A stretch of 63,967 bases of DNA, counting the filler, from Basidiobolus ranarum (taxonomy: Eukaryota): the NCBI GenBank assembly GCA_040143965.1. It is 3 parts of 3 records of this genome, joined end to end, with 100 filler letters (N's around TTAATTAATTAA, not from the genome) between each part and the next. Parts side by side here need not be neighbours in the genome. Positions count along the whole stretch, not along the records: positions 44,775 to 63,967 come from JASJQH010000256.1; 2 more parts are not named here. One strand, given 5' to 3'. The position numbers were made by a program, and so were the translations under genes. Under the pieces are notes generated by a model, which ran no database searches, was not told the DNA's origin, and worked only from the letters and a program-made list of their open reading frames with translations. Shown piece after piece: positions 1 through 63,967 of this stretch. Positions within the stretch are counted from its first letter, which is position 1; the number at the start of each line of letters is the position of its first letter.

Positions 1-430
1 CTGGTCTTTTGCCGTTTTCACGCAGCCCAAAAAGAATATGTCGGAAATTCAAAGTAGCTGCCATATCACGATTCCAAAGACGATGGTGAAGAGTACCGCC
101 AGAAGTCCCAGTAGTCTCGGTCATGGCATCCATACATTTTTGGTTTTTGCACCTAAATTGAAAACAATCAGCTTCGTTTTTTTTGACTTGCATATAAAAA
201 GCTTTTACCTTAACCAGAAGTTTTGAACTCATCAAGGAGGTATACCTGGAAGCCTTCTTCTCATTCTAATGCCTCTAATGGGCTCATGAAACTTCACATT
301 TCCGACAGTCCAGTTGCCGATTGTTATCACAGCATCATCGCCGAACTTTTTCCGAAGATTCCTGGCTAGTCGTTTGTCTGATTGCTGTCGATTTATAAAG
401 CTTGAAAGTTTCATTTTTCGGTTTTCTGTG
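1..430 (-). pseudogene. Degenerate Fanzor1/TnpB-like RNA-guided nuclease, C-terminal RuvC region; runs off the window edge
   Basis: Minus strand reads RKMKLSSFINRQQSDKRLARNLRKKFGDDAVITIGNW..KFHEPIRG. After a frameshift near 258 it reads GFQVYLLDEFKTS (RuvC-II Glu motif, DEFKTS at 233-216). After a GT-AG intron (208..153) it reads LRCKNQKC...HRLWNRDMAATLNFRHIL (RuvC-III WNRD at 76-65). RuvC-I and the first CxxC are not seen. Confidence 0.85.
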
Positions 431-490
431 ATTTGAGAAGCGGAACGTACCGTGGCTTCCACCCAGTACCAGCGATTGAGCTTTTGACTG

Positions 491-886
491 CTATAATCTT
501 TAGAGGTGGTTTCATAAAGAGAAGAGAAACAGCAATGCCTCTTTTTTAGTTTACAAATAGAAAAGTTTGTTAAGCATATACTCTCAAAAAACATGACGAG
601 TTACAGCAATGAATTGCACAATTTGTCTACAATTATTTTGTTCATTTATCTCATAGTCATCTTATTACGTTTGCTTAGGTAGTGGCTTAGCTCAGCTGGA
701 TTTGGTGGATTTGACTGATTCATTTGTGGCAAGATTGGTAGCTTAGGCACAAGAATGAATGCCAACATGTCATTTATGATCATTAATTGTATGCCCATCA
801 TACTCTCGACGTTCTGTCTATATGCATATGATCAACAAACAAAAGTGCCCACTGCTCTATAATCTTTAGAGGTGGTCCCATAAAGA
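491..886. repeat. 30-bp imperfect direct repeat pair (491-520 and 857-886)
   Basis: CTATAATCTTTAGAGGTGGT(TT/CC)CATAAAGA, 28/30 identical; each copy is followed by GAAGAGAAA. Confidence 0.85.
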
Positions 887-2992
887 AAAGGAAGAGAAAA
901 ACTTATTATAACTTTTTCTTAAATACATCACTGATATATTGTCTTTTAGCTGATTATTTTTGTTTAATGATGCCAACAATAATGTCTGAAAAAGAACCGG
1001 GTTTTGTCTCAAAAATAAGAGCAAATCATCTCATTTTTTGTGTTGTACACGTCCCAGAAGAAGAGGTGAATCGTTTTCAGATCATCTCAATTGGATTTCC
1101 AATCGTCTCATTTTAGAGTAAAACACTGTATATATATATGTGGTAGAATTGTCATGGTGATTCGGTAGGGTTAGGGTTACGCTACATTCAAGTCATAAAC
1201 ATTTGTGGTCAAGCACCATTCCGATTTATTTACAGAAATATACCAAGGTCCCCAAGTATTCTACCAAAAATAATGCTCTAATATTAAAAGTGTCCAGTCA
1301 TAACTATTACGTTATTTTAATTTCAAGGGCGGCACACCAACTTTGATTTCACTTTGTAAAAGGATGGACTTTAGATATTGATCTATTGAAGTCCAATCTT
1401 ACTATGAGCAAAGAGTGTCTTACAGCTTCTAAGGAATTTCCCATCAAGTTATTTTGACTTGAAATTATTCTCTTTTAGTTAGCATTTAGCTTGTAAGCTT
1501 TTACATCGGTCAAGTTATTTCAAAAGTCCTACAATTTGTATGTGCGCTAACTAATTTTCTTGAACGAAACCCCGTTTCCTTTCGTATTGAAAATCTCCCT
1601 TGCATGCTCAGAAATATCTGAAGGATTTTCAAAACTGAATGAAAATCTTCAATGACATCCAGTCACATAACTAATAGATGAGGTATAAAAATTGAGTTGA
1701 TATTCCAAAAGGTCAGAAATATCCATAGATTCCTCTCCTAGCTCAACTCCTTGGCCTTTGTCAAAATATTACTTCCATCCTTGAAGAGATGAAGCTCAGT
1801 TATTCATAATTACCGGTCAAAAGGTCAGAAGATGTGTTTGTATTACTCCTAAAGTACGTTCATTATAGAAATAAAGACGATTAGATACTATAGTAACAAT
1901 AAATAGAATTTTCAATAATAAGTAACGTACTAGTAGCCAAGGAACCCTTTGAAATGGATGGGTACAATACTACTAACAAATTTAAATCTAAAAGTATATT
2001 TGACATGACCTGATCTAGGAATGACACCTAAAGTCCAATCGGAATGTATGTTCACAGGTCGATTATTTCCAAATCTTGATTGGGATTATACTAAATATGC
2101 CTTGCTTAGCCCACTGGTTTGCTGACATTCTGCCCCTATTTGACCGACTATATTTCATGAAAATAGTGCAGGTTATCAGCTATCAACCAGCTTAACAATG
2201 CATTGTTACTGAAGTACATGAAACATGTGTTACACTCACGAGTCTGTTAGCCTACAAGTCAAGAAGTAAGAAATAATATAGGCGCATGGTGAACAGGTAA
2301 TTGGGCAAATCAGATTATCTTGTAAGACATCATATTGACCTCATATGCATGACAGGGTAATATGTTACATGGCTGAGATCATGGGAGCGATAAGCCCATG
2401 ATAACGCTTTAATTGCCAAGTTCTCGCTTATATCCGCCACATGGACAAACCCAAACTACCTTGACAAACTGCCGCTACAAGCAACAGTGGTTAAAATGAA
2501 CCTCCATCGAGAAGTATATGTCTGCCAGCTCAAGAGTACATTTATTACCACTATTAGCTACAATCTAGTGACTAAAGATTGTGTCAACTAAATATAAAGA
2601 TACATTAATGGCCAATCACATAGCACAAGCTACTTTCTACAATCGATGCTTGCAATTCCAATCTCAGATAAGCCAATGAAGTTCCGACTTCATTTCGCAG
2701 AGTATTGCATTATGGGGTTTTGACCTAAATTGAACCTAGCAATTATCCAAACTCCATTAGACAACTATTACTTACAAACATAGCTAGTAGCTTCACAATA
2801 TATGTCCAATCATTGAAACACATTGAAAAAAAAATGCCGGATCCCCTGAAATATCTCAAAATCTCAACAAATCCCCACCCCTTTAACTACTACTTCCTTT
2901 TTAACTGATTTAGGGGTGTGTGAACTCTTCTTTACTTCAAAAGGATCATTATAGTACTTTTCTACGTTTCATTTGTATACTTTTTTATCAGT

Positions 2993-5079
<2,087 letters not shown>

Positions 5080-6221
5080 GCAACCACGGTCCTTTTTAGA
5101 TGTGTAGAGCTATTGGAGGGCAAACGATCTCTTTGCAACATATCTTAATCTACGCGCTCTATTGTATACTAGCTTCGTTCAGAGATTCAACACTTCTTCC
5201 TCTTGTCCAAACCTGGAACACGAGATATTTTTCTTAAGACGACGATGATAAAATGATGTCACGCGGCCGCTATATCGAGAAACTATATTAATATGCTTTA
5301 CGTTAGCCACCGTGCAAGTATCCTCACCCTATTTGCATGGCGACACTTTATGTTGATTTATTGTATATGCATATATAATCCATCCATACTATTTTTTTGA
5401 TTTTTTGCATAATCCACCTATTGTTGCAATATAGAAGCCGTATTTCTACATTTTTTGATTTCCACTGTCATTCCTTCGCTTTCTTCAATTATGTATTTTT
5501 ATTTTCGTCTTCTGATCTTTTTAATTTTTCCCCTCTTTCATGGCACTTAACGAAGATAGAACCCAGTAATCAGCCGCATCCTATATTAACAAGTAATTTG
5601 CTACTCCATCTCCCTACTATTTACTCTACGATCACACTATCATTACATTTACTACGCTCAATAAACTGTAGATGTATTATTATCTCCCATCCTCCAATCC
5701 ACAGCCCATCTGCCAAGACACTGACGAGGCATACTGGATATTAATCATGAATTGGAACACTACCGCGAGAATCTTCCACAATTCAATCATCTCTTTTAAG
5801 GATTTCCAAATGCAGTAAGAATATTCTAAATATATCCATTTATGAAAGAAGAAAATAGCTAATGACGCTATTTTTGCCAGATACCTACGCCTTGAAACAG
5901 CGTGTTATTTTTGGACTTACTAAAGAATTCTAATCTGATTTCCCCAGACTTCGCCACCTTATAATTGGTCTTGGTAGATGAGAGATTTGATATCCTGGTC
6001 ACTTTTAATATTAGCATTGCACTGAATTATTGGTTTTGTGGATGTTCTTCTCAATTTTATTTTCACTTCACCTTTAACCTTTGCCAACGTAAAATCTCAT
6101 TTTTGAAATTCTTCCTTGGTTTCTTCAATTGCCCTTTTATTATTTTTGCTTTCAATATTTTTGTTTATATTTTTGTTGTTTTCTTTGTTTCAACTGTAAA
6201 ATCTAAAACAGCTCCTGAATT

Positions 6222-7593
6222 ATGTTTGACATATTGTCAACTGCTGTTCCCCTAGAATATCGTGCTTTGTTATTAATAGATCTCGGTGTATGGGGCTGGG
6301 GTTTTAACCTTCATATACTCGAGAATATCGGTATTGATGTTCGATTGTTATTCAATTTGGATGAAACTCGAAAGTTACCTCATCAAGTGATTTACCGCAT
6401 TGCTTTTGTGTTTACTTTCATCACTCTTTTCGGCCTTTGGATTTTCTGGAAGGTGGCCGAAAACGGACAAAATGCTTCGATCGTCACTGGCTTGTGCTAT
6501 TTTTCTGTTCTGTTTTTAACACTCTCTCCGTTCAATATATTCCATAGGAAAACTCGCTTCAATTTTCTAAGGTAATTGCTTATTTTTGGTTTTGACTTTC
6601 TATTGTTAACGTGAACTAAACTATTCCATAATTAGCGCCCTCAAACGAGTTATATTCTCTTCTCTTCGTTCAGAGGTTTCGTTTGGTGATGTAATACTAG
6701 CTGATATTTTGACAAGTTTTGCGAAAGTCGGAGTGGGAATCTACATCGCATTCTGCACCTTTCTTTCTTTCACCGATTCCGCTGAACTTTCATCTTCTGG
6801 TAGCTCCTCTGACCATTTCAAACTGGACATCATGGCTCCACTAATCACTGCGTAAGTTCTTCCCTTAGCGTCTGTTCTTTAGTCTTTTGACCTCATACTC
6901 ATATGTATTAAACATTATATAGATTGCCCTTTATTTTTAGACTGCGTCAATGCATCTCGGAGTACCTATCTTCCCGAGATTCAGGTTCTAGACATTTGGC
7001 TAATGCTATAAAATACGCCTCGGCCTTTCCCGTAGTATTTTTTTCAGCTCTGATGCATCGTGAGGATGAGGATGAAAACAGTATACTATTTTCCCTATGG
7101 TATTGAGCATTTGACTGAATATATGTATAATAACGATTACTAAACAATTTCAAATGAATTTAGGCTTATGTTTGTTTTGTTTAATTCCATCTATTCATTT
7201 TACTGGGATGTAGTCATGGATTGGGACTTGGGGAATACACCATCCCAACAGAGTAAAAGTTCATTTCCCCCGTTGTTGCGACCGGTCTTGATGTTCCAAG
7301 AGCCAAGCATCTACTACTTGACCATCCTGTTGGATTTCTTTCTTCGCACTAGCTGGTCCTTGAAGTTATCAGATCACGCCCATTTGAAAGAAATCATTGC
7401 CAGTGGGTTTGTCATGGAGGGCGCCGAAATAATGAGACGTTGGTTATGGGTCTATTTCAGAGCGGAAAAAGAGTGGATTACTAAAAGATATGGTTCATCA
7501 ACTTTACGAGATTCCGCTAAATTCCATAACAATATCTACGCTCTTCAACACAATCGTATTGACGATTCTAATGACATGCCCTTGTCCCCTTAA
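6222..7593 (+). CDS. ERD1: EXS-domain membrane protein, Erd1-like; exons ~6222-6571, 6636-6851, 6923-7099, 7164-7593
   Basis: FGDVILADILTSFAK, PFIFRLRQC, HLANAIKYASAFP, NSIYSFYWDVVMDWDLG, EIMRRWLWVYFRAE; no SPX domain. Confidence 0.85.
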
Positions 7594-8271
7594 TACACCT
7601 GTACAACTAACCAATCGATTCCGAATAAATATCGGGGTATTAATTTTTAGAACAAATCAAAGCTCGAATGTCTTAGATTAATTAAGCATTCACTCGTAAG
7701 ATATAAATAAACTTCAATATTTTTATAATCTAAAAGTGCTTTAATGGCCATCGTCCAAATGAACTGCACAATTGGAGATATATTCCATCAATAAAAGTCA
7801 TGAGTTCGTACTTTTAGGAATGATATGTACTGATCATTCGATCGCATTATAACCGCGTTTGTAATCTCATTACCCAAGAACATCTACACATAGGTTGATG
7901 TCGTATCGAGTCTTATAGTCACAGTAAAACATGGTACATAAAACATATAGAAGACGCTATTATTAGTGAGTTGAAATTAGACTACAATACTGCGCCGTGT
8001 TGAAACTCGCTTCGTCGTTTGAAAGCGTTTCGGCCAAACGAATGGTTTCTTCAGACATTTTATATCGTTATCGAACACTAAACAATATATTGTCCGAAAT
8101 CTTGGTGAAACAATCCCACTACCTACATGTTGCATGCTTTTTCTTTTTCAAGTTTTACTTCTGATATGATTTCGGAACTACTAATTGATCCAGTACTGGT
8201 AGCTTAATCAATATATAAGACCGAATAACCCTATAGAGCAATTATCCTTAGATGTGCTCTGGTGCCATTCA

Positions 8272-11200
8272 ATGATGTCCAATATAGACTCCATGAGATA
8301 TGGATATCATCAACATGGGGGTATTCGTCCTTTGATGTATTTGGTACTGTTGCTCTTATCGTCAAGTTTACTACTTCCCGAAGCGTCGGCTTTCAGGAAC
8401 ACCGAAAAAGCTCGCTATTGGGATCATTCCTCTAATCCGTATCATACGGAGAGAGGAAAAAGTAATTCGAGAATGAGGCAGCGGCTTATTCCGCAAACTC
8501 GCTTATATGAGGTGGCTGCAATTCCGATGCCAATTGTATTCAACGCATGGGGAGACTATGATCCAAAGGGGCTTATGTTCACTTTAGAGCAAAATCTCGA
8601 ATATCTGAGCGGTCTACGTGAGCATGTGCTAGATTTAGTCAGTCAAAATTCCACTGAGTTGCCTATGGACTCTCTGGTTAAACCACTCGTGTTACGTTGT
8701 AATAAAGGCGATAAGATGTACATTAAATTCAAGAATTATATTGAAGGAAGTCAAGTCGGATTACATCCTCATATCGGGGAGTATGATATTGACGACGATG
8801 GAACTGCCGTCGGAAGCAATTCTAACATATTGTCAAGTTTCGGAGAAGAGAAGGAGTATACATGGCCTTGTATACATGAAGGAACTTTCATGATATCTGA
8901 CGGTGGTGACTATGATGGCTCTGATGATGGCACTATTGTGCATGGTCTCTTTGGTGCCATTATTGTTGAACCTAGAGGATCTCTTTGGACGGATCCAACT
9001 ACCGGTGAACCAACTGTAGATGGTATACATGTTGATATACATCCTTATCCATTGCATGGTGGCTGCCCTAAAAAGGACAATTATTATGAAGAAGATCCTA
9101 AATATTCTCATCCTGACTGTCCTTTCAGAGAGTTTTCGCTTTTCTTCCAAGATAAAGTTGGAATCCAAAACAAACGTCCCCCAACTGCTGATCCATGCAA
9201 GGGCCCTGATCAGACAGGAATCCCTAGAATTAACATTTTCAATTATCGCTCTGAGCCGATGAAAAACCGTGAACTGGCTTTATGGCGCAAGATAAACGAA
9301 GGGTTAATAACGGATGTAAATGGTGAAGAGCAACATCATTCCAGTTGGTTGTTTGGAGATCCAGCCACTCCAATATTTCGTGCATATGCTGGTGATCCTG
9401 TCAAGTACAGAGTTATTGACACTGGTATAACCGAAACTCACGTCTTTCATTTGCATGGACATCAGTGGAGTTCAGGAAGAGGTGATCGAGAGAGTACAAT
9501 TGTTGACTCATTTTCATTGTCGCCCTTAACTACTTGGTATGTGGACATTCATTACGGGGCTGGGTCTAGATTGAAGACTATCGGCGATGTGATTCTCCAT
9601 TGTCACTTATACGCTCACTTTGCAACTGGAATGTGGAGCATCATGCGAGTCATAGATCGTTATGAGGATGGTACAGATACTTATCCGGATGGATCTCCGA
9701 TTCCTAGATTGATTCCATTACCAGGTAGACCCCATCCTCCTTTAAAAAATGAGCGTCAGCCAGGTTTCCCCAACTTCATTGCTGGTACGCCCGGACAGAA
9801 ATCTCCTAGAGTTCCTTGGCCAGTAGAACTCTTTGGTGAAATTCCAGAAGGCTCTGACTACCGTCCTGCAACTGAAATAGAGATAGCTAGTATGAACTCG
9901 GATCCACAAATAGGAAACACTTTCACTCTGATTCCCACCCCTCGCGAGGTAACATCCCACTTTTTCAACGTCAGTATTATGACTCGCAGCGTTGAGTACA
10001 ATAAGTACGGATGGTATTATCCTCATGGTCATATGTATGCACCAGTAGAGAAAGTTCAACCAGATCCTGGGCACCCTGCTAGATACGACCCATTTACAAT
10101 GCGTGTTACCCAGAAGAGTGTCGCTGTAAGTCAGTACAACAACAACCTTCCACAGGTTATCAATGCCACAGCCTTTGATGCACAATTCCCTAGGTGTGAA
10201 GCAGTTGCTCATGAAGGTGAAGCTGGTATGCACGTGCATCTTGTCAAATTTGATGTATTGTCTAGTGACGGGGCGTCTGTAGGTTGGAATTTTATCAGTG
10301 GCGCGCGATATGGTAAATATCTCGTTAATCGTTGGTGGATTGACGATGCTTTGGGTCATGTCTTCTTTCACGATCATTTGTTCGCTAATTTCCGCCAGAA
10401 GAAAGGACTTTATGGTATCGCACCTGTATCACCTGAAGGATCCAAGTTCTACGATACTGTCGAAGCAAAGAAGGAGCAGCGCTATACACCCAGCGCAATA
10501 GTGGTAACTCCTAAGGAATCATTCCGAGAGCAAGTTCTCTTCATTGGTGATTTCACACCGGCATTTTATGCCAATGGCACTGCAATCCATCCACCTATTC
10601 GAAATGAATTGCAGGATCAAGGTATCGTTGTTATGAATTATAGAAATGAGCCACTGGTAGAAAGGAAAGGACTGGATCCTTCCGAGTGGTTCAGTAGTAA
10701 AAATCAATACGGAGATCCTTCCACTACATTATTTGAAGCTTACCGCGGAGATAATATCATTGTGCGTCTTGTACAAGGTGCTCACGATAAGCCGCATAGC
10801 TTCGAGATGCATGGAATGCGTTGGCAAAAGTTTAACGATATTTCAAAAGTTAACGTTACAAGTCAACAAACCATAGGGGTTTCTGAAGGTTTTACATTCA
10901 GAATTCAAGCTGATTATAGTGCAGGTGACCACATTTACAAACTTGGCGGCATTGATGATTTGTGGATTGGTAATTGGGGCATAACTCGTGTGTATGATAA
11001 ACCACAAAAACACTTGGCCAAAATTCCAGGATCTGGTGATATGGTATCTTCTTTCTATCATTCGTCTTCACTGAAGAACATAGCACAGAACAGATATTCC
11101 AATACGAGGACTTCTGCAAGAGAGACCAGTAAATATAAGACAAGAGTAAGTGATGTGCGCAAATATTTCCTAACTGCTAAGCGGCAAGAAATTGTATACA

Positions 11201-12282
11201 ATTCTGATGGGTGGAGTGATCCATATGGCCTGATCTACTGCTTGACCGGGTATCAGGAGCCACACTCACCTGAAGTCATCAAACCTGAACAAGGTGAATG
11301 TTTCAATGTACAAGACGATAAGGTTGATCCGTTAATTATTCGAGGTTTAGTAGGAGAGCGTATCCTACTTTACTTGCATAATGGGCTTCCTAAACATATG
11401 AGTCCTGAACCTTTCCCTATCCCAGTTCCTGCCGATGATCCACATCTTCGAGCTTCGAACAGAGTGTCTATTCATGCTCCGCTCATACAGCATGATGTAA
11501 GATATGATGATGGCAGCAATGTTGGCCGGAATCCAGATTCTACCGTCGGGCCAGGAGAAACAAGAGTATACAGTTGGTTCGCTGATCAGCATTTAGGAGC
11601 TCTTCCACTGCAGGATCATGCTGATGTTCGTAACCATAAGCACCATGGAATAATAGGAGCGCTTGTTATCTTAGATTCTCATCATGTGCCGGATAGGTGG
11701 TATGGTGCTGAAGCTAACATCCACCGACGTTCCCAGTGTGGGTTAGGGGAACTGATATATCAAGATAAAGTGGTTATATTACAATCCGGCCTACGCTTGT
11801 TTCAAAATAATGAACTTAAAGCACCAATTCCCTACGCCAACAAGTCGCCGTATCAGATTCTATCCAACTTTACTGCTCCTGTTCTTGGGGAACAGGGAAT
11901 TGACTTCCAGGATGCGGGATTGAAAGCCATGAACTATCGCACCCAGCCTGCTAGTAGACCTAGTTGGCTGCAGAATGATCAGCCCTCGACCACCGTATTC
12001 CACTCACAGGCGAATGCTCACCAAGTCCTTAATGTTGTCAGCGGTTTGGATAAACCGAGAGCATTATCCTTCCATCTCCATGGTCATACCTGGATGGATC
12101 AATTAAAGTCTCCCGAGCTTGGATATTCTTCTGTCAACAATGCACTCAGTACCGGTTCAACTGTAGCGAATTCCTTTGTAGCTAGCAACAGCACCGGAGA
12201 TTGGGCGTATCGAACCGGAAGCCTAAACGCTGAATACTTAATAGAAAGTTGGGGCATTTTCCGGGTGAGTGCTGAACTATAA
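8272..12282 (+). CDS. Large secreted multicopper oxidase, MnxG (bacterial manganese oxidase)-like, intronless; start ATG uncertain (8272/8275/8293/8335)
   Basis: ~1330-aa uninterrupted ORF with a signal-peptide-like MYLVLLLLSSSLLLPEASA. Copper motifs: LHPH, HVFHLHGHQW (~9439), HCHLYAHFATGMW (~9598, type-1 Cu), MHVHLVKFD (~10228), FFHDHLF (~10363), HSFEMHG, QDHADVRNHKHHG, FHLHGHTW. Confidence 0.85.
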   Translation: MMSNIDSMRYGYHQHGGIRPLMYLVLLLLSSSLLLPEASAFRNTEKARYWDHSSNPYHTERGKSNSRMRQRLIPQTRLYEVAAIPMPIVFNAWGDYDPKGLMFTLEQNLEYLSGLREHVLDLVSQNSTELPMDSLVKPLVLRCNKGDKMYIKFKNYIEGSQVGLHPHIGEYDIDDDGTAVGSNSNILSSFGEEKEYTWPCIHEGTFMISDGGDYDGSDDGTIVHGLFGAIIVEPRGSLWTDPTTGEPTVDGIHVDIHPYPLHGGCPKKDNYYEEDPKYSHPDCPFREFSLFFQDKVGIQNKRPPTADPCKGPDQTGIPRINIFNYRSEPMKNRELALWRKINEGLITDVNGEEQHHSSWLFGDPATPIFRAYAGDPVKYRVIDTGITETHVFHLHGHQWSSGRGDRESTIVDSFSLSPLTTWYVDIHYGAGSRLKTIGDVILHCHLYAHFATGMWSIMRVIDRYEDGTDTYPDGSPIPRLIPLPGRPHPPLKNERQPGFPNFIAGTPGQKSPRVPWPVELFGEIPEGSDYRPATEIEIASMNSDPQIGNTFTLIPTPREVTSHFFNVSIMTRSVEYNKYGWYYPHGHMYAPVEKVQPDPGHPARYDPFTMRVTQKSVAVSQYNNNLPQVINATAFDAQFPRCEAVAHEGEAGMHVHLVKFDVLSSDGASVGWNFISGARYGKYLVNRWWIDDALGHVFFHDHLFANFRQKKGLYGIAPVSPEGSKFYDTVEAKKEQRYTPSAIVVTPKESFREQVLFIGDFTPAFYANGTAIHPPIRNELQDQGIVVMNYRNEPLVERKGLDPSEWFSSKNQYGDPSTTLFEAYRGDNIIVRLVQGAHDKPHSFEMHGMRWQKFNDISKVNVTSQQTIGVSEGFTFRIQADYSAGDHIYKLGGIDDLWIGNWGITRVYDKPQKHLAKIPGSGDMVSSFYHSSSLKNIAQNRYSNTRTSARETSKYKTRVSDVRKYFLTAKRQEIVYNSDGWSDPYGLIYCLTGYQEPHSPEVIKPEQGECFNVQDDKVDPLIIRGLVGERILLYLHNGLPKHMSPEPFPIPVPADDPHLRASNRVSIHAPLIQHDVRYDDGSNVGRNPDSTVGPGETRVYSWFADQHLGALPLQDHADVRNHKHHGIIGALVILDSHHVPDRWYGAEANIHRRSQCGLGELIYQDKVVILQSGLRLFQNNELKAPIPYANKSPYQILSNFTAPVLGEQGIDFQDAGLKAMNYRTQPASRPSWLQNDQPSTTVFHSQANAHQVLNVVSGLDKPRALSFHLHGHTWMDQLKSPELGYSSVNNALSTGSTVANSFVASNSTGDWAYRTGSLNAEYLIESWGIFRVSAEL

Positions 12283-13203
12283 ATCTCAAAGTAATAAATG
12301 TATGAATTGCTATATTACGTGCTTTATATCTGAAATGTATGGAGCAAACAATTTATATAATACTTTATAACACTACTGGTACAACGCACTAGGCCTGAAT
12401 ATAGAATAATTAGCTTTTCTTTGTTAAATGATTTTTACACACCTGTTACAAGATGCAGCCAAAGAAAGATGAAATAACTGTCAAGCAGAGTGAACTTCGC
12501 ACATGTTCATATGTTTAGCTTACTTTTGTGGTCGTTATGTCAACTTTTTGAACTAGATATTCACAACACGAATTGGATTTAGAATGTTATCTTGCTACGT
12601 TCTAAAGTCAAGTTTTGAGAATATGAACTCAACCTGTGGGCAAGTGACATTTTGAAATTGTAGACTTCCCCAGTATTGAATGTGTTGTTCCCGCGAGCTC
12701 CTCTCACTTTGACTACCCATTGGTGCTCACTCCAACATATTGTTATTCTGAATGCCTTTTCTCTGACATAGAATAGTGGTTCAACTTCACAATACTACCT
12801 TAAGATGCAAGCACTGGAAACATCTATATACAGTATACTAAAATTTCCGTAAATAAAGGTATGTACCTATCTATTGAAATATCATCAGATCCATGTTCGA
12901 TATCGTATAAATACCAATCTTTAATCCTTGTGTCGGTTATGCCATCTAAATTTTTTTGGACTAAACCTAGTTTGAACTGGTCATTTCGGCTCTGTTCAGC
13001 TAGAAACATTCATGAGGTTGATTGTTCATTTGGATAAAAATTGGGCAAACAGAACTTCATTTGATGTTACTCGTGCGAGATTGCTTGATCATGGTCCCAG
13101 GAAAATATGCGACTGTAGCCAGTTAATTATAATAGTATTTCAATTTAGGTCGTCACTTTCAGAGTCGGACCCATAGGATGACACTAGATTCAACGACTCT
13201 ACA

Positions 13204-14183
13204 CTATTCTGAGTCTAATTTAAAACTCAAATCAATTATCTCTTCGGGATGAATGCCACGATGGTTTGAAGGTTCATTCTAAACGATAACAAAAGTAAAG
13301 CTAATACTTACCGAAGGGCTATCTTTGTGAGTCAAAATATCATTCAACTTGATTTTTTTTCGAAATTCTAACGGTTGATTTTGGTGCTCCTCACAGAGAG
13401 TTGTTACGCTTACTGTTGGTTCTAATATTTTGTTTTCATCTTGCTCTAATACCCTGAGTCTAATGGTAGGTCCTTTGTCAGTATCGAAATCGAGTGAACC
13501 AGCCTCGGAAGTCTCTTTCGCTATTGAATTAAACTCCACACACAAATGAGTAAGAAAAAGACATAATAAATATACGATCCCTCTTACATACTTTCCGTTT
13601 CGAATAGTACTTATGTGCTTCACCAGGCGTACCTATTGTGCTAGGATCCAAGACTTTTACTTTTTTTACAAACCTACATTGAAAAATGTTAAGACTGTTT
13701 ATCAATAGAGCTATTAGTTTTCAAGATTTACCTTTCATACTCTCTTTCCAGGAGTTCTAGCCGCTCTTGAAATTCAGAAATCTTCTTCTCTGGCTACGAT
13801 AATATTTAAAAATAATCTTGGCAGTATAAACTTTACTAGATATACTTACGTAGTTTCGAACCCCTGATAGATGGTGTAAACAGTAACTAATATCTCTTTT
13901 GATAGAGGGAATCCAGTTTTTAATTTCGGAAGCGGTATTCAAGGTTTTCTATTTATAAGTTGATGTCAAACACATGAGACGATTGAAGAATACCACGAAA
14001 AACTTCCTACCAGAGGGGGGCGCTTTTGGATTTTGTCTTTTAAGGCTATAAAGAATAAGTTAAGTTTTGGCTTTATACAAAGTGATATCGAACCAGTAAG
14101 TATCATTTATATGTACATTCTTCTTCCTGTGCTCGTAAAAACCGATTGAGGCCCGAAAGTTGTTTCTCGCTATTTCGCGACAT
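13204..14183 (-). CDS. Multi-exon gene with a divergent Isy1-like (splicing factor) N-terminus
   Basis: Spliced reading MSRNSEKQLSGLNRFLRAQEEE..KRPPLENLNTASEIKNWIPSIKRDISYCL..KISEFQERLELLEREYER..VKKVKVLDP resembles Isy1 MARNxEKA...RP...W...I..EI. Several GT-AG introns. Confidence 0.5.
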
Positions 14184-14441
14184 GATAATACAACAGTGAC
14201 AAAGAATTCAAGACTCCGCTTCATATTATCATATATTCATAATTACATACGTTCAATTAAACCAACCACTACAATTCTCAATAAACCAAATCTTATAGAT
14301 GTTGGGATAATTACTAATTTGATGAAACATGGGTAATTACTTTCGATTGAAAATTTATTATTTCTATTAAGGAATACATGCTAAATGTTGCAATAATACA
14401 AAAAATCTTCGCAACAAGAGACTATTAAGGAGTTCGTACAT

Positions 14442-15145
14442 TTACAAATCTTCATCTTCTTCAGGAAGAGGCTGGTTGGCAGCAGCCTCTAGTTCTCTGT
14501 TATATTCAGCCATAAGAGCAGGATCAACTTGAACCTCGGGAGGGGCCAATGCGGGAGAAGCGACGAATTCGAGGTTAGGGTTGCCAACCAATTTACGAGC
14601 TAACCACAAGAAAGGCTTCTCGAAGTTGTAGTTGGATTTGGCGGAAATATCGTAGTATTGAAGGTTCTTCTTACGATGGAAAGTGATGGTCTTAGCCTTG
14701 ACCTTTCTTTCCTTGATATCAACCTTGTTACCACAGAGAACAATAGGAATGTTTTCACAAACACGGACCAAATCACGATGCCAGTTAGGAACATTCTTGT
14801 AAGTAATACGGGAAGTGACATCAAACATGATGATGGCACATTGGCCTTGGATGTAGTAACCATCACGAAGACCACCAAACTTCTCCTGACCAGCGGTATC
14901 CCAAGTATTGAAGCAAATGGCACCGAAGTTGGTATGGAAAGTCAAAGGATGAACTTCGACACCAAGGGTAGCAACATATTTCTTTTCGAACTCACCAGTC
15001 AAATGGCGCTTGACGAAGGTAGTCTTACCGGTACCACCGTCACCAACTAATGAAACAAATGTTAGACAATGTAACAGCAGAGATATAACATTTTAAAAAA
15101 ATACCAACCAAGAACGAGTTTGAAAGTGGGCATTTCGGCGGCCAT
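14442..15145 (-). CDS. GSP1: Ran GTPase (Gsp1/Spi1); exons 15145-15109 and 15046-14442
   Basis: [14 protein letters not shown] across the intron, WDTAGQE, NKVD, ISAK, acidic tail PEEDEDL. Confidence 0.97.
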
Positions 15146-16122
15146 GATAGTAATACTCTTGAGAATAAGAAAAGAGACAATGCTCAACTCAGCCAGATGC
15201 TCTCCTTTTATGAGGAAGTTCAGAGGAGGAAAACCCTTTTCTGATGGTCTGGGTTCCCCTACAAATATCACTTTTAAAATACTCAAATATATGTAATCTT
15301 AGTGGATCCCCGGGAGACAATAACAGACTATGGACAATGATTTTAGAACATACTGATTTCCAAGATTCTTATTAAAGCTCAATTGAAAACGTATAGTCTG
15401 TATTGCGATAGTGAATCAGTCCCTCGTCATCCAATTCCTTCGATTTGTTTCGAAAGGGAAAAAAAGAAATTTGTGACACTCGATTTTTTTTGATATTTAC
15501 ATCATGTTTTGAATATATCTCATGCTGATTACCGTGACACAGACATAAATCAAATCAGCATTCCGCAAATTCTGTCTGTACCTTTTTTTAGTTGTAACCA
15601 TCATATTGATAGTACTTATGACTCCACCAATAACGCAGAGGAAGGGTGACTTGGATTTTAGATTAGCATTCCAGAAAGCACTTCCAACCTTGCCTCTTAT
15701 AGAAATACGGACACTATTCAATCAACCAATATTTATTGATGTACAACCATTTCCTGTGTTGTATAAGCCTTGACTTTACATGAACAATGCCTTGGTCGGA
15801 AGAGATAGATCCTTACTGCATTCCATATTAAATTACCACCAAACGGGTGGGTTCTCCAGAGGCGGGGTCTCCAAGTATTTATTAGAAGTGCATCATGAAG
15901 CTAGCACTTGCATCTTACTCCTTCACCTATCTATCTAGGACGCAATCATCATACAGAGAACATGAATGCTGGTATTTTTTATTTAGATGGGGAGATCTTA
16001 GGTTGTGTGAAATAAATGAGACATTCAGTTACTGCAACTTGATTAATGTAGCGAAACAATAAATGGGGAAGAATATGGATTTGTGTTTGATACGGTTTGC
16101 TAGTCAAAGGCAATGGTTGCTC

Positions 16123-17201
16123 TTAATAAGTCAAGCGAGGTGGTGGATCACGATTGAATTTGTTGTTGATATGGTTCGAGGCCAAAGTACCGATGAATAT
16201 CGTTGCCAATATTGGTACGAGGAGCGTGAAGGCAGCGATAAATATAATCTTTAATGCCATTGCACTAAAGCGATAGAATTTTCCTAGACATCCAGGCAGT
16301 AAACTTCGTAGATAACATTTGTTGCTTAATGCTGCATGATCAAAGGGACCTTTGAATCCACAACAGTGAAGCTAGATGCAACAGGAAGAGTAAGCAAATC
16401 ATGATTATAAATTGCTTAAAGAGCGTTCACTTGTGATTATACTTACATTATTCTGAATGATTATTCTTTCCTGATAATCAAAATTGCGCCATTGATGGCC
16501 AAGTTTGGCTCGCAAATTCCAAAGAGACCTCTTGTAAGCCAAATACCCAACTACCATATACATGACCAGGAGTATCCATAAAATCAAAGTCCAGATTGCA
16601 AGAGCACGACGACTGTTCTTGTATATTCCGTAGTAACCCAATATGGAGTTTGTAAGACCAACAATCCCAATCGCCATGATCAATCCTACCAAACTAGTAT
16701 TGCCAGTGGACAGAACCTCTGCTCGAACATACCCTTCAGATGATATCAACTTATGTAAGTAAACATACCAAAGACATTGAATAGAACTAAATTGTTGATT
16801 GCTAACCTTTGCCGTAAGTTATAATTGCAATGAAAAGGATACACATTGAAATGATAAATAACTATGTTGATGAGAAATGTAAATACAGTGCTCTCTTTTG
16901 TCTGGTTTTGCAAAGGCTAAGGTGATTTTTACCAAAAATTACGTACTAGAGTATTGGCCACAATGAGTAGCCACTTGAATTTCCCCCAACTCTTGATTCC
17001 ACTTTCAGGCTTTGAGTTGTATGCCAGATATCGAGTATTTGCTCTGTTTGAGTCCCTAATTTCTTGATCTATCCCGTTCTGCGTATGGTTGCCATTTGTT
17101 CCCTTTTCTGATGTCGTCGTGGGAAAGAACAAAGTCTCGTTGGTGCTGGATTGATAATTAGATTCCTTCCAGAATTGTGAAAAAGAACTGGTGGTAACCA
17201 T
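16123..17201 (-). CDS. Fungal tetraspanin (Tsp2-like), multi-exon
   Basis: Four hydrophobic segments and an extracellular loop with CCGF...C...LPGC. Exons correspond to ORFs 16929-17201, 16405-16749 and a final exon ending at TAA 16125-16123. Confidence 0.75.
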
Positions 17202-18052
17202 CTTTGTAAAATTTAAAGTGAAGCTAGCTCAAATTCGTAGCGTAGTTTGATAATTGGAATGTGTAATTTGTAGAAAATATAGAATTGTAGAGTAAGCTCT
17301 AATTGTCGTATCCGTATAACTCAAGTCAGTAGAAATGAGGTATATACACAGATATTGGTTTGAAAACTTGCTAAAGTGATGACGAACTAAAAAAGACAGT
17401 TAGGACGCTGTTTTGGATATCCCACTACGTTCTAGAGTAGAGAAAGAGTTGATTCTAGAGAAATGTAGCTCAGATTTTGTAATAAAATATGAGCAGAGAT
17501 AGCAGGTTTTATTCCTTCCCCCAGTATAGCATGTATGATGCAGCTTCTAGCTCATGCTCTCCACGATCAACCCCAAAGCAAACGTCAATGATTGTTTACT
17601 CTATGTATATATCCATGTTTAAATGCAGCGATAAAGCATCAAACTACACTTTACCATTTAAAGATAACCCCGTAGGAGCCTTGGTACTTACTGTTTCTCA
17701 CTCGTACTTGTATCCATCGTGTTGCTTCTCTCATGTGAAATAGGCTTTGCTTGCCATGATCTGTGTGGTTTGTTAGATGCAATGTAATGCGCTCTTCTAC
17801 TAAGACTGCACGTGTATATCGAGGTATGATTGGATTTCCTCTACAAGATTCAATGAAATATACACCTCTACAGCTTTTATAGCCTCATATATGAAATGAT
17901 TGGGGCAATTTGATAGCATTATAAAAATTCGGTTTCAGATTGTTGAATGTATGCTAAGATTTCTTACTAAATGCCATTGTTGAATCTGTTGATAATACAA
18001 ACCAAGTTCTGAATTCGTGGTTATCTTTTTGATATTCATACTCATCGCTTGA

Positions 18053-19891
18053 ATGGTAGAAACTAGCGAGCTTCCTGTACTTCCTGACCCCACCGCTTCG
18101 TCAAGTACGCAAACCTCAGATGGACATTGGGTAGAATATAGATTCTCTTTCGAACATAGTACTTTTGAGCTACGTCGATTCTTGAATATGAAACTACGAA
18201 ACAAAGGCGGATTTTCAATACAAATCGAATGCTGTCCACAAGTGGAATACCATATATCTCATAACTGGAATATGTGCGGGTTGGATATTGAGAAGCTTAA
18301 GCAATGGGAGATACAAAGTAACGGGCGTATCATGATGAAAATATCTTTTTTTGCTGTATTATTTGAAGCTCCATCTTAAACAAAAGTACTCTAGTTACAT
18401 CTTTAACTTTTTTTACTATCAGACAGAGATCGGGGAGAGTATTGGTATCAGCTTAATGGGGAATTCTTCACTTGGGAAAGCTCTTGCTAGTTCTGAGGTA
18501 AAACATTTCTTCCAACTTTCGTATATTACTTCCTCCCACCAGGTTCTATTAATGTTTAACCTAGAAATTAATATATTTGGCTCAGCTGTGGAAGATCGCA
18601 GGATGTTCTTGCCAGATATTAAATGAATCTCTCAACGTAAGTTAAGATTATATAAAATTGTTGTGCATATCACCACAGTAACTCCACCTTTCTTACGTGA
18701 ATATTCAAGGAACTTGCACTAATTCCTGACGAATATGCCTTCTCGAATAACATTGATGAGCCAGTGGCATTTCTGCGAGAAATACAAATGACAATCAAAT
18801 TCGTTCAAAGTAATATCCTACTGAATCTTACTGGATTGCTTTTATACTATCATCTTTTTAGTATTATTACTTACAAACTAGTTTAAGAATAGCATCCAGG
18901 AAAAATAAGGCTACTGACGACGATCTTCAAATATTACATTCTGAGGCTATGTACGAGTTCTGGTTGAAAATGTTCAAGAAAGTGATACGAGGAGCCTTAA
19001 TTCCTCTTTGCCCAAGAATATTCCGATTTGGTTACGATAAAGTAAGTGTGCTTCAAATACACTAAACACAAAAATAATTTACACAAGATCACTTATTAAC
19101 AAGCAACATTTATCATTAACTCAATCTCCTTATCGTAGAAATTGACTGCTATCACGAAATGGATACCATCGATAAGCGCATCGTTTGCAAAGATAGCTCA
19201 CCGGAGTACATCTGTAAATTTTCCGATGGTAGGATCTAGTACACCTTTCAGAAAATACGAATAGTGTAGCATGTGAATTCTGTTTTGCATCAGTAAATAA
19301 TCTCATTCAGTTTGATAACTTCTCAGAAACCCAGTGTTGATGCAACTGCTAGAGCTATCTCCGAGAATTTATGGAGAATAGCTCGGAACTCCATTCGAGA
19401 GAAAGATCCGATTGTTAAAGTAAGGCCTACATTTAATTATGTAACTTATGATACACAAATATTTACCATCATCACCTTAACAGCGGTTGGAGTATAAAGC
19501 CATTGATGAGCCCATTCTTGGATCGTCAAATCTCAGTGATAGTCAAAATTCAGGGGACTTACCTTCTATATTATTCTCATTTGATTCGGATTATGAAACC
19601 TTCGAGTCTGAAGATATGCTCGAAACATTTGCCTATTCTACTGATGGCGAAAGTCCTAAATCTGATATATTACCTTCGGAGATTCTAGACTCTGGCTCAG
19701 ATTACTCTATGACAGATAGACAAGATGGCCATCCGGTCCCGATCTCTTCCACGAGCCTAAATTCCCCTTTTCATATTAGCTCAAGCGAAATGGAAAATGA
19801 TATGTTTCTATATGAAGATGAGATCTCCAATATCTTAGATTTTGATAATTCCGATGATTTAATGTCCATTCACTGTTCCCTAGAAACCTAA
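18053..19891 (+). CDS. Hypothetical multi-exon protein with a Ser/acidic C-terminal tail
   Basis: A series of open segments separated by short GT-AG introns, ending in the 19487-19891 ORF. No family recognised; start uncertain. Confidence 0.45.
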
Positions 19892-20451
19892 CTCTCATGC
19901 AAAATACAACCGACAATTCTGCTCAAACAGAAAAATCATCACAAAGTTTAGGAAATACCTGAATTTAATTAGAACCAATAAAGCGATATATATATATATT
20001 GATGTAACTCAGCCTAGACCCTTCTAAAGGTTTATAGAAATCATTAACCTTACGTTAATTCCGGAAAATGGCTCATCCCAACCAATTGATTCCAATCAAA
20101 CTATACCGTACGTATGAGTTACGAAAAAGGAACTCACAATGCTGGTCATACGTATTAGAGTAAAATAGTTCTCATTTTAGAGTTTATTTACATATTTCTC
20201 AATTATGTACAAGCGAGTTAAAAATCAATAGAAGGGTAAGATAAAATAGTTGAGGCGCAGATAAGGTATTTCTAAAGGAACTCGTAGCTGCGTGATGGTT
20301 GAGAATGGTTTGTAGGAGCTGATGAAATTACATAACAATATCGACGCTTGATGAGTGAAATAAAACAAGAGTGTTGAAGTAAATATATGCTCATTGAGTA
20401 TTATGAGGGGATAAAGAACCCTCTCTATGCTTGATTAAAGACAGCGATCAT

Positions 20452-21660
20452 CTAAACATTTAAAAGATTTTTGTATGCCAAATATCTGGGGAAGATATCG
20501 TGATACATAATTTCGAGAACTTGGTTCATTGCTTGGTCGAAAATGTCGATAGGATATCCGTCATTTAGGGGCTTTTGAAATACAAGAGTCACTTGATGTT
20601 GAACATCCTCGGTGATATTTACTTCCATATCACTGTTAGGTTGAATGAACATATCATATATTCGAGTGACTTCCTTTATGTTGGTGATTATCGGTATTTG
20701 GGAATTCGCCTTTAGATCCATACATCTACGATAAAATAGAGTATTCTCCACGGCAAAGATTCGTAATGAAAATTTCTTGAAGTCTTCGTAAAGTATTGGA
20801 TCCTTCAAAATTGAAAGTAAAGAACCGATATCATAGACCGGTAGGAACTCATCCGCAGCTCTAGGTGTTCGAGGACGACGACAAAGGGGAAATACTACTA
20901 TTGCAGTGTGAATTAGTATGATTCGTACAGCACAATAGATCGCATAAGCCTCCCAGTGGATTTTTATGTAGCTAAGTGTCGCCCGAAGAATCAGTCCAAT
21001 AAAGCTGAAGAGCTCCACCATCTCTACTATCGATAGCCCAAATCGGATGTGAAAAGCATCATCGACAGATCGCAAATACCATACAAAGATTGGCCACTGT
21101 ATGAGAAGGTGTAATGAGTAGCTTAGAAATATCGGTGTTAAAGCTGCAATAGGAATAGCGGAGAAATCGGTAGGTAGAGAATGCGAGGTAAAGAGTATGA
21201 TAGATGTTAAAATAATATAAATAGTAAGCTCTATTCCACACCAGGTAAACCACACACGGTTGTTAAAATAACGTTGGTATCTATAGAAAACGTTGGTTTC
21301 CGGTCTGGATAAACTAGTTTGAGAGTTTTGACTGGAGGCACAATCCTCACCACGGTTAAGTTTGGCTTGACTTGAATAATATAGAAACGTCAGCTGAAGC
21401 ACCTTTCCAGTGATGCAAATGAATATAAGGGGGAAGAAAGTATTGATCAGGTAAAGAAACAGCCAGGGTGGAATGGAGGTAACGAATACGACGACAGGAA
21501 GTAGTATAGCGGAAGTGATACCTACTATTGAAGTTATCACCACATTGCGATATGCAAAGTATGGGTCTTCCCGATAGTGAACTAGTAGGCCAACTGTGAT
21601 AAGGATGAAAAGGTCATATAATGCCACGGCTAGAACTAAACCGATTGTACTAGAAGCCAT
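20452..21660 (-). CDS. Multi-pass (about 7TM) membrane protein fused to a C-terminal RGS domain, intronless
   Basis: Multiple N-terminal hydrophobic helices followed by the RGS signature ILKDPILYEDFKKFS..FAVENTLFY..IYDMFIQPNSDMEVNI..IFDQA..V.EIMYHDIFPRYL. Confidence 0.85.
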   Translation of the reverse strand: MASSTIGLVLAVALYDLFILITVGLLVHYREDPYFAYRNVVITSIVGITSAILLPVVVFVTSIPPWLFLYLINTFFPLIFICITGKVLQLTFLYYSSQAKLNRGEDCASSQNSQTSLSRPETNVFYRYQRYFNNRVWFTWCGIELTIYIILTSIILFTSHSLPTDFSAIPIAALTPIFLSYSLHLLIQWPIFVWYLRSVDDAFHIRFGLSIVEMVELFSFIGLILRATLSYIKIHWEAYAIYCAVRIILIHTAIVVFPLCRRPRTPRAADEFLPVYDIGSLLSILKDPILYEDFKKFSLRIFAVENTLFYRRCMDLKANSQIPIITNIKEVTRIYDMFIQPNSDMEVNITEDVQHQVTLVFQKPLNDGYPIDIFDQAMNQVLEIMYHDIFPRYLAYKNLLNV

Positions 21661-22323
21661 GACACTTTGAGCGGTTAAAGTTATGTAAATTGTTTAAGAA
21701 TGAATATCAGAGTGTTCTTTGGCTTTATTCTGACTACGTTATGATGAAGAGAGAAATCATGTGTTTAACAGGAAAAGAAGAGAGCAGTGCTTCTCGAAGA
21801 TGCTAACAAACCAAACGATTCTGGTTCAGAGAGGGAGTAATTTATAGGTCTGAAAGCCAAGTAAAATGAATTCAAAATCAATATTAGCTAAATTTAGTAA
21901 GTAGATGATCGGTATTACTCAAGGCCAACCTATCACACAGTCCTGTCGGACAAATGAAATGACATGACCCCCACGCTATATGAATTCAAGAATCTTATAC
22001 AAAGCAATTACCATTTTAGTCACATAATGTAGCACTCAAACCCTAAAATCGAAGTTTATTAATGAATGTACAAATAGAGCACTCAATCACAAACAAAAAT
22101 GAGCAGAATTTACCAAGGGTGTGGACCTGACGACCAGTACGTAGCCAATCCAATCGACGCATCGGGTATTTCTCAACCCTTACTAGCCGAACGGCTCGCA
22201 ATTTGAAGGTGGCACCTTGTTTTAGTACTCGTCTATTGGGCCAGTGGAAATGGTGCGACATACCCGAAATATCCGTTTTATCGAGAAGTGCCATATATCC
22301 TGAGTTAAAAGTGTTTGGCTAGT

Positions 22324-22423
22324 NNNNNNNNNNNNNNNNNNNNNNNNNNNNNNNNNNNNNNNNNNNNTTAATTAATTAANNNNNNNNNNNNNNNNNNNNN
22401 NNNNNNNNNNNNNNNNNNNNNNN
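22324..22423. other. Assembly gap (100 nt) with artificial TTAATTAATTAA six-frame stop spacer
   Basis: N run with the spacer at 22368-22379. Confidence 0.98.
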
Positions 22424-23295
22424 GATCCATTGTTAGATAAAGTGTCAACCGATGCTTATTCACGTAAACCATCCTCAGCAGGTAAATGCGGATGAGTATT
22501 TTCAATAGCTTCATAGATTCTTTGAAATTGCTCGTAGAATTTAGTTAGAGTTGTTTGTCTCATTGTACGACTTGTGTGCGACCGGGAATCAACTGGAAGA
22601 ATGGGTGGGCCAGTAGTTTGTGGAGTCTGAGTTTCGTAAGTATTAAATTAGAATATGCCAACTTAATACTCTTCTAAACTAAACATTACCTCCGAAGAAT
22701 GGGCTGTGCGCTTACCCGTTCCGGGACCAAGGAAATCATCAACTACGGGTTGGGTGCGCTAGAGGTGGATATGAAAATTTGTATAACATGAGTCGAAGAA
22801 AATGTATTTCAAGTACCTTAGAAGCATCTTTGATAGCAACGTTTCGGACATCGATATTGGAAACCAAAATAACAGAAGATTTCTCTACGGTTAAAAGTTC
22901 AAATTAGAAAACCTATACAAGCGCAACTGTCGACAAAATGATTGTATGTACCTTTAACGGGCTTATTCTCAGGTTTAGTTTGTATTGTAGCCAAATCAGA
23001 GGCAAGCCGTGGTCTCTTGATGGGATTAGATGTTTTTGCAGGAATCAAATCTTCAGGTCTTTTGGTAACTGTAGTATTTGGCTTTTGATTGACTGGTTGG
23101 GTGATTTTCTGAACTAATTGGAGATTTCATACTACTTAAATACTTAACTAAATAACTAGCAGAAATCTATATCGACTTACTTTTTCGTGGTCTGGAAGGT
23201 GGTAAAACATGCGAAAATATACAATATTCTTTTCTATGACATCCAGGATTATATGGACAAGGAAGCTTGCGAAAATGACCAGATCCAGCAAACAT
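22424..23295 (-). CDS. RNA exonuclease Rex3/REXO1-like, 5' part only, truncated by the gap
   Basis: MFAGSGHFRKLPCPYNPGCHRKEYCIFSH (CCCH-type N-terminus), later RQTTLTKFYEQFQRIY. The exonuclease domain is not seen. Confidence 0.65.
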
Positions 23296-24066
23296 TGTTT
23301 ATGCTGGGAAGAATATGAAAAGTATTCAGGCGTATATATTTTAGAGTTTGAAAATATTTTTTAGGTGATAGCTTTCAAGTGAGCAATATTAAAGTACATT
23401 GAGGTCTCTATCTATCTTAAGAGTGCACTATAACGATCCTCTTCCGCGCCAAGAGATAAAAGTTCCAAACATCCCGATACCGTATATAAAAATATTTGTT
23501 GATAATTTAGAATCAATAAATCACAGTATTTCCTTAGTGTAAAACCCATAAATGCGCATATAGTTTCTTAGGTGGTTACTTCTAACGACAGCAGCACAAT
23601 TACAAAAACTATCAATGACGAGATTATTATTGGGATTATTATTGGTACCATTGACTGCTTCACTTGAATGATCGAAATCATAGTTTATGATAGCTCTCAT
23701 TCATCCAATACTATCCAATATCATTCATCCAATACTGTTGATCAAAGTTTAGGCAAGTTTGCAGTATAATGAAGAGATAAGCAATCTTTTAAATTGAAAA
23801 TCAATTCGGTGGAGAAGCGACGCACTCATGCGTATTTTTTTCAGATGTTTTTTTTGATGATGTGGAAAGAGAGTGTATTCTGTATATTCTGTGTATTTCA
23901 CACCAAGTCCATATAATCTCTGGTTTCCTGAAAACATAGGTATGTTAAAACTCCTATGATGACTACATCACAGTAATTTTTCTTCTTTTCAACCCATTCC
24001 CATCTTTTGCTTCCCTACTGGAGGATAACTTACGTGTACTTGGCTAACGTTCTTTCTTGTAGTAAA

Positions 24067-25428
24067 ATGGGCGAAGAGAAAAGTCATATCAACGTCGTTA
24101 TAATTGGTCACGTTGATTCTGGAAAGTCCACTACCACAGGTCATCTCATTTACAAATGTGGTGGCGTTGACAAAGATACTCTCCAGAAGTATGAAAAGGA
24201 AGCCGCTGAGCTAGGTAGGAGCTCATTCAAATATGCTTGGGTTTTGGATAAATTAAAGTCTGAACGTGAACGTGGAATTACAATCGATATTGGCCTCGGT
24301 AACTTCGAAACCAATAAGCATAAAATCTCGGTAATTGATGCGCCCGGTCACCGAGACTTTATTAAGAATATGATAACCGGTACCTCCCAAGCAGATTGCG
24401 CCATCCTTGTTGTGGACTCTACTACTGGAGAGTTCGAAAAAGGCATCTCCAAGGACGGTCAAACCCGTGAACATGCTATGCTCGCATTTACTCTTGGAGT
24501 AAAGCAATTAATCGTTGCTTGTAACAAGATGGATCAAGAAGATTGGTCCGAAGCTCGTTTTAGTAAAATCACTGAAGAATTGAGCACTTTCTTAAAGAAG
24601 GTCGGCTACAATCCTAAATCTGTCCCCTTCGTCCCCATTTCCGGCTTTCAAGGAGATAATGTTTTTGAGCAATCAGAAAATATGCCTTGGTACAAGGGAT
24701 GGCAGAGAGAGACTAAAGCTGGAGTCAGTAATGGGGTTACCTTGCTGGATGCCATCGACTCGGTAGTACCACCTACCCGACTCCAAGATAAGCCACTCCG
24801 TCTTCCACTACAGGATGTTTATAAGATTGGCGGAATTGGTACGGTTCCTGTTGGCCGTGTGGAAACTGGTGTAATCAAGCCGGGCATGAATGTTACATTC
24901 TCCCCTTCTAACATTACTTCTGAGGTTAAAACAGTCGAGATGCACCATGAACAACTCACTGAGGGTAAGCCTGGTGACATTGTAGGCTTCAATCTTGCTG
25001 ACGTCTCTACCAAGGGTATCGGCCGAGGTCAAGTTTGTTCGGATTCCACCAATGATCCTGCGAAAGAAACAGTTTCGTTCAACGCTCAAGTAATTGTACT
25101 CAACCATCCTGGAGAGATCGCAGCTGGATATTCACCCATTGTCGATTGTCATACGGCTCATGTTGCTTGTAAGTTCCAGGAACTTCTCGAAAAATTGGAT
25201 CGCCGTACAGGCAAAAAGATTGAGGATAGCCCTCAATCGATCAAGACTGGTGACGTAGCTATCATTAAAATGGTTCCTACCAAACCTTTTTGCGTTGAAT
25301 CCTTTGCCGAATATCCCCCTCTCGGTCGTTTTGCCATTCGTGATATGCGTCAAACTGTTGCTCTTGGTGTTATCAAATCTGTCGAGAAGATTGACAAGTC
25401 TGGTAAATCCAGTAGCGCTAAAAAATAA
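24067..25428 (+). CDS. TEF1: Translation elongation factor 1-alpha, divergent copy; probable 5'UTR intron ~23940-24062
   Basis: [24 protein letters not shown], opisthokont insertion ([14 protein letters not shown]), [11 protein letters not shown]; many substitutions at normally invariant sites. Confidence 0.93.
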
Positions 25429-25839
25429 GCATTGTAATATCTCACAATAATCCACATTTCACTGGTTTTATTTTCTCGCTTCATCGCACACAATAAAAAT
25501 CGTTGAAAAAACACGACTTTCCACATGCTATCAATCTTTCTAAACCTGGGTTCAGAGCGCTAAGGAAAAGAATGTTGAGCGTATCTTGCAGTTCTGAGCT
25601 ATATACTTTTATCTGTGTTGTTTAGCTCAAATGAGGTTCAGTTTCAACAGAATATTAGCCAATGTTTACATGAATGCATTCTAACGCTGATTCTATTATA
25701 TATAAATATATTCAATAGCTTAATAATGAAAACATCAATTTGCCAAAACAATCTGGTTTTTTTTAACCAATTTGTTATCTACTAATGAGCTATTACTGAT
25801 AGTCTTGTTGACATAGGTACTTACCTTACTGCATTCTAC

Positions 25840-27168
25840 ATGGTATATTATCATTACAAGTTGCAAATGTTACTGAAACATTACTGATTGTCTCTTTATT
25901 CATCCCAGAGTCAAAGACGCGCGAAGAGACCCTTAATAGTACTGTTTTTTCAAAATCTTCTATCTTCTCCATTTGTTAACAAATAATTTCAGGAGGATGA
26001 CGATGACGATGAGATTGAAGACTATGGTAGCAATTCTCAGTCTAATGATACACCTACGACCTCACAATATCGAAAAGACATGTTAGACGACGATGAAGAT
26101 TACAACTCTCAGCAGCAAACTGAGCCTTCAAAATATCGATTGGCCGAAAAGGCAGCACAAAGCCTCTCACCTGAGGTTTCTCTCCTTCAAAATATCAAAT
26201 ATTATTAGGCTCAACATCTGATCATTTATATTGATGCAATAGGAATTAGAACTTAAAGTAAAGGACGTAGTACGCTTGGCCTTATGTACAGAATTTCGTA
26301 AAGTTCCCTTAAAAAGAGAAGATATAAATAGACGAGGTTGGTTGTCATTATTGTCGATGAGATGTTATTTCGTGTTGTTAAACGCTATCCAAACTCTAGT
26401 TCTACATGAACATAGTCGTATCTTCCATCTAGTATTTGACAAAGCTCAAGAGAAGCTAAGAGAGACTTTTGGAATGGAGCTGGTTGAGCTTCCTAGCAAA
26501 GAAAAATTCATCAACGGTGGAAGAAAAGGTACATTACTATTCAATCACCTGCTCCTGTATTTCGACTAATATTATCATACCTCACCAGGGAAAGATAAAC
26601 AGGCCACAAAATCATATATTCTTCGGAACATTCTCCCAGTGGAAGAAGGATTTATTGATTGGGGACAGGACAAGAAACACATTGGTTTAATAATGGTAAT
26701 ACTCAGTCTCATCCTAGTGAACAACCGCGTTCTATCTGATGGTAAGATGGTAGATTCTCTTCCGATATGGATTTTAGTTGACATTTGCCATGTGTAGACC
26801 AGCTGAAGCATTTTTTACGTCGGTTGTCGATTCGAGAAGGTGTAGAGCATTCTGAATTTGGCGACATAGATCAACTTATCTCTCAGTTTATCAAACAAGG
26901 CTATTTGGATAAAAGCCAGGCTAACATAGTTGACGTATCCAGTCAAAGCAATGAAGTGGCTTTGTTTGAGTATCGATGGGGCCCTAGGTCCAAAGTTGAA
27001 ATTGCAGAGATAAATGTGCTTAATTTCATTACTGAGGTAAATTAAGTCCAAGCTGACTTGGTGGAGTATTTTTGAGTAACCGTTTGCTACTAGGTTTTTG
27101 GTAAGAAAGGAGATTCTCTTATGTTGAAAGCACTGGAGAAAACCATTGGCGAAAAGTTCCAACACTGA
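25840..27168 (+). CDS. NSE3: MAGE-domain Smc5/6 subunit Nse3, multi-exon
   Basis: VKDVVRLALCTEFRKVPLKREDI, LRETFGMELVELP, KSYILRNIL, GLIMVILSLI, FIKQGYL, EYRWGPRSKVEI. Start assignment is tentative. Confidence 0.85.
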
Positions 27169-27601
27169 AGCTCGCGTTTCCTTCGCTTACAACTGTATAT
27201 ACCTATTCTGTATTTCCGATTAACATGGCCATGCCCACCCACGGTGGTTTCCCACATTCACGCTTTGGCTATCTTTCACTTAAAAACGATTCTGCTTGAG
27301 AAATATATGCTCTTTAAACAATAAATTTTACTTGATGTGTAGTGTCGAAAATAAACTTGATTTACTATAGATAATAATTAATGTGACATCCATCCAGGTT
27401 CGGGTATTTATCAGATTGAAATTTTATTAAAAAACTTTGAAGATTGTATAAATAAATCAGTTTAGATTGAGTTATTCAAGGTGTGAAAAATTTTGGCGTT
27501 GTCAAAATTGCATTGATTATTTTTCTTACCCTAGAACCTATAGAGGTAGCCACTTCTTCTTACTTTGAAGCTTTCTGTATCAAGGCAGTAACCGTATCAG
27601 T

Positions 27602-28046
27602 ATGCTTAAGCACATTAAAGAAGTCAAGGTTCACATTTCTCCTTTCAATACCAAGTCAAAGTCTGCAAGGTAAATAATTTGCTATTGTATTCAGTCTAAA
27701 TTGCCTGGTGAAATGTTTTTGTACTTAAACAGCCGCTTTTTTCAGACTTCTTTTGTCTCGTATTGTCACCAATGAATCCAAATTATCAAACCCCAACTGC
27801 AAGATCATTACCAATTATTTAAATGATAACAACGCACCCTCCAACGTCCAAGTGACTTTCCGTAAGTGAAAAATTTCTTTTATTATTAATGACTTTTTAT
27901 ATGTGCAAACAACTTATAATTCTCGACCAACAGGTGATGGAAAGCAGTTCGATTTACGTTCTAACGATATGAAGATTGACGATATTCTCTCAATCGTTCA
28001 AAAGCATTCAAAGAAACTCCAGGAATTAGAGGATTCTTCCAAATAA
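27602..28046 (+). CDS. MRPL44: Mitochondrial ribosomal protein mL53 (yeast MrpL44-like), 3 exons
   Basis: Spliced MLKHIKEVKVHISPFNTKSKSARLLLSRI..NPNCKI..VQVTFRDGKQF..KHSKKLQELE. Confidence 0.8.
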
Positions 28047-28843
28047 TTTCAAGTCTTTTTTATTCATACTTGGGCAATTCCCACTTATTTCTTCAATGCA
28101 ATTATTCACTAGCAAGCATTTGGTAAGATGTATATTGATCCATTATCACCCAATTCATTCTCATCGTTTTTGCTTGGAATAAACCCTTTTCTCAAGCTCA
28201 TATAAGCCACTCTTTACTTGCAGTTTGGTGGTTACAGTTGGATTTCTTTTCGTTGAAACGTTAAGGACGCGCGCTTTCTAGTTATTGTGCTATATAAGAA
28301 CTATACTCAGTGTTGTGTAAAATAGACATATCTGGCCAATTCTCATAATCATCGTAAACACGTCGATTCGTTCAATGTAGTTGCGTATAATGACAACAAT
28401 ATCGTTTTTGAAAAACAAACCATATGTTGAATTTACCGACTGATCAAGTACTTATATACTTGTCCAGTTTATGGGGAATGGTCAAAGTGTTAGAATATAA
28501 GTTACCATTTCTAATTCTTGTAGAACGGATTTCCCAAAACCCGCTAAAACCTGCAATGGCTGAGACAATGCTTTAATGCGATTACACAAACGTCTTGCCA
28601 TAGTCTCGGCAATCATCCTTGTATCAATAGGTTATGTTAAATAAGTGATATGATAGTAATTCTTGACTTGTGCTTGTTGATCTTTAGAAGAATTCCTCAC
28701 ATTTCGCCCCTTTCTCGCTATCATCTAATTTTACATATCTTTAATTGAGATTGGCTTTTTCGGGGCATTTTGAAGCTATTGTGGATTCGTTAATAGTACC
28801 ACAAGTTAGCAGGTGAGTTTGTTGAGAGCTTGAATTCATCACT

Positions 28844-29545
28844 ATGGAGGAACTTACTCATTCTCCTGTTCCAAAGCTCATCACCACATTCCATCCTACA
28901 TTGAGTGCACGCTCTGTACATTCAGTAAGTGAGCTATATCCTGAAGAAGGCTATGGTCCTGGATCTATAGAGTATGAGCTTACGACAGATTTCCTACGTC
29001 GCTCGATGAGTTCTATGACTAATGGCTCAGTAATACGAGGAAATTCTACTCACGAATCCTCCAATGCTCAACCTAGTTCCTCAAGAATCACTGTTCAAAT
29101 ACCTCCAGAATTTCGACGTTCTGTACCGTCAATATCTGCGGAGTTACAAAATGCGGGAGAAAAGATAAGACCTATGACCTTTTTTGGTCTTGATATCTCT
29201 GAAGATATAAACATGTCTTTACCTCCCCAAAATTTCAACTCACTACCAAAACCTCTCTCAATAGAAAAAGAGGCCCTCGCAGAGGATATGGAGGGACGAA
29301 ACAATATTGGAAACGTTGAAAAAACTGATGCTGGTTTTGGTAGTTATCGAATCCCTCGAGGCTCTTTGTATTTTTTGTTTGGATTTCTTTTTATGCCGGT
29401 ATGGTGGTATGGTGCAATATTCCCGAAACATACGGATCTTAAAGTTGACCTACGTTGGCGAAGTTATAACCGCATGATGTCAATAATCTCAGTGATTATT
29501 CTAGCTATAGGGTTGGGAATGCTGATATGGTTTTTGAGCAAATAA
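28844..29545 (+). CDS. Hypothetical protein with two C-terminal transmembrane segments
   Basis: 233-aa ATG ORF; LYFLFGFLFMPVWWYGA and a terminal hydrophobic helix. Confidence 0.7.
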   Translation: MEELTHSPVPKLITTFHPTLSARSVHSVSELYPEEGYGPGSIEYELTTDFLRRSMSSMTNGSVIRGNSTHESSNAQPSSSRITVQIPPEFRRSVPSISAELQNAGEKIRPMTFFGLDISEDINMSLPPQNFNSLPKPLSIEKEALAEDMEGRNNIGNVEKTDAGFGSYRIPRGSLYFLFGFLFMPVWWYGAIFPKHTDLKVDLRWRSYNRMMSIISVIILAIGLGMLIWFLSK

Positions 29546-29932
29546 ATAGATATCGATAAAGTGGGCTATATCATATATATATATACATACATATGTACAT
29601 TTTATCTATGTGAATATCTAAAATAAGGAATTATCAGTTTCCCCATTACTAGTTATCTATAATAACCATGTCTGATAAACTCTATACTTGCTTTATCAAC
29701 CTTTGACGCGAGCTCAATAAAGAGATGAATATATTGTTGGCTATTTTACTATGATAATGTTGTTGTCAATGTAAAGCAAAGCAAAAGATATTCAACTACC
29801 ATTTGTTTTAAATTTCTTATGATTGATGGATGAACACGTGATTGAAAAATTGAAATTTATACTTTCGTGCTCTTTACCATATTCGCAGCGTGTCAAATTG
29901 AATACACACTTAGAAGTCGCATATACTATATC

Positions 29933-30908
29933 ATGTCGAGTAAGGAAGGGTTTTATGGAACAAAGGCTGTAAGTTATCTTGCGTACAATGATATTTCCTA
30001 TTATACTTAATATTTACATAAAAGAAAAATCTGTAAGGATGAAGGGAGTTTTCGGCGTACTTGGAATAAAGAGGAATTTCGTAAACGTGCTGAAGAACGA
30101 GACAAACGCGAAAGAGAATTAGAAGAAGAGACTGAGAATAAGCGAAAAGGTACTGATTTTCAATGAAGCTCTAAATTCATGGATCTACCACTCATGCATT
30201 ATACAATTACTAGCTTTAAAGCCAGGTGAACCCGCTCGCGATTTACTTCAAGCTCGTGAAGATAAAGTGAATTTTGATTCTGGCGTGGGAAAGATCAAAG
30301 TAGTACAAGCTGTAGCCGGAGTGGCTTCTAAACAACCTGGCTTCTACTGTGAAGTGTGCGATTGTGTAGTAAAAGATAGTGCCAACTATCTTGATCATAT
30401 CAATGGCAGAAAACGTAACATTTATCTGATATTTGTTTCTTATATTGACGTCGAGTACGTGCTAATCATACAATATTCTCATTATAAGATCAAAGCAATC
30501 TGGGTATGTCCATGAAGGTGGAACGTAGCTCACTAGACCAAATTAAAGCAAAATTAGCCAGTCTCAAAAAGAAGGACGAGAAACCCAAAGAATACAGTAA
30601 TCTAGATATTTACTTCTCGTGCACATCCTATGTATTTACTAACAAAACCCACCATTGATTCATAGATTTCGAAGAGCGTGTTGAAGCTGCTCGCAAGCAG
30701 GAAGAAGAGAGCAAGCAGCGCAAACGGGAAAAGAAAAAAGAAAAGAAAAGAGAGATAGAGACCCAGCAAGCTGCTGAATTGGGAGAAATGGATCCTGAAA
30801 TGGCAGCTATGATGGGGTAAGAATTTGGATGTTTTATACTTTAGAGTTGGATACTGATTATTGTCAACTTACAGATTTGGTGGCTTTGGAACTTCCAAGA
30901 AGAACTAA
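29933..30908 (+). CDS. SNU23: U4/U6.U5 tri-snRNP zinc-finger protein Snu23/ZMAT2, multi-exon
   Basis: [49 protein letters not shown]-terminal [16 protein letters not shown]. Confidence 0.92.
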
Positions 30909-33783
30909 GCACAGTTATTCTTGTGGTTTTGTGTATTTCTAATATATCTTTAGTAAATTATTTATCTTCCTGGTGTATACTATTAATTCTTGCTAAACTC
31001 TTGAATATACTAGATAACCCTAGCTATCTATTCCCCCAAATTTTCCAATTTATTCAAGATGGTTTACCTCACTATATTTGTCATAAAATGACACACAAAC
31101 CCAATTAAAGATTCTCGATCTAGATGAAAAACCAACTCAAGTATATACGTTCTGTATAGCTTTTTAAATAATCGACATCAGAAGCTCTGTATAGTAGTGA
31201 ATGAACAATTCTATCTCTCTTACTTGGCAAGTCTATGAAGCTGCTACAAAAAGGTGTCGTATAAATATTGCATTGTAATATGCCAAGTAACATCAAACCT
31301 ATTGGCAGTAAATTCAAAGAGAACAGTGTCGCTCATTCGTAGCTAGTAATTGTGGCTTAAAATGTGACCATGTATTTTTTTTCAACTCAATCTAGCCTCT
31401 ATCGACAGAAGATCCAGACTAACAAGGAGCGGATATACTCTAAACCTGGAATATGTTGGCAACACACGGTGTGTATCGGTCTGTTGTATCGGAATTCTCC
31501 AGAGAGATCAACAGCGCATTTGATTCCCTCAATGCCTGGATTCTCACTGTAAGTTTCAGATGCTTATCAACTCAGAACGGAGTTTTTAGTATCAGCTAAA
31601 TAGGGATAGAACTCATACTACCGTATCCAAGTCTAAAATAAACTACTACCTCGATATCTCATTTTATTACTGGATCGGGTGAATAACATCAAGATACATC
31701 TTCCTTCATCACTCGGTGATGTAAAAGACCTTACCGAAATAGTGATCAGCAAGGAGTGAACGACTAAACGATCCACAACCGATTAATTGAAATAGCCTGT
31801 TATCAATTGAGCTGCGACCCTCACCGTAACGCAAAAGCAATTCCAGTGACTAGGTGATTAAATTTGTGTGAGGTTGTGTTGCGCCATTCACGAAAATTCA
31901 AGTTTAGGCCAAACCTCCTTCGTCCTCATATGTATAAATGACACTTTTCCAGCTTAGTAAACCATTCCGGTATTCTGTGATAGGTGAAATCCGGTATTAA
32001 TATGAAGGAACCATTACTTTCTTATATTCCCCTTGGACGGAATAAACCAGTTAGAATCAGATGCTCCTGTTCTCCCTGTGAAAGTCACCCGGTCCTTCAC
32101 TCTGCTTGTGGAATGGAATTCGTGGGGTAATTTTCCAACGACTTTGACCTATCAGCAGAAGAGGCAATACGTCATGAAAGCGTGTATATAGAATTAGGCT
32201 AACATTGATGGAGTTTCATTGAATAACCCGGACCATATTCGACTGAGGCTTATGGATACCTTTTAATTCTCATCTGGTAACGTCCAGGCGAGAATCAAGC
32301 GATTTGCTTGCTGAATATCGAGGCAGTGTAACATGGACGTAGACTGAAAATTGGCCATTTCCAGATAAGTGCCTTTTTTGTTTCCTATGGATATATATTA
32401 AGTTTGGAAATCAACCTGGGATAGCCCCAAATATATTAGAGGTACAAACAATACATCGCTTTTACTCCAGAAAAGAACATCTTTTTTGGAAATAGATTAT
32501 TTTGTCATCCGACCAACCAGTAATATGACTAGAGATCCATCTCCACCGATATTGGTCGACCTTCCATTGTGCCTTAGTTTGAATGGGGAGTATATTTAAG
32601 CTGCTGAAAACCCAGTGATTGCTGGAGGTACAGGGATTCGGACTAGGTATACAGTTGGTACTTATTTGACAGCTACCAGAGCTTTGGCCAAAAGGGGAAG
32701 ATAGACGATTCCTCTGATGTACTTATCTCGCTGTATGTTCAATAAACAAATGGTTTGTGGAAGCTGCTTCCCTAAGGTAGAAGGTCAGTAGCGGAGAGTT
32801 GGATAAGCGGAAAATAGGTGAACACATCACCAGTTGTGACGCTGATCTTTCTTTGTGCTGAGCATTCATTCAAAGTGGTGCTGAATGCAATACTCCGATG
32901 ACTAATTTGAAGGTTGGAATGGTTAAATGTCGGCGAGTGTGGGTGAATGTAGCACAGGAGAGGCCACCCACCAATGAGTGTATGCAATCAATTGGTCACA
33001 GGGTAGATTCCTGCCAACATCTCGATGCCAATATAGAGCTCGATAATAAACCCTGTCAAATTATCCTATTCCTTCTAAAAACAGGGTCTAATAAGTTCCA
33101 TACTACTTGAATCAAAAATAGCCCAGAGAATACTATATTTATAAGGAAACCTCAAGTGCCTATTAGAGCTCCAAACCACCAATAATCTAATTGGCTTTGC
33201 CATCAATTTCTCTCCGTATTCTTAATGTGTGACAAAGACTCACAACGCGTATAATATTTGAATAGATTCCTCTATTGTTAAGGGAGTAAAATTAAATTAT
33301 GTCAGGCTTTCGTCCACTTGTTATTTTCTGTGGAATGGGAGTAAATTGATCCTAGTGAGTTAGTTTTATTACAACTCCAGCTCTTTTTTATGTGTATAAT
33401 TGAATCGAGTTTATTCTATTGTCGAGATTTAGAATATGATTTTAACACAGTGGATGCAATATTCCCTCGGCCCGCTATTCTGACCATATATATTTCGAGT
33501 CCTTACCTTATTGCAATCGTTTCTACCGTCTGTACCTACTGAAGTTAGTTTCATTGCTTTAGTGTTATTTTCCATATATCAAGTTGTCCATTATTCTGCT
33601 ATCTTTTCTATTGAAAGTGATAAACATATAGGTGCTTTCGTCCTTACTCTAGTGATATCTACTGATTCACCTCCCATAAATATTTCCTACGTCTCGTTCA
33701 TTGAGCATACATTCCATTTTCACTCAACCTTGTTATATATCTGTTGTTTTCATCAAGTTTGTTTGTATTATACTGTCAAAAAC

Positions 33784-36403
33784 ATGATGCTTAACACAAG
33801 TGAGTATTCGACTTTTTATTATATGCGCTCAACACGTTGGCAAATTGTCACTGAAGTTAACAAAATCCTTTGTCCTTTAGATTTTACCGCAAGAACACCG
33901 TCACCTGCTGAGTCAAATCAGCCCCGTAACATTCCCCGACCACGTGTACTACAATACTATCCTCGGGGAGGATTGGAGGGGATGCCTTTTACTGTTGTTT
34001 TACAATTCTGTCCAAAAGAACAACTTAAGCTAGGTTTTGGAACTCACGTTGTGAACACAAAGCAGTGGAACGCTCATGGTTATACAACTTTGACTGCGTC
34101 TATCCCTGAGTTCGTTGAAACCAAGTGGTTTACCCCGAAAGTTCCTGTATGCATTTTGGCCGTTGAGCAAGGAATTGTCCTGGACAGTTGGTATTTCGGT
34201 GAATATACATATAAAGATGGTAAGCATTTATTGAGTATCTAGTCTATTGATATAATAGTAGAGCACCATTTGAGCTGAACAATTATTGTTACCATTTCCT
34301 AGACCTCTTGCTCAATCAAAATTCCTCCTTGGATAGTAATTTTGGTTCAAACGAAATCTACACCAGGGAATCCAACCAAATGAGTAACACGATACAAAAC
34401 AGTATCCAAAACTCAATGGATACTTATCAAAACACTATAGAGTCTATGCTTACCAGTAACTTCCAAGATTCAATCTCCAATATGATGTCCAAGCCCATTT
34501 CGAGTGGCTTCCCAAATACTTTGCCAACGCCTAAGAGTGTCAGTAAACCAAAAGGTAACCCATTATTTATGACAACATCCAATAAGCCTTTCTTTCTAAT
34601 GCTTTTGCCACTCAGAAAATGAGCTTACACCATTGTCCGAAGAGCAGGATTTCAAATTTACTTTCGGCTCAGACAACATGAGTATGAAGGGTTCTAATTT
34701 AAGCATTGTACCGGTCGATATAATTCGGAATGGTATGTACCTTATATATTATCAGTTTTTTGCAGTGGATAGCTGTATTAACTTTTGTCAAAACTTAGAT
34801 TTTAACGATCTGAGCCAAGATTCTTCCCTTTTCTCCTCGCAAAACTCCCAAAGACAGATGCATGAAGCCTATAATAGAGAGACTGAGTCAAATAATGTCT
34901 CGAATGTCGATTTAACCCCTCCACTGACACCTGTGTCCGCACAATCCGCACAATCCTCACAAATGACATATTCTACGAGCCCCCCAGTCCAAAACCCATA
35001 TTCTTCACCAAATAACTCTACCAAAGCCTCAGGTGCAGCAACATCATTCAATTCTTCTCCACCGATGTTGAACAAAGCTACTCTTAAGTTTAGTAACGAG
35101 TTTGAAGAAATGACGAAGAATTGGTATGCGAATGGTTGATCATTAATCTATCATTATAAAACACTCATTTTTATGATTTATTAGGTGTAATGAGGAGACT
35201 GAGATTCGAAGACGGCTTGTGCAATTCTGGAGGAAACACGAAAACAATGTTATCCATTGTGGATTTCAAGGAGTTTCACCTTCTGATCGCGCGCCCAACA
35301 GTATTGTAGTCTCGTGTATATACTGGGAGGCTAAAAACGATTATTTCATTACCAGCGTTGATTGTATCTATCTGCTGGAATCCCTTATCGCTGTTAGATT
35401 TACAGTTGAAGAAAAAAACCGAATTCGCAGAAATTTAGAAGGTTTTCGCCCTCTCACCGTGTCCAAGTGCAAGTCAGAATCAGCGGATTTTTTCAAATTA
35501 ATAATGTCTTTCCCAAATCCCAAACCCAGAAATATCGAAAAAGACGTCAAAGTATTCCCATGGAAAGTACTTCCTTTGGCACTAAAAAAAATCATTGGCA
35601 AATATGTGAGTGTTTTACCATCGATGGTTCTCAAGATTGACATCAAGCTAAATATTTTTTTAGACTGCTAGTTCCAATAATAGCTCGAATGTTAACACCG
35701 ACGCCTTCCACAACACCTTTGCCCCTAATTATGCAGCTGAAGTCAAAAATAGCAGTTGCAATCTCTCATCTCCCGGACCTGAAGGCAATTCTTCGTCCAT
35801 TGGTCAAGATATAGGACTTACATCCTCTCCATCCGTTTCGCCCACGTTGAATCATGGCAATTATGGTAAGCAAGCTTCAATTTGATAGACCTTAATAATT
35901 ATCTTGTTAACAACGATCATCAGCTTCCCAGTCCAATCAAAATGAGCAACTTACCGGTGCTAATCGGAGACAACATTCGTTTTTACGCCGGCATTCTCTT
36001 GTGGGGCCTTATAGCGTATCTAACGAACATAGTGCCTCTCCAAGCGAATCCAAACGCAATATTGAACAATCTCATAACCTTTTAGTGTCACAAATCTCAT
36101 TACAACCATCTATTGGTCCAGAAGCCATGATTACTTTTGGTAACAACGAGGTAAAGGTGGAGCCAAGCTTTGAGGAGGTTTTGAATGGTTCGTTTGATGT
36201 ACAAGCGAACTATTCTATGCCGTCGTATCAAGAGTCTACTTGGATGCTTTCTGGTAATGGTGCAATAACTATTCCGCATAGTACGAGCCCTAATGCTTTT
36301 TCGGGCGTAAACATGGGCAATGGTTTCGTGAGCCTGTGTCATCCATCCTTTATGATGAGTAACTCTAGAATATAAGAGCAGTCCGAATTATTCCTCTGAA
36401 TAA
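33784..36403 (+). CDS. medA: Medusa (MedA/ACON-3)-family developmental regulator, multi-exon
   Basis: Conserved block SCIYW..YFITSVDCIYLLESL..RFTVEEKNRIRRNLEGFRPLTVSK..FFKLIMSFPNPKPRNIEKDVKVFPW. Gene ends are approximate (stop 36375 or 36403). Confidence 0.85.
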
Positions 36404-37529
36404 TCGTGGAAGTCTCTGGCAGTACTTGCTAATTTCACCACTGCAAACACGCACAAACACTAAATAGCACATTTTTATTTCTTTTGTAAATAGCCTTCAT
36501 CGTTTGCTTTTTGTATTCTCCTGACATTGCTGATGTCTGTCTACTGGAATATATGTTCACAAATTGAATTGGCTTTGTTTTTGTCCAACTACTATTCTCA
36601 AATGTATTATTAGTATATCGCTTCATATCTAACTCAATATGCTCACTGTGCGCTCTACTCCGAATCCGCTTTTTACTATTATTTTATGTAATTATTTTGT
36701 AGTAAAGATGACTTCATATGATTTGTGCCTTGTATTATTTCATTTGATCCTCATAATGAACACATTCCTGCTTCCTTTCAACATGCTTCGAGCGTGTATA
36801 GTGTCTTGGACTCAGCCTCCATGCCATTTAACCAATCTGCCAACCAATCCGCAACAAGCCTGTGAGAATCGCTTTATATGGAGCTTGATTTGGGATCCCG
36901 CCAGATTCCGGCCCCCTGATCATTGGTCTGGCTACTGTATCTTATCAGACCATATTTAGACTTGGTTGCCAGTGACACACCCTGCCCACTCATACCCCAC
37001 TGGTAAAAGTGGCTATCTGGTAGGGACTGATGGTACGGTATATTAGAAGTCGATTAATGGGTTAGTCGAATATATCAAATTAATCTGTTAGTTGAGTAAA
37101 TCAAAATTAATTAATGAGTTACTGCTCAAAGTTGATATTTTCATTTTGCAGCAGTTGAAACTATAAGTCTATACATAAAGTTCACTTGTACATTTCTAGT
37201 GACTATGCTATATCCTGGAAAAGTGACTTGCATTATCTAGCAGATTTTGAATTCGCAAATTACCGAGTTTATAGCATCCTTATTTCTAACACAACATTTC
37301 GACTAATTAATGGACTTTATTACGGGTCATATATGTAGCTGTTGAATTCTATCGCTTTATTATGTTTCTCTGTTGTTGATTTTTTTATTAGTAAAGTACT
37401 TCATACCAAAACAATTTATCTCCTAATTTTCTAAGACTCGACTATTACTTTACGCTGCATTGTAATAATCCATAATCTCGCCAAGCCCTTTTTCTGAATT
37501 TAGAAGTTGATATCCCTTTCACCGTTTGG

Positions 37530-38141
37530 ATGCCAGCACTTACTTTAGATAAAGTGATAGAAGAAGCTCGAGATTTAGAGCAAAGATTGTATCATGAGGA
37601 CATCTATTTTGAACCACCTTTGGAGGAACTCTTAGTTGTAGAGTTCGAAAGGAATCATTCAATTCGTTTACCTGAAACTTATCGTGCATTTTTAACTCAA
37701 ATTGGCAATGGTTCTTCAGAGACTTTCGGTCAAGCAGAAGGAATCTTACCACTAGATGAAGCACCACATAGATACCCCATTTCTCAATCAGAGCTTCGAA
37801 CTTTGATGTCTTCTCCGTTTCCTTTGAGAAACGACCAGAGTCATCAATTCCTTCTGGAACCCCATGAATTAAACCAGGGACATTTGGTTATTGGTTGTGA
37901 TGACTACGAAACTTTTTACCTCTTGATAATTGAGGGACCTTGTCGCGGTGAGATTTGGCAACGTAAGTTAGACTCTGGATTTATGCGTTGTGCCAGTAGA
38001 ACGGATTTCTTTCCCTGGTTAGAAGATAGGCTCTTAAGTTTAAAAAATAGTTTATTCTCGACCAGTAGTGAGGAAGAGGATGAGGACGAGATGGGGTTAG
38101 AGGAGACAGAGAGCGATGAAGAAGAAATCAAAGAAGACTGA
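37530..38141 (+). CDS. SMI1/KNR4 (SUKH superfamily) protein with an acidic tail, intronless
   Basis: FERNHSIRLPETYRAFLTQIGNG and GHLVIG...LLIIEGPCRGEIW...DFFPWLE match the SUKH pattern. Confidence 0.8.
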   Translation: MPALTLDKVIEEARDLEQRLYHEDIYFEPPLEELLVVEFERNHSIRLPETYRAFLTQIGNGSSETFGQAEGILPLDEAPHRYPISQSELRTLMSSPFPLRNDQSHQFLLEPHELNQGHLVIGCDDYETFYLLIIEGPCRGEIWQRKLDSGFMRCASRTDFFPWLEDRLLSLKNSLFSTSSEEEDEDEMGLEETESDEEEIKED

Positions 38142-39382
38142 AGCATTTACAGGATTGCACAAAGTAACTTCATCAAAGTACTTTACTTTGTTGTGTGAAA
38201 AGTGGAATATGTGAGTTTGAACAAGGTGTCATGTTTTACTATGGTCAATTCTTACTCTGAGAAAATTCTCTCTAGCTTCTGTATTATTCATGTTGAATAC
38301 TATTTCCTGATCCATTCTGATTTTTAGATATCTCTTCCATGACTACCCTGCACACCATGACTACCCTGAACATTTAGCTTGATCATATTATCCCCTTTAT
38401 GTTGCTCACTCAATTGCTCAACCAAGACACCAACACTTATTGAGGAACACAATAAGCATCCCATTAAACCACAAACAATATTTTGACAGAGGATGTTAGT
38501 GCGATTCCTGGAGTTGAATGTGGCGCAGAATGATTTCAGGTTTGGGCTTTAACAGAAGCAGTCCACCATTGATTATCTATTACTGCCTTTATCTATTACT
38601 GCCACATCAGATTGTTTAAATTGGTGTTACGCGCTTAAAGCTCCTCCCCTTTTGTTACTGCAACTACAGATAAGATGCTACTTCTATTTATATCCATTTT
38701 GGCCCTCTTTTTGACTCTACCAAGCTCTGCCATTCCAATCCCAAACCTTCCCTAATTAGATTCCAGTTCCGAACTTTTCCCAATTAGCTAGCATATACTT
38801 CAACACTGATCAATTAGATAACATGCTTCAACACTGATCCCTCGGGTTTAGTAAAACCATTACCTTATTATTCAAACATAATAGTGGTTGATTAGGTGCG
38901 CAACTATGGGCAGCTCTGGAGGAGAATAGTTGTTGGTTTTTAGGTATATCCAGTGCAAAAGGAGCCATGGCAATGGAACAAGAGTTACTTGACATTCCAC
39001 TGCTTTCCCCCAGCTCTTTCGAGTTAGGACTAGACAATTTAAGTACAATAACTTGGGTGATAGTTTATAACAAGATAGGGGAGATTTAAGTGGCTATTTG
39101 TAAGGATTGGAGACAAGTAATCATAACATTACAAATGTTGTAGTGGCACCAAACAGAAGCCAATTGATTGAAGTCTGCTATATATCACTGTCACTGTGTT
39201 AAAGTATTTGGGAGCCTGTTGGAAGTGGTTTGGAGAATTAGAGAAATTGGTGGTTTTCACTTGTTGATTTATTGAGTATTCAGTTGACATTTATAGTTTT
39301 GTCAAGATGTAAACAAACTAACGTGTAGAATGTGAAGTTTGAAAAGTCTATATATCTGAGAACTTCTAAGTTGGTGTCAATA

Positions 39383-39678
39383 TTCTAAGTAAATTCCAAT
39401 TGAGAATAATGGATAATATCTTAGTGAAATATAAGATAATTAAATACTAAGTTATATATGACTATATAGGTGTTTAGGCATTCAATACACTGAACTATCT
39501 TTGTTCTCCAGCAGATCACAAAGCATGATGGATTCCAATCTTACTGTTGAAGTATTTGGGAGTTTGTTGCAAGTGGTTAACTTCTAAATAAATTCCTCTT
39601 GAGAATAAGTGGATGATATCTTAGTTCAATATGGGATAACTAAATACTAAGCTATATATGACTATATAGATGTTTAGG
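39383..39678. repeat. ~95-bp imperfect direct repeat (about 39383-39478 and 39582-39678)
   Basis: TTCTAA.TAAATTCC..TTGAGAATAA..GGAT.ATATCTTAGT...TAAATACTAAG.TATATATGACTATATAG.TGTTTAGG occurs twice. The upstream block AAGTATTTGGGAG..TGTTG.AAGTGGTT is also duplicated (~39202 and ~39550). Confidence 0.85.
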
Positions 39679-40063
39679 GAATGCTAATTTCAACATTCTC
39701 AAATACTCCTTCCAAAGTTCACAAGCTGTGCAAATCTTAAGTTTAGGAGATCATGTGGCCAAGTATATATGCCCATTTATCACTGTTCTTAACTTGTTAG
39801 AGTGTTCAGCATTGGGTTGAAAGAATTTCATAATAGCACAAGTATGTAATATATACAAGTCTAGAATGTTCAAATAAAACTCTATACATATATAGAGAGT
39901 ATAGGAGCATTAGTATTCTAGAAGCATAGCCTGGTTGTTATTTTTGTTCATTCCAATATAAGAATAAATTAAATCAATTGTTATCTGCAAAACTGGGTTT
40001 AATGAGTAGGAAAGATCTGTTGGGCTAGGACTGGAGTATATGCACGACTTGTTATAACAATGC

Positions 40064-41093
40064 TCAACATCTAGGCTGGATATTGAATCGAAATTCACGG
40101 TCATGCTGACTTGGATCCTCATAAGGCTCTTGATGTTCGTTATACCATTCTCGTTCGATAAAGACAAGCTCATTGTCATGATTAATCAAAATAATGGTAC
40201 TTGTACGTGTGGCATAAGGATTTGATTCATTTTTTGGAAAGTGGACTTTTGGTATACAAATGCATTGAGCTAAATCCTGTAGCTGCTTAATTTCCGAGCC
40301 ATCTTGATAGGGCGAGGTGTCCCTGAAGTAAACTAAAGTCAGAATCCAACTACGTCAGAAAGGACCAAAGGACTATTGCAACATACCTTAACATCTGAAA
40401 TAATGCTTCAACTAGATGTTGCTCGGTTACACTCTAATTAGAAGGATTGTTAGCGCATAAGCTAGAATTTATAAAAACGAAGTTACCTTATTCAAGATTT
40501 GTTCAAACGTTGGCTTTCCCTTTTGTACTTTGGGCCATTCAATAGACAGTGTTGCGTTGGACAGGCCATATATCTCATTATCATTTAAAGGAATCACTTC
40601 TTTATCACCACGATTTGTGCAATAATAAGCCGCCTCTTTTTCTCCATTAAAATCGAAGGCTACCAAGTTGAAGCCGTCATAGTTGTTTTCTTCTTGCTTC
40701 AATTTTATCAAGTCTTCGTGGATAGGATTTTCTGACAATAATAGGTCTCGCACTAAAAACCCACGAGAGATACTGGTTTTGATTTCGGGAAGCGCGGGCT
40801 CTCGGAAATTTGTCAAACTTATAAAGCGTCCCTTTGTGTTAACACCCAACCATGTCCCTCCTAATGGTTCAGTAGAAGTTACATATGTTGTATCAACGCC
40901 TGAAAGAACGTCCCTACTTGTTTCCCAAAACTTTGCACGTTCCGTGGCACGCCTCAAAAACTCGTCACGATTCGAAGCGAATGCACTGGAAAGTATATAG
41001 TTAACATTGGTTCGCTGAAAAGAGTCAAGTAAGAAAGAGAATTGCTTACAATTTATACTTGGGGTGATTGAGTGTCCAAAAATTGATGCACAT
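40064..41093 (-). CDS. NRDE/TANGO2 family protein, multi-exon
   Basis: N-terminal MCI, ASNRDEFLRRAT, GGTWLGVN..GR...LTN, SRGFLV, YDGFNL, GLSNA..WPKV, YATRTST. Confidence 0.92.
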
Positions 41094-41483
41094 TGTTGTA
41101 TGACTGTAGTAATGGTGTGACTATTTATTTGTGGTAAGAGACTTGAACACTGTGCTCTAGTTCAAGAGAAAAATAATATGTTACCACGTGAGGCTTACTA
41201 AGATTTGGATGGACTCATTGCTGGATGACGTTATTTAGAATGGGGCGATCTCGATGGGTCGTCTTATAAAGTTTGAAATTAGGATGATTTTAGATCATAG
41301 AAAAAGCATAGCATTCACGATCTATCTTATCGACGGCTTATTAGTGGCTTAGATTTTGGTTAGGTAACTCAGCTTTAGGTTGTTCAAAACCTCAGGTTAG
41401 AAATATAAAAAGAATGGTCGAGTTGTCTTTTGCTTTCTATCCTACTACTCGAACCACTTCTTATATATCAAATTGACCCAGGT

Positions 41484-42871
41484 ATGAGTTCGATTATTAA
41501 TTCCTTTATTTCGAAAACTATGGATTGGATTCCAACTCCGCCTCCAACTTGGTATGAGCCCCTGCTTGATAATGGTCTTCTACCGGATTTAGTTTTAAGA
41601 GTCGGAATCCGTCAACTATTGGGGATCAGGCTTTCAGAAATTAATGGTAAAGGGGCAGAAGCTGCTAATATGGAGAAGAAGATGAACTATATAAAAAGTC
41701 TGAAGAGTCGACCAATAGCCTTACATACCGATGAAGCTAACAAACAGCACTACGAAGTAAGTACTTACACATAGACCAGTGAAAGTTACACTATTAATGT
41801 CAATCTAGGTACCAACCGAATTCTTCCAACATAACCTTGGGAAAAGAATGAAATATTCTGGCTGCCTGTTCCCACCTGGTAAGATATAACTTACTGAAAC
41901 TAACTCAGATTATCTGGCTCAATGAACTTCGTTCCTCTACATTTAGGTATCGAAAATTTGAATGACGCTGAGGAGTTAATGCTGGAATCCTACTGTGTAA
42001 AGGCACGACTTCAAGATGGAATGGATATACTGGATCTTGGTTGTGGCTGGGGAAGCCTGGCTCTTTTCTTAGCTGAGGTATATTGAGTACTGTACTCTTT
42101 AGCAGTGAATCGATAAGCTAATCTTCTATTTAGAAATACCCTAATTCCAAGATCACTGGGTTTTCGAACTCTTCTACTCAAAGAGCATATATACAAGATA
42201 GAGCTGAAGAGAAGGGTATCAAAAACCTCAGCATCATCACAGCCGACATTAATGAATACGAAAACCAGGACTTACAGTGAGTAGCTCCGCATATACGATA
42301 TATATGTGTAGCATGCTAATTCTATAATAGATTTGACAGAATTCTAAGCATCGAAATGTTTGAGCATATGAAAAATTATCAGCAACTACTAAGAAAAGTT
42401 TCCAATTGGTTGAAGGGAGATGGCTTATTGTTTGTACATATATTTTGCCATAAGCATATCCCATATGATTTTGTTACCGAAGATGATCATTCTTGGATGG
42501 CTGAGTATTTCTTTACTGGCGGGACGATGCCAAGTAGCGACCTGTTCTTGTATTTCCAGGATGACCTGACTATCATTGATCAATGGTTTGTAGACGGTAC
42601 TCATTATGGTTAGTGTATATTTATTTCAATCAAACCAGTCCACACTTAATAATGCTTTTAAAAAGCCAAAACGTCCGAGGCCTGGTTGAAGATTCTCGAT
42701 AGCAACACTCAAAAGGTGCTACCCATCTTATCGAAAACCTATGGTGGGGAGAAAGAAGGTAGAATGTGGCTAAATCGCTGGAGAGTATTTTACCTGGCAT
42801 GTGCTGAACTATTCAACTACAATAATGGTCAGGAGTGGGGAGTTTCACACTATTTATTTGCCAAAAAATAA
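41484..42871 (+). CDS. SAM-dependent methyltransferase, coclaurine N-methyltransferase/CFA-synthase-like, multi-exon
   Basis: [69 protein letters not shown]. Confidence 0.9.
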
Positions 42872-43713
42872 AGCAGCATTTTTGTATAAATTGGCTAATA
42901 TTACCCCAATTTCGTTTGAATTACATGCTATAGTATTTACTTGCTTGTACGATCAATGTTTGCATGATCGAGGCTGAAGTGAGGCAAGAGCACTCCATAG
43001 AGCCTGCAAGTTGATGCTAGCAACTAAGTAGATTCATGGAGATGTTAGTGTATCTCCAAGTTGCGGTTAAATGAAGGAGACTGCGGTATTTCCAAGTGTG
43101 ATTATACATGAGCAGTCAGACATGGGTTAATCATGTGGTATCAGGAAATCATCGAGTAGATCACATGGTCATATAGTACTCCAGTATGCCAAAAAGCCAA
43201 TAGACGCCAACACGGACACCGACACCGACGTCTATGCAATGAAACCGGAAGTTGGTCTCCTCCATTGTGCTGGTGTGTGAATGCATCGCTCAAACAAAGC
43301 TTCATTTCTTAATTGTTATGAGTTCCAGCAGCCTCGTAAGGGTGTGTGGTGGGTCATTGTGTGGTGGATCGGTGGGAATCAAGGGGATCTTTCTACATAA
43401 TGGAAGAAACGTTCATGTTTCGTAATTTTCATTCTAGAAATATGAATTGATTGGCTCATAATGAGACATCGCCTAGGTTTAGTAAAACCAATGGACGAAG
43501 ACCTACTTTAAAAATATCTAGTCACGAGTGAGATTTCATCATTGGAAAAAGAAATTTGATATTAAGGAGATTAGGGTGACGCAAGTTTCCACCATTTAAA
43601 TACTCGTCTCACGATCTTTGTCCCTACATTCTCTTAACAAACTTTAACCTTCCTTTGTTCTCTTTCTATCTCTTTCATTCTCGTACCAAGTCTGTGACTG
43701 TATATTATTGAAC

Positions 43714-44674
43714 ATGCTGACTTGCAAATTAAAACACATTTTCCTCGCAGTTATATCTCTCCTTTTATTTATTAATGTCTCTGCCTTTTCTTTGGAGGAG
43801 TACTTCACCAACCAGGATGTAAACGTACAAGTGCAGTCTTTAAGCGTATCACCACAGACAAAGATTCTCGCCGTTACCATTGAACAGGTTGATTTAATCA
43901 TTGACGAATTCGGCGAACTAGCCGACCGTACCCGACTACTTGCATTGAACTTGAAAGTCGACCAGAAGCAGTTGATTGACGAAGGACCGATATTCTATAG
44001 AGATATTCCCGTTTACGCTATTGACATTAATGATGAGGTCGATTTATTTGAAGCTGAGTTAAGAAATGAAACTCCCAAGTTACTACCCGTTAAAATGTAC
44101 GCTTGGGCTGATGTTGAGTACAACGAAGAACAGGATATATTCTTTCCTCGTGTGGTTTTACAAACTCAAATCTTGGAAGATAACGCTGTTGAGGCTGAGG
44201 TTGTTCAAGTAATTGTTGACTTGCTTGACAATGACCAAATCTCCTTGTTCCCTCCACAGAAACTCCCCTTAAACCAAGTATATTACCTTCCAGCAGGAAA
44301 TCAGCCATGGACACCATTTTCGGAATTAGATAGTGATCATTCTGTGAAAGCACCACACCACAAATGCGGCAAACACATGAGTAAAATTCACCATCAAGTG
44401 AAATCCTATGTTGAGAATGCTGCTGAGAGCATTAAAGCGTGGTTTTATCAAGCTGCTGAGACGATCAATACTTGGGCAAATGAGCATGTTGACGAACTCC
44501 AACTATTTGCTTTGATCTGGATGAGCATGCTTGGTTTTGTGGTACTCTTCCTTGCTTTACCCACTTTTATCTTCGTACGTGTTAGAAATTATAAGAGACA
44601 AGCACTCCTCGACCTCGAAGTTACTGAGGCCTTACTCCAGGATGAAGAAACCAGAGATCAGAAAATGTTACCCC
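43714..44674 (+). CDS. Hypothetical single-pass membrane protein with a signal peptide, truncated by the gap
   Basis: Hydrophobic N-terminus, acidic domain, His-rich linker and a C-terminal TM helix; the ORF runs into Ns. Confidence 0.7.
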
Positions 44675-44774
44675 NNNNNNNNNNNNNNNNNNNNNNNNNN
44701 NNNNNNNNNNNNNNNNNNTTAATTAATTAANNNNNNNNNNNNNNNNNNNNNNNNNNNNNNNNNNNNNNNNNNNN
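44675..44774. other. Assembly gap (100 nt) with TTAATTAATTAA spacer
   Basis: N run with the spacer at 44719-44730. Confidence 0.98.
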
Positions 44775-46189
44775 AGCAAACCTATCCAATCAATTGGTTT
44801 AGCTGCGAAGCCGGCATATCCTTGTCCAATAATTACGATCACGATTAAAATTAAGGCGAAAATTGGGCCAAAGGGATAGAACATGGCGGTGTAAGGCAAT
44901 TGGGTTACGCTGTTGCCTTGGGCCAAAAAGGCTTTACGGAATCTGTAATGTGAAATGGCAATACCAAACCACGCAATGAAACCGGTGATTCCAGAGGCGT
45001 TAAGTAGCCATTGATATACAGCATTTGCACTGAAAATTGAGGTGGTAAATGAAAGACAAGAGATAAGCGCTGTGAAGCCAAGCGCCCATAATGGGATTCC
45101 GTTGCGACTCACTCTTTTGAGCAATGCAGGAGCTTTACCTTCGTTGGCTAAAACCCATAAGGTTCTTGTGGCAGCATATACACCAGAGTTACCAGCAGAG
45201 AGTAAAGTCAGCATCACAATAGCATTCATAAGATGAGTGGCTGGTGCAAAACCCATAAGTTTAAACACTGTGGTGAATGGACTGGTCGCAATGGATGATA
45301 CATCACTATCTAATAAACTAGGATCGTCATAACGAATGATCATGCCGATGATTAAGATGGCACAGATATAGAACAGGAGAATACGCCAGAAAACTTGTTT
45401 AACAGCTCTGGGGATATCTTTCTCTGGGTTTGCAGATTCACCAGCAGTTACGCCTACAATCTCGGTACCCTGGAAGGAGAAACCAGCGATTAAGAATACT
45501 TGGACCACTCCCAAAGCCCCGTCAACGAATGGAGCTTCCTGAAACGTGAAATTGGATGGACCATACATCTGTGTCTCTTCACCCTTTCGTGTACAAATGA
45601 AGACGATGCCAACGATGATGAAGACAACAACAGTAAGAACTTTGATCAGCGCAAACCAGTATTCCGATTCACCATATCCTTTTACCGATAATGCATTGAA
45701 TCCGATCATTATGATTAGTAAAAGCAACGACCATACCCATGAAGGAAAGCTAGGAAGCCAAAACTTCATAATAACTGAGGCAGCAGCAAGTTCTACGGCA
45801 ACGGTAATAGCCCAACTAAACCAGTAATTCCATCCCAAGGCAAAACCAAGTGCAGGATCCACAAATCGGGAGGCGTAGGTATTAAAGGAACCGGAGATGG
45901 GCATGTAGGCAGCCATTTCACCTAAACTTGTCATCAAAAAAAATACCATGACACCAACCAATGCGTATGCCACCAAGGCACCGCCTGGACCGGCTGTGTG
46001 AATGGAGGTTCCACTTGCCAAGAATAATCCAGTACCAATAGTGCCTCCGATAGCAATCATGGATAGATGGCGAGATTTCAAGTGCCTCTTTAGATCGCCA
46101 TCTTCAAGGTTCAAGTCTTGAGTTTTTTCATCTATAAACTCCGTTTCGTGTTTCGTATCCGGAGATACTATGTGGTTCCTATGAGCCAT
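44775..46189 (-). CDS. APC-family amino acid permease, LysP/YAT-like, intronless, 3' end lost in the gap
   Basis: LKSRHLSMIAIGGTIGTGLF, GFALGWNYW, GFSFQGTE, VFWRILLFY, GFIAWFGIAISHYRFR. Confidence 0.93.
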
Positions 46190-49100
46190 TTTGTAGATTC
46201 AAACAATACTAAGTTGATGATAAGAGTAGATATAAACAACAGATAGTGTGTGAAGAGAAAGTAGTAGTAGGAGGAAGTTGATACTTTCACAGAGCACATC
46301 CCGGCCTCTTTTAAATAGCATCCAAAAGCTTAATTTGGACACTAGTGAGAATGAGCACATGAACGACATATTAACGAATTTTGCTTAATAGTAAATAAAG
46401 TTTTTTTCTTTCAATTATCGAGTGTGACCGTGAAGACATTTCAGTATAAGATGATTTCTTTTGGAAACATAAATTATCAAATCTACAATGTGATTCAGAG
46501 TGAACTTCACATAGAAACCGGTTTGTTACTTAACAGTTCATCCGATATGCGAAATTGGTGCAATTCATGGCCGAATGCAGATTTGAGGGAACAAATGGGT
46601 GCTTATTTTGGGAAAGACATACTCGAAACGGCCCAGCACAAAAGGTACTACAGAATGATTACAATCTCTATCAGTCAAGATAAATGATTGCAAACCCGAG
46701 ACGTGCCATTGGATTGAGTATTGATTTATTCTTTGCTACTTCATAATATGTTCACGTACTCATGTTGATTGAGTGAATTACCAAATCAGTAGTGCCAACC
46801 GGCTTGGATAGTCAACACAAACTGATGAACGAATGTAATGGACGGCCATTTACAGTGTGTAGCACTTACATGAAATCTATACTGCTCACATGTAAGATTA
46901 GTCCTATGCCGAACGAAAACCCCAAAGCTAGTGCACTCGAGGTTGAGGTTCCAAATGATGGGTATCCGGTTGTCAACATCTAGCCAATCCTGACCTTACC
47001 AAAGCGATAGGATTGGGTTCATCATGCGTCTTCTCTAAAGGTGCAAAGCCACTGTCTTACAGAGCTACCTTGCTTTCGTGGTAAAATCTCTATGCATTCA
47101 ATATACCAGATGGCACTCTAATAGCGATTTTCATGAATCAGGTATACGCTTCCTGTTTATGCTCATTAACCAGAGATGACAATACATGTAAACACATCCA
47201 TCATCCCCTTGTGCTGACCTCAAATCAGGTTATGTGAGAAAACAGTTGGGGCTAGGGAATTTCCTTGATCATTTGAATATTGGTTTTCCCACAATTCATT
47301 TTCTTTCGATCTCCCCAAGAAGATGACGATAATTAATCTGTGAGAATTCTATGCTACAGCAACGGTGTTGGTGTACTCTCTACTTGTACAAATTAATCAT
47401 ACTTGATATCAACCGAATCGTCCATTGAACACCCACTGAGACACGTAGAACATCTGGCGCTTCCAAGATGATTGAAATCTACGGTATTTGAAACTTGTTG
47501 ATGATTGACTTCTTCGATTGGATTTATTTGTTGGGTTTAACAGACTATATGTTAGCTCCCACGTATCAGAAGTGCGGATAAAGATGGTGATCTCAAGCAG
47601 CAGTATTAAGAAGAGTGGATCAAGATGATCCCAGACCTTACATTCCTAATAGACACATCCTAACAGATCGAGGAACTACGTGACGAACGACAGTGGTACA
47701 ATGATATGGAACTCTGCTGGCATGCCGCCTTTTCATATGGCTCTTGGGAGAAATAGCCGTACTAGTGCCATGATTGGTAAGAGTAAGCTTGTACAAGCAA
47801 TGATGTTCACCAAAGGCCTATCATCTTATCAAGCTTTGATACCGATGATGTTGCTGCCTTATTAAGTAGATTGGATATTGGTATTGCCCGATTACTTTGT
47901 ATTCTTTTTGGCTCTTTTCTTTAACCAATTCGAACTATAACTTTGAAACCTAATTTGTATGAACTGAATCACTGGGGCTCTTATCTGCCTTACTAGGCTA
48001 GCAAAGCTCGTTGGAATTGCTTAGCCTTGTTCCTCTACAATCCAACCTTTTGGGCAGATGAGTATACAGTATTGTCATAGCAAAAGTGATATGGTTCGTA
48101 AGATTTGTGAAATGGATACGTTTCGCAGGATACATACTGCTGTAACCGTTTTTCTGGATCTTACATGTACAATCAACTACCAAATGATTAGATAGGAACC
48201 ATTGTGAATAGATGATGTGTTAATCAGGTAGATACTCACACCAATGCATCGGTTATAGCTTTGAGAACTACATATATACATCTTATCCTGTTTGCAATTT
48301 TACCCCTGGGGTTTTGGCCCTAGATTGAATAGCTTCTCTTTGTAAAGTCAACATGAGTGGCACTACTGGGTATATGGAGTGACAATGCTTACGGCCATCA
48401 CTATTGATATCCATCTTACGATAGAAACGGCATTAAGCTCTCCATCAAGTACTCGGTGAAAAATACCAGGTGTATTTGGAACAAACAGAGGCCTCCCCCG
48501 CGTATGAAATTCTCCATACAGTCAGGATGTTTAGGGTTGACAACAAGAAACTGAACAAGCAGGTTAAGGCTGCTACACCAATAGGATCAATGCCGAGTCA
48601 CTTTTAACTTTTCTACTAACTGCATCAACTGGAGGGGTTTCCTCCATCGTAAAATAATCTATCTAAGGCTAGGCGGATAATCACTCCCGGATGCCTCTGT
48701 ATCCATGTATATATGAATGTTTATTAAGCAATACATGTTCGTGCAAGGTAAACCTAATTTCGCCAACGTTAACTTTAAACTGGAGATATTTCAAATTTGG
48801 CTCGTGGATTCCCCGACATTTCCCAAATCGAAAGATTTATTGGAGTTCTATTATCCACCAAAATCATCAATTTTTCATTGGAATGTGTCTTGTGACAACA
48901 CAATCATCCTAAACAGGTGTACTTTCATGAGCACATAGAAATCGCGTCATGTAGGACAATGAGCCGATACTCAGAAATCCCATTTCTAGATAATAAATCG
49001 GGAAGGATCATTGGTTGTATGCAAGCAAAGTGCCGTTGTGCCACCTATTTTGCTCGAGCCTGAGTAAGCCCAGCTAAATGCACCATTCTTTCCATATTGT

Positions 49101-50711
49101 CTTGAATCAGCCCCGTTTTTGTCAAAAGAAGGCACATTGTACTACGAGGTCAGGTGGGCACAGTAATGCTATCAGGTACTTTCTAGTGGATCATTAATGG
49201 AATATGAGACAGTAAAATTCAGAAGATGCCAGCCAATGCCCAAGAGGAAAAAGGCCAGAAAGTGACGTTTTCAACAGCTTTTCCGGTACAATCGTAGGTG
49301 GTCAAGATGTATGACCAACACTAACCTTAAGCCTCGGTTAGATGATCTCGCACCTAATTCATATTTCTTCTTGGAGTTACGGGTGATAGTACTAAATTGC
49401 AAGTGTACATCCTGTTGAATCCACTGTTGGCGACTTTATTTTCGAAAAGGAAGGAACATAACGTTTGAAGAGTGAGAAATCTCAGCTGGTTAACTTCATG
49501 TAGCACATGACATTAAAGGTTAGTGAGAAGCACACGAGTACAAATAAAAATCGATAATTTAAATCACCATGATAAACCAACACGAAGATATGACATGTTA
49601 GACAACCATCCCGGCAACTTTTAGTAATCTTGGGAATTCCCCCATCGATATCATAAAAGAACTTAATTTATTTGGCCCTTGGCATGTGAGGTTTCAAATG
49701 TGTAGAGTTCAAGTGGTCTTCGTCTAGTTTATCCTCTCTCCTCGGAATTGTAGTTTATAGAAAATTGTGTAACCTTATCACTTGTTCAAGGATAACAATG
49801 TCTCAAGGCCAAAGTGTTTACTGTATTACATGTTCTCCATGATTACTCGTAGAAAGTCATAAGACAAGGTATACCATTGGACCCTTTACCAGTTGTTTAG
49901 CCTTGTGGTCAGTTTAACAATGTAAGAATAAGCGTTGGTCAAGGCCAATCTCTCATTAAACAACTCTCACACTAAGATTAGAATCTTATCCTTGTATCTG
50001 TACACAGTTTTTCTTGAAACTGAAGCACAAAGCATTATCCTACAAATCATACTGGTAATCAATATGCTTTTGAAAATTTCTTTAGCGATTTACAATTTTA
50101 TCAACTAGTATTTCAAAGTAAACACTGTATACTTTTTCTCGTCTTCATTATACAAAAACATGTCTTATCCAAGATACTGGATTCCTTTGTATCCGAATAT
50201 ACATGTGTGAAAAATTCCCAAGTATCCCTGTTTCAATGTCTTCGGTTCCAAGTCTATATAAAACATGCTGCAGAAGTACAAGTTGTTGGCAGTAGAATCA
50301 ATTCCTCACGAAATATCCTGGATATTTTTTTCGAAGCTATATTATATCCTACAGTTGAACTCTCTTGGTGTGTTGAAGGCCTTTTAACAGAAAACTGTAC
50401 TTATAAAGTTGCTGGCTGGTTTTCGGCTTTCAAGTTATTTCCTTAAGAATACTTGGCATTTAATATGGAAAGCAGATTGATAAAAGTATGCTTGATATTA
50501 CTATTCATTTACAAGGTGTTTCAAGGGGTAAAGAAGTACGAGCAATAGGTCTTGTCAGAAATAACAAAATCGACGGACTATGGGCAATTCGGGTTTGTCT
50601 ACCAACCTCTTGTATCTGTAATACATACGATGAAAAGCTAAAAAGCAAAAGATATCAAACTTAAGTTTGCGGTGGGACTATGGTTCAGTAACAGAAGCAA
50701 GTATGGGCTAA

Positions 50712-52453
50712 CTATACACTTGTTTTAATTTTGACGAAACTATTGAGTAAAGAATGTGGTTCAGAAGGCAGTACTTTGATACGAATTTTGTTTAAAAGGC
50801 TTACGTTATTCTTTGGGTTGCGACTCGATTCAGAATTTGTGCGAGATGATTGCGGAGTAGACGGACGGCTAATGGAGCTACGTGGCCTCATGGTTGGGGT
50901 TTTTCCTGATAGGCTTGAGGATTGAGAACCTCCAGAGTTGGATCGCGAGAGCGATGTTCGAGATTTCTTGTAGCCTTCTTCACATCCCAGAGATTCTTTT
51001 AATTGCGATAGTACACTGAATATGATCTCGTTGTGATTGGTATTTGACGAAGGTAGAGCAAGGTTTAGACCTTTCTGCAGAGATATCCCGTTGACTCTTG
51101 AAGAAATCAGCGTCTTTCTATCCGTGAGGTCCCATATTTGACTAATTAATTCTGTAATTCGTTGCTCGTCTACGTCAGTTTGCGTGCTACTATCTATGAG
51201 ATCCGCAGGCTCAGTTTGGCATCCAATCTCTTCATTTTTAATGAGACTTTCGAAGGTAGAATCCTCAATGCTATCATATAGCTCATGCTCTTCCTCTTCG
51301 CCTATGTCGCTCAAGCTTCTTGATACTATGTCGTATGGTTCGTCGGAGACATTGTAAACCTCATTGAGGCTTTCCTCTGAAATGTTTGATGGAAATATGT
51401 CAGCTCAACAAAAATCAACTAATCTTCTGCCCCAATTAATGATGAAATAATGGTACCAGTTTGAATTGTGGTTAACACTTTGCCACCATTGACTTGTTTT
51501 TTGTATTCTAATGACTTTTTGGCATCGGTTATCAATGTATCTATTATGGAGCATACACGAGTAAATCCTTGGTCATTGACAGGATCGAGACTTTCGTCAT
51601 CTTCAATAGTAGGGGATAGAGTAATATCCTACAATACACGCATATGTTAAATGCTGCTCAAAATACGGAGGTAGAATCAGTCACTTTACCTCCCAATTAA
51701 CTAAGGGTACATCATGAAGTGAGGGGCTTAGTGAACCACCACTGCAAAGGATAATCGTGATGTATTAGTATACAAGTATATGCGGAAACCAAGACCTCAA
51801 CATCTCTATACCTGCTTATCTTCTTCTCTAATTGTTCGATATGGGTCGTTTGTTTTTTTATTGTAGCTTCGAGTGAAGCATTAATAGACAACAACGAGTT
51901 ATTGGAAATCTCCAAGTCCATAATCTTTAGGAAAAAAATGATAGTTAGCTATGTGAGGCTTTCGTTGTTAGGGTTAGGATGAGTGAGATCAAGAAACCTT
52001 CCGATTTGTACGGGCTTCCTTTGCTTCAAGATCTTCGGTTTGACCTCTATGCGGAATAGAGGAATATCGAGACATAGACAAAGGGCGAATCCTTCTACTA
52101 AGGTCGGTTTTAGAACTTAAAATACTGGCCCTATTACTAGAGTCTGAGGAATCAGAACCAAAACCATCATCCGACTTTGTTTTTTTTGGACTAGAGAAAC
52201 CCAGTTCAGACTTGGTATATCCTCCGTGGGGAAATTTCCTTGGGGAAGGACTAAATAAACCATCGTCACCAGGACGTAAAATTATGGGGCCATTCTTAGG
52301 TAATCTTCCTGGTAAGTTGGAAGAAACCCGAACAGGTGACTGGTCTTCTAAGAGATTCCGAATTTTCGAAGGAGTTAAATTAGTTGGGGGTTTTGCACTT
52401 TTTAAGTTAGGAAAATCTTGCATGTTGGTTGTAATGCTCGAGTCTTTTCCCAT
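50712..52453 (-). CDS. Hypothetical Ser-rich coiled-coil protein, multi-exon
   Basis: Spliced EARTNRK-IMDLEISNNSLLSINASLEATIKKQ coiled-coil block; ORFs 51989-52453, 51712-51921 and 50712-51314 are joined by GT-AG introns. Confidence 0.7.
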
Positions 52454-55346
52454 AAGATTACTTTCAACTGACTCGACGGAATATAAAGCCGATCAGGGTA
52501 GAGAGTTGTAGAGTATTATGTGTAATTTGATACTTTACAAATTTAGAATTAGTTTAACAAGAATTACAAAATACAGTTATGAATGATGCTGTAGCGATCA
52601 ATATCAATCAAATAGTTAACAAAGATTTTTGAACGGGATAGGTGGGAAAGGAGACTGTGGTGTAGCGAGAGCTGTTGAAACCAACAGAAGAAGGAGGGTA
52701 CAAAGTGAGAGGAGGAGATATCTTTCAGAAATTGTTAAATTAATCCCGAAGTAAAATACAGGACAGAATATTGTCCATAAGTTGGAGCTTGTTAAAATAT
52801 AAAGGATAATTATCAACACGAGTTTGAGTGGTTAAACTTATTGAGATAAATTGACCGCATCTGTAAGCAACTTGGACGGAGTCTCAAACCTGCATCTTCT
52901 ACAAACTAAATGACAATTTGTCTAACTCCCTCTCATATCTCCACTAGGAAGCAGCACCTTGAATTGCTATAGAATGCAATACTGCTGACGAAATGCTATC
53001 AAGCAAAGTGTTTCACCAGCATTGACTAGCCCAGTGAGTAGCCATGAGTTTATAGAAACTTGCAAGTTTATCCACAGCCAAGATAGACATTTACCAAGTG
53101 TCAATTCGATCCCTAGCCACCCGTTGTTACCTTTAGATTGAAATGTAAATATTTGTTTTTAATAATGTATGGTCACCTATCGAGCTGTTGGTAGCCTAGA
53201 GATTGATGGGCTAATCCAGATCATTCGGAGGAATTTGTTACACATAGTAAACACATTACTCTGCTACGTCATTGTTAAAGGCTATGCGTAAATTCATGAT
53301 CTCATACTTGGGCCTAATCCTATGTACATGCTTTCTATAGTTCTATCTATAATATTTGCCAGGGAATATTATAAGGATATGCGGGGATGTTGACCCATCA
53401 ATCTAGTGCATGCGAAGTTAACAATGTCAAACTGTGATGCTGTTATATATACGGGGTAATAATGAACACTAAACCTTTGTAGATTGAGTGCTTTCCACAC
53501 CTAAAACACACAGCTAAGCTTACAAAGTGCATGACTTGCTACGTACCATTGGGTTTACTGAGCCTGAATGAGAGCAGATTCAGATAATGCTGAAGGCAGA
53601 GATCATTTGCCCTTTAATTTCACAATCATGTGAAAAGATAGAGCACGAGTTTGGAGACACAGGCTTGAATTAACAATTAATTGAACTGACTGAACTGAGA
53701 TTAACAAAGTATACAGCAGTTAAGTCATTATGAAGTAACAACAATGTAGCAGCTGCAGTTCATATATTTTGGAACAGGATTTCAATGCTTAGTGTCTTAT
53801 TATATTTTCATTTATTGGGCTTAACAGCATAATTCAAGTTTTGCATTAGCCATGATTAAATGGTTTATACATTACAATCGTAGTCATTTGAGGGTTATAT
53901 GCCACATGTAGCAAACTATGATCGCTTGATTTTCATACTATGAGAGGTTCAATATTGATTCAACTGAGGTGATTAAAATACCTGTCACGTTTGAGTCAGT
54001 GATTTCTATGTCAACTCAAAATCCTTATATTAGGCTACATTCTCGTAGAAGCGCAAGAGAGGCATAGATAAAGCATCTAAACGATTGGTATATTCTGCTA
54101 TATCCGAATGATTGAGGAGGAGGGTTAAATCTTTGCCACGTTAGTCAACAGCAAAGGCGGAACTTATCCCCACAAGCTCCAGCTAACTATCGCCTCGAAA
54201 ATCCTTAGAAACTTTGATGCTGCGTGTATCTTACAAACACGGCTAGCCACAAGTGAATATCCTGAGTAAACCTCTGAAAGAAAATGCTACATATAGTCGT
54301 TGGGGCTATCCTCTCTTCACCGAGCGATACTATCACCGCTCACTTCTTTTGGCGAGCTAAGAATCAATGATATCATTATGCGAACCATTTTCCACATAGC
54401 AAACCATACCATCACAATATAATATATAAGATATTTTGGCTTTCCTCTGATTAAACATCATTCCTTAGCATGTTGCTTCAAAAGTGTCTTCGATTGGGAA
54501 CAGAAGCCATGTGCTTAGAAATCTCTGCATATTTATCATGGGTTTTTTTACTTTTAGTTATATACTGATATGTTATTGAGTTCCAATTATCAAGGAACTT
54601 GAAGAAAATAATTCAAATGTCGTCGACCTGGAATATACAGGAGCATCCTGAAATTTATGCATAGCATTGCTAAGTAGTCGCTCTAATGGTAAAGTGTACA
54701 TTTCCTCATCAGCCAGTGTCACAATTATATGTCTATTATGCTTCACTCTAATTTCGAGAATCCAGTGATCAGAAAATTACCATTCGTGCTCAACTATCCA
54801 GATTAAACACTGCAAGTAGACTCGAGATATAGCTATCTAGTATAACCTAACCCTATAATAAGCCACTCCATATCAAATTGGTGGGCTAGAATTGATGCAA
54901 ATCCTATGCTAAACTATATCTCTCAAGTGGTTAGGTTATATGATCGCTTTTTCGTGTTTGGTGATTTTCTAGAAATGCTGATTGATCGTTAGTGGATTAT
55001 CAAATTCGATTAATCAAAAATAATTCAATCTAATGCCGTGGATAAACAAAGTTTAATGAATAACGATTCTGGACCAGCTATAAGGGGACCTTGGTCACCT
55101 CGGTGGTCTCGATTTGATACCAAAATGGGATGTAGAACATCCGATATTTTGAAACAAAAAACAAGCGATCCCGTGTACTCGCGTATGCTCCCAAATGGTA
55201 CACTATCGGGTAAACTAGGGTAGCATGTAAGAACTCTCGGTTTGGAAATCGACTTGACAGCTCAAAATAAAAACCCACTTATAACTAAGAAATGAGGAAA
55301 ACGAAATAAACTCGGAAGGTTTGTTTCATATTCGGACAAATGGAGT

Positions 55347-55603
55347 GGATTTGATTGGCGGCTGTCAGTGTGAATTGCCGAGCTGGTGCTACGCGATTAC
55401 TGACGTGGGAGTGGGAAATGGCGATGCCTATCCAAAAGGGTCCAACGGTTCAGTACGGCTAGTAACTGATTTACCACGAAGGATGTTTCGGTAGCGGGGT
55501 GCGGTGGTTCAGTCTCCAATATGGATCAAGTCTAGTCTACACCGTGGCGAGTCAGCCTAACCATTCATCAGTGGTTCTGCCCCACCCTCATCCTGTCAAA
55601 TCC
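55347..55603 (+). ncRNA. Candidate structured non-coding RNA (group-I-intron-like core possible)
   Basis: GC-rich island closed by the terminal stem GGATTTGA/TCAAATCC, with many internal stems whose G-U pairs work on the + strand. Folded by eye only. Confidence 0.45.
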
Positions 55604-56050
55604 CCAAAAAATCACAATCCGGAAGCGATGATGAGTGCACTCTCAATTTCTCTAGATCACCATGTGAACGACAATAATGTCACCTGTCAATCATTCTCTT
55701 GTCTCACTCTTGTTGATCATAAAATCGTGGGGCTCCTGACATTGCTTGATCCGAAAAATCCAGCTAAATGATGTTGAATTTCAAACTTGGGGTAATGGCA
55801 TAATTTATTATGATCCACAATGCTATGGAGGTTGGCAATCTGAGAATGCTCCCCTAGTTTCGGAACCCGAAATGGATCTCTCGTATAACTTCGGAAAGTG
55901 GTGCCCCTTTCCCCAACCCAAGTTTTCGAATTTTAACCGAAATATATTCCTGGAGTTTGCTAACAACTTTCTGTTTGAACTCAGCCCTTTACTCTTTCCT
56001 TTGTTCTCCCGCTCCTCCTCTTTTTTGAATTTGTAACTAACCAAGCAAAT

Positions 56051-57122
56051 ATGTCTGCCGCGCTTTTGACCACCGCCTGCAAGGCTTCTATGAAGCCATT
56101 CATGAGACAAACCACTCCTTTGGTTGGTACCAGCATAAGAACTTCTCTATTGTATAATCCTAACCAAATCTGTTAATTTCATAGCTCGCAAGCCTCGGAG
56201 CCAGGAGCTTCCAATCTGCTACCGTATCTCAAGCAAGTGAAGAAACTCCTGTTACTGCTAAAGAACCCTTGTATAAAACCTTTTCCATTTATCGTTGGGT
56301 ACGTGATTTTACTGCTAGAATCATCTTTGCCTCTACATTCTAATATTTGGTTGCTCATTTATAGAATCCTGATGAGCCCACCGAAAAACCTAAACTTCAA
56401 GACTATACTATCGATGTTAACACCTGTGGCCCAATGGTACTTGATGCTTTATTGAAGATCAAGAATGAAATAGATCCTACTTTAACTTTCCGTCGTTCTT
56501 GCCGTGAAGGTAACTTTTTAAATACTCTATATTACCTCAACTAGTGAACTTTTATTGATTGTGTTGGGTACTTGGTTGATTTATAGGTTTCTGCGGTTCT
56601 TGCGCTATGAATATTTATGGTGGCAACACTCTTGCTTGTATCTGTAAGATTGAACGCGAGGAGAAATCCGACGTCAAGATTTACCCATTGCCCCATATGT
56701 TTGTTGTCAAGGATTTGGTCCCTGATTTGAACAATTTCTACAAGCAATACAAGAGCATTGAACCTTTCTTGAAGCAGAAGAAGCCTCTTCAAGAAGGAGA
56801 TCGCGAAAATCTTCAAACCATCGAAGACCGTAAGAAGTTAGACGGTTTATACGAATGCATTCTCTGCGCCTGCTGCTCTACTTCATGTCCTTCTTACTGG
56901 TGGAATCAAGATGAGTATCTTGGCCCCGCAGTTTTAATGCAAGCTTATCGTTGGATGATTGACTCCAGAGATGAATTTGGATCCGAGCGCCGCGAGAAAT
57001 TACAAAACCCCTTCAGTTTGTACCGCTGCCACACCCTCATGAACTGTGCCAGAACATGTCCTAAAGGATTAAACCCTGGTAAAGCCATTGCCGAAATCAA
57101 GAAGATGATGGCTGCCGAATAA
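56051..57122 (+). CDS. SDH2: Succinate dehydrogenase iron-sulfur subunit, 4 exons
   Basis: Mitochondrial presequence, [57 protein letters not shown]. Confidence 0.97.
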
Positions 57123-58422
57123 ATTTGACACACGCATACTTTACTAGAAATAAATATTCATAAAGATTTTCACAGATAGGGCTGATAATTTGATGGTTCG
57201 AGTTTTAGTCCATTTGTTCTCATTCCAATGTGTAAATTCCTCATTCTCATACTCATACTCGAATATCTAACCGTAGTTCAATTAGTTGATTCTTCAGTTG
57301 CTTCACTTTCCAAAGATTACGTCAATTTCCAACCATTCCAAAATAAACCCCATGAATATCTATTTTCTCCAATCAGCCAGTATCACATGTTACTTTTATC
57401 CGCAAGAATTAGGGAGGCCCAATCCCATCTCAGTGTCTTGATTATTCACGGATTGTTTCTTTAATTAGCGACATCGACCCTACATGTATGGTATCATCCA
57501 TGAGCTGTGGTTTTCTTGTGTCAACTCTTTAGATAGTCTGACCTGGGGAAGCCACTTCCTGCAACGACCATAGAAACTTATGCAAACCGGTGCATGAAAT
57601 GAGTTGTGTGCCCAAAGCTTAAGCTATGTTGTCATTTTAAGCTAATCATATATTTCACCAACAATTTTGACCTACTCGACATGGTGTGACAAATAGCATG
57701 TTTGAAATGCCGTTTGATTTCAGATTTGGCTCAACACTTGCCCCAGGAAATCCACCGTATTCTGTCGCGATTCTGTAAGCGATTGTGGCCAAATCGCAGC
57801 CTTCGTCAGGTCACCTTTGGCTTGTGTTGGGTTTATCTAAAACGGCGTAAGAACGTCAATGGAAATTCATTGCTAAACGACATGTCTTCTGGAAATAACC
57901 TACACATTTTATTGAATCGTCTCAAGACACGGTACGGAGCGCCTTGGCAGCGTCATTTTAAATCAGTTGAAATTTAATCATGTGTGGTTAATTTCAACAC
58001 GGGAAATATTCCTGCCTTCTCTGCCTCACTATCAGTCCTATCAGTCTGCTCTAATTAAAATAATGAAAAATCCAAGTTACTTGACCAAGTGTGAACCAAT
58101 CAGAGGCAAGTATTCATGTTGGGCTGAGATGATGTATGTAATCAAGCCTGGGGATATCTCTGGTCTGTTAAATATAGAACTTCGAAAGATCGCGGATGAT
58201 AAAAATGGTAATACCTAATATCTTTGATTGGGCTCTATCCGTTCGATATTCTCTTATATATTTTGATTCGATACCCAAAGTCTGTTTTCTGTAACCAGTG
58301 ATTTTTGAATATCTGCTCAGATTTGATCTATATTTCATCTTCATATTCATCAGTTATTCTAGATTTGTTTAAAACTCCCTTTCTCTTGTCGTTCTCACTA
58401 CGTGCCATTTCTCTTTCGTCCG

Positions 58423-59998
58423 ATGAATATCCATCTTAAGAGGGGAATCCAAACCGTTTGGATCAAAGTTCTAGTACTGATCCTGTTATTTAGTGGATTT
58501 TGGCTATTTCTGGGAAATCGCATTTCTTCAGGCCTAACTTCAGTGCCCGCACCAAATGCCGACTTGGTAGAGAGTCCAAATTCTCCTTCAATAGGTTAGT
58601 TTTTTTACCATCATCTTGTCGTATCTTGGTGCATCCGCGCAAACATAGTTCTATTGTACCCTAGGAGGCTTATATTAACCTTTTCTCATAATAGTGGACT
58701 CGACTGCATCTATGCATTGTGACATAGCTCATCCAGGGAAGCCCTTAATTCAATATGTCATCATGATCGATGCTGGCTCAACTGGTTCACGTGTCCATAT
58801 CTACAAGTTTAATTATTGTAAAGAAAACCCCGAACTGGAGTCTGAGGTGTTTGAGATGCTTAAGCCAGGATTGTCTTCGTTCCCATCCGACCCTACTGGC
58901 GCTGCTGAAAGCTTAGACAAGTTAATGCTGTTAGCCCAGAAGAGCGTACCTAAACATTTGCATGATTGTACACCAGTTGCCGTTAAAGCTACGGCTGGAT
59001 TAAGACTTTTGGGACCAGAGGCTAGTAATGCGATCCTTGCTGCTGTACGCCATAGATTAGAGACGGTATTTCCTTTCCCAGTCGTTAAAGATGGAGGAGT
59101 GGAGATAATGGACGGATCCAATGAAGGTGTTTATGCATGGATTACCGTGAATTACTTGTTGGAAAAACTTGGACAACCTTCAAAATTACCAACTGCTGCT
59201 ATCTTTGATTTGGGTGGTGGGTCTACACAGATTGTCTTCGAACCCACATTTCCTACTGGTAAGTACTTAGCAGCAGGTGAGCACAAATATGAGTTAGACT
59301 TTGGTAATCGCGGATATGATCTTTATCAGCACAGTTATCTTGGCTACGGGTTAATGGAGGCCCGTAAGCGTATTAAAGCCTTGATTGCTGACTCGGATAA
59401 ATCTCAGTCGACTATTAGCCATCCTTGCATCTTCCCCGATACCCCAGTCGATTTTGAATTGAAATCTGATAATTCCACCGCGGTTCGTAACATCAAGTTC
59501 ACCGGTAGTGCCAAAGGAATGAAGGAATGTCACAAAGTTGTTCAGGAGGCGTTGAACAAATCTAAAACTTGCAGCCCTCAGCCATGTGCATTTGATGGAG
59601 TTTACCAGCCTAGCTTGGGAACCACTTTTGAGAACAACGATATATACATTTTCTCGTATTTCTACGATTTAACCAAGGCACTTGGTATGAATGATGAGTT
59701 TAAATTGGAAAAGTTGCGTGAAGTAACCGAGCATGTATGCCAACAAGATATCGAATACCTCGAAGGTTTGTCTACTGGCGTGGACATCAAGCAAGCCTTG
59801 AAAGACAATGATCATTATTGCATGGACATGACGTTTATTTATTCCTTGCTTCATGATGGTTACGATCTATCAGATTCTAGAGATGTTAAAGTAGCCAAAA
59901 AGATCAAAGATATGGAGACTGGTTGGTGCTTAGGTGCATCCATCTCACTTTTAGATCAGGGTAGCTACTGCAAGGTGACGGAGATCCAAAAACCTTAG
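58423..59998 (+). CDS. GDA1: Golgi guanosine diphosphatase (GDA1/CD39 family); exons ~58423-58594 and 58695-59998
   Basis: N-terminal TM anchor and apyrase conserved regions IDAGSTGSR, KATAGLRLL, EGVYAW, DLGGGSTQ, GWCLGA. Confidence 0.93.
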
Positions 59999-60999
59999 AT
60001 AACCAACCTCAAGATTGCCCTTTTACTTGTTACTACGAGCAGTATTTCTCAAGGATATCGACTTTTCGTGAGACAGATTTATTGTATTCTTTTATTTTAT
60101 CTTTATACGGTAGTGACCGAGCAAAGTCCTTGTCCATTGTTTACAATACCTTTAATATGTTCATCCTTTGACACATAGTTCCCTATTTTAAGTTTACTTT
60201 ATATGTAGAGTCTTTCATCTAAATTCATAATTTTAACAAGAAATAAACATTCATAACTTTGATTTATTATTTTTACTTTGGTTATCCTTAGTTATGGGGA
60301 AATGGGTGCTATGGTTATATTCGAAAATCCAAATGTTCTTGGTGATTGAGTTCATTGTATGAGATAACTGAAATATGTACACGGACAACAGCTCTTATTT
60401 GTACTCCCTTTAGTTTGCACTAAAAGTTTCGACAGCACTCTACTAATGATCAGTTTTTTTCCAAATATCTCCAAGTCCAAACACGAAGGTCTCAAATTCC
60501 GGTATTCTCTTTCCATGTGCTTTGGCTTCAAAACGGGTTTCGTTAGGAAAATGAAGTATTCTCAAATCTCATTTGTGATACAAAGTCAGTCACATGTAAT
60601 TTAAGATGGATTGAGCTACTTTGACTGATATGGTAACAAAAATGGGTTGGTTTTCCCCTTCTAGCTCAATGTTTGTTTATCTCTGGTGTGAATCTACTTA
60701 ATAGAGCATCGCTTCATGCACCACAATCTTAACACATCTTAACTATCGCTATTGTAGATATATGAAGTGCTTCTTCATATACAAAAGAAGTTGGTCTATC
60801 CACGCAAGGCTTAGACGAGGGCACAATATGGTACATGATAAGTTGAAGAATTCTCTGATGTTAACCATCAATAAAACACTCCCAAATCTGTTGCCTTTTT
60901 CGTCAATTTACATTTTAGAAGAGGCCATTATTAAGACGCACTCTGTTTGCGTACTAAGTTTATTTTAAGGTAGACAATGTAAACATCAATGCACAAGAA

Positions 61000-62090
61000 A
61001 TACTAATTAATCCGTTAACTTAAGCATTACCTGCATATTTCTCTCTGAACGATTTGCAGAAAAGTAACCTTTTATCCCGGACTTGGTCGTCATTAATTTC
61101 TCTCTTAATCACACCTTTTGGCTCCAACATTAAACTATATTCCAGATTTAATTGATAGGGGCTCCCAATCTTCACAAAGCACTCCATTACTGACAAAGTT
61201 CACCCAAAATTGAGTCGTTTTCACCGAAACTTTTTGTTTCCCTTTGTTCAAATATTCCTGCAGATTAAATATAAAATAAACCTCTGCCATATAGTCAATC
61301 CCGAAATTCAAAGCCGCGGTCGTTTGTAATGGGGAGTTGAACTGGTAAGAGTAAACCTTTCGTGAAGAACTAACGGAGTCTTCCATACGAGCTAGTGCAC
61401 GGATGGTCTCTCGAATAAGTTTCGAGAATAATTTATCACCATAAATCTCAGTATTTTGATAAAGTCTAGGGCTTTGTTTGATGATCACTCCGTCAATGGT
61501 TTCCTGCCAGAATAGGTTCACGTTGTCCAACTTTTTGGTTATAACTTCAAGAAGTCTATCGCTAGATATTTCCCGAAGTTTTTCTACTTTGTCACCTTTG
61601 CCAATATCCAAGTGTTCACATATCATATCGAAGAGAACCAGCTGCTTTTCTACCGGAACCGTAGGTATAGTGTCCACCCCACCTGACTGAAGGATGGCTC
61701 ATTGAAACAACCCTCTCGAGATGACGAGGTGATGAGCGATGGTGACAGAGCTGGCTGATTCACTAAATGCATAAAAGCGCGTATCATCACCTCCAAAGTA
61801 GGAGATATTTTCTTTTATCTAAAGAAATCCAGTGAGCTGCAAGGTTTTGGCTGTTTTGTTCGTGAGTGTTAAGTTACTAGCCAAGTGGCCAAAAATATTC
61901 ACACGATAGTTGAAGCCAATCACGATTACTGGATATTTTGTGACTAAATTGAGACCGTCTAAAGAAAAGAAGAAAATATTCCATAATTTTAGAGTAGGGA
62001 AGTAAGTCTACTATATACAATGTAAACCTTGGCAAATTACCGTAAATTGGAAGTGAATTGGTCTCCTCTCGTAAAGCGCCTCCATGTGCC
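61000..62090 (-). pseudogene. Type-B carboxylesterase pseudogene
   Basis: HGGAL, FNYRVNIFG, IKENISYFGGD, FSESAS (normally FGESAG) and GLFQ*AILQSG, with in-frame stops at 61821-61819 and 61701-61699. The expected catalytic His region reads GIDYMAE. Confidence 0.8.
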
Positions 62091-63967
62091 CAGACCTGAG
62101 AAGAGAATATTACAAGTATACACTATCTTCTACTTTATATGCTCATATATGCTTACGAACCATTACACGCCAACCAGCGCGCGGTCTTGTCTCCAAGGGT
62201 GGTGTCCAAATATTCAGGTTCAAAAAGTTATCCTCATTTGATTTCAATGTGTCAGGAAATCCTGGTAAAATTTCTTACTGTGATTTTGATTGAGGACATG
62301 GGCCTTCCATAATAATACCGTTTGTCCTTATATCAGGCTCGTATGTCACAGCTAAGATAGTACTTGGCCTGATGAAGTTGGACCGTTGTTGAGTCTGAAT
62401 CTTTTTCAGTATTCACTTTTGTGTTCAGGGAAGCTTAGAAACTATGAAAATAGATTTAGCGCTGTCTGTTTTATATTGCATATGACTTTATGCCCATACT
62501 TTATAATAATTATTATTATCACTTTTCAATATGCTCGTGATCAACTACTAATTGTTGATCTGAAAGTAATTATGCTACTTCCAGGAGCATGAGATAGCTA
62601 AATTATGATATACAGTGGGTATCTTCGGTCAATCACCTAGTGTCCTGATTCACTTTAAAAGAAATGGAAATATAATCAGTTTTGAGAATCCATGGCTTTT
62701 TTGCTGTCAGTGGGCAATAAAAAAACACTTGACTTCCTCACTATATTTATATATGGCAAAAGCTGTTGTAAATATTTGGGACTAATTGCAAGTGCTTAAG
62801 ATAATTAGAAGAGATATATGTGTACTTGAGTGTTTAACTCGCACATTACTAAACTACTATATTATGGCAAGAACAAAATACTATTTTGTGCCATACCAAT
62901 ATAGCAGCCATTAATGTCATATACGGAAGCATTGCTTAGAAATGTACCTGGTGTTGGTTCAAGCTATCATATATAAGAACTGCCCTTTGTGGAGCATTTT
63001 TTGAATCCGACTAAATTGAGTAACTATTTTATACCTGTAATTTCTAATCAAGCCTTGCAAGTTCATTAATCATATCATATGTCGGACTACTATCTATCTG
63101 ATCTAATCTCACGAGTACTTGCTTTTCTAATATTGCATTAATCTTCAGATCTAATTAGTTGTATGAGTCTCAGGTCATGGATAACCTTGGTTAAGCCGTC
63201 CTCGGAGTTAGCAATTGCTCAAGTATATTACTCTCATCAATTTGTATTACATTTAGGATTCCTCTTGTCATTTAAAATATACTTTTTTGATTACTACATA
63301 CATCACTGCGCCAATAAAGCGCTGTCATTTAGTAGTGATCTCCATAAATTACATATTTTAAACTATTCTCATCTCAGAATTGCCTAGCAAGTGTACAGGA
63401 TAGAAACTCCCTCAAGTACACTTCCTTCTCTCAGATATATAATTGTAGTGCTCCATTACTATGAAGGACTTCATCAACCTCTACATTTCAGCACATACTG
63501 TTTCATAAACATTATGAGTGAATTTGATATATAGACTTGGATAATGTGATTGTTGCAGCAGGTAAAAATTTGTAATTTTCTTTGTCCATTGTGATTGTTG
63601 GATAATTAATCTTTATTCAACATCATAGTTAACTTTAGTTATGATACATATATCAGAAACAGAAAGCAATGTATCTATAGCCCCTATATTCTACATAGGA
63701 ATATCACTATATCTATATAACAAGTATGTCTTATGACCCCTGCTTATCTATTATATCTTATTACACAAACTCCTGAATATTTCAAACAATTGATTTACTT
63801 TTCTACTATATAAGTCACCATATACTCTTAAGAATAAAGTAACTAAAACACACTATCATAAGTTGCTTCTAATACTCAAAGTCAACCCCCATTATGTCAA
63901 GATCCTCCAACATGGTAGCAGTGAGTGAATTAGAGTCTTCTTCCCAAAAGGAGATTACTAATGTTCC

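Follow-up and report, generated by a model that had tools for sequence, protein, structure and literature searches.

The left edge of the stretch of Basidiobolus ranarum DNA analysed here (63,967 nt, the window) raises the question of whether a set of short minus-strand reading segments is the debris of a eukaryotic RNA-guided nuclease of the Fanzor1/TnpB family, as an initial annotation had proposed, and, if it is, what kind of element carried the gene and how much of it has been lost. The reading that we favour, and consider very probable, is that positions 1-1128 (minus strand) hold the left-hand three quarters of a non-autonomous DNA transposon of Mucorales type, dead and internally deleted, with Fanzor1 as its one gene. 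The features that bear on this are collected in Table 1. The DNA reference for mapping the lesions is a full-length relative on a metagenome contig of 4815 nt (L001).

Table 1. Features of the Fanzor1 remnant and of the element around it, in window coordinates; L001 coordinates are given where a feature is defined against that contig.
Feature	Sequence or motif	Position	Strand	Remarks
Segment 3, last exon	CKNQKC...RLWNRDMAATLNF...GKRP	1..152 (peptide 152 to 2)	minus	Open at window edge
Spliceosomal intron, 56 nt, phase 2	GT..AG	153..208	minus	Position same as in relatives
Segment 2	EEGFQVYLLDEFKTSG then TAA at 212..210	213..260	minus	Shifted frame; RuvC-II glutamate motif DEFKTS
106-bp deletion		after base 214	minus	L001 3927-4032; first CxxC and ~35 codons of TNB zinc finger lost
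14-bp deletion		between 261 and 260	minus	L001 3867-3880; shifts frame
Segment 1	RKMKLSSF...GNW...HEPIRG-IRMR	261..423	minus	MKLSSF at 414; C-terminal RuvC piece
Large internal deletion junction		420..432	minus	L001 2303-3706 (1404 bp, ~1.4 kb) without counterpart
N-terminal fragment, Fanzor1 ORF residues 1-29		429..515	minus	tblastn, and blastn to L001
Filler, ~330 bp		856..530	minus	Between the two start-region copies
Extra partial start-codon region	ATG and ~8 codons	857..901	minus	Direct repeat, blastn
Three subterminal direct repeats, 15 nt	GAGA[C/T]GAT core	1022-1036, 1078-1092, 1099-1113	minus	Repeat search
Probable left (5') terminal inverted repeat (TIR)	Begins CAGTG	1101..1128	minus	Outermost base 1128

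The window has a G+C content of 38% and holds ordinary eukaryotic genes, which places the remnant in normal gene-rich fungal DNA. These genes include a DEAD-box helicase, a multicopper oxidase, a Ras-type GTPase, an RGS protein, eEF1A, an amino-acid permease and GDA1/CD39; the helicase gene is ~2 kb from the remnant. Two further observations concern the window at large. A single open frame of 1359 codons at 8203-12282 (+), with Cu-oxidase_2 at residues 385-481 and Cu-oxidase_3 at residues 1085-1159, could represent two neighbouring genes, or else one laccase-like gene that is fused or duplicated. Four runs of N, each exactly 44 long, form two pairs at 22324-22423 and 44675-44774, with 12 bases between the runs of a pair. 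One pair, that at 44675-44774, falls where two long ORFs meet (43648-44730, +, and the amino-acid permease at 44723-46198, -), and all four runs look like masked or withheld stretches rather than assembly gaps.

Translation confirmed that the three peptide segments quoted in the initial annotation lie on the minus strand where they had been placed, as collinear pieces of a Fanzor1 gene within window 1-515. A tblastn search with a Gilbertella protein of 585 aa (P0003) recovered the three pieces in collinear order (summed E=2.9e-32, far beyond chance) and no further Fanzor-like copy in the 64-kb window. Read from 414 to 235, segment 1 continues after HEPIRG as IRMRRR...PP and runs into two stops. 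Segment 2, which is 81% identical to residues 537-552 of another relative (P0023, tblastn), keeps the DEFKTS motif in a shifted frame; D546 and E547 are invariant among the aligned relatives. In segment 3 the second CxxC (CKNQKC) is followed by the RuvC-III motif WNRDMAATLNF with its aspartate, aligned to WNRDQAAVLNF of the Fanzor1 structure 9cf0. The N-terminal fragment was matched by residues 1-29 of P0023 with 62% identity (tblastn, E=5e-6), and its reading continues to a stop after 34 codons. At the DNA level, window 523..433 corresponds to L001 2212-2302, the start codon and 29 codons, with 84.6% identity over 91 nt (blastn).

The family membership that had been proposed is borne out by direct matches of the pieces to solved Fanzor1 proteins. 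In a phmmer search of PDB sequences, segment 1 matched PpFz1 (9cf0, residues 1097-1153) with E=2e-11 and SpuFz1 (8gkh) with E=1.8e-4, and a search of PDB sequences with segment 3 matched 9cf0 residues 1206-1249 with E=2.2e-6. The 77%-identical relative P0003 gave E=6.9e-127 with PpFz1 and 1.8e-47 with SpuFz1; its next PDB hits were noise (E>0.02). The family is a large one: at thresholds of E<=1e-3, E<=1e-10 and E<=1e-30, the same protein matched 2393, 1269 and 253 cluster representatives, respectively. In a word-indexed search with segment 1, all 24 hits at E<=0.01 were relatives, with 61-80% identity, and every one of them that has a source name comes from Gilbertella persicaria or a Rhizopus species (Mucorales).

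A profile search had been suggested as a check in the initial annotation. Although the pieces found Fanzor1 among PDB sequences, Pfam and NCBIfam were silent, with 0 families on the two longer pieces scanned alone (the 16-residue piece 2 was left out). The TnpB zinc-ribbon family PF07282 appeared below threshold in four of the six relatives scanned, at best with 20.7 bits against a cut-off of 26.3 (E=4.6e-4), and did not match the other two; the main exon of L001 had no Pfam hit. The Pfam label PF26935.1 is precomputed on 10 of the 24 hits and was absent from our local Pfam scan of six relatives. A metagenome scan gave two relatives among the at least 586 pattern matches listed, namely L001 at full length and a 190-nt fragment (L002), which was left out of the analysis. 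Viral contigs gave none among 55 pattern matches. The matches to solved Fanzor1 proteins and the alignment to L001 described below support the reading of the remnant as a dead copy of the Fanzor1/TnpB family.

The break before segment 3, which had been ascribed to an intron, is indeed a GT..AG intron conserved in the relatives. It aligns to the intron of L001 and is 3 nt shorter. Gene models of the relatives treat this intron in two ways: three (P0002, P0015 and P0023) run into it after HGLLR, and three (P0003, P0018 and P0020) are spliced to LRCKN. The conserved spliceosomal intron, together with the fungal origin of all source-named hits, led us to reject bacterial TnpB or contamination as the source.

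The state of the gene was read against L001, whose ORF starts at 2220, has one intron after HGLLR and stops at 4359-4361, with a single frameshift in a T-run; because of that frameshift L001 is not provably an intact reference. The initial annotation had called the copy dead, with RuvC-I and the first CxxC deleted and a frameshift between segments 1 and 2, and mapped on L001 these defects become losses of ~1.4 kb, 106 bp and 14 bp, respectively. The largest loss lies between two blastn matches (window 523..433 to L001 2212-2302, and window 419..213 to L001 3707-3927). It joins codon ~29 to the final ~150 codons, with loss of REC/WED and RuvC-I. The RuvC-I block IDPGRRD, in which I389 and D390 are invariant in the alignment of the relatives, falls within the missing part of L001, and neither tblastn nor blastn found a piece of this aspartate block anywhere in the 64-kb window. 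The C4 zinc finger of the TNB domain is incomplete, and CKNQKC alone remains of it. Since the two smaller losses sum to 120 bp (14+106=120), the last exon, once spliced, regains the frame of segment 1 rather than that of segment 2. That frame is shut by two stops before the splice donor, and the frame of segment 2 by an in-frame TAA before the donor.

The copy has also gained sequence. The start region occurs twice, as a direct repeat of 34 nt with 91% identity (repeat search, duplicate at 857-890), and the duplicate is 81.8% identical to L001 2200-2243 (blastn). Neither the filler nor the 5' leader has a match within the window or in L001.

An intact ORF is absent: the pieces lie in three frames, there is a stop after each of the first three fragments, ~470 codons are gone, and nothing longer than two peptides of 34 and 60 residues can be read from it. 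The remnant cannot make a nuclease. In the accessible text of Xu et al. (Cell 2024, PMC11423790), the two aspartates of the catalytic triad lie on the second beta strand and on a helix, and the glutamate lies on the loop that precedes the TNB domain. The remnant retains the E (in DEFKTS) and the last D (in NRD), along with the second CxxC. Having lost the first D and REC/WED, and with a zinc finger reduced to half, it can have no activity.

The initial annotation had confined the feature to 1-430. The three segments do lie inside that interval, but the feature reaches on to 515, to 857-901 and to a probable TIR whose outermost base is 1128. This left repeat, the one member of the pair inside the window, agrees at 26 of 27 bases with positions 2-28 of the right TIR of L001, and its 23-mer occurs only once in the window, against an expectation of 0 from 100 shuffles. 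The dinucleotide TA at 1130..1129 flanks it, inside an (AT)n run. A motif similar to the GAGA[C/T]GAT subterminal repeats recurs in the TIRs of L001, and we infer that these are putative transposase-binding-type repeats.

In L001 the whole element can be seen. It measures 2856 bp, with TIRs of 133 nt at 1723-1855 and 4446-4578 that are identical at 118 of 133 positions (89%). TA abuts both ends, the Fanzor ORF is the sole gene inside, and no transposase ORF was found between the TIRs. Counting the left end in the window, TA is present at three of the three visible ends, although in the window the flank is an (AT)n run. CAGT-type termini mark the Tc1/mariner superfamily. Judged by its TA flanks and its CAGTG/TAGTG termini only, the sequence suggests a non-autonomous element of Tc1/mariner type.

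Because the TIR at 1128 matches L001, the feature spans 1-1128 and would extend a further ~330 bp beyond the left edge. Position 1 of the window aligns to L001 4248, and by analogy with that contig the ~330 bp to the left of it would hold ~37 codons, the stop, roughly 217 nt of 3' sequence and the right repeat. The 3' end of the element had been placed just left of position 1, which is roughly right if L001 is a guide: the stop would lie ~110 nt, and the right end ~330 nt, to the left.

Three observations were made on these ends and their surroundings. The TIRs of L001 are unusually long, such that a guide-RNA scaffold of PpFz1 size at the right end would fall wholly within the repeat and have its mirror image at the left end. 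Two telomere-like CCCTAA units are present in the window at 1149-1170 (minus, GTAACCCTAACCCTACC), ~20 bp outside the left end of the element. They adjoin the (AT)n run that holds the element, and may be there by chance or belong to an interstitial telomere-like tract. On L001 the Fanzor element has upstream of it an ORF (1-840, +) whose 5' end is open and which gives a weak match to Phage_integrase (tyrosine recombinase; E=5.2e-4, 20.3 bits, under the cut-off of 27.1), and a Crypton/DIRS-type element may lie beside the Fanzor there.

A copy whose protein is dead need not be inert, and the remnant could instead be a deletion derivative with both ends, mobile in trans, whose omegaRNA is used by an intact Fanzor1 elsewhere, in the manner of a ghost-like guide locus. 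We consider this rather unlikely. The good preservation of the left TIR against L001 speaks for it, as does the fact that the last 133 nt of the L001 element are TIR, with room for an RNA of PpFz1 size (75 nt). There is also a precedent in S. punctatus, for which the accessible text of Saito et al. (Nature 2023, PMC10432273) gives 134 ghost loci, with partial Fz genes and ghost omegaRNAs functional with SpuFz1. However, when the right and left ends of L001 and the left end in the window were folded as single sequences, they did no better than shuffled sequences (z of -0.33, +0.79, -0.81 and -0.42), and Rfam gave no match on L001 at E<=1. That the broken copy is a working guide locus is distinctly unlikely. 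If its right end is intact, such a locus could supply omegaRNA to a compact, apparently FRI-less Fanzor1 (see below) elsewhere in the genome, and the mirror-image left end could give a second, outward-reading guide. Were this true, intact copies would be further editing-tool candidates near PpFz1.

Homopolymer errors are common, L001 has one shift of homopolymer type, and the four N runs mean that the window sequence is not flawless, so one might ask whether the gene is really intact and its breaks are assembly or sequencing artefacts, or unrecognised introns. This we hold to be highly improbable: the N runs are >22 kb away from the remnant, and against L001 the copy has lost stretches of 1404, 14 and 106 bp and gained a duplication with 330 bp of filler, which fits neither inserted introns nor single-base shifts. 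Harder still to credit is a domesticated or exapted piece, in which the C-terminus of Fanzor would serve as a short host protein or a regulatory RNA. The region is gene-dense, with the helicase gene close by, and piece 3 regains the frame of piece 1 once spliced. Yet the frame of piece 1 runs into two stops ahead of the splice donor, the pieces are not united by any ORF, half of the zinc finger is gone, and no relative of such architecture is present among the 24 hits.

We return to the preferred reading, that of a dead and internally deleted transposon copy. The element type has long TIRs and carries a single gene, that of Fanzor1, an omegaRNA-guided RuvC nuclease descended from bacterial TnpB, and would use TA sites in the manner of Tc1/mariner. 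An intact element would work as relatives are known to do: its right end would be transcribed into a short RNA bound by the protein, and the 3' tail of that RNA, read from flanking DNA, would guide cleavage of matching DNA next to a short TAM. For PpFz1, the accessible text of Xu et al. (PMC11423790) gives DNA cleavage in vitro, a 5'-ATN TAM and an omegaRNA of 75 nt. The present copy has lost ~1.4 kb (REC/WED and RuvC-I), 14 bp and 106 bp, and has gained a duplicated start region and filler DNA. Such a lesion pattern is probably the outcome of abortive gap repair after excision, which typically scars DNA transposons in this way.

The remnant represents, in dead form, a family that is known and has already been exploited; published work covers Fanzor1 in Mucorales as well as partial copies and guide-only derivatives. 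It means that this genome has hosted a Mucorales-type Fanzor1 element, which is expected. For a Mucorales homologue, PpFz1, there is a cryo-EM structure as well as a demonstration of DNA cutting (PMC11423790, accessible text). There are two modest by-products, a base-level map of the decay of one copy, and the observation that the Fanzor1 of this clade rides a 2.9-kb TA-flanked element with unusually long inverted repeats of 133 nt. Intact copies, if they exist in the genome, would be routine additions to the candidate compact RNA-guided nucleases.

Among characterised systems, PpFz1 of Parasitella parasitica (PDB 9cf0-9cf3; Xu et al., Cell 2024, PMC11423790) belongs to the same family and comes from the order Mucorales, as do the source-named relatives in the database. 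Its RuvC/TNB C-terminus is where the pieces in the window align, with the GNW, DEFxTS, CxxC and WNRD motifs in common, and P0003 aligns to it over three stretches (E=6.9e-127). PpFz1 is intact and active, whereas the window copy is without RuvC-I, REC/WED and half of the zinc finger. A further difference concerns PpFz1 chain residues 985-1092 (~107 residues), which have no counterpart in P0003 (by alignment) or, by length, in L001, and would in any case be deleted in the window copy. This gap probably corresponds to the roughly 100-residue FRI insertion of PpFz1, and if that placement is correct, the Mucorales clade of P0003 and L001 seems to be without FRI. In the accessible text of the PpFz1 paper, the FRI insertion is reported only in Parasitella and Rhizopus.

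The Spu-1 elements of S. punctatus provide a second comparison. The accessible text of Saito et al. (PMC10432273) describes them as bounded by inverted repeats (IRs), with Fanzor1 as the only gene, and as occurring in full-length, partial and ORF-less copies. The likeness to the L001-type element lies in the bounding inverted repeats and in Fanzor1 as the only gene, and SpuFz1 matches both P0003 (E=1.8e-47) and piece 1 of the window (E=1.8e-4). On the same description, the IRs of Spu-1 are of 30 nt with a CA motif, in contrast to the 133-nt TIRs and TA flanks of the L001 type. The host of Spu-1 belongs to a different fungal phylum, and identity is much lower.

A third comparison is with the elements catalogued by Bao and Jurka (Mobile DNA 2013, PMC3627910), whose accessible text includes Fanzor1-only elements with Mariner TIRs and TA duplications. 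It lists 17 Fanzor1 families, four in Rhizopus oryzae, 10 in Mucor circinelloides and three in Phycomyces blakesleeanus, and assigns ROr-4, MCi-4 and PBl-3 to MuDr. As in the elements described there, Fanzor1 appears in L001 to have been captured by a TA-inserting TIR transposon without a transposase of its own. The comparison of the L001-type TIR family with the catalogued ROr, MCi and PBl families is one by description only.

The bacterial TnpB proteins of IS200/IS605 and IS607 (PF07282, Cas12f1-like TNB domain) have the same RuvC and zinc-ribbon architecture as Fanzor, and the motif order D...E...C4...RD is common to TnpB and Fanzor in the accessible text of the same catalogue (PMC3627910). 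Unlike the bacterial genes, that of the relatives is eukaryotic, with a spliceosomal intron, and its score for PF07282 stays below the gathering score. Where IS200/605 elements end in hairpins, the L001-type element has TIRs and TA flanks.

Follow-up and report, generated by a model that had tools for sequence, protein, structure and literature searches.

A Bacillus-MnxG-type multicopper oxidase gene of apparently ancient bacterial origin in the fungus Basidiobolus ranarum

MnxG-type multicopper oxidases (MCOs) are the best understood makers of biological manganese oxides, and they are treated as prokaryotic enzymes. A candidate gene of this type in the genome assembly of the fungus Basidiobolus ranarum raises the questions of whether it is genuinely fungal, how it came to be there, and what its product may do. 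These questions are considered here for a window of 63,967 nucleotides (64 kb), which is the whole stretch of DNA that was analysed. The gene and its flanking neighbours are the following:

8272..12282, + strand: single-exon coding sequence of a predicted six-domain MnxG-type multicopper oxidase (ORF listing, translation, Pfam PF07731/PF07732, 9bxa_A match, AF2 model, Foldseek)
6219..7593, + strand: upstream neighbour, intron-split EXS/ERD1-family gene (Pfam EXS matches of E 1.6e-19 and 4.2e-33, each in its own ORF)
14445..15092, - strand: downstream neighbour, Ras-superfamily (Ran-like) GTPase exon (Pfam Ras, E 2.7e-45)

The ORF listing (standard code, ATG starts) gives a single uninterrupted frame of 1336 amino acids plus stop, which is exactly the 4-kb intronless ORF of the preliminary description; the stop-to-stop frame opens at 8203, and tblastn finds one copy of the gene in the window. 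In the assembly, the ORF is joined to eukaryotic genes on both sides. The surroundings had been called rich in introns, and this is true of the EXS/ERD1-type gene, spread over at least two ORFs (6219-6572, matching profile positions 2-108 of EXS, and 7144-7590, matching 230-330), but not of the neighbouring DEAD-box helicase, which is one ORF of 657 amino acids (3106-5079). Other eukaryotic neighbours are a tetraspanin and an RGS gene, and farther along the window there are eEF1A-like, SMI1/KNR4, TANGO2, amino-acid permease, and GDA1/CD39 genes. A search for flanking signs of mobility, in the form of repeats of at least 18 nt, found none apart from one chance-like pair. The MnxG-like gene is intact and stands in a eukaryotic context.

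Four stretches of the encoded protein are important for its identification:

8272..8391, + strand: N-terminal extension, residues 1-40, with a charged n-region, the hydrophobic core LMYLVLLLLSSSLLL and then PEASA, read by eye from the sequence
9439..9633, + strand: putative domain-2 copper block, residues 390-454 (type-1 (T1) copper H390, C444, H449, and axial M454; trinuclear half H393, H395, H443, and H445)
10231..10377, + strand: putative domain-3 copper block, residues 654-702 (H654, H656, H700, and H702, the other trinuclear half)
11038..11142, + strand: low-confidence linker joining the protein halves, residues about 923-957 (pLDDT <50, poor alignment to Oceanobacillus MnxG)

The Pfam profiles Cu-oxidase_2 and Cu-oxidase_3 match the protein with E 3.5e-10 each (PF07731, 40.2 bits against a cut-off of 20.4; PF07732, 40.4 bits against 21), which places it in the multicopper oxidase superfamily, and the MnxG chain of the Protein Data Bank, 9bxa_A, matches with E 5.8e-193. 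Because of these scores, the copper motifs can be regarded as far beyond chance. They are located at residues 390-399 (HVFHLHGHQW), 443-455 (HCHLYAHFATGMW), 653-661 (MHVHLVKFD), and 698-704 (FFHDHLF), so the order first described for them, with two in the N-terminal half and two after it, is correct in the translation. We take the standard MCO motif rule to assign each ligand to the T1 site or to the trinuclear cluster, an assignment made by that rule and not from a metal-bearing structure. Read in this way, the set at the interface of domains 2 and 3 is complete: the T1 His, Cys, His, and axial Met, together with eight trinuclear His in four HxH motifs. The domain-2 ligands are kept in all 24 bacterial rows and in 13 of 14 fungal rows, where the sole miss comes from a gap in P0121, a row that is partial at its N-terminus; in the 40-row alignment A2 they do not vary (H314, H317, H319, H367, C368, H369, H373, and M378, to which 76 is added for residues of the window protein). 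In domain 3, H654 and H656 are kept in 14/14 fungal and 24/24 bacterial rows, and H700 and H702 in 13/14 (P0030 has a gap) and 24/24, respectively. Beyond the canonical sites, further conserved histidines (H165, H224, H838, H842, H1068, H1122, H1125, and H1270) are common to the Bacillus-type enzymes, while C309 and C642 are present in the bacterial sister clade too and absent from the Bacillota rows.

The likeness to Bacillus-type MnxG extends over the full length of the protein. Residues 77-1336 align, at 32% identity over 1292 columns, to residues 7-1212 of an Oceanobacillus MnxG whose operon context was verified by upstream ORFs matching MnxE (E 1e-34) and MnxF (E 1.5e-35) of 9bxa. An AF2 model, limited to 1200 amino acids (residues 77-1276, the last 60 residues left out), has a pLDDT of 86.1 and a pTM of 0.85, and Foldseek superposes it on 9bxa_A with TM 0.84/0.83 over 1247 columns at 32% identity; the linker corresponds to model segments 847-849, 852-855, and 864-881 (+76), at pLDDT <50. 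The model thus predicts the six-cupredoxin-domain fold of MnxG. Fungal laccases and Fet3 are three-domain proteins of about 500-650 amino acids with the HCH motif near the C-terminus. A protein of this class was considered and rejected, since the window protein has 1336 amino acids, carries HCH at residue 443 and gives only partial laccase matches (TM about 0.18, normalised to the query). The contrast first drawn, MnxG-like and not laccase- or Fet3-like, is borne out by this value and by the Oceanobacillus alignment, and the window protein is not derived from the fungal three-domain MCO lineage. The only significant NCBIfam model was NF041487 (E 2.6e-60), built on the MnxG of Pseudomonas putida GB-1 (about 1,900 amino acids). 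This equivalog was also rejected, with 203.7 bits against a cut-off of 3100. Controls gave 322.6 bits for Bacillus-type MnxG, 268 for the bacterial sister P0013, and 214.5 for the chytrid P0009; since a genuine Bacillus-type MnxG reaches just 322.6 bits, the Pseudomonas type is a different subfamily, and NF041487 does not cover the Bacillus type.

The N-terminus is where the fungal proteins depart from their bacterial relatives. Residues 1-40 are read as a predicted signal peptide, cut after A-S-A; the alternative start M22 would leave a signal of 19 residues. Most full-length fungal homologues have an extension of 45-90 residues with a hydrophobic segment, and the nine bacterial homologues inspected start 5-25 residues ahead of the conserved R-Y-x-V block without any such segment. 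The secretion signal proposed at the outset is thus upheld as a secretion-type, fungal-specific N-terminus, as judged from the sequences.

With regard to origin, fungal homologues were sampled by word-indexed searches, with the best 120 matches listed per search. The fungal rows comprise 14 sequences of eight species, namely three Basidiobolus species (window included) and five chytrid species of two orders; the 13 relatives of the window protein come from B. ranarum, B. meristosporus, and five species of Spizellomycetales/Rhizophlyctidales chytrids, and the lone unnamed row of the clade, P0121, is Borealophlyctis nickersoniae. IQ-TREE (LG+C20+F+G4 PMSF; 48 rows, 1206 columns) unites the 14 rows in a single clade (100/100), sister to a bacterial clade of 22 rows (100/99). 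A FastTree of 142 rows recovers the same fungal clade nested in bacteria. Both trees were midpoint-rooted, and all trees include rows flagged for deviant composition; rooting with 11 distant, longer homologues, used in FastTree only, places the fungi within a clade of 44 rows (100), with the Bacillota MnxG group outside. The composition of the gene is that of its host: GC (0.436) and GC3 (0.366) are inside the range of 12 other ORFs of the window, and its RSCU correlation with the pooled host ORFs is 0.797, compared with 0.25-0.80 for each host ORF against the remaining ones and -0.57 to 0.61 for eight bacterial homologue genes. The codon usage of the gene matches the host.

These trees point to a bacterial ancestry of the fungal MnxG-like family. 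Because 14 fungal sequences from eight species form one clade and the composition is host-like, the family is old, duplicated, and compositionally ameliorated, and not a fresh acquisition. The horizontal acquisition from bacteria suggested in the preliminary description survives as a fungal clade nested in a bacterial radiation, but the event was neither private to this chromosome nor recent. Likewise, the nesting that was expected among bacterial proteins is seen, although the closest homologues are fungal. A broad, vertically inherited fungal clade had been named as the outcome that would speak against transfer. This outcome is seen in part, as the closest homologues do form a fungal clade; that clade is narrow and patchy and not broad, and plain vertical descent throughout Fungi is likewise unsupported. 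Taken jointly, the identity, integration, and ancient bacterial origin of the gene are quite likely.

Several histories could have produced this pattern. A recent bacterial acquisition private to the lineage, a contaminant or a chimeric join in the assembly would agree with a 4-kb intronless ORF whose bacterial homologues reach 39% identity among the matches listed, but it is extremely improbable and close to refuted, given the orthologues that two further Basidiobolus species carry at 70-73% identity on contigs of 11-83 kb, the fungal-type N-terminal extension common to the orthologues, the eukaryotic genes on both sides, and a codon usage which resembles that of the host and not that of most bacterial homologue genes. 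For an old gain, the relationships among the fungal copies are informative. Two copy types, A (Fimicolochytrium_a, Borealophlyctis_b) and B, occur in each of the chytrid orders, and Basidiobolus is sister to the entire B-type chytrid clade (100/99). The AU test rejects a monophyletic chytrid group (p 0.00038, delta lnL 35, for a group chosen after the tree was seen); the Basidiobolus copies nest in chytrid diversity, a placement that calls for an ancient duplication followed by losses or else for a transfer from fungus to fungus.

The transfer, whose probability falls somewhat below even, supposes that the gene was gained and duplicated in the ancestor of the Spizellomycetales/Rhizophlyctidales and that a B-type copy later passed into the Basidiobolus lineage, which lives in soil and dung as the chytrids do. 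It is favoured by a patchy distribution in only two distant lineages among the matches listed, by the AU result, and by the unusual richness of Basidiobolus in horizontal gene transfer (HGT) candidates, hundreds of which are catalogued in the available text of PMC7466969. Nonetheless, the AU group was picked post hoc, the flanks hold no sign of mobility beyond the chance-like repeat pair, and Basidiobolus lies outside the B-type chytrid crown, with long stems of about 0.49 each, so that any transfer would be older than the split of the two chytrid orders. This same position is what would be expected if the species split had followed the duplication, that is, if the bacterial gene was gained before chytrids and Basidiobolus diverged, duplicated early, and was lost elsewhere, Basidiobolus keeping the B-type copy only. 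The single fungal clade, the two copy types in both chytrid orders, and the complete amelioration agree with this second history, which is nevertheless doubtful, as it demands many independent losses: in other chytrid orders, Blastocladiomycota, Mucoromycota, the remaining zoopagomycetes, and Dikarya, groupings from which no named homologue appeared among the best 120 matches of either search or among the top representatives.

The locus as a whole is best explained as a functional fungal gene, adapted to its host, that encodes a putatively secreted six-cupredoxin-domain oxidase of the Bacillus-MnxG type. Its lineage would have entered fungi from bacteria once, long ago, and then duplicated, with Basidiobolus and Spizellomycetales/Rhizophlyctidales chytrids as the present survivors. 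The oxidase would be exported by the secretory pathway, single electrons would pass from a reduced substrate to the type-1 copper of domain 2 and on via the Cys-His bridge to the trinuclear cluster, where O2 would be reduced to water. The substrate is much less certain than the identity, the integration, and the ancient bacterial origin. Its class is most likely a metal cation, and by homology Mn(II), oxidised to a Mn(III)/Mn(IV) oxide, would be the leading candidate, at just under an even chance, with Fe(II)/Cu(I) or phenolics next in line. According to the available text of PMC5622069, activity in Bacillus requires at least the three genes mnxE, mnxF, and mnxG. As the first two are not found with the fungal gene, Mn(II) oxidation is no more than plausible here: jackhmmer detected no MnxE or MnxF in the 64-kb window, and a database search, which covered MnxE (MnxF was searched at loci and in the window), listed no fungal protein among 120 of 162 matches, those named by source being all from Bacillaceae-type genera. 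Among bacteria, jackhmmer found MnxE/MnxF in just 3 of 80 loci examined (77 were without), and none within 4 kb of the sister-clade genes. By analogy with most bacterial members, which appear to do so, the fungal enzyme probably works without MnxE/MnxF-type caps.

The prospect that the enzyme is not a Mn oxidase also comes near to an even one; its substrates would then be Fe(II), Cu(I), phenolics or pigment precursors, or it would have some other role, for example in cross-linking of the cell or spore wall. Other six-domain MCOs, such as ceruloplasmin, which the fold search also matched, are ferroxidases. The only characterised close relative is no more than 32-35% identical, MnxE/F are absent from the window, no fungal protein is among the named MnxE matches listed, and the bacterial sister clade has neither a characterised member nor conserved neighbours hinting at a substrate. 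Outside Lachnospiraceae, neighbour clusters other than MCOs reach at most 5 of the 80 bacterial loci. Against this reading stand the entire architecture and the extra conserved histidines, which the Bacillus-type enzymes have as well. Automatic annotation is the source of the "manganese oxidase" labels on metagenome homologues.

A conserved, ligand-complete MnxG-type clade, apparently adapted to secretion, is thus present in two distant fungal lineages, while the available text of a 2013 survey (PMC3600357) places MnxG homologues in bacteria and two archaea only, apart from the eukaryotic ceruloplasmin group. No published description of the fungal clade was found in the literature, nor any report of an enzyme for Mn cycling in early-diverging fungi. 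The significance is tempered by the hundreds of Basidiobolus HGT candidates in the available text of PMC7466969, whose supplementary tables may already include these genes, and by orthologues already deposited as hypothetical "cupredoxin" proteins. The family is a clean case in which an ancient transfer between domains can be put to the test, perhaps with a later passage from one fungus to another. It also serves as a natural experiment as to whether an enzyme of the MnxG type can dispense with MnxE/MnxF, and it supplies a candidate enzyme for the cycling of Mn in early-diverging fungi. The most far-reaching version, in which an anciently captured MnxG-type oxidase passed between fungal phyla and acts alone as a secreted Mn(II) oxidase that needs no MnxE3F3 cap, is unlikely. 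If true, it would supply Mn(III) or Mn oxide for the attack on recalcitrant organic matter in lineages without class II peroxidases, by a fungal route of Mn oxidation separate from laccase-like MCOs and superoxide.

Among known systems, the closest is the Mnx complex of Bacillus sp. PL-12 (MnxG-MnxE3F3; PDB 9bxa), the spore Mn(II)/Mn(III) oxidase. The fungal protein is collinear with its MnxG over the full length and shares the predicted six-domain fold, the order of copper motifs, the putative T1 and trinuclear sites at domains 2/3, and a similar size (1336 against 1217-1227 amino acids). It differs in its eukaryotic host, the secretion-type N-terminal extension, an identity of about one third, a sub-clade separate from the Bacillota enzymes, and partners that were not detected (MnxE and MnxF in the window, MnxE also among the named matches listed). 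The MnxG of Pseudomonas putida GB-1 is a distant homologue of the same superfamily and belongs to a larger subfamily whose operon partners are its own. The copper chemistry, the cupredoxin domains, and (predicted) secretion of the window protein are also features of fungal laccases, Fet3-type ferroxidases, and ascomycete laccase-like Mn oxidases. Ceruloplasmin, hephaestin, and factor V/VIII of animals also have six cupredoxin domains and come second among the structural matches (TM about 0.46-0.51), but identity is about 10-12% and their copper sites are placed otherwise. Finally, the sister group consists of stand-alone MnxG-like oxidases of Actinomycetota, Cyanobacteria, Bacteroidota, Alphaproteobacteria, and Myxococcota (for example in Oculatella, Geodermatophilus, Pontibacter, Belnapia, and Archangium), which are 35-39% identical over 94% of the query and differ in starting at the catalytic core, without a hydrophobic leader, and in their bacterial gene composition.

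The multicopper oxidase of the window (P0001) is read from one uninterrupted frame, and both the coordinates and length of this 4-kb ORF and the motifs quoted for it in the preliminary description were recovered identically in the ORF listing and in the translation. The gene lies among the following features:

3106-5079: DEAD-box helicase, a single 657-aa ORF
6219-6572 and 7144-7590: EXS/ERD1-family gene, split over separate ORFs
8272..12282 (+): oxidase, single ATG-to-stop frame of 1336 aa in the standard code ORF listing
12579-12794 (-), 12804-13037 (+) and 13279-13632 (-): short ORFs between the oxidase and the Ran-like gene
14445-15092 (-): Ras/Ran-type GTPase exon
After this exon: tetraspanin-like and RGS-domain ORFs
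Farther along the window: eEF1A-like, SMI1/KNR4, TANGO2, amino-acid permease and GDA1/CD39 ORFs

Judged by its Pfam-recognised ORFs, the window is eukaryotic throughout. The depiction of the oxidase as an intronless gene among intron-rich ones holds in part: it fits the split EXS gene but not the helicase, which occupies one ORF. The open frame of the oxidase starts at 8203, and the 680 bp upstream are AT-rich; on sequence reading only, they contain a TATA-like tatataag some 55 bp ahead of the ATG. A tblastn search with the protein as query found a single copy within the window, where there are no tRNA genes either; neither repeats nor mobile-element scars flank the gene, the sole match being an 18-nt pair inside the ORF. 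None of the three short ORFs at 12579-13632 has a Pfam match, and the gap of about 2.1 kb downstream of the oxidase may consist of UTRs only or contain a small gene that is not annotated.

The kinship with MnxG is well established by both sequence and fold. The top PDB sequence match is the MnxG chain of the Bacillus sp. PL-12 Mnx complex (9bxa_A, E 5.8e-193), in which residues 3-995 of the chain align with residues 77-1133 of the query; the remaining matches, with E values near 1e-10, are two-domain laccases matching over single domains. As a reference MnxG, the oxidase of an Oceanobacillus locus (L069) was taken; the two ORFs directly upstream of it match MnxE (E 1e-34) and MnxF (E 1.5e-35) of 9bxa, and it is therefore a genuine operon-linked MnxG. 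Residues 77-1336 of the window protein are collinear with residues 7-1212 of this enzyme, and the two are 32% identical across 1292 columns. Residues 77-1276 were modelled with AlphaFold2 from a 40-row alignment, the leader and the C-terminal 60 residues being left out, and the model reached a mean pLDDT of 86.1 and a pTM of 0.85. Compared with the PDB by Foldseek, it matches 9bxa_A with TM scores of 0.84/0.83, six-domain ceruloplasmins and factors V/VIII with 0.46-0.51, and three-domain laccases and CotA with TMq values of 0.17-0.20. The NCBIfam model for MnxG (NF041487, length 1894) was dropped as a membership test: the window protein scores 203.7 bits against a cut-off of 3100, and a genuine Bacillus-type MnxG, with 322.6 bits, falls under the cut-off as well, so that a miss is uninformative on Bacillus-type membership. 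This model describes the larger Pseudomonas-type enzymes.

A word-indexed search with the window protein returned 1152 proteins at E<=1e-3, and the identities that follow refer to the best 120 of these matches. The best 12 after the query are all fungal. The orthologues in Basidiobolus are 70-73% identical to the oxidase (73% for a B. ranarum homologue, 70% for each of two from B. meristosporus), followed by a second B. ranarum homologue (56%) and a third from B. meristosporus (53%). The homologues of Borealophlyctis, Rhizophlyctis rosea (two), Powellomyces hirtus, Spizellomyces punctatus and Fimicolochytrium jonesii share 38-44% identity, a second Fimicolochytrium protein appears farther down the list, and bacterial and metagenome proteins begin at 39%. 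Basidiobolus belongs to the Basidiobolomycota, Borealophlyctis to the Rhizophlyctidales and Fimicolochytrium to the Spizellomycetales. An exhaustive HMMER scan of query residues 77-1276 against 50%-identity representatives gave 1846 matches at E<=1e-3, the top five of which are again fungal (P0001 and its homologues P0006, P0012, P0030 and P0121). No further named eukaryotes were found among the best 120 matches of a profile search with a 14-row fungal alignment, a non-exhaustive search whose 7999 candidates lacked the known fungal rows P0007 and P0009-P0012. Short high-identity representatives were also considered as environmental fungal fragments, with 16 put in a tree and 10 of the 16 looked up by name. 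This possibility was rejected, given that those displayed group with bacteria or metagenome rows; among the short fragments, the label count is compatible with P0215 (B. ranarum) alone inside the fungal clade.

All fungal rows fall together in a FastTree phylogeny of 142 rows (support 100), and the 14 fungal rows form one clade (100/100) in an IQ-TREE analysis of 48 rows and 1206 columns under LG+C20+F+G4 by PMSF. In the latter tree, this clade is sister (100/99) to 22 bacterial rows from Actinomycetota, Cyanobacteria, Bacteroidota, Alphaproteobacteria and Myxococcota, and the Bacillota MnxG group lies on the far side. Rooting with 11 distant, longer homologues, by FastTree only and on a fast alignment, places the fungi within a 44-row clade (100) that leaves out the Bacillota group. 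Two cysteines, C309 and C642, are common to the fungi and the sister bacterial clade and missing in the Bacillota rows. The bacterial ancestry proposed for the gene is thus upheld by its position beside the 22 bacterial rows and inside the 44-row clade. Within bacteria, a homologue of Hymenobacter qilianensis (L066:4001-8124) is found on a 107-kb plasmid, so the MnxG-like family can be plasmid-borne in them.

The idea of a new arrival in this chromosome did not survive, since the oxidase belongs to an old fungal clade that includes chytrid proteins as well. Within this clade, an A-type chytrid pair (Fimicolochytrium_a and Borealophlyctis_b, 100/100) is sister to the rest, and the six rows from Basidiobolus (100/100) pair with the B-type chytrids, also six rows (100/100), as sister groups supported at 100/99. 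Basidiobolus itself holds two old subfamilies, one comprising the window protein and P0002-P0004 and the other P0005 and P0006. With its A- and B-type chytrid copies and two Basidiobolus subfamilies, the MnxG-like family is an old one in these fungi, where it has duplicated and been kept. Two histories are compatible with this: the gene may have been gained before the split of chytrids and Basidiobolus, duplicated early and then lost many times, or it may have been gained in the chytrid lineage and later passed to Basidiobolus. Forcing the eight chytrid rows to be monophyletic, in a 26-row set, costs 35 lnL units, and chytrid monophyly is rejected (p-AU 0.00038) for a group defined after the tree was seen. 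On a smaller scale, P0003 and P0004 of B. meristosporus are 70%-identical paralogues, each on a contig of 83,466 bp; they probably share one contig, which suggests a local duplication in this species.

No report of MnxG in Basidiobolus was found in the papers searched, nor, by titles and abstract openings of those listed, of a fungal MnxG or its horizontal transfer, and nothing relevant on Mn oxidation in these fungal taxa or on multicopper oxidases in early-diverging fungi was found among the papers listed. In a 2013 survey, the MnxG homologues recovered were confined to bacteria and two archaea (Vasin et al., PMC3600357). Candidates for horizontal transfer are reported to make up 2-5% of the Basidiobolus gene models, 61% of them intron-free; copper, oxidase and manganese are absent from the main text of that study, whose supplementary tables may include these genes (Tabima et al., 2020, PMC7466969). 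Likewise, multicopper, laccase and manganese are absent from the main text of a preprint on interkingdom transfer in 44 early-diverging fungi.

The fungal proteins carry a distinctive N-terminus. Nine bacterial homologues start 5-25 residues before a conserved R-Y-x-V-x-A...P-I-V-x-N block, and most of the full-length fungal proteins are longer by 45-90 residues, with a hydrophobic stretch among them. This stretch reads LMYLVLLLLSSSLLLPEASA/FRN in the window protein; a canonical A-x-A precedes the likely cut (slash), which agrees with the secretion signal claimed earlier and suggests that the protein would be secreted. On sequence reading, a classical signal peptide is predicted for the Powellomyces and Spizellomyces homologues, and an anchor-like segment for that of Rhizophlyctis. 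The A-type protein of Fimicolochytrium jonesii (P0012) carries a long N-terminal addition rich in Cys and a C-terminal tail rich in Ser, Thr and Pro, and its last segment is hydrophobic; together, these features are suggestive of a cell-surface-anchored form.

The composition of the gene is host-like. Its GC content is 0.436 and its GC3 0.366, compared with 0.38-0.46 and 0.32-0.44 for the 12 other window ORFs of at least 200 aa. Its RSCU values correlate with those of the pooled host ORFs at 0.797; the range is 0.25-0.80 when single host ORFs are compared with the remaining ones, and -0.57 to 0.61 for eight homologue genes from bacteria. The coding GC of the window (0.38-0.46) is well under the mean of 0.4865 given for fungal-origin genes of B. 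meristosporus CBS 931.73 (PMC7466969). Taken with the identity of no more than 70-73% to the B. ranarum and B. meristosporus orthologues, this marks the source of the DNA as a member or relative of the genus with a distinct composition. An antisense ORF inside the oxidase gene, at 9742-10377 (-) and 211 aa long, has a GC3 of 0.566, an outlier against all other window ORFs, and is most likely a shadow frame and no gene.

In Bacillus, mnxE, mnxF and mnxG are reported as the minimum for activity (PMC5622069), and MnxG is described as capped by a MnxE3F3 ring (review PMC13689576, citing a 2024 structure paper). A jackhmmer search with Oceanobacillus MnxE and MnxF against ORFs of at least 40 aa found homologues in 3 of the 80 bacterial loci around homologue genes (L069, L074 and L077, all Bacillota) and none in the window. 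MnxE gave 162 database matches, and among the 120 of them listed every one with a named source comes from Bacillaceae-type genera. The place of mnxE/mnxF in Bacillaceae is occupied in 21 of the 80 loci (Lachnospiraceae, Blautia and Mediterraneibacter types) by a gene directly upstream of the MnxG-like one that encodes a DUF2935 "conserved metalloprotein" of about 300 aa, similar to PDB 3d19 (for example L030:3056-3955). This Lachnospiraceae-type cluster is the sole large one, and no widely conserved neighbour was found across the 80 loci or, on the same comparison, for the bacterial sister clade. With MnxE/MnxF confined to 3 of the 80 loci and no widespread neighbour in the sister clade, most of the MnxG-like family appears to be stand-alone. 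The hypothesis that the window protein might oxidize Mn is weakened by the absence of MnxE/F from the window.

The copper motifs read in the translation are:

Residues 390-399: HVFHLHGHQW
Residues 443-455: HCHLYAHFATGMW
Residues 653-661: MHVHLVKFD
Residues 698-704: FFHDHLF

Pfam recognises Cu-oxidase_2 at residues 362-458 and Cu-oxidase_3 at residues 1062-1136, both above the gathering score. Conservation of the ligands was scored on an alignment of 14 fungal and 24 bacterial homologues. The type-1 ligands (H390, C444 and H449) and the domain-2 half of the trinuclear site (H393, H395, H443 and H445) are kept in 13 of 14 fungal and 24 of 24 bacterial rows, the sole fungal exception being the Borealophlyctis protein, which is N-terminally partial and has a gap there. 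Every row (14/14 and 24/24) has H654 and H656, H700 and H702 occur in 13/14 and 24/24, and the axial M454 (M378+76) is invariant across the 40-row alignment. Several non-canonical histidines are also conserved family-wide (H165, H224, H838, H842, H1068, H1122, H1125 and H1270). Two other positions vary: at residue 397 (window 9460-9462), where HLHGH ends, fungi and Bacillota have His and 14 sister-clade bacterial rows Tyr, and at residue 847 (window 10810-10812), Basidiobolus and most bacteria have His and 8/8 chytrid rows Tyr. Both are lineage-specific switches at conserved positions. Copper motif types 3 and 4 lie in domain 2 and types 1 and 2 in domain 3; because of this arrangement, the standard motif rule for multicopper oxidases would place the trinuclear cluster at the domain 2/3 interface, where it is likewise located in Bacillus MnxG.

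Follow-up and report, generated by a model that had tools for sequence, protein, structure and literature searches.

A GC-rich island upstream of SDH2 in Basidiobolus ranarum that can be drawn as a group I ribozyme core, tentatively read as a chance look-alike

A GC-rich stretch of 257 nt in the genome of Basidiobolus ranarum, located at 55347-55603 (+) of the 63,967-nt stretch of DNA analysed here (the window), can be drawn as the core of a group I ribozyme, as had been proposed in an initial annotation. Our preferred but tentative reading, to which we assign a probability of roughly 0.45, is that this likeness arose by chance in a spacer that does not specify an RNA. The island would then be GC-rich intergenic DNA upstream of SDH2 and the gene for no recognisable RNA, and the group I drawing would be a mosaic in which short consensus-like words (AATTGC, GGTTCA, GGCTA and AAG..TAGTC) are combined with weak, G-U-rich helices of 6 bp such as any 257-nt sequence of like composition provides. 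Because the island fails every formal model test, a chance look-alike is considered likelier than a ribozyme. Its composition, its want of an ORF or of a family match and its lack of extra folding stability are direct observations.

If real, a group I-derived RNA next to a protein-coding gene of the nucleus would be the first of its kind and would bear on ribozyme domestication. The case also illustrates how readily a ribozyme can be drawn on GC-rich spacer DNA: a handful of consensus words and 6-bp helices does not suffice when models, stability and context all fail.

Location and composition of the island

Ranking by GC content, inspection of reading frames and blastn mark 55347-55603 (+) as a GC-rich, single-copy island without a long ORF. 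At 52.5%, its GC content exceeds the window mean of 38.4%, and when all 257-nt windows of the 64 kb are ranked by GC, the highest lie on it. The GC-rich island of the initial annotation thus stands, as do all the sequence strings quoted there, each of which is present where it had been placed. Across the island the GC skew changes from +0.31 to –0.25. Chance resemblance to a group I core does not explain the GC richness of this non-coding island.

Stops interrupt all frames, the longest stop-to-stop frame inside the island is 69 aa (a 101-aa frame extends beyond it), and a Pfam search with 10 island frames matched no family, Melibiase at E 0.26 being the only hit; a coding exon was rejected on these grounds. 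Blastn of the island against the window returned only the island itself. A repeat, MITE or SINE was likewise rejected, given this single copy in the window and an 8-bp terminal inverted repeat at chance level, and so was a tRNA-derived SINE, since ARAGORN found no tRNA or tmRNA in the window and the island is present there once. A pol III gene was also dismissed. No run of at least four T's occurs on the plus strand before 55923, so that a pol III terminator is missing there, and on the minus strand a T4 lies within the island. Bacterial-type promoters and terminators are irrelevant to the island.

The window is eukaryotic and contains intron-interrupted genes for a DEAD-box helicase, an EF-1A-like GTPase, a GDA1/CD39 apyrase and SDH2. 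The latter, encoding the succinate dehydrogenase iron-sulfur subunit (56051-57122, +), was identified from its ORFs and the Pfam domains Fer2_3 and Fer4. It starts about 450 nt 3′ of the island, which places the island 450-700 bp upstream of SDH2. Rfam, ARAGORN and an ORF scan revealed no rRNA, tRNA or ORF around the island that could serve as its host gene. The 3.5 kb from 52500 to 56050 show no notable ORF or Pfam signal under either table 1 or table 4, whereas the window is otherwise gene-dense. A mitochondrial insert with an intron ORF was rejected, as 23 table-4 ORFs in the 52.5-56.1 kb region yielded 0 credible Pfam hits (best E 0.051).

If the island DNA is active at all, it might act in cis as part of the SDH2 upstream region. 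Neither CpG nor CCAAT content lends such a cis-regulatory role positive support, because CpG is not enriched (observed/expected ratio of 0.80 in the island vs 0.74, for which reason a CpG island was rejected as well) and the two CCAAT/ATTGG words of the island (7.8 per kb vs 3.1 per kb) give no clear excess. The island resembles CCAAT-box-type upstream activating regions of respiratory genes in its position a few hundred bp upstream and in carrying two such words, but differs from them in that its CCAAT words are not enriched beyond chance. The link between CCAAT-type regions and SDH2 regulation is known from yeast.

Relatives of the island were sought elsewhere. A 23-nt exact scan of metagenomes gave 0 matches, and the metagenomic loci found via SDH2 (best 78% identity) held no island-like DNA in any case. 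An 18-nt scan of viral contigs gave 0 matches to the island, and blastn of the island against phages returned noise only.

Group I-like elements on the plus strand

Helices P3 to P8, including a P3/P7 pseudoknot, can be drawn on the plus strand in canonical order. The drawing is closed by an 8-bp inverted repeat, with GGATTTGA as 5′ arm (55347-55354) and TCAAATCC as 3′ arm (55596-55603). Both closing strands had been correctly reported, but a perfect 8-bp helix of this kind is found in 73 of 300 shuffles and therefore lies at chance level. Inside them, the P3-like 5′ strand GTCAGT (55364-55369) is drawn with ACTGAT (55465-70) as its partner; the MFE fold pairs 55364-69 with 55398-55403 instead. 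An AATTGC word, together with the P4-like 5′ strand TTGCCG (55375-80), occupies 55373-55380, and pairing with TGGCGA (55419-24) yields a P4-like helix that includes two G-U pairs. The latter strand is part of a Q-like region (55416-55449), recognised by eye against the consensus, which consists of AAA, the P4 3′ strand, GCC, the hairpin TCC-AAAA-GGG and GG. This region is drawn as P6/P6a, and the isolated P6 plus P6a helix has an energy of +0.3 kcal/mol.

An R-like word follows directly on this hairpin at 55447-55461, made up of GGTTCA, GT and A(C)GGCTA (GTTCA at 55448-52 and A(C)GGCTA at 55455-61), in which the last element serves as P7-like 5′ strand with C55456 bulged. Further downstream lie a P8-like hairpin, ACCAC...GTGGT (55473-55508), and an S-like word, TCAAGTCTAGTCT (55526-55538), which joins a J8/7-like segment to the P7-like 3′ strand (AAG at 55528-30, TAGTCT at 55533-38) and is one base below consensus length. 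In the P7-like helix as drawn, the pair G55457-C55537 comes directly after the bulged C55456. This pair follows from the R and S words themselves and therefore is no independent evidence. The MFE fold of 55318-55620 also contains a candidate P1 hairpin with terminal U-G pairs at 55319-55341 (+), which is generic. Around the island no P2, P9 or P10 can be drawn, and of the features that mark an intron within its host gene (a P1 with a splice-site U-G, P10, a terminal G and exons that are ligated), only this generic hairpin was found.

Read as RNA, the plus strand thus presents the P3 5′ strand, GUG plus AAU, UGCCG (P4), AAA before the P4 3′ strand, GCC and a 3-bp hairpin. These are followed by GG plus UUCA, the P7 5′ strand with a bulged C and then a G-C pair, GUA, the P3 3′ strand, the P8 hairpin and finally AAG plus UC plus UAGUCU. 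The order is the same as in group I introns (RF00028), especially the compact bacterial tRNA introns at loci L089, L091 and L118, which share with the island P3, a J3/4 of AAU, P4, an A-rich J5/4, P4′, GCC, a small P6 hairpin, GGUUCA, P7 with a bulge, a 3-nt J7/3, P3′, P8, AAG.. and UAGUC. The island nevertheless departs from RF00028 introns in several respects. Its R word is two bases longer, its J8/7 is one base shorter and preceded by an extra hairpin, its helices are weak, and the GGGAAA part of its P element and the P4 strand of its Q element differ from the RF00028 consensus. It also has no P2, P9 or P10 and no host rRNA, tRNA or protein gene, is nuclear and lies outside rDNA, and obtains no covariance-model score (see below).

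A direct repeat is present within the island, with copies GGGTCCAACGGTTCAGT (55438-55454) and GGGTGCGGTGGTTCAGT (55497-55513) spaced 59 nt from start to start and an exact GGTTCAGT in both. Because of this repeat, the GGTTCA of the R-like word is one of two copies in the island.

Searches with covariance models

At gathering score, Rfam 15 gave 0 matches in the whole window. When the threshold was relaxed to E≤10 on stretches of 801, 281 and 188 nt, the only matches were to rli47, Afu_294, TtnuCD11 and sR32, unrelated families without base pairs that scored 9-11 bits. The families that the initial annotation had named for checking (Intron_gpI, GIR1, RNase P/MRP, SRP and telomerase RNA) returned nothing at either threshold. 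The group I model RF00028 covers 253 positions with a gathering score of 50 bits, and its scores for three introns of phage T4, which served as positive control, were 105.3, 40.3 and 35.7 bits. As base-paired models pass further speed filters, an RF00028 score of up to an estimated ~13 bits could stay hidden in such a search.

These results also bear on the idea, which we find scarcely credible, that the island encodes one of the known housekeeping RNAs (RNase P, MRP, SRP, an snRNA or U3) in a form that has diverged beyond the reach of Rfam. A superficial likeness exists in size, GC richness, closing helix and the GGGAAA word, and to nuclear RNase P and MRP RNA in particular the island is similar in that its terminal helix is followed by a hairpin with an internal loop. 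However, no Rfam match was obtained even at E≤10, words like CR-IV or CR-V are missing, and the CR-I-like GGGAAAUGGCGA finds no complement on the same strand with which to form P4. The RNase P/MRP-like topology that had been put forward as an alternative drawing is therefore not borne out.

To complement RF00028, a group I set was compiled by scanning prokaryote genomes with a pattern of consensus R and S words, which yielded 119 stretches. A nhmmer profile built on 82 cores of bacterial group I introns produced one match in the window, off the island and with E=82. Three covariance models (R1, R2 and R3) were then searched with filters off against both strands of the whole window. R1 was built from 25 of 28 cores with a recognisable P word (≤235 nt; three with long inserts were dropped) and recovered 121 introns in 100 loci. 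It gave 22 chance matches at E≤10 (7.8-12.4 bits), 0 of them on the island, where its best score was 5.9 bits and came from the S-like word only, the sole part aligned by R1-R3. R2, derived from seven compact cores of the tRNA-intron type, has the layout nearest to the island drawing; none of its 29 matches fell on the island, where 0.8 bits was the best score. R3 comprised 74 of the 121 recovered cores (≤176 nt; two duplicates and one truncated row left out) and gave 37 matches, again with 0 on the island (best –1.7 bits), while T4 td and nrdB, two introns absent from its training set, scored 47.0 and 40.0 bits. All three models were built from bacterial introns only and are therefore less informative on eukaryotic subgroups. 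The resemblance to the core words is real, and the earlier reading as a group I core is in that respect partly supported, with the words present and in order; neither RF00028 nor R1-R3 recognises the island.

R3 furthermore gave a second match (37.5 bits) at the T4 nrdB locus (L084:1928-2018, –), separated by about 400 nt from its match to the main intron core.

Folding stability and helix counts

The MFE of the island on the plus strand is –86.0 kcal/mol, against a shuffle mean of –81.7, and 36 of 200 shuffles folded as well. The corresponding z-scores are –0.87 to –0.89 for the whole island on the plus strand and –0.54 on the minus strand. For the core (55361-55540) z is +0.45. By comparison, 25 real group I cores, sampled as every third of the 74 cores used for R3, had a mean z of –2.23 (median –2.29, range –4.79 to –0.42), so that the island core lies outside the range of stability seen in this sample. 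Folding energy had been named earlier as a means of telling a structured RNA from background, and by this measure the island is no better than its shuffles.

Helix counts agree with this. Allowing G-U pairs, the island has 74 helices of at least 6 pairs (shuffle mean 74.0), 27 of at least 7 (29.3) and 9 of at least 8 (11.4). The pairings in group I order that had been described are indeed present, but they are not above chance, as at least one P3/P4/P7 set in that order occurs in 297 of 300 shuffles. When all such sets are counted the island holds 60, compared with a shuffle mean of 13.4, and 0 of the 300 shuffles reached this number. We set this count aside because nearly every shuffle (the same 297) holds at least one set, and we tentatively attribute the excess to the G-rich 5′ and C-rich 3′ halves of the island, which shuffling destroys. 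Forcing P4 and P6 into the fold costs 7 kcal/mol, adding P7 and P8 raises this to 12, and the version with P3 to 21 (MFE –91.3). The structure of the island does not exceed chance.

Against this background, it appears highly improbable that the island functions as a strongly derived group I-like ribozyme, or as an ncRNA descended from one, in a nuclear location outside rDNA. Such an element might be stand-alone and domesticated, or it might lie inside a long SDH2 leader or form an intron of a transcript upstream of SDH2 that is not annotated. It would have kept its junction and P7 words while the remainder diverged past current covariance models. In its favour, the retained GC richness suggests constraint, the P7-like G-C pair beside a bulged base is as in the guanosine site, and the hairpin at 55319-41 with its U-G pairs offers a candidate P1; the words and helices discussed below for a relic speak for it equally. 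However, an intact ribozyme should fold well and match RF00028, whereas no covariance model matches the island and 0 of the 25 real cores had a z above –0.42. Moreover, the J8/7-like segment is one base short with an extra hairpin before it, J3/4 is over consensus length, neither P2, P9 nor P10 is drawable, and the pol III terminator is missing. According to PMC3679873, PMC8395846, PMC9223047 and PMC7136305, known nuclear group I introns all reside in rDNA, and our literature search turned up no fungal example of a group I-like element located elsewhere.

The domestication proposed for the island would have a parallel in GIR1, the lariat-capping ribozyme (RF01807), whose group I-derived core functions without being an intron. 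The island differs from it in having no Rfam match and no neighbouring homing-endonuclease gene that could be seen. GIR1 itself lies within twin-ribozyme rDNA introns, adjoining a homing-endonuclease gene.

Statistics of the consensus words

The likeness of the island to a group I core was further expressed in two ways. A descriptor consisting of GTTCA, P7 with a bulge, AAG, P3 and P4 matched the island alone in the window, and 31 of 40,000 island shuffles. In natural DNA from unrelated sources (2.38 Mb) the descriptor found only 20 of the 119 pattern-defined introns and matched 27 further sites outside them, a few of which may be real introns. This amounts to about one chance match per 100 kb of natural DNA, and the descriptor is therefore not specific.

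The second was a chain of words with 25 consensus positions, AATTGC..GGTTCA..GACTA..AAG..TAGTC, of which the island matches 24, its one mismatch arising where it carries GGCTA; the next best site in the window has four mismatches. In 200 shuffled windows the best chain had two mismatches in 19, three in 155, four in 26 and one in none, and 728 kb of control DNA offered nothing better than a single chain with two mismatches, located in a coding region. When the words were kept in place and the remaining island positions shuffled 40,000 times, 1225 shuffles had a P3 and 6007 a P4; the P4 was flanked by AA and CC in 102 shuffles, and 5 combined such a P4 with a P3. The blocks and gap ranges of the chain were chosen post hoc, with the island already seen, and the mismatching P and Q parts were left out; allowing one gap anywhere per block would raise the chance rate of the chain an estimated ~30-fold. 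The positive evidence for group I is thus post hoc only, whereas the calibrated, pre-defined tests are all negative. Still, the word chain with P3, P4 and P7 in order, being rarer than in shuffles, is a residual oddity that stands against the chance reading.

This oddity gives some weight to a further explanation, which we regard as unlikely: that the island preserves the diverged or decaying remains of a group I core (P3-P8) that was copied into the spacer, is no longer catalytic and is devoid of host exons. Such a core could have come from rDNA, from the mitochondrion or from a bacterium. Such a relic would account for consensus-like words together with P3, P4, P6, P7 and P8 in canonical order, and for chain and conditional helix statistics that shuffles seldom reach. 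The G-U richness of its helices fits a history of transitions, P1, P2 and P9 are either unclear or lacking, and the GC content is foreign to a genome of 38% GC. A bacterial-looking permease gene in the window is also in keeping with it; the bacterial appearance of this gene indicates that foreign DNA does enter this genome. Neutral decay to 0-6 bits with four models, however, should not have spared the 25 word positions. A GC excess is not expected to survive in an old relic, and RF00028 should still detect a young one. In addition, the flanks contain no mitochondrial or homing-endonuclease genes among the 23 table-4 ORFs (best Pfam E 0.051), and Rfam and ARAGORN revealed no rRNA or tRNA fragments.

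The permease is encoded by an intronless ORF of the amino-acid (lysine) type at 44726-46198 (–) of the window. Its product shares 84% and 82% identity with proteins of two Basidiobolus species, which marks the host as an early-diverging fungus of this type, and has paralogues at 84-60%. The next relatives after Basidiobolus belong to Brevibacillus and other Bacillales (62-64%). The gene thus looks like a member of a bacterial family that was acquired and expanded in this fungal lineage.

Candidate non-coding RNAs in and around the island

The island might instead belong to another lineage-specific ncRNA outside Rfam, such as one snoRNA, several clustered snoRNAs or a segment of a longer RNA like telomerase RNA, with the group I words being coincidental; this we judge quite unlikely. 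It is the highest-GC non-coding island of the 3.5-kb ORF-free stretch, box C/D-like words occur at 55506-55579 (–) and 55628-55739 (+), and CCTAACCCTA at 54846 can be drawn as a telomerase template. The C/D matches, on the other hand, have E values of 4.6-8.9, fall well short of the gathering scores and show no terminal stem, and neither strand gives a folding signal. A box C/D snoRNA on the minus strand was rejected, as Afu_294 reached 11.4 bits (gathering score 43, E 8.9) and TtnuCD11 10.9 bits (70, E 4.6) and the flanks are not complementary. Telomerase RNA was rejected too, because the template-like word at 54846 is not special, being one of nine such words of 8-14 nt in the window.

Just 3′ of the island, a putative box C/D-like arrangement is present at 55616-55752 (+), with AUGAUGA at 55628-34 and CUGA at 55736-39. 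Its flanks, GGAAGC and GCUU..UCC, are pairable around a 3-nt bulge, and Rfam gives no match to it.

Four runs of N (176 bases in total; 22323-22423 and 44674-44774) represent masked or gap sequence in the window. The nine interstitial telomere-like (CCCTAA)n words are located at 1179, 11748, 14582, 51978 and 48538 on the minus strand and at 8226, 22039, 31015 and 54846 on the plus strand. Their number is far above chance expectation, and they may constitute a common cis element of this genome.
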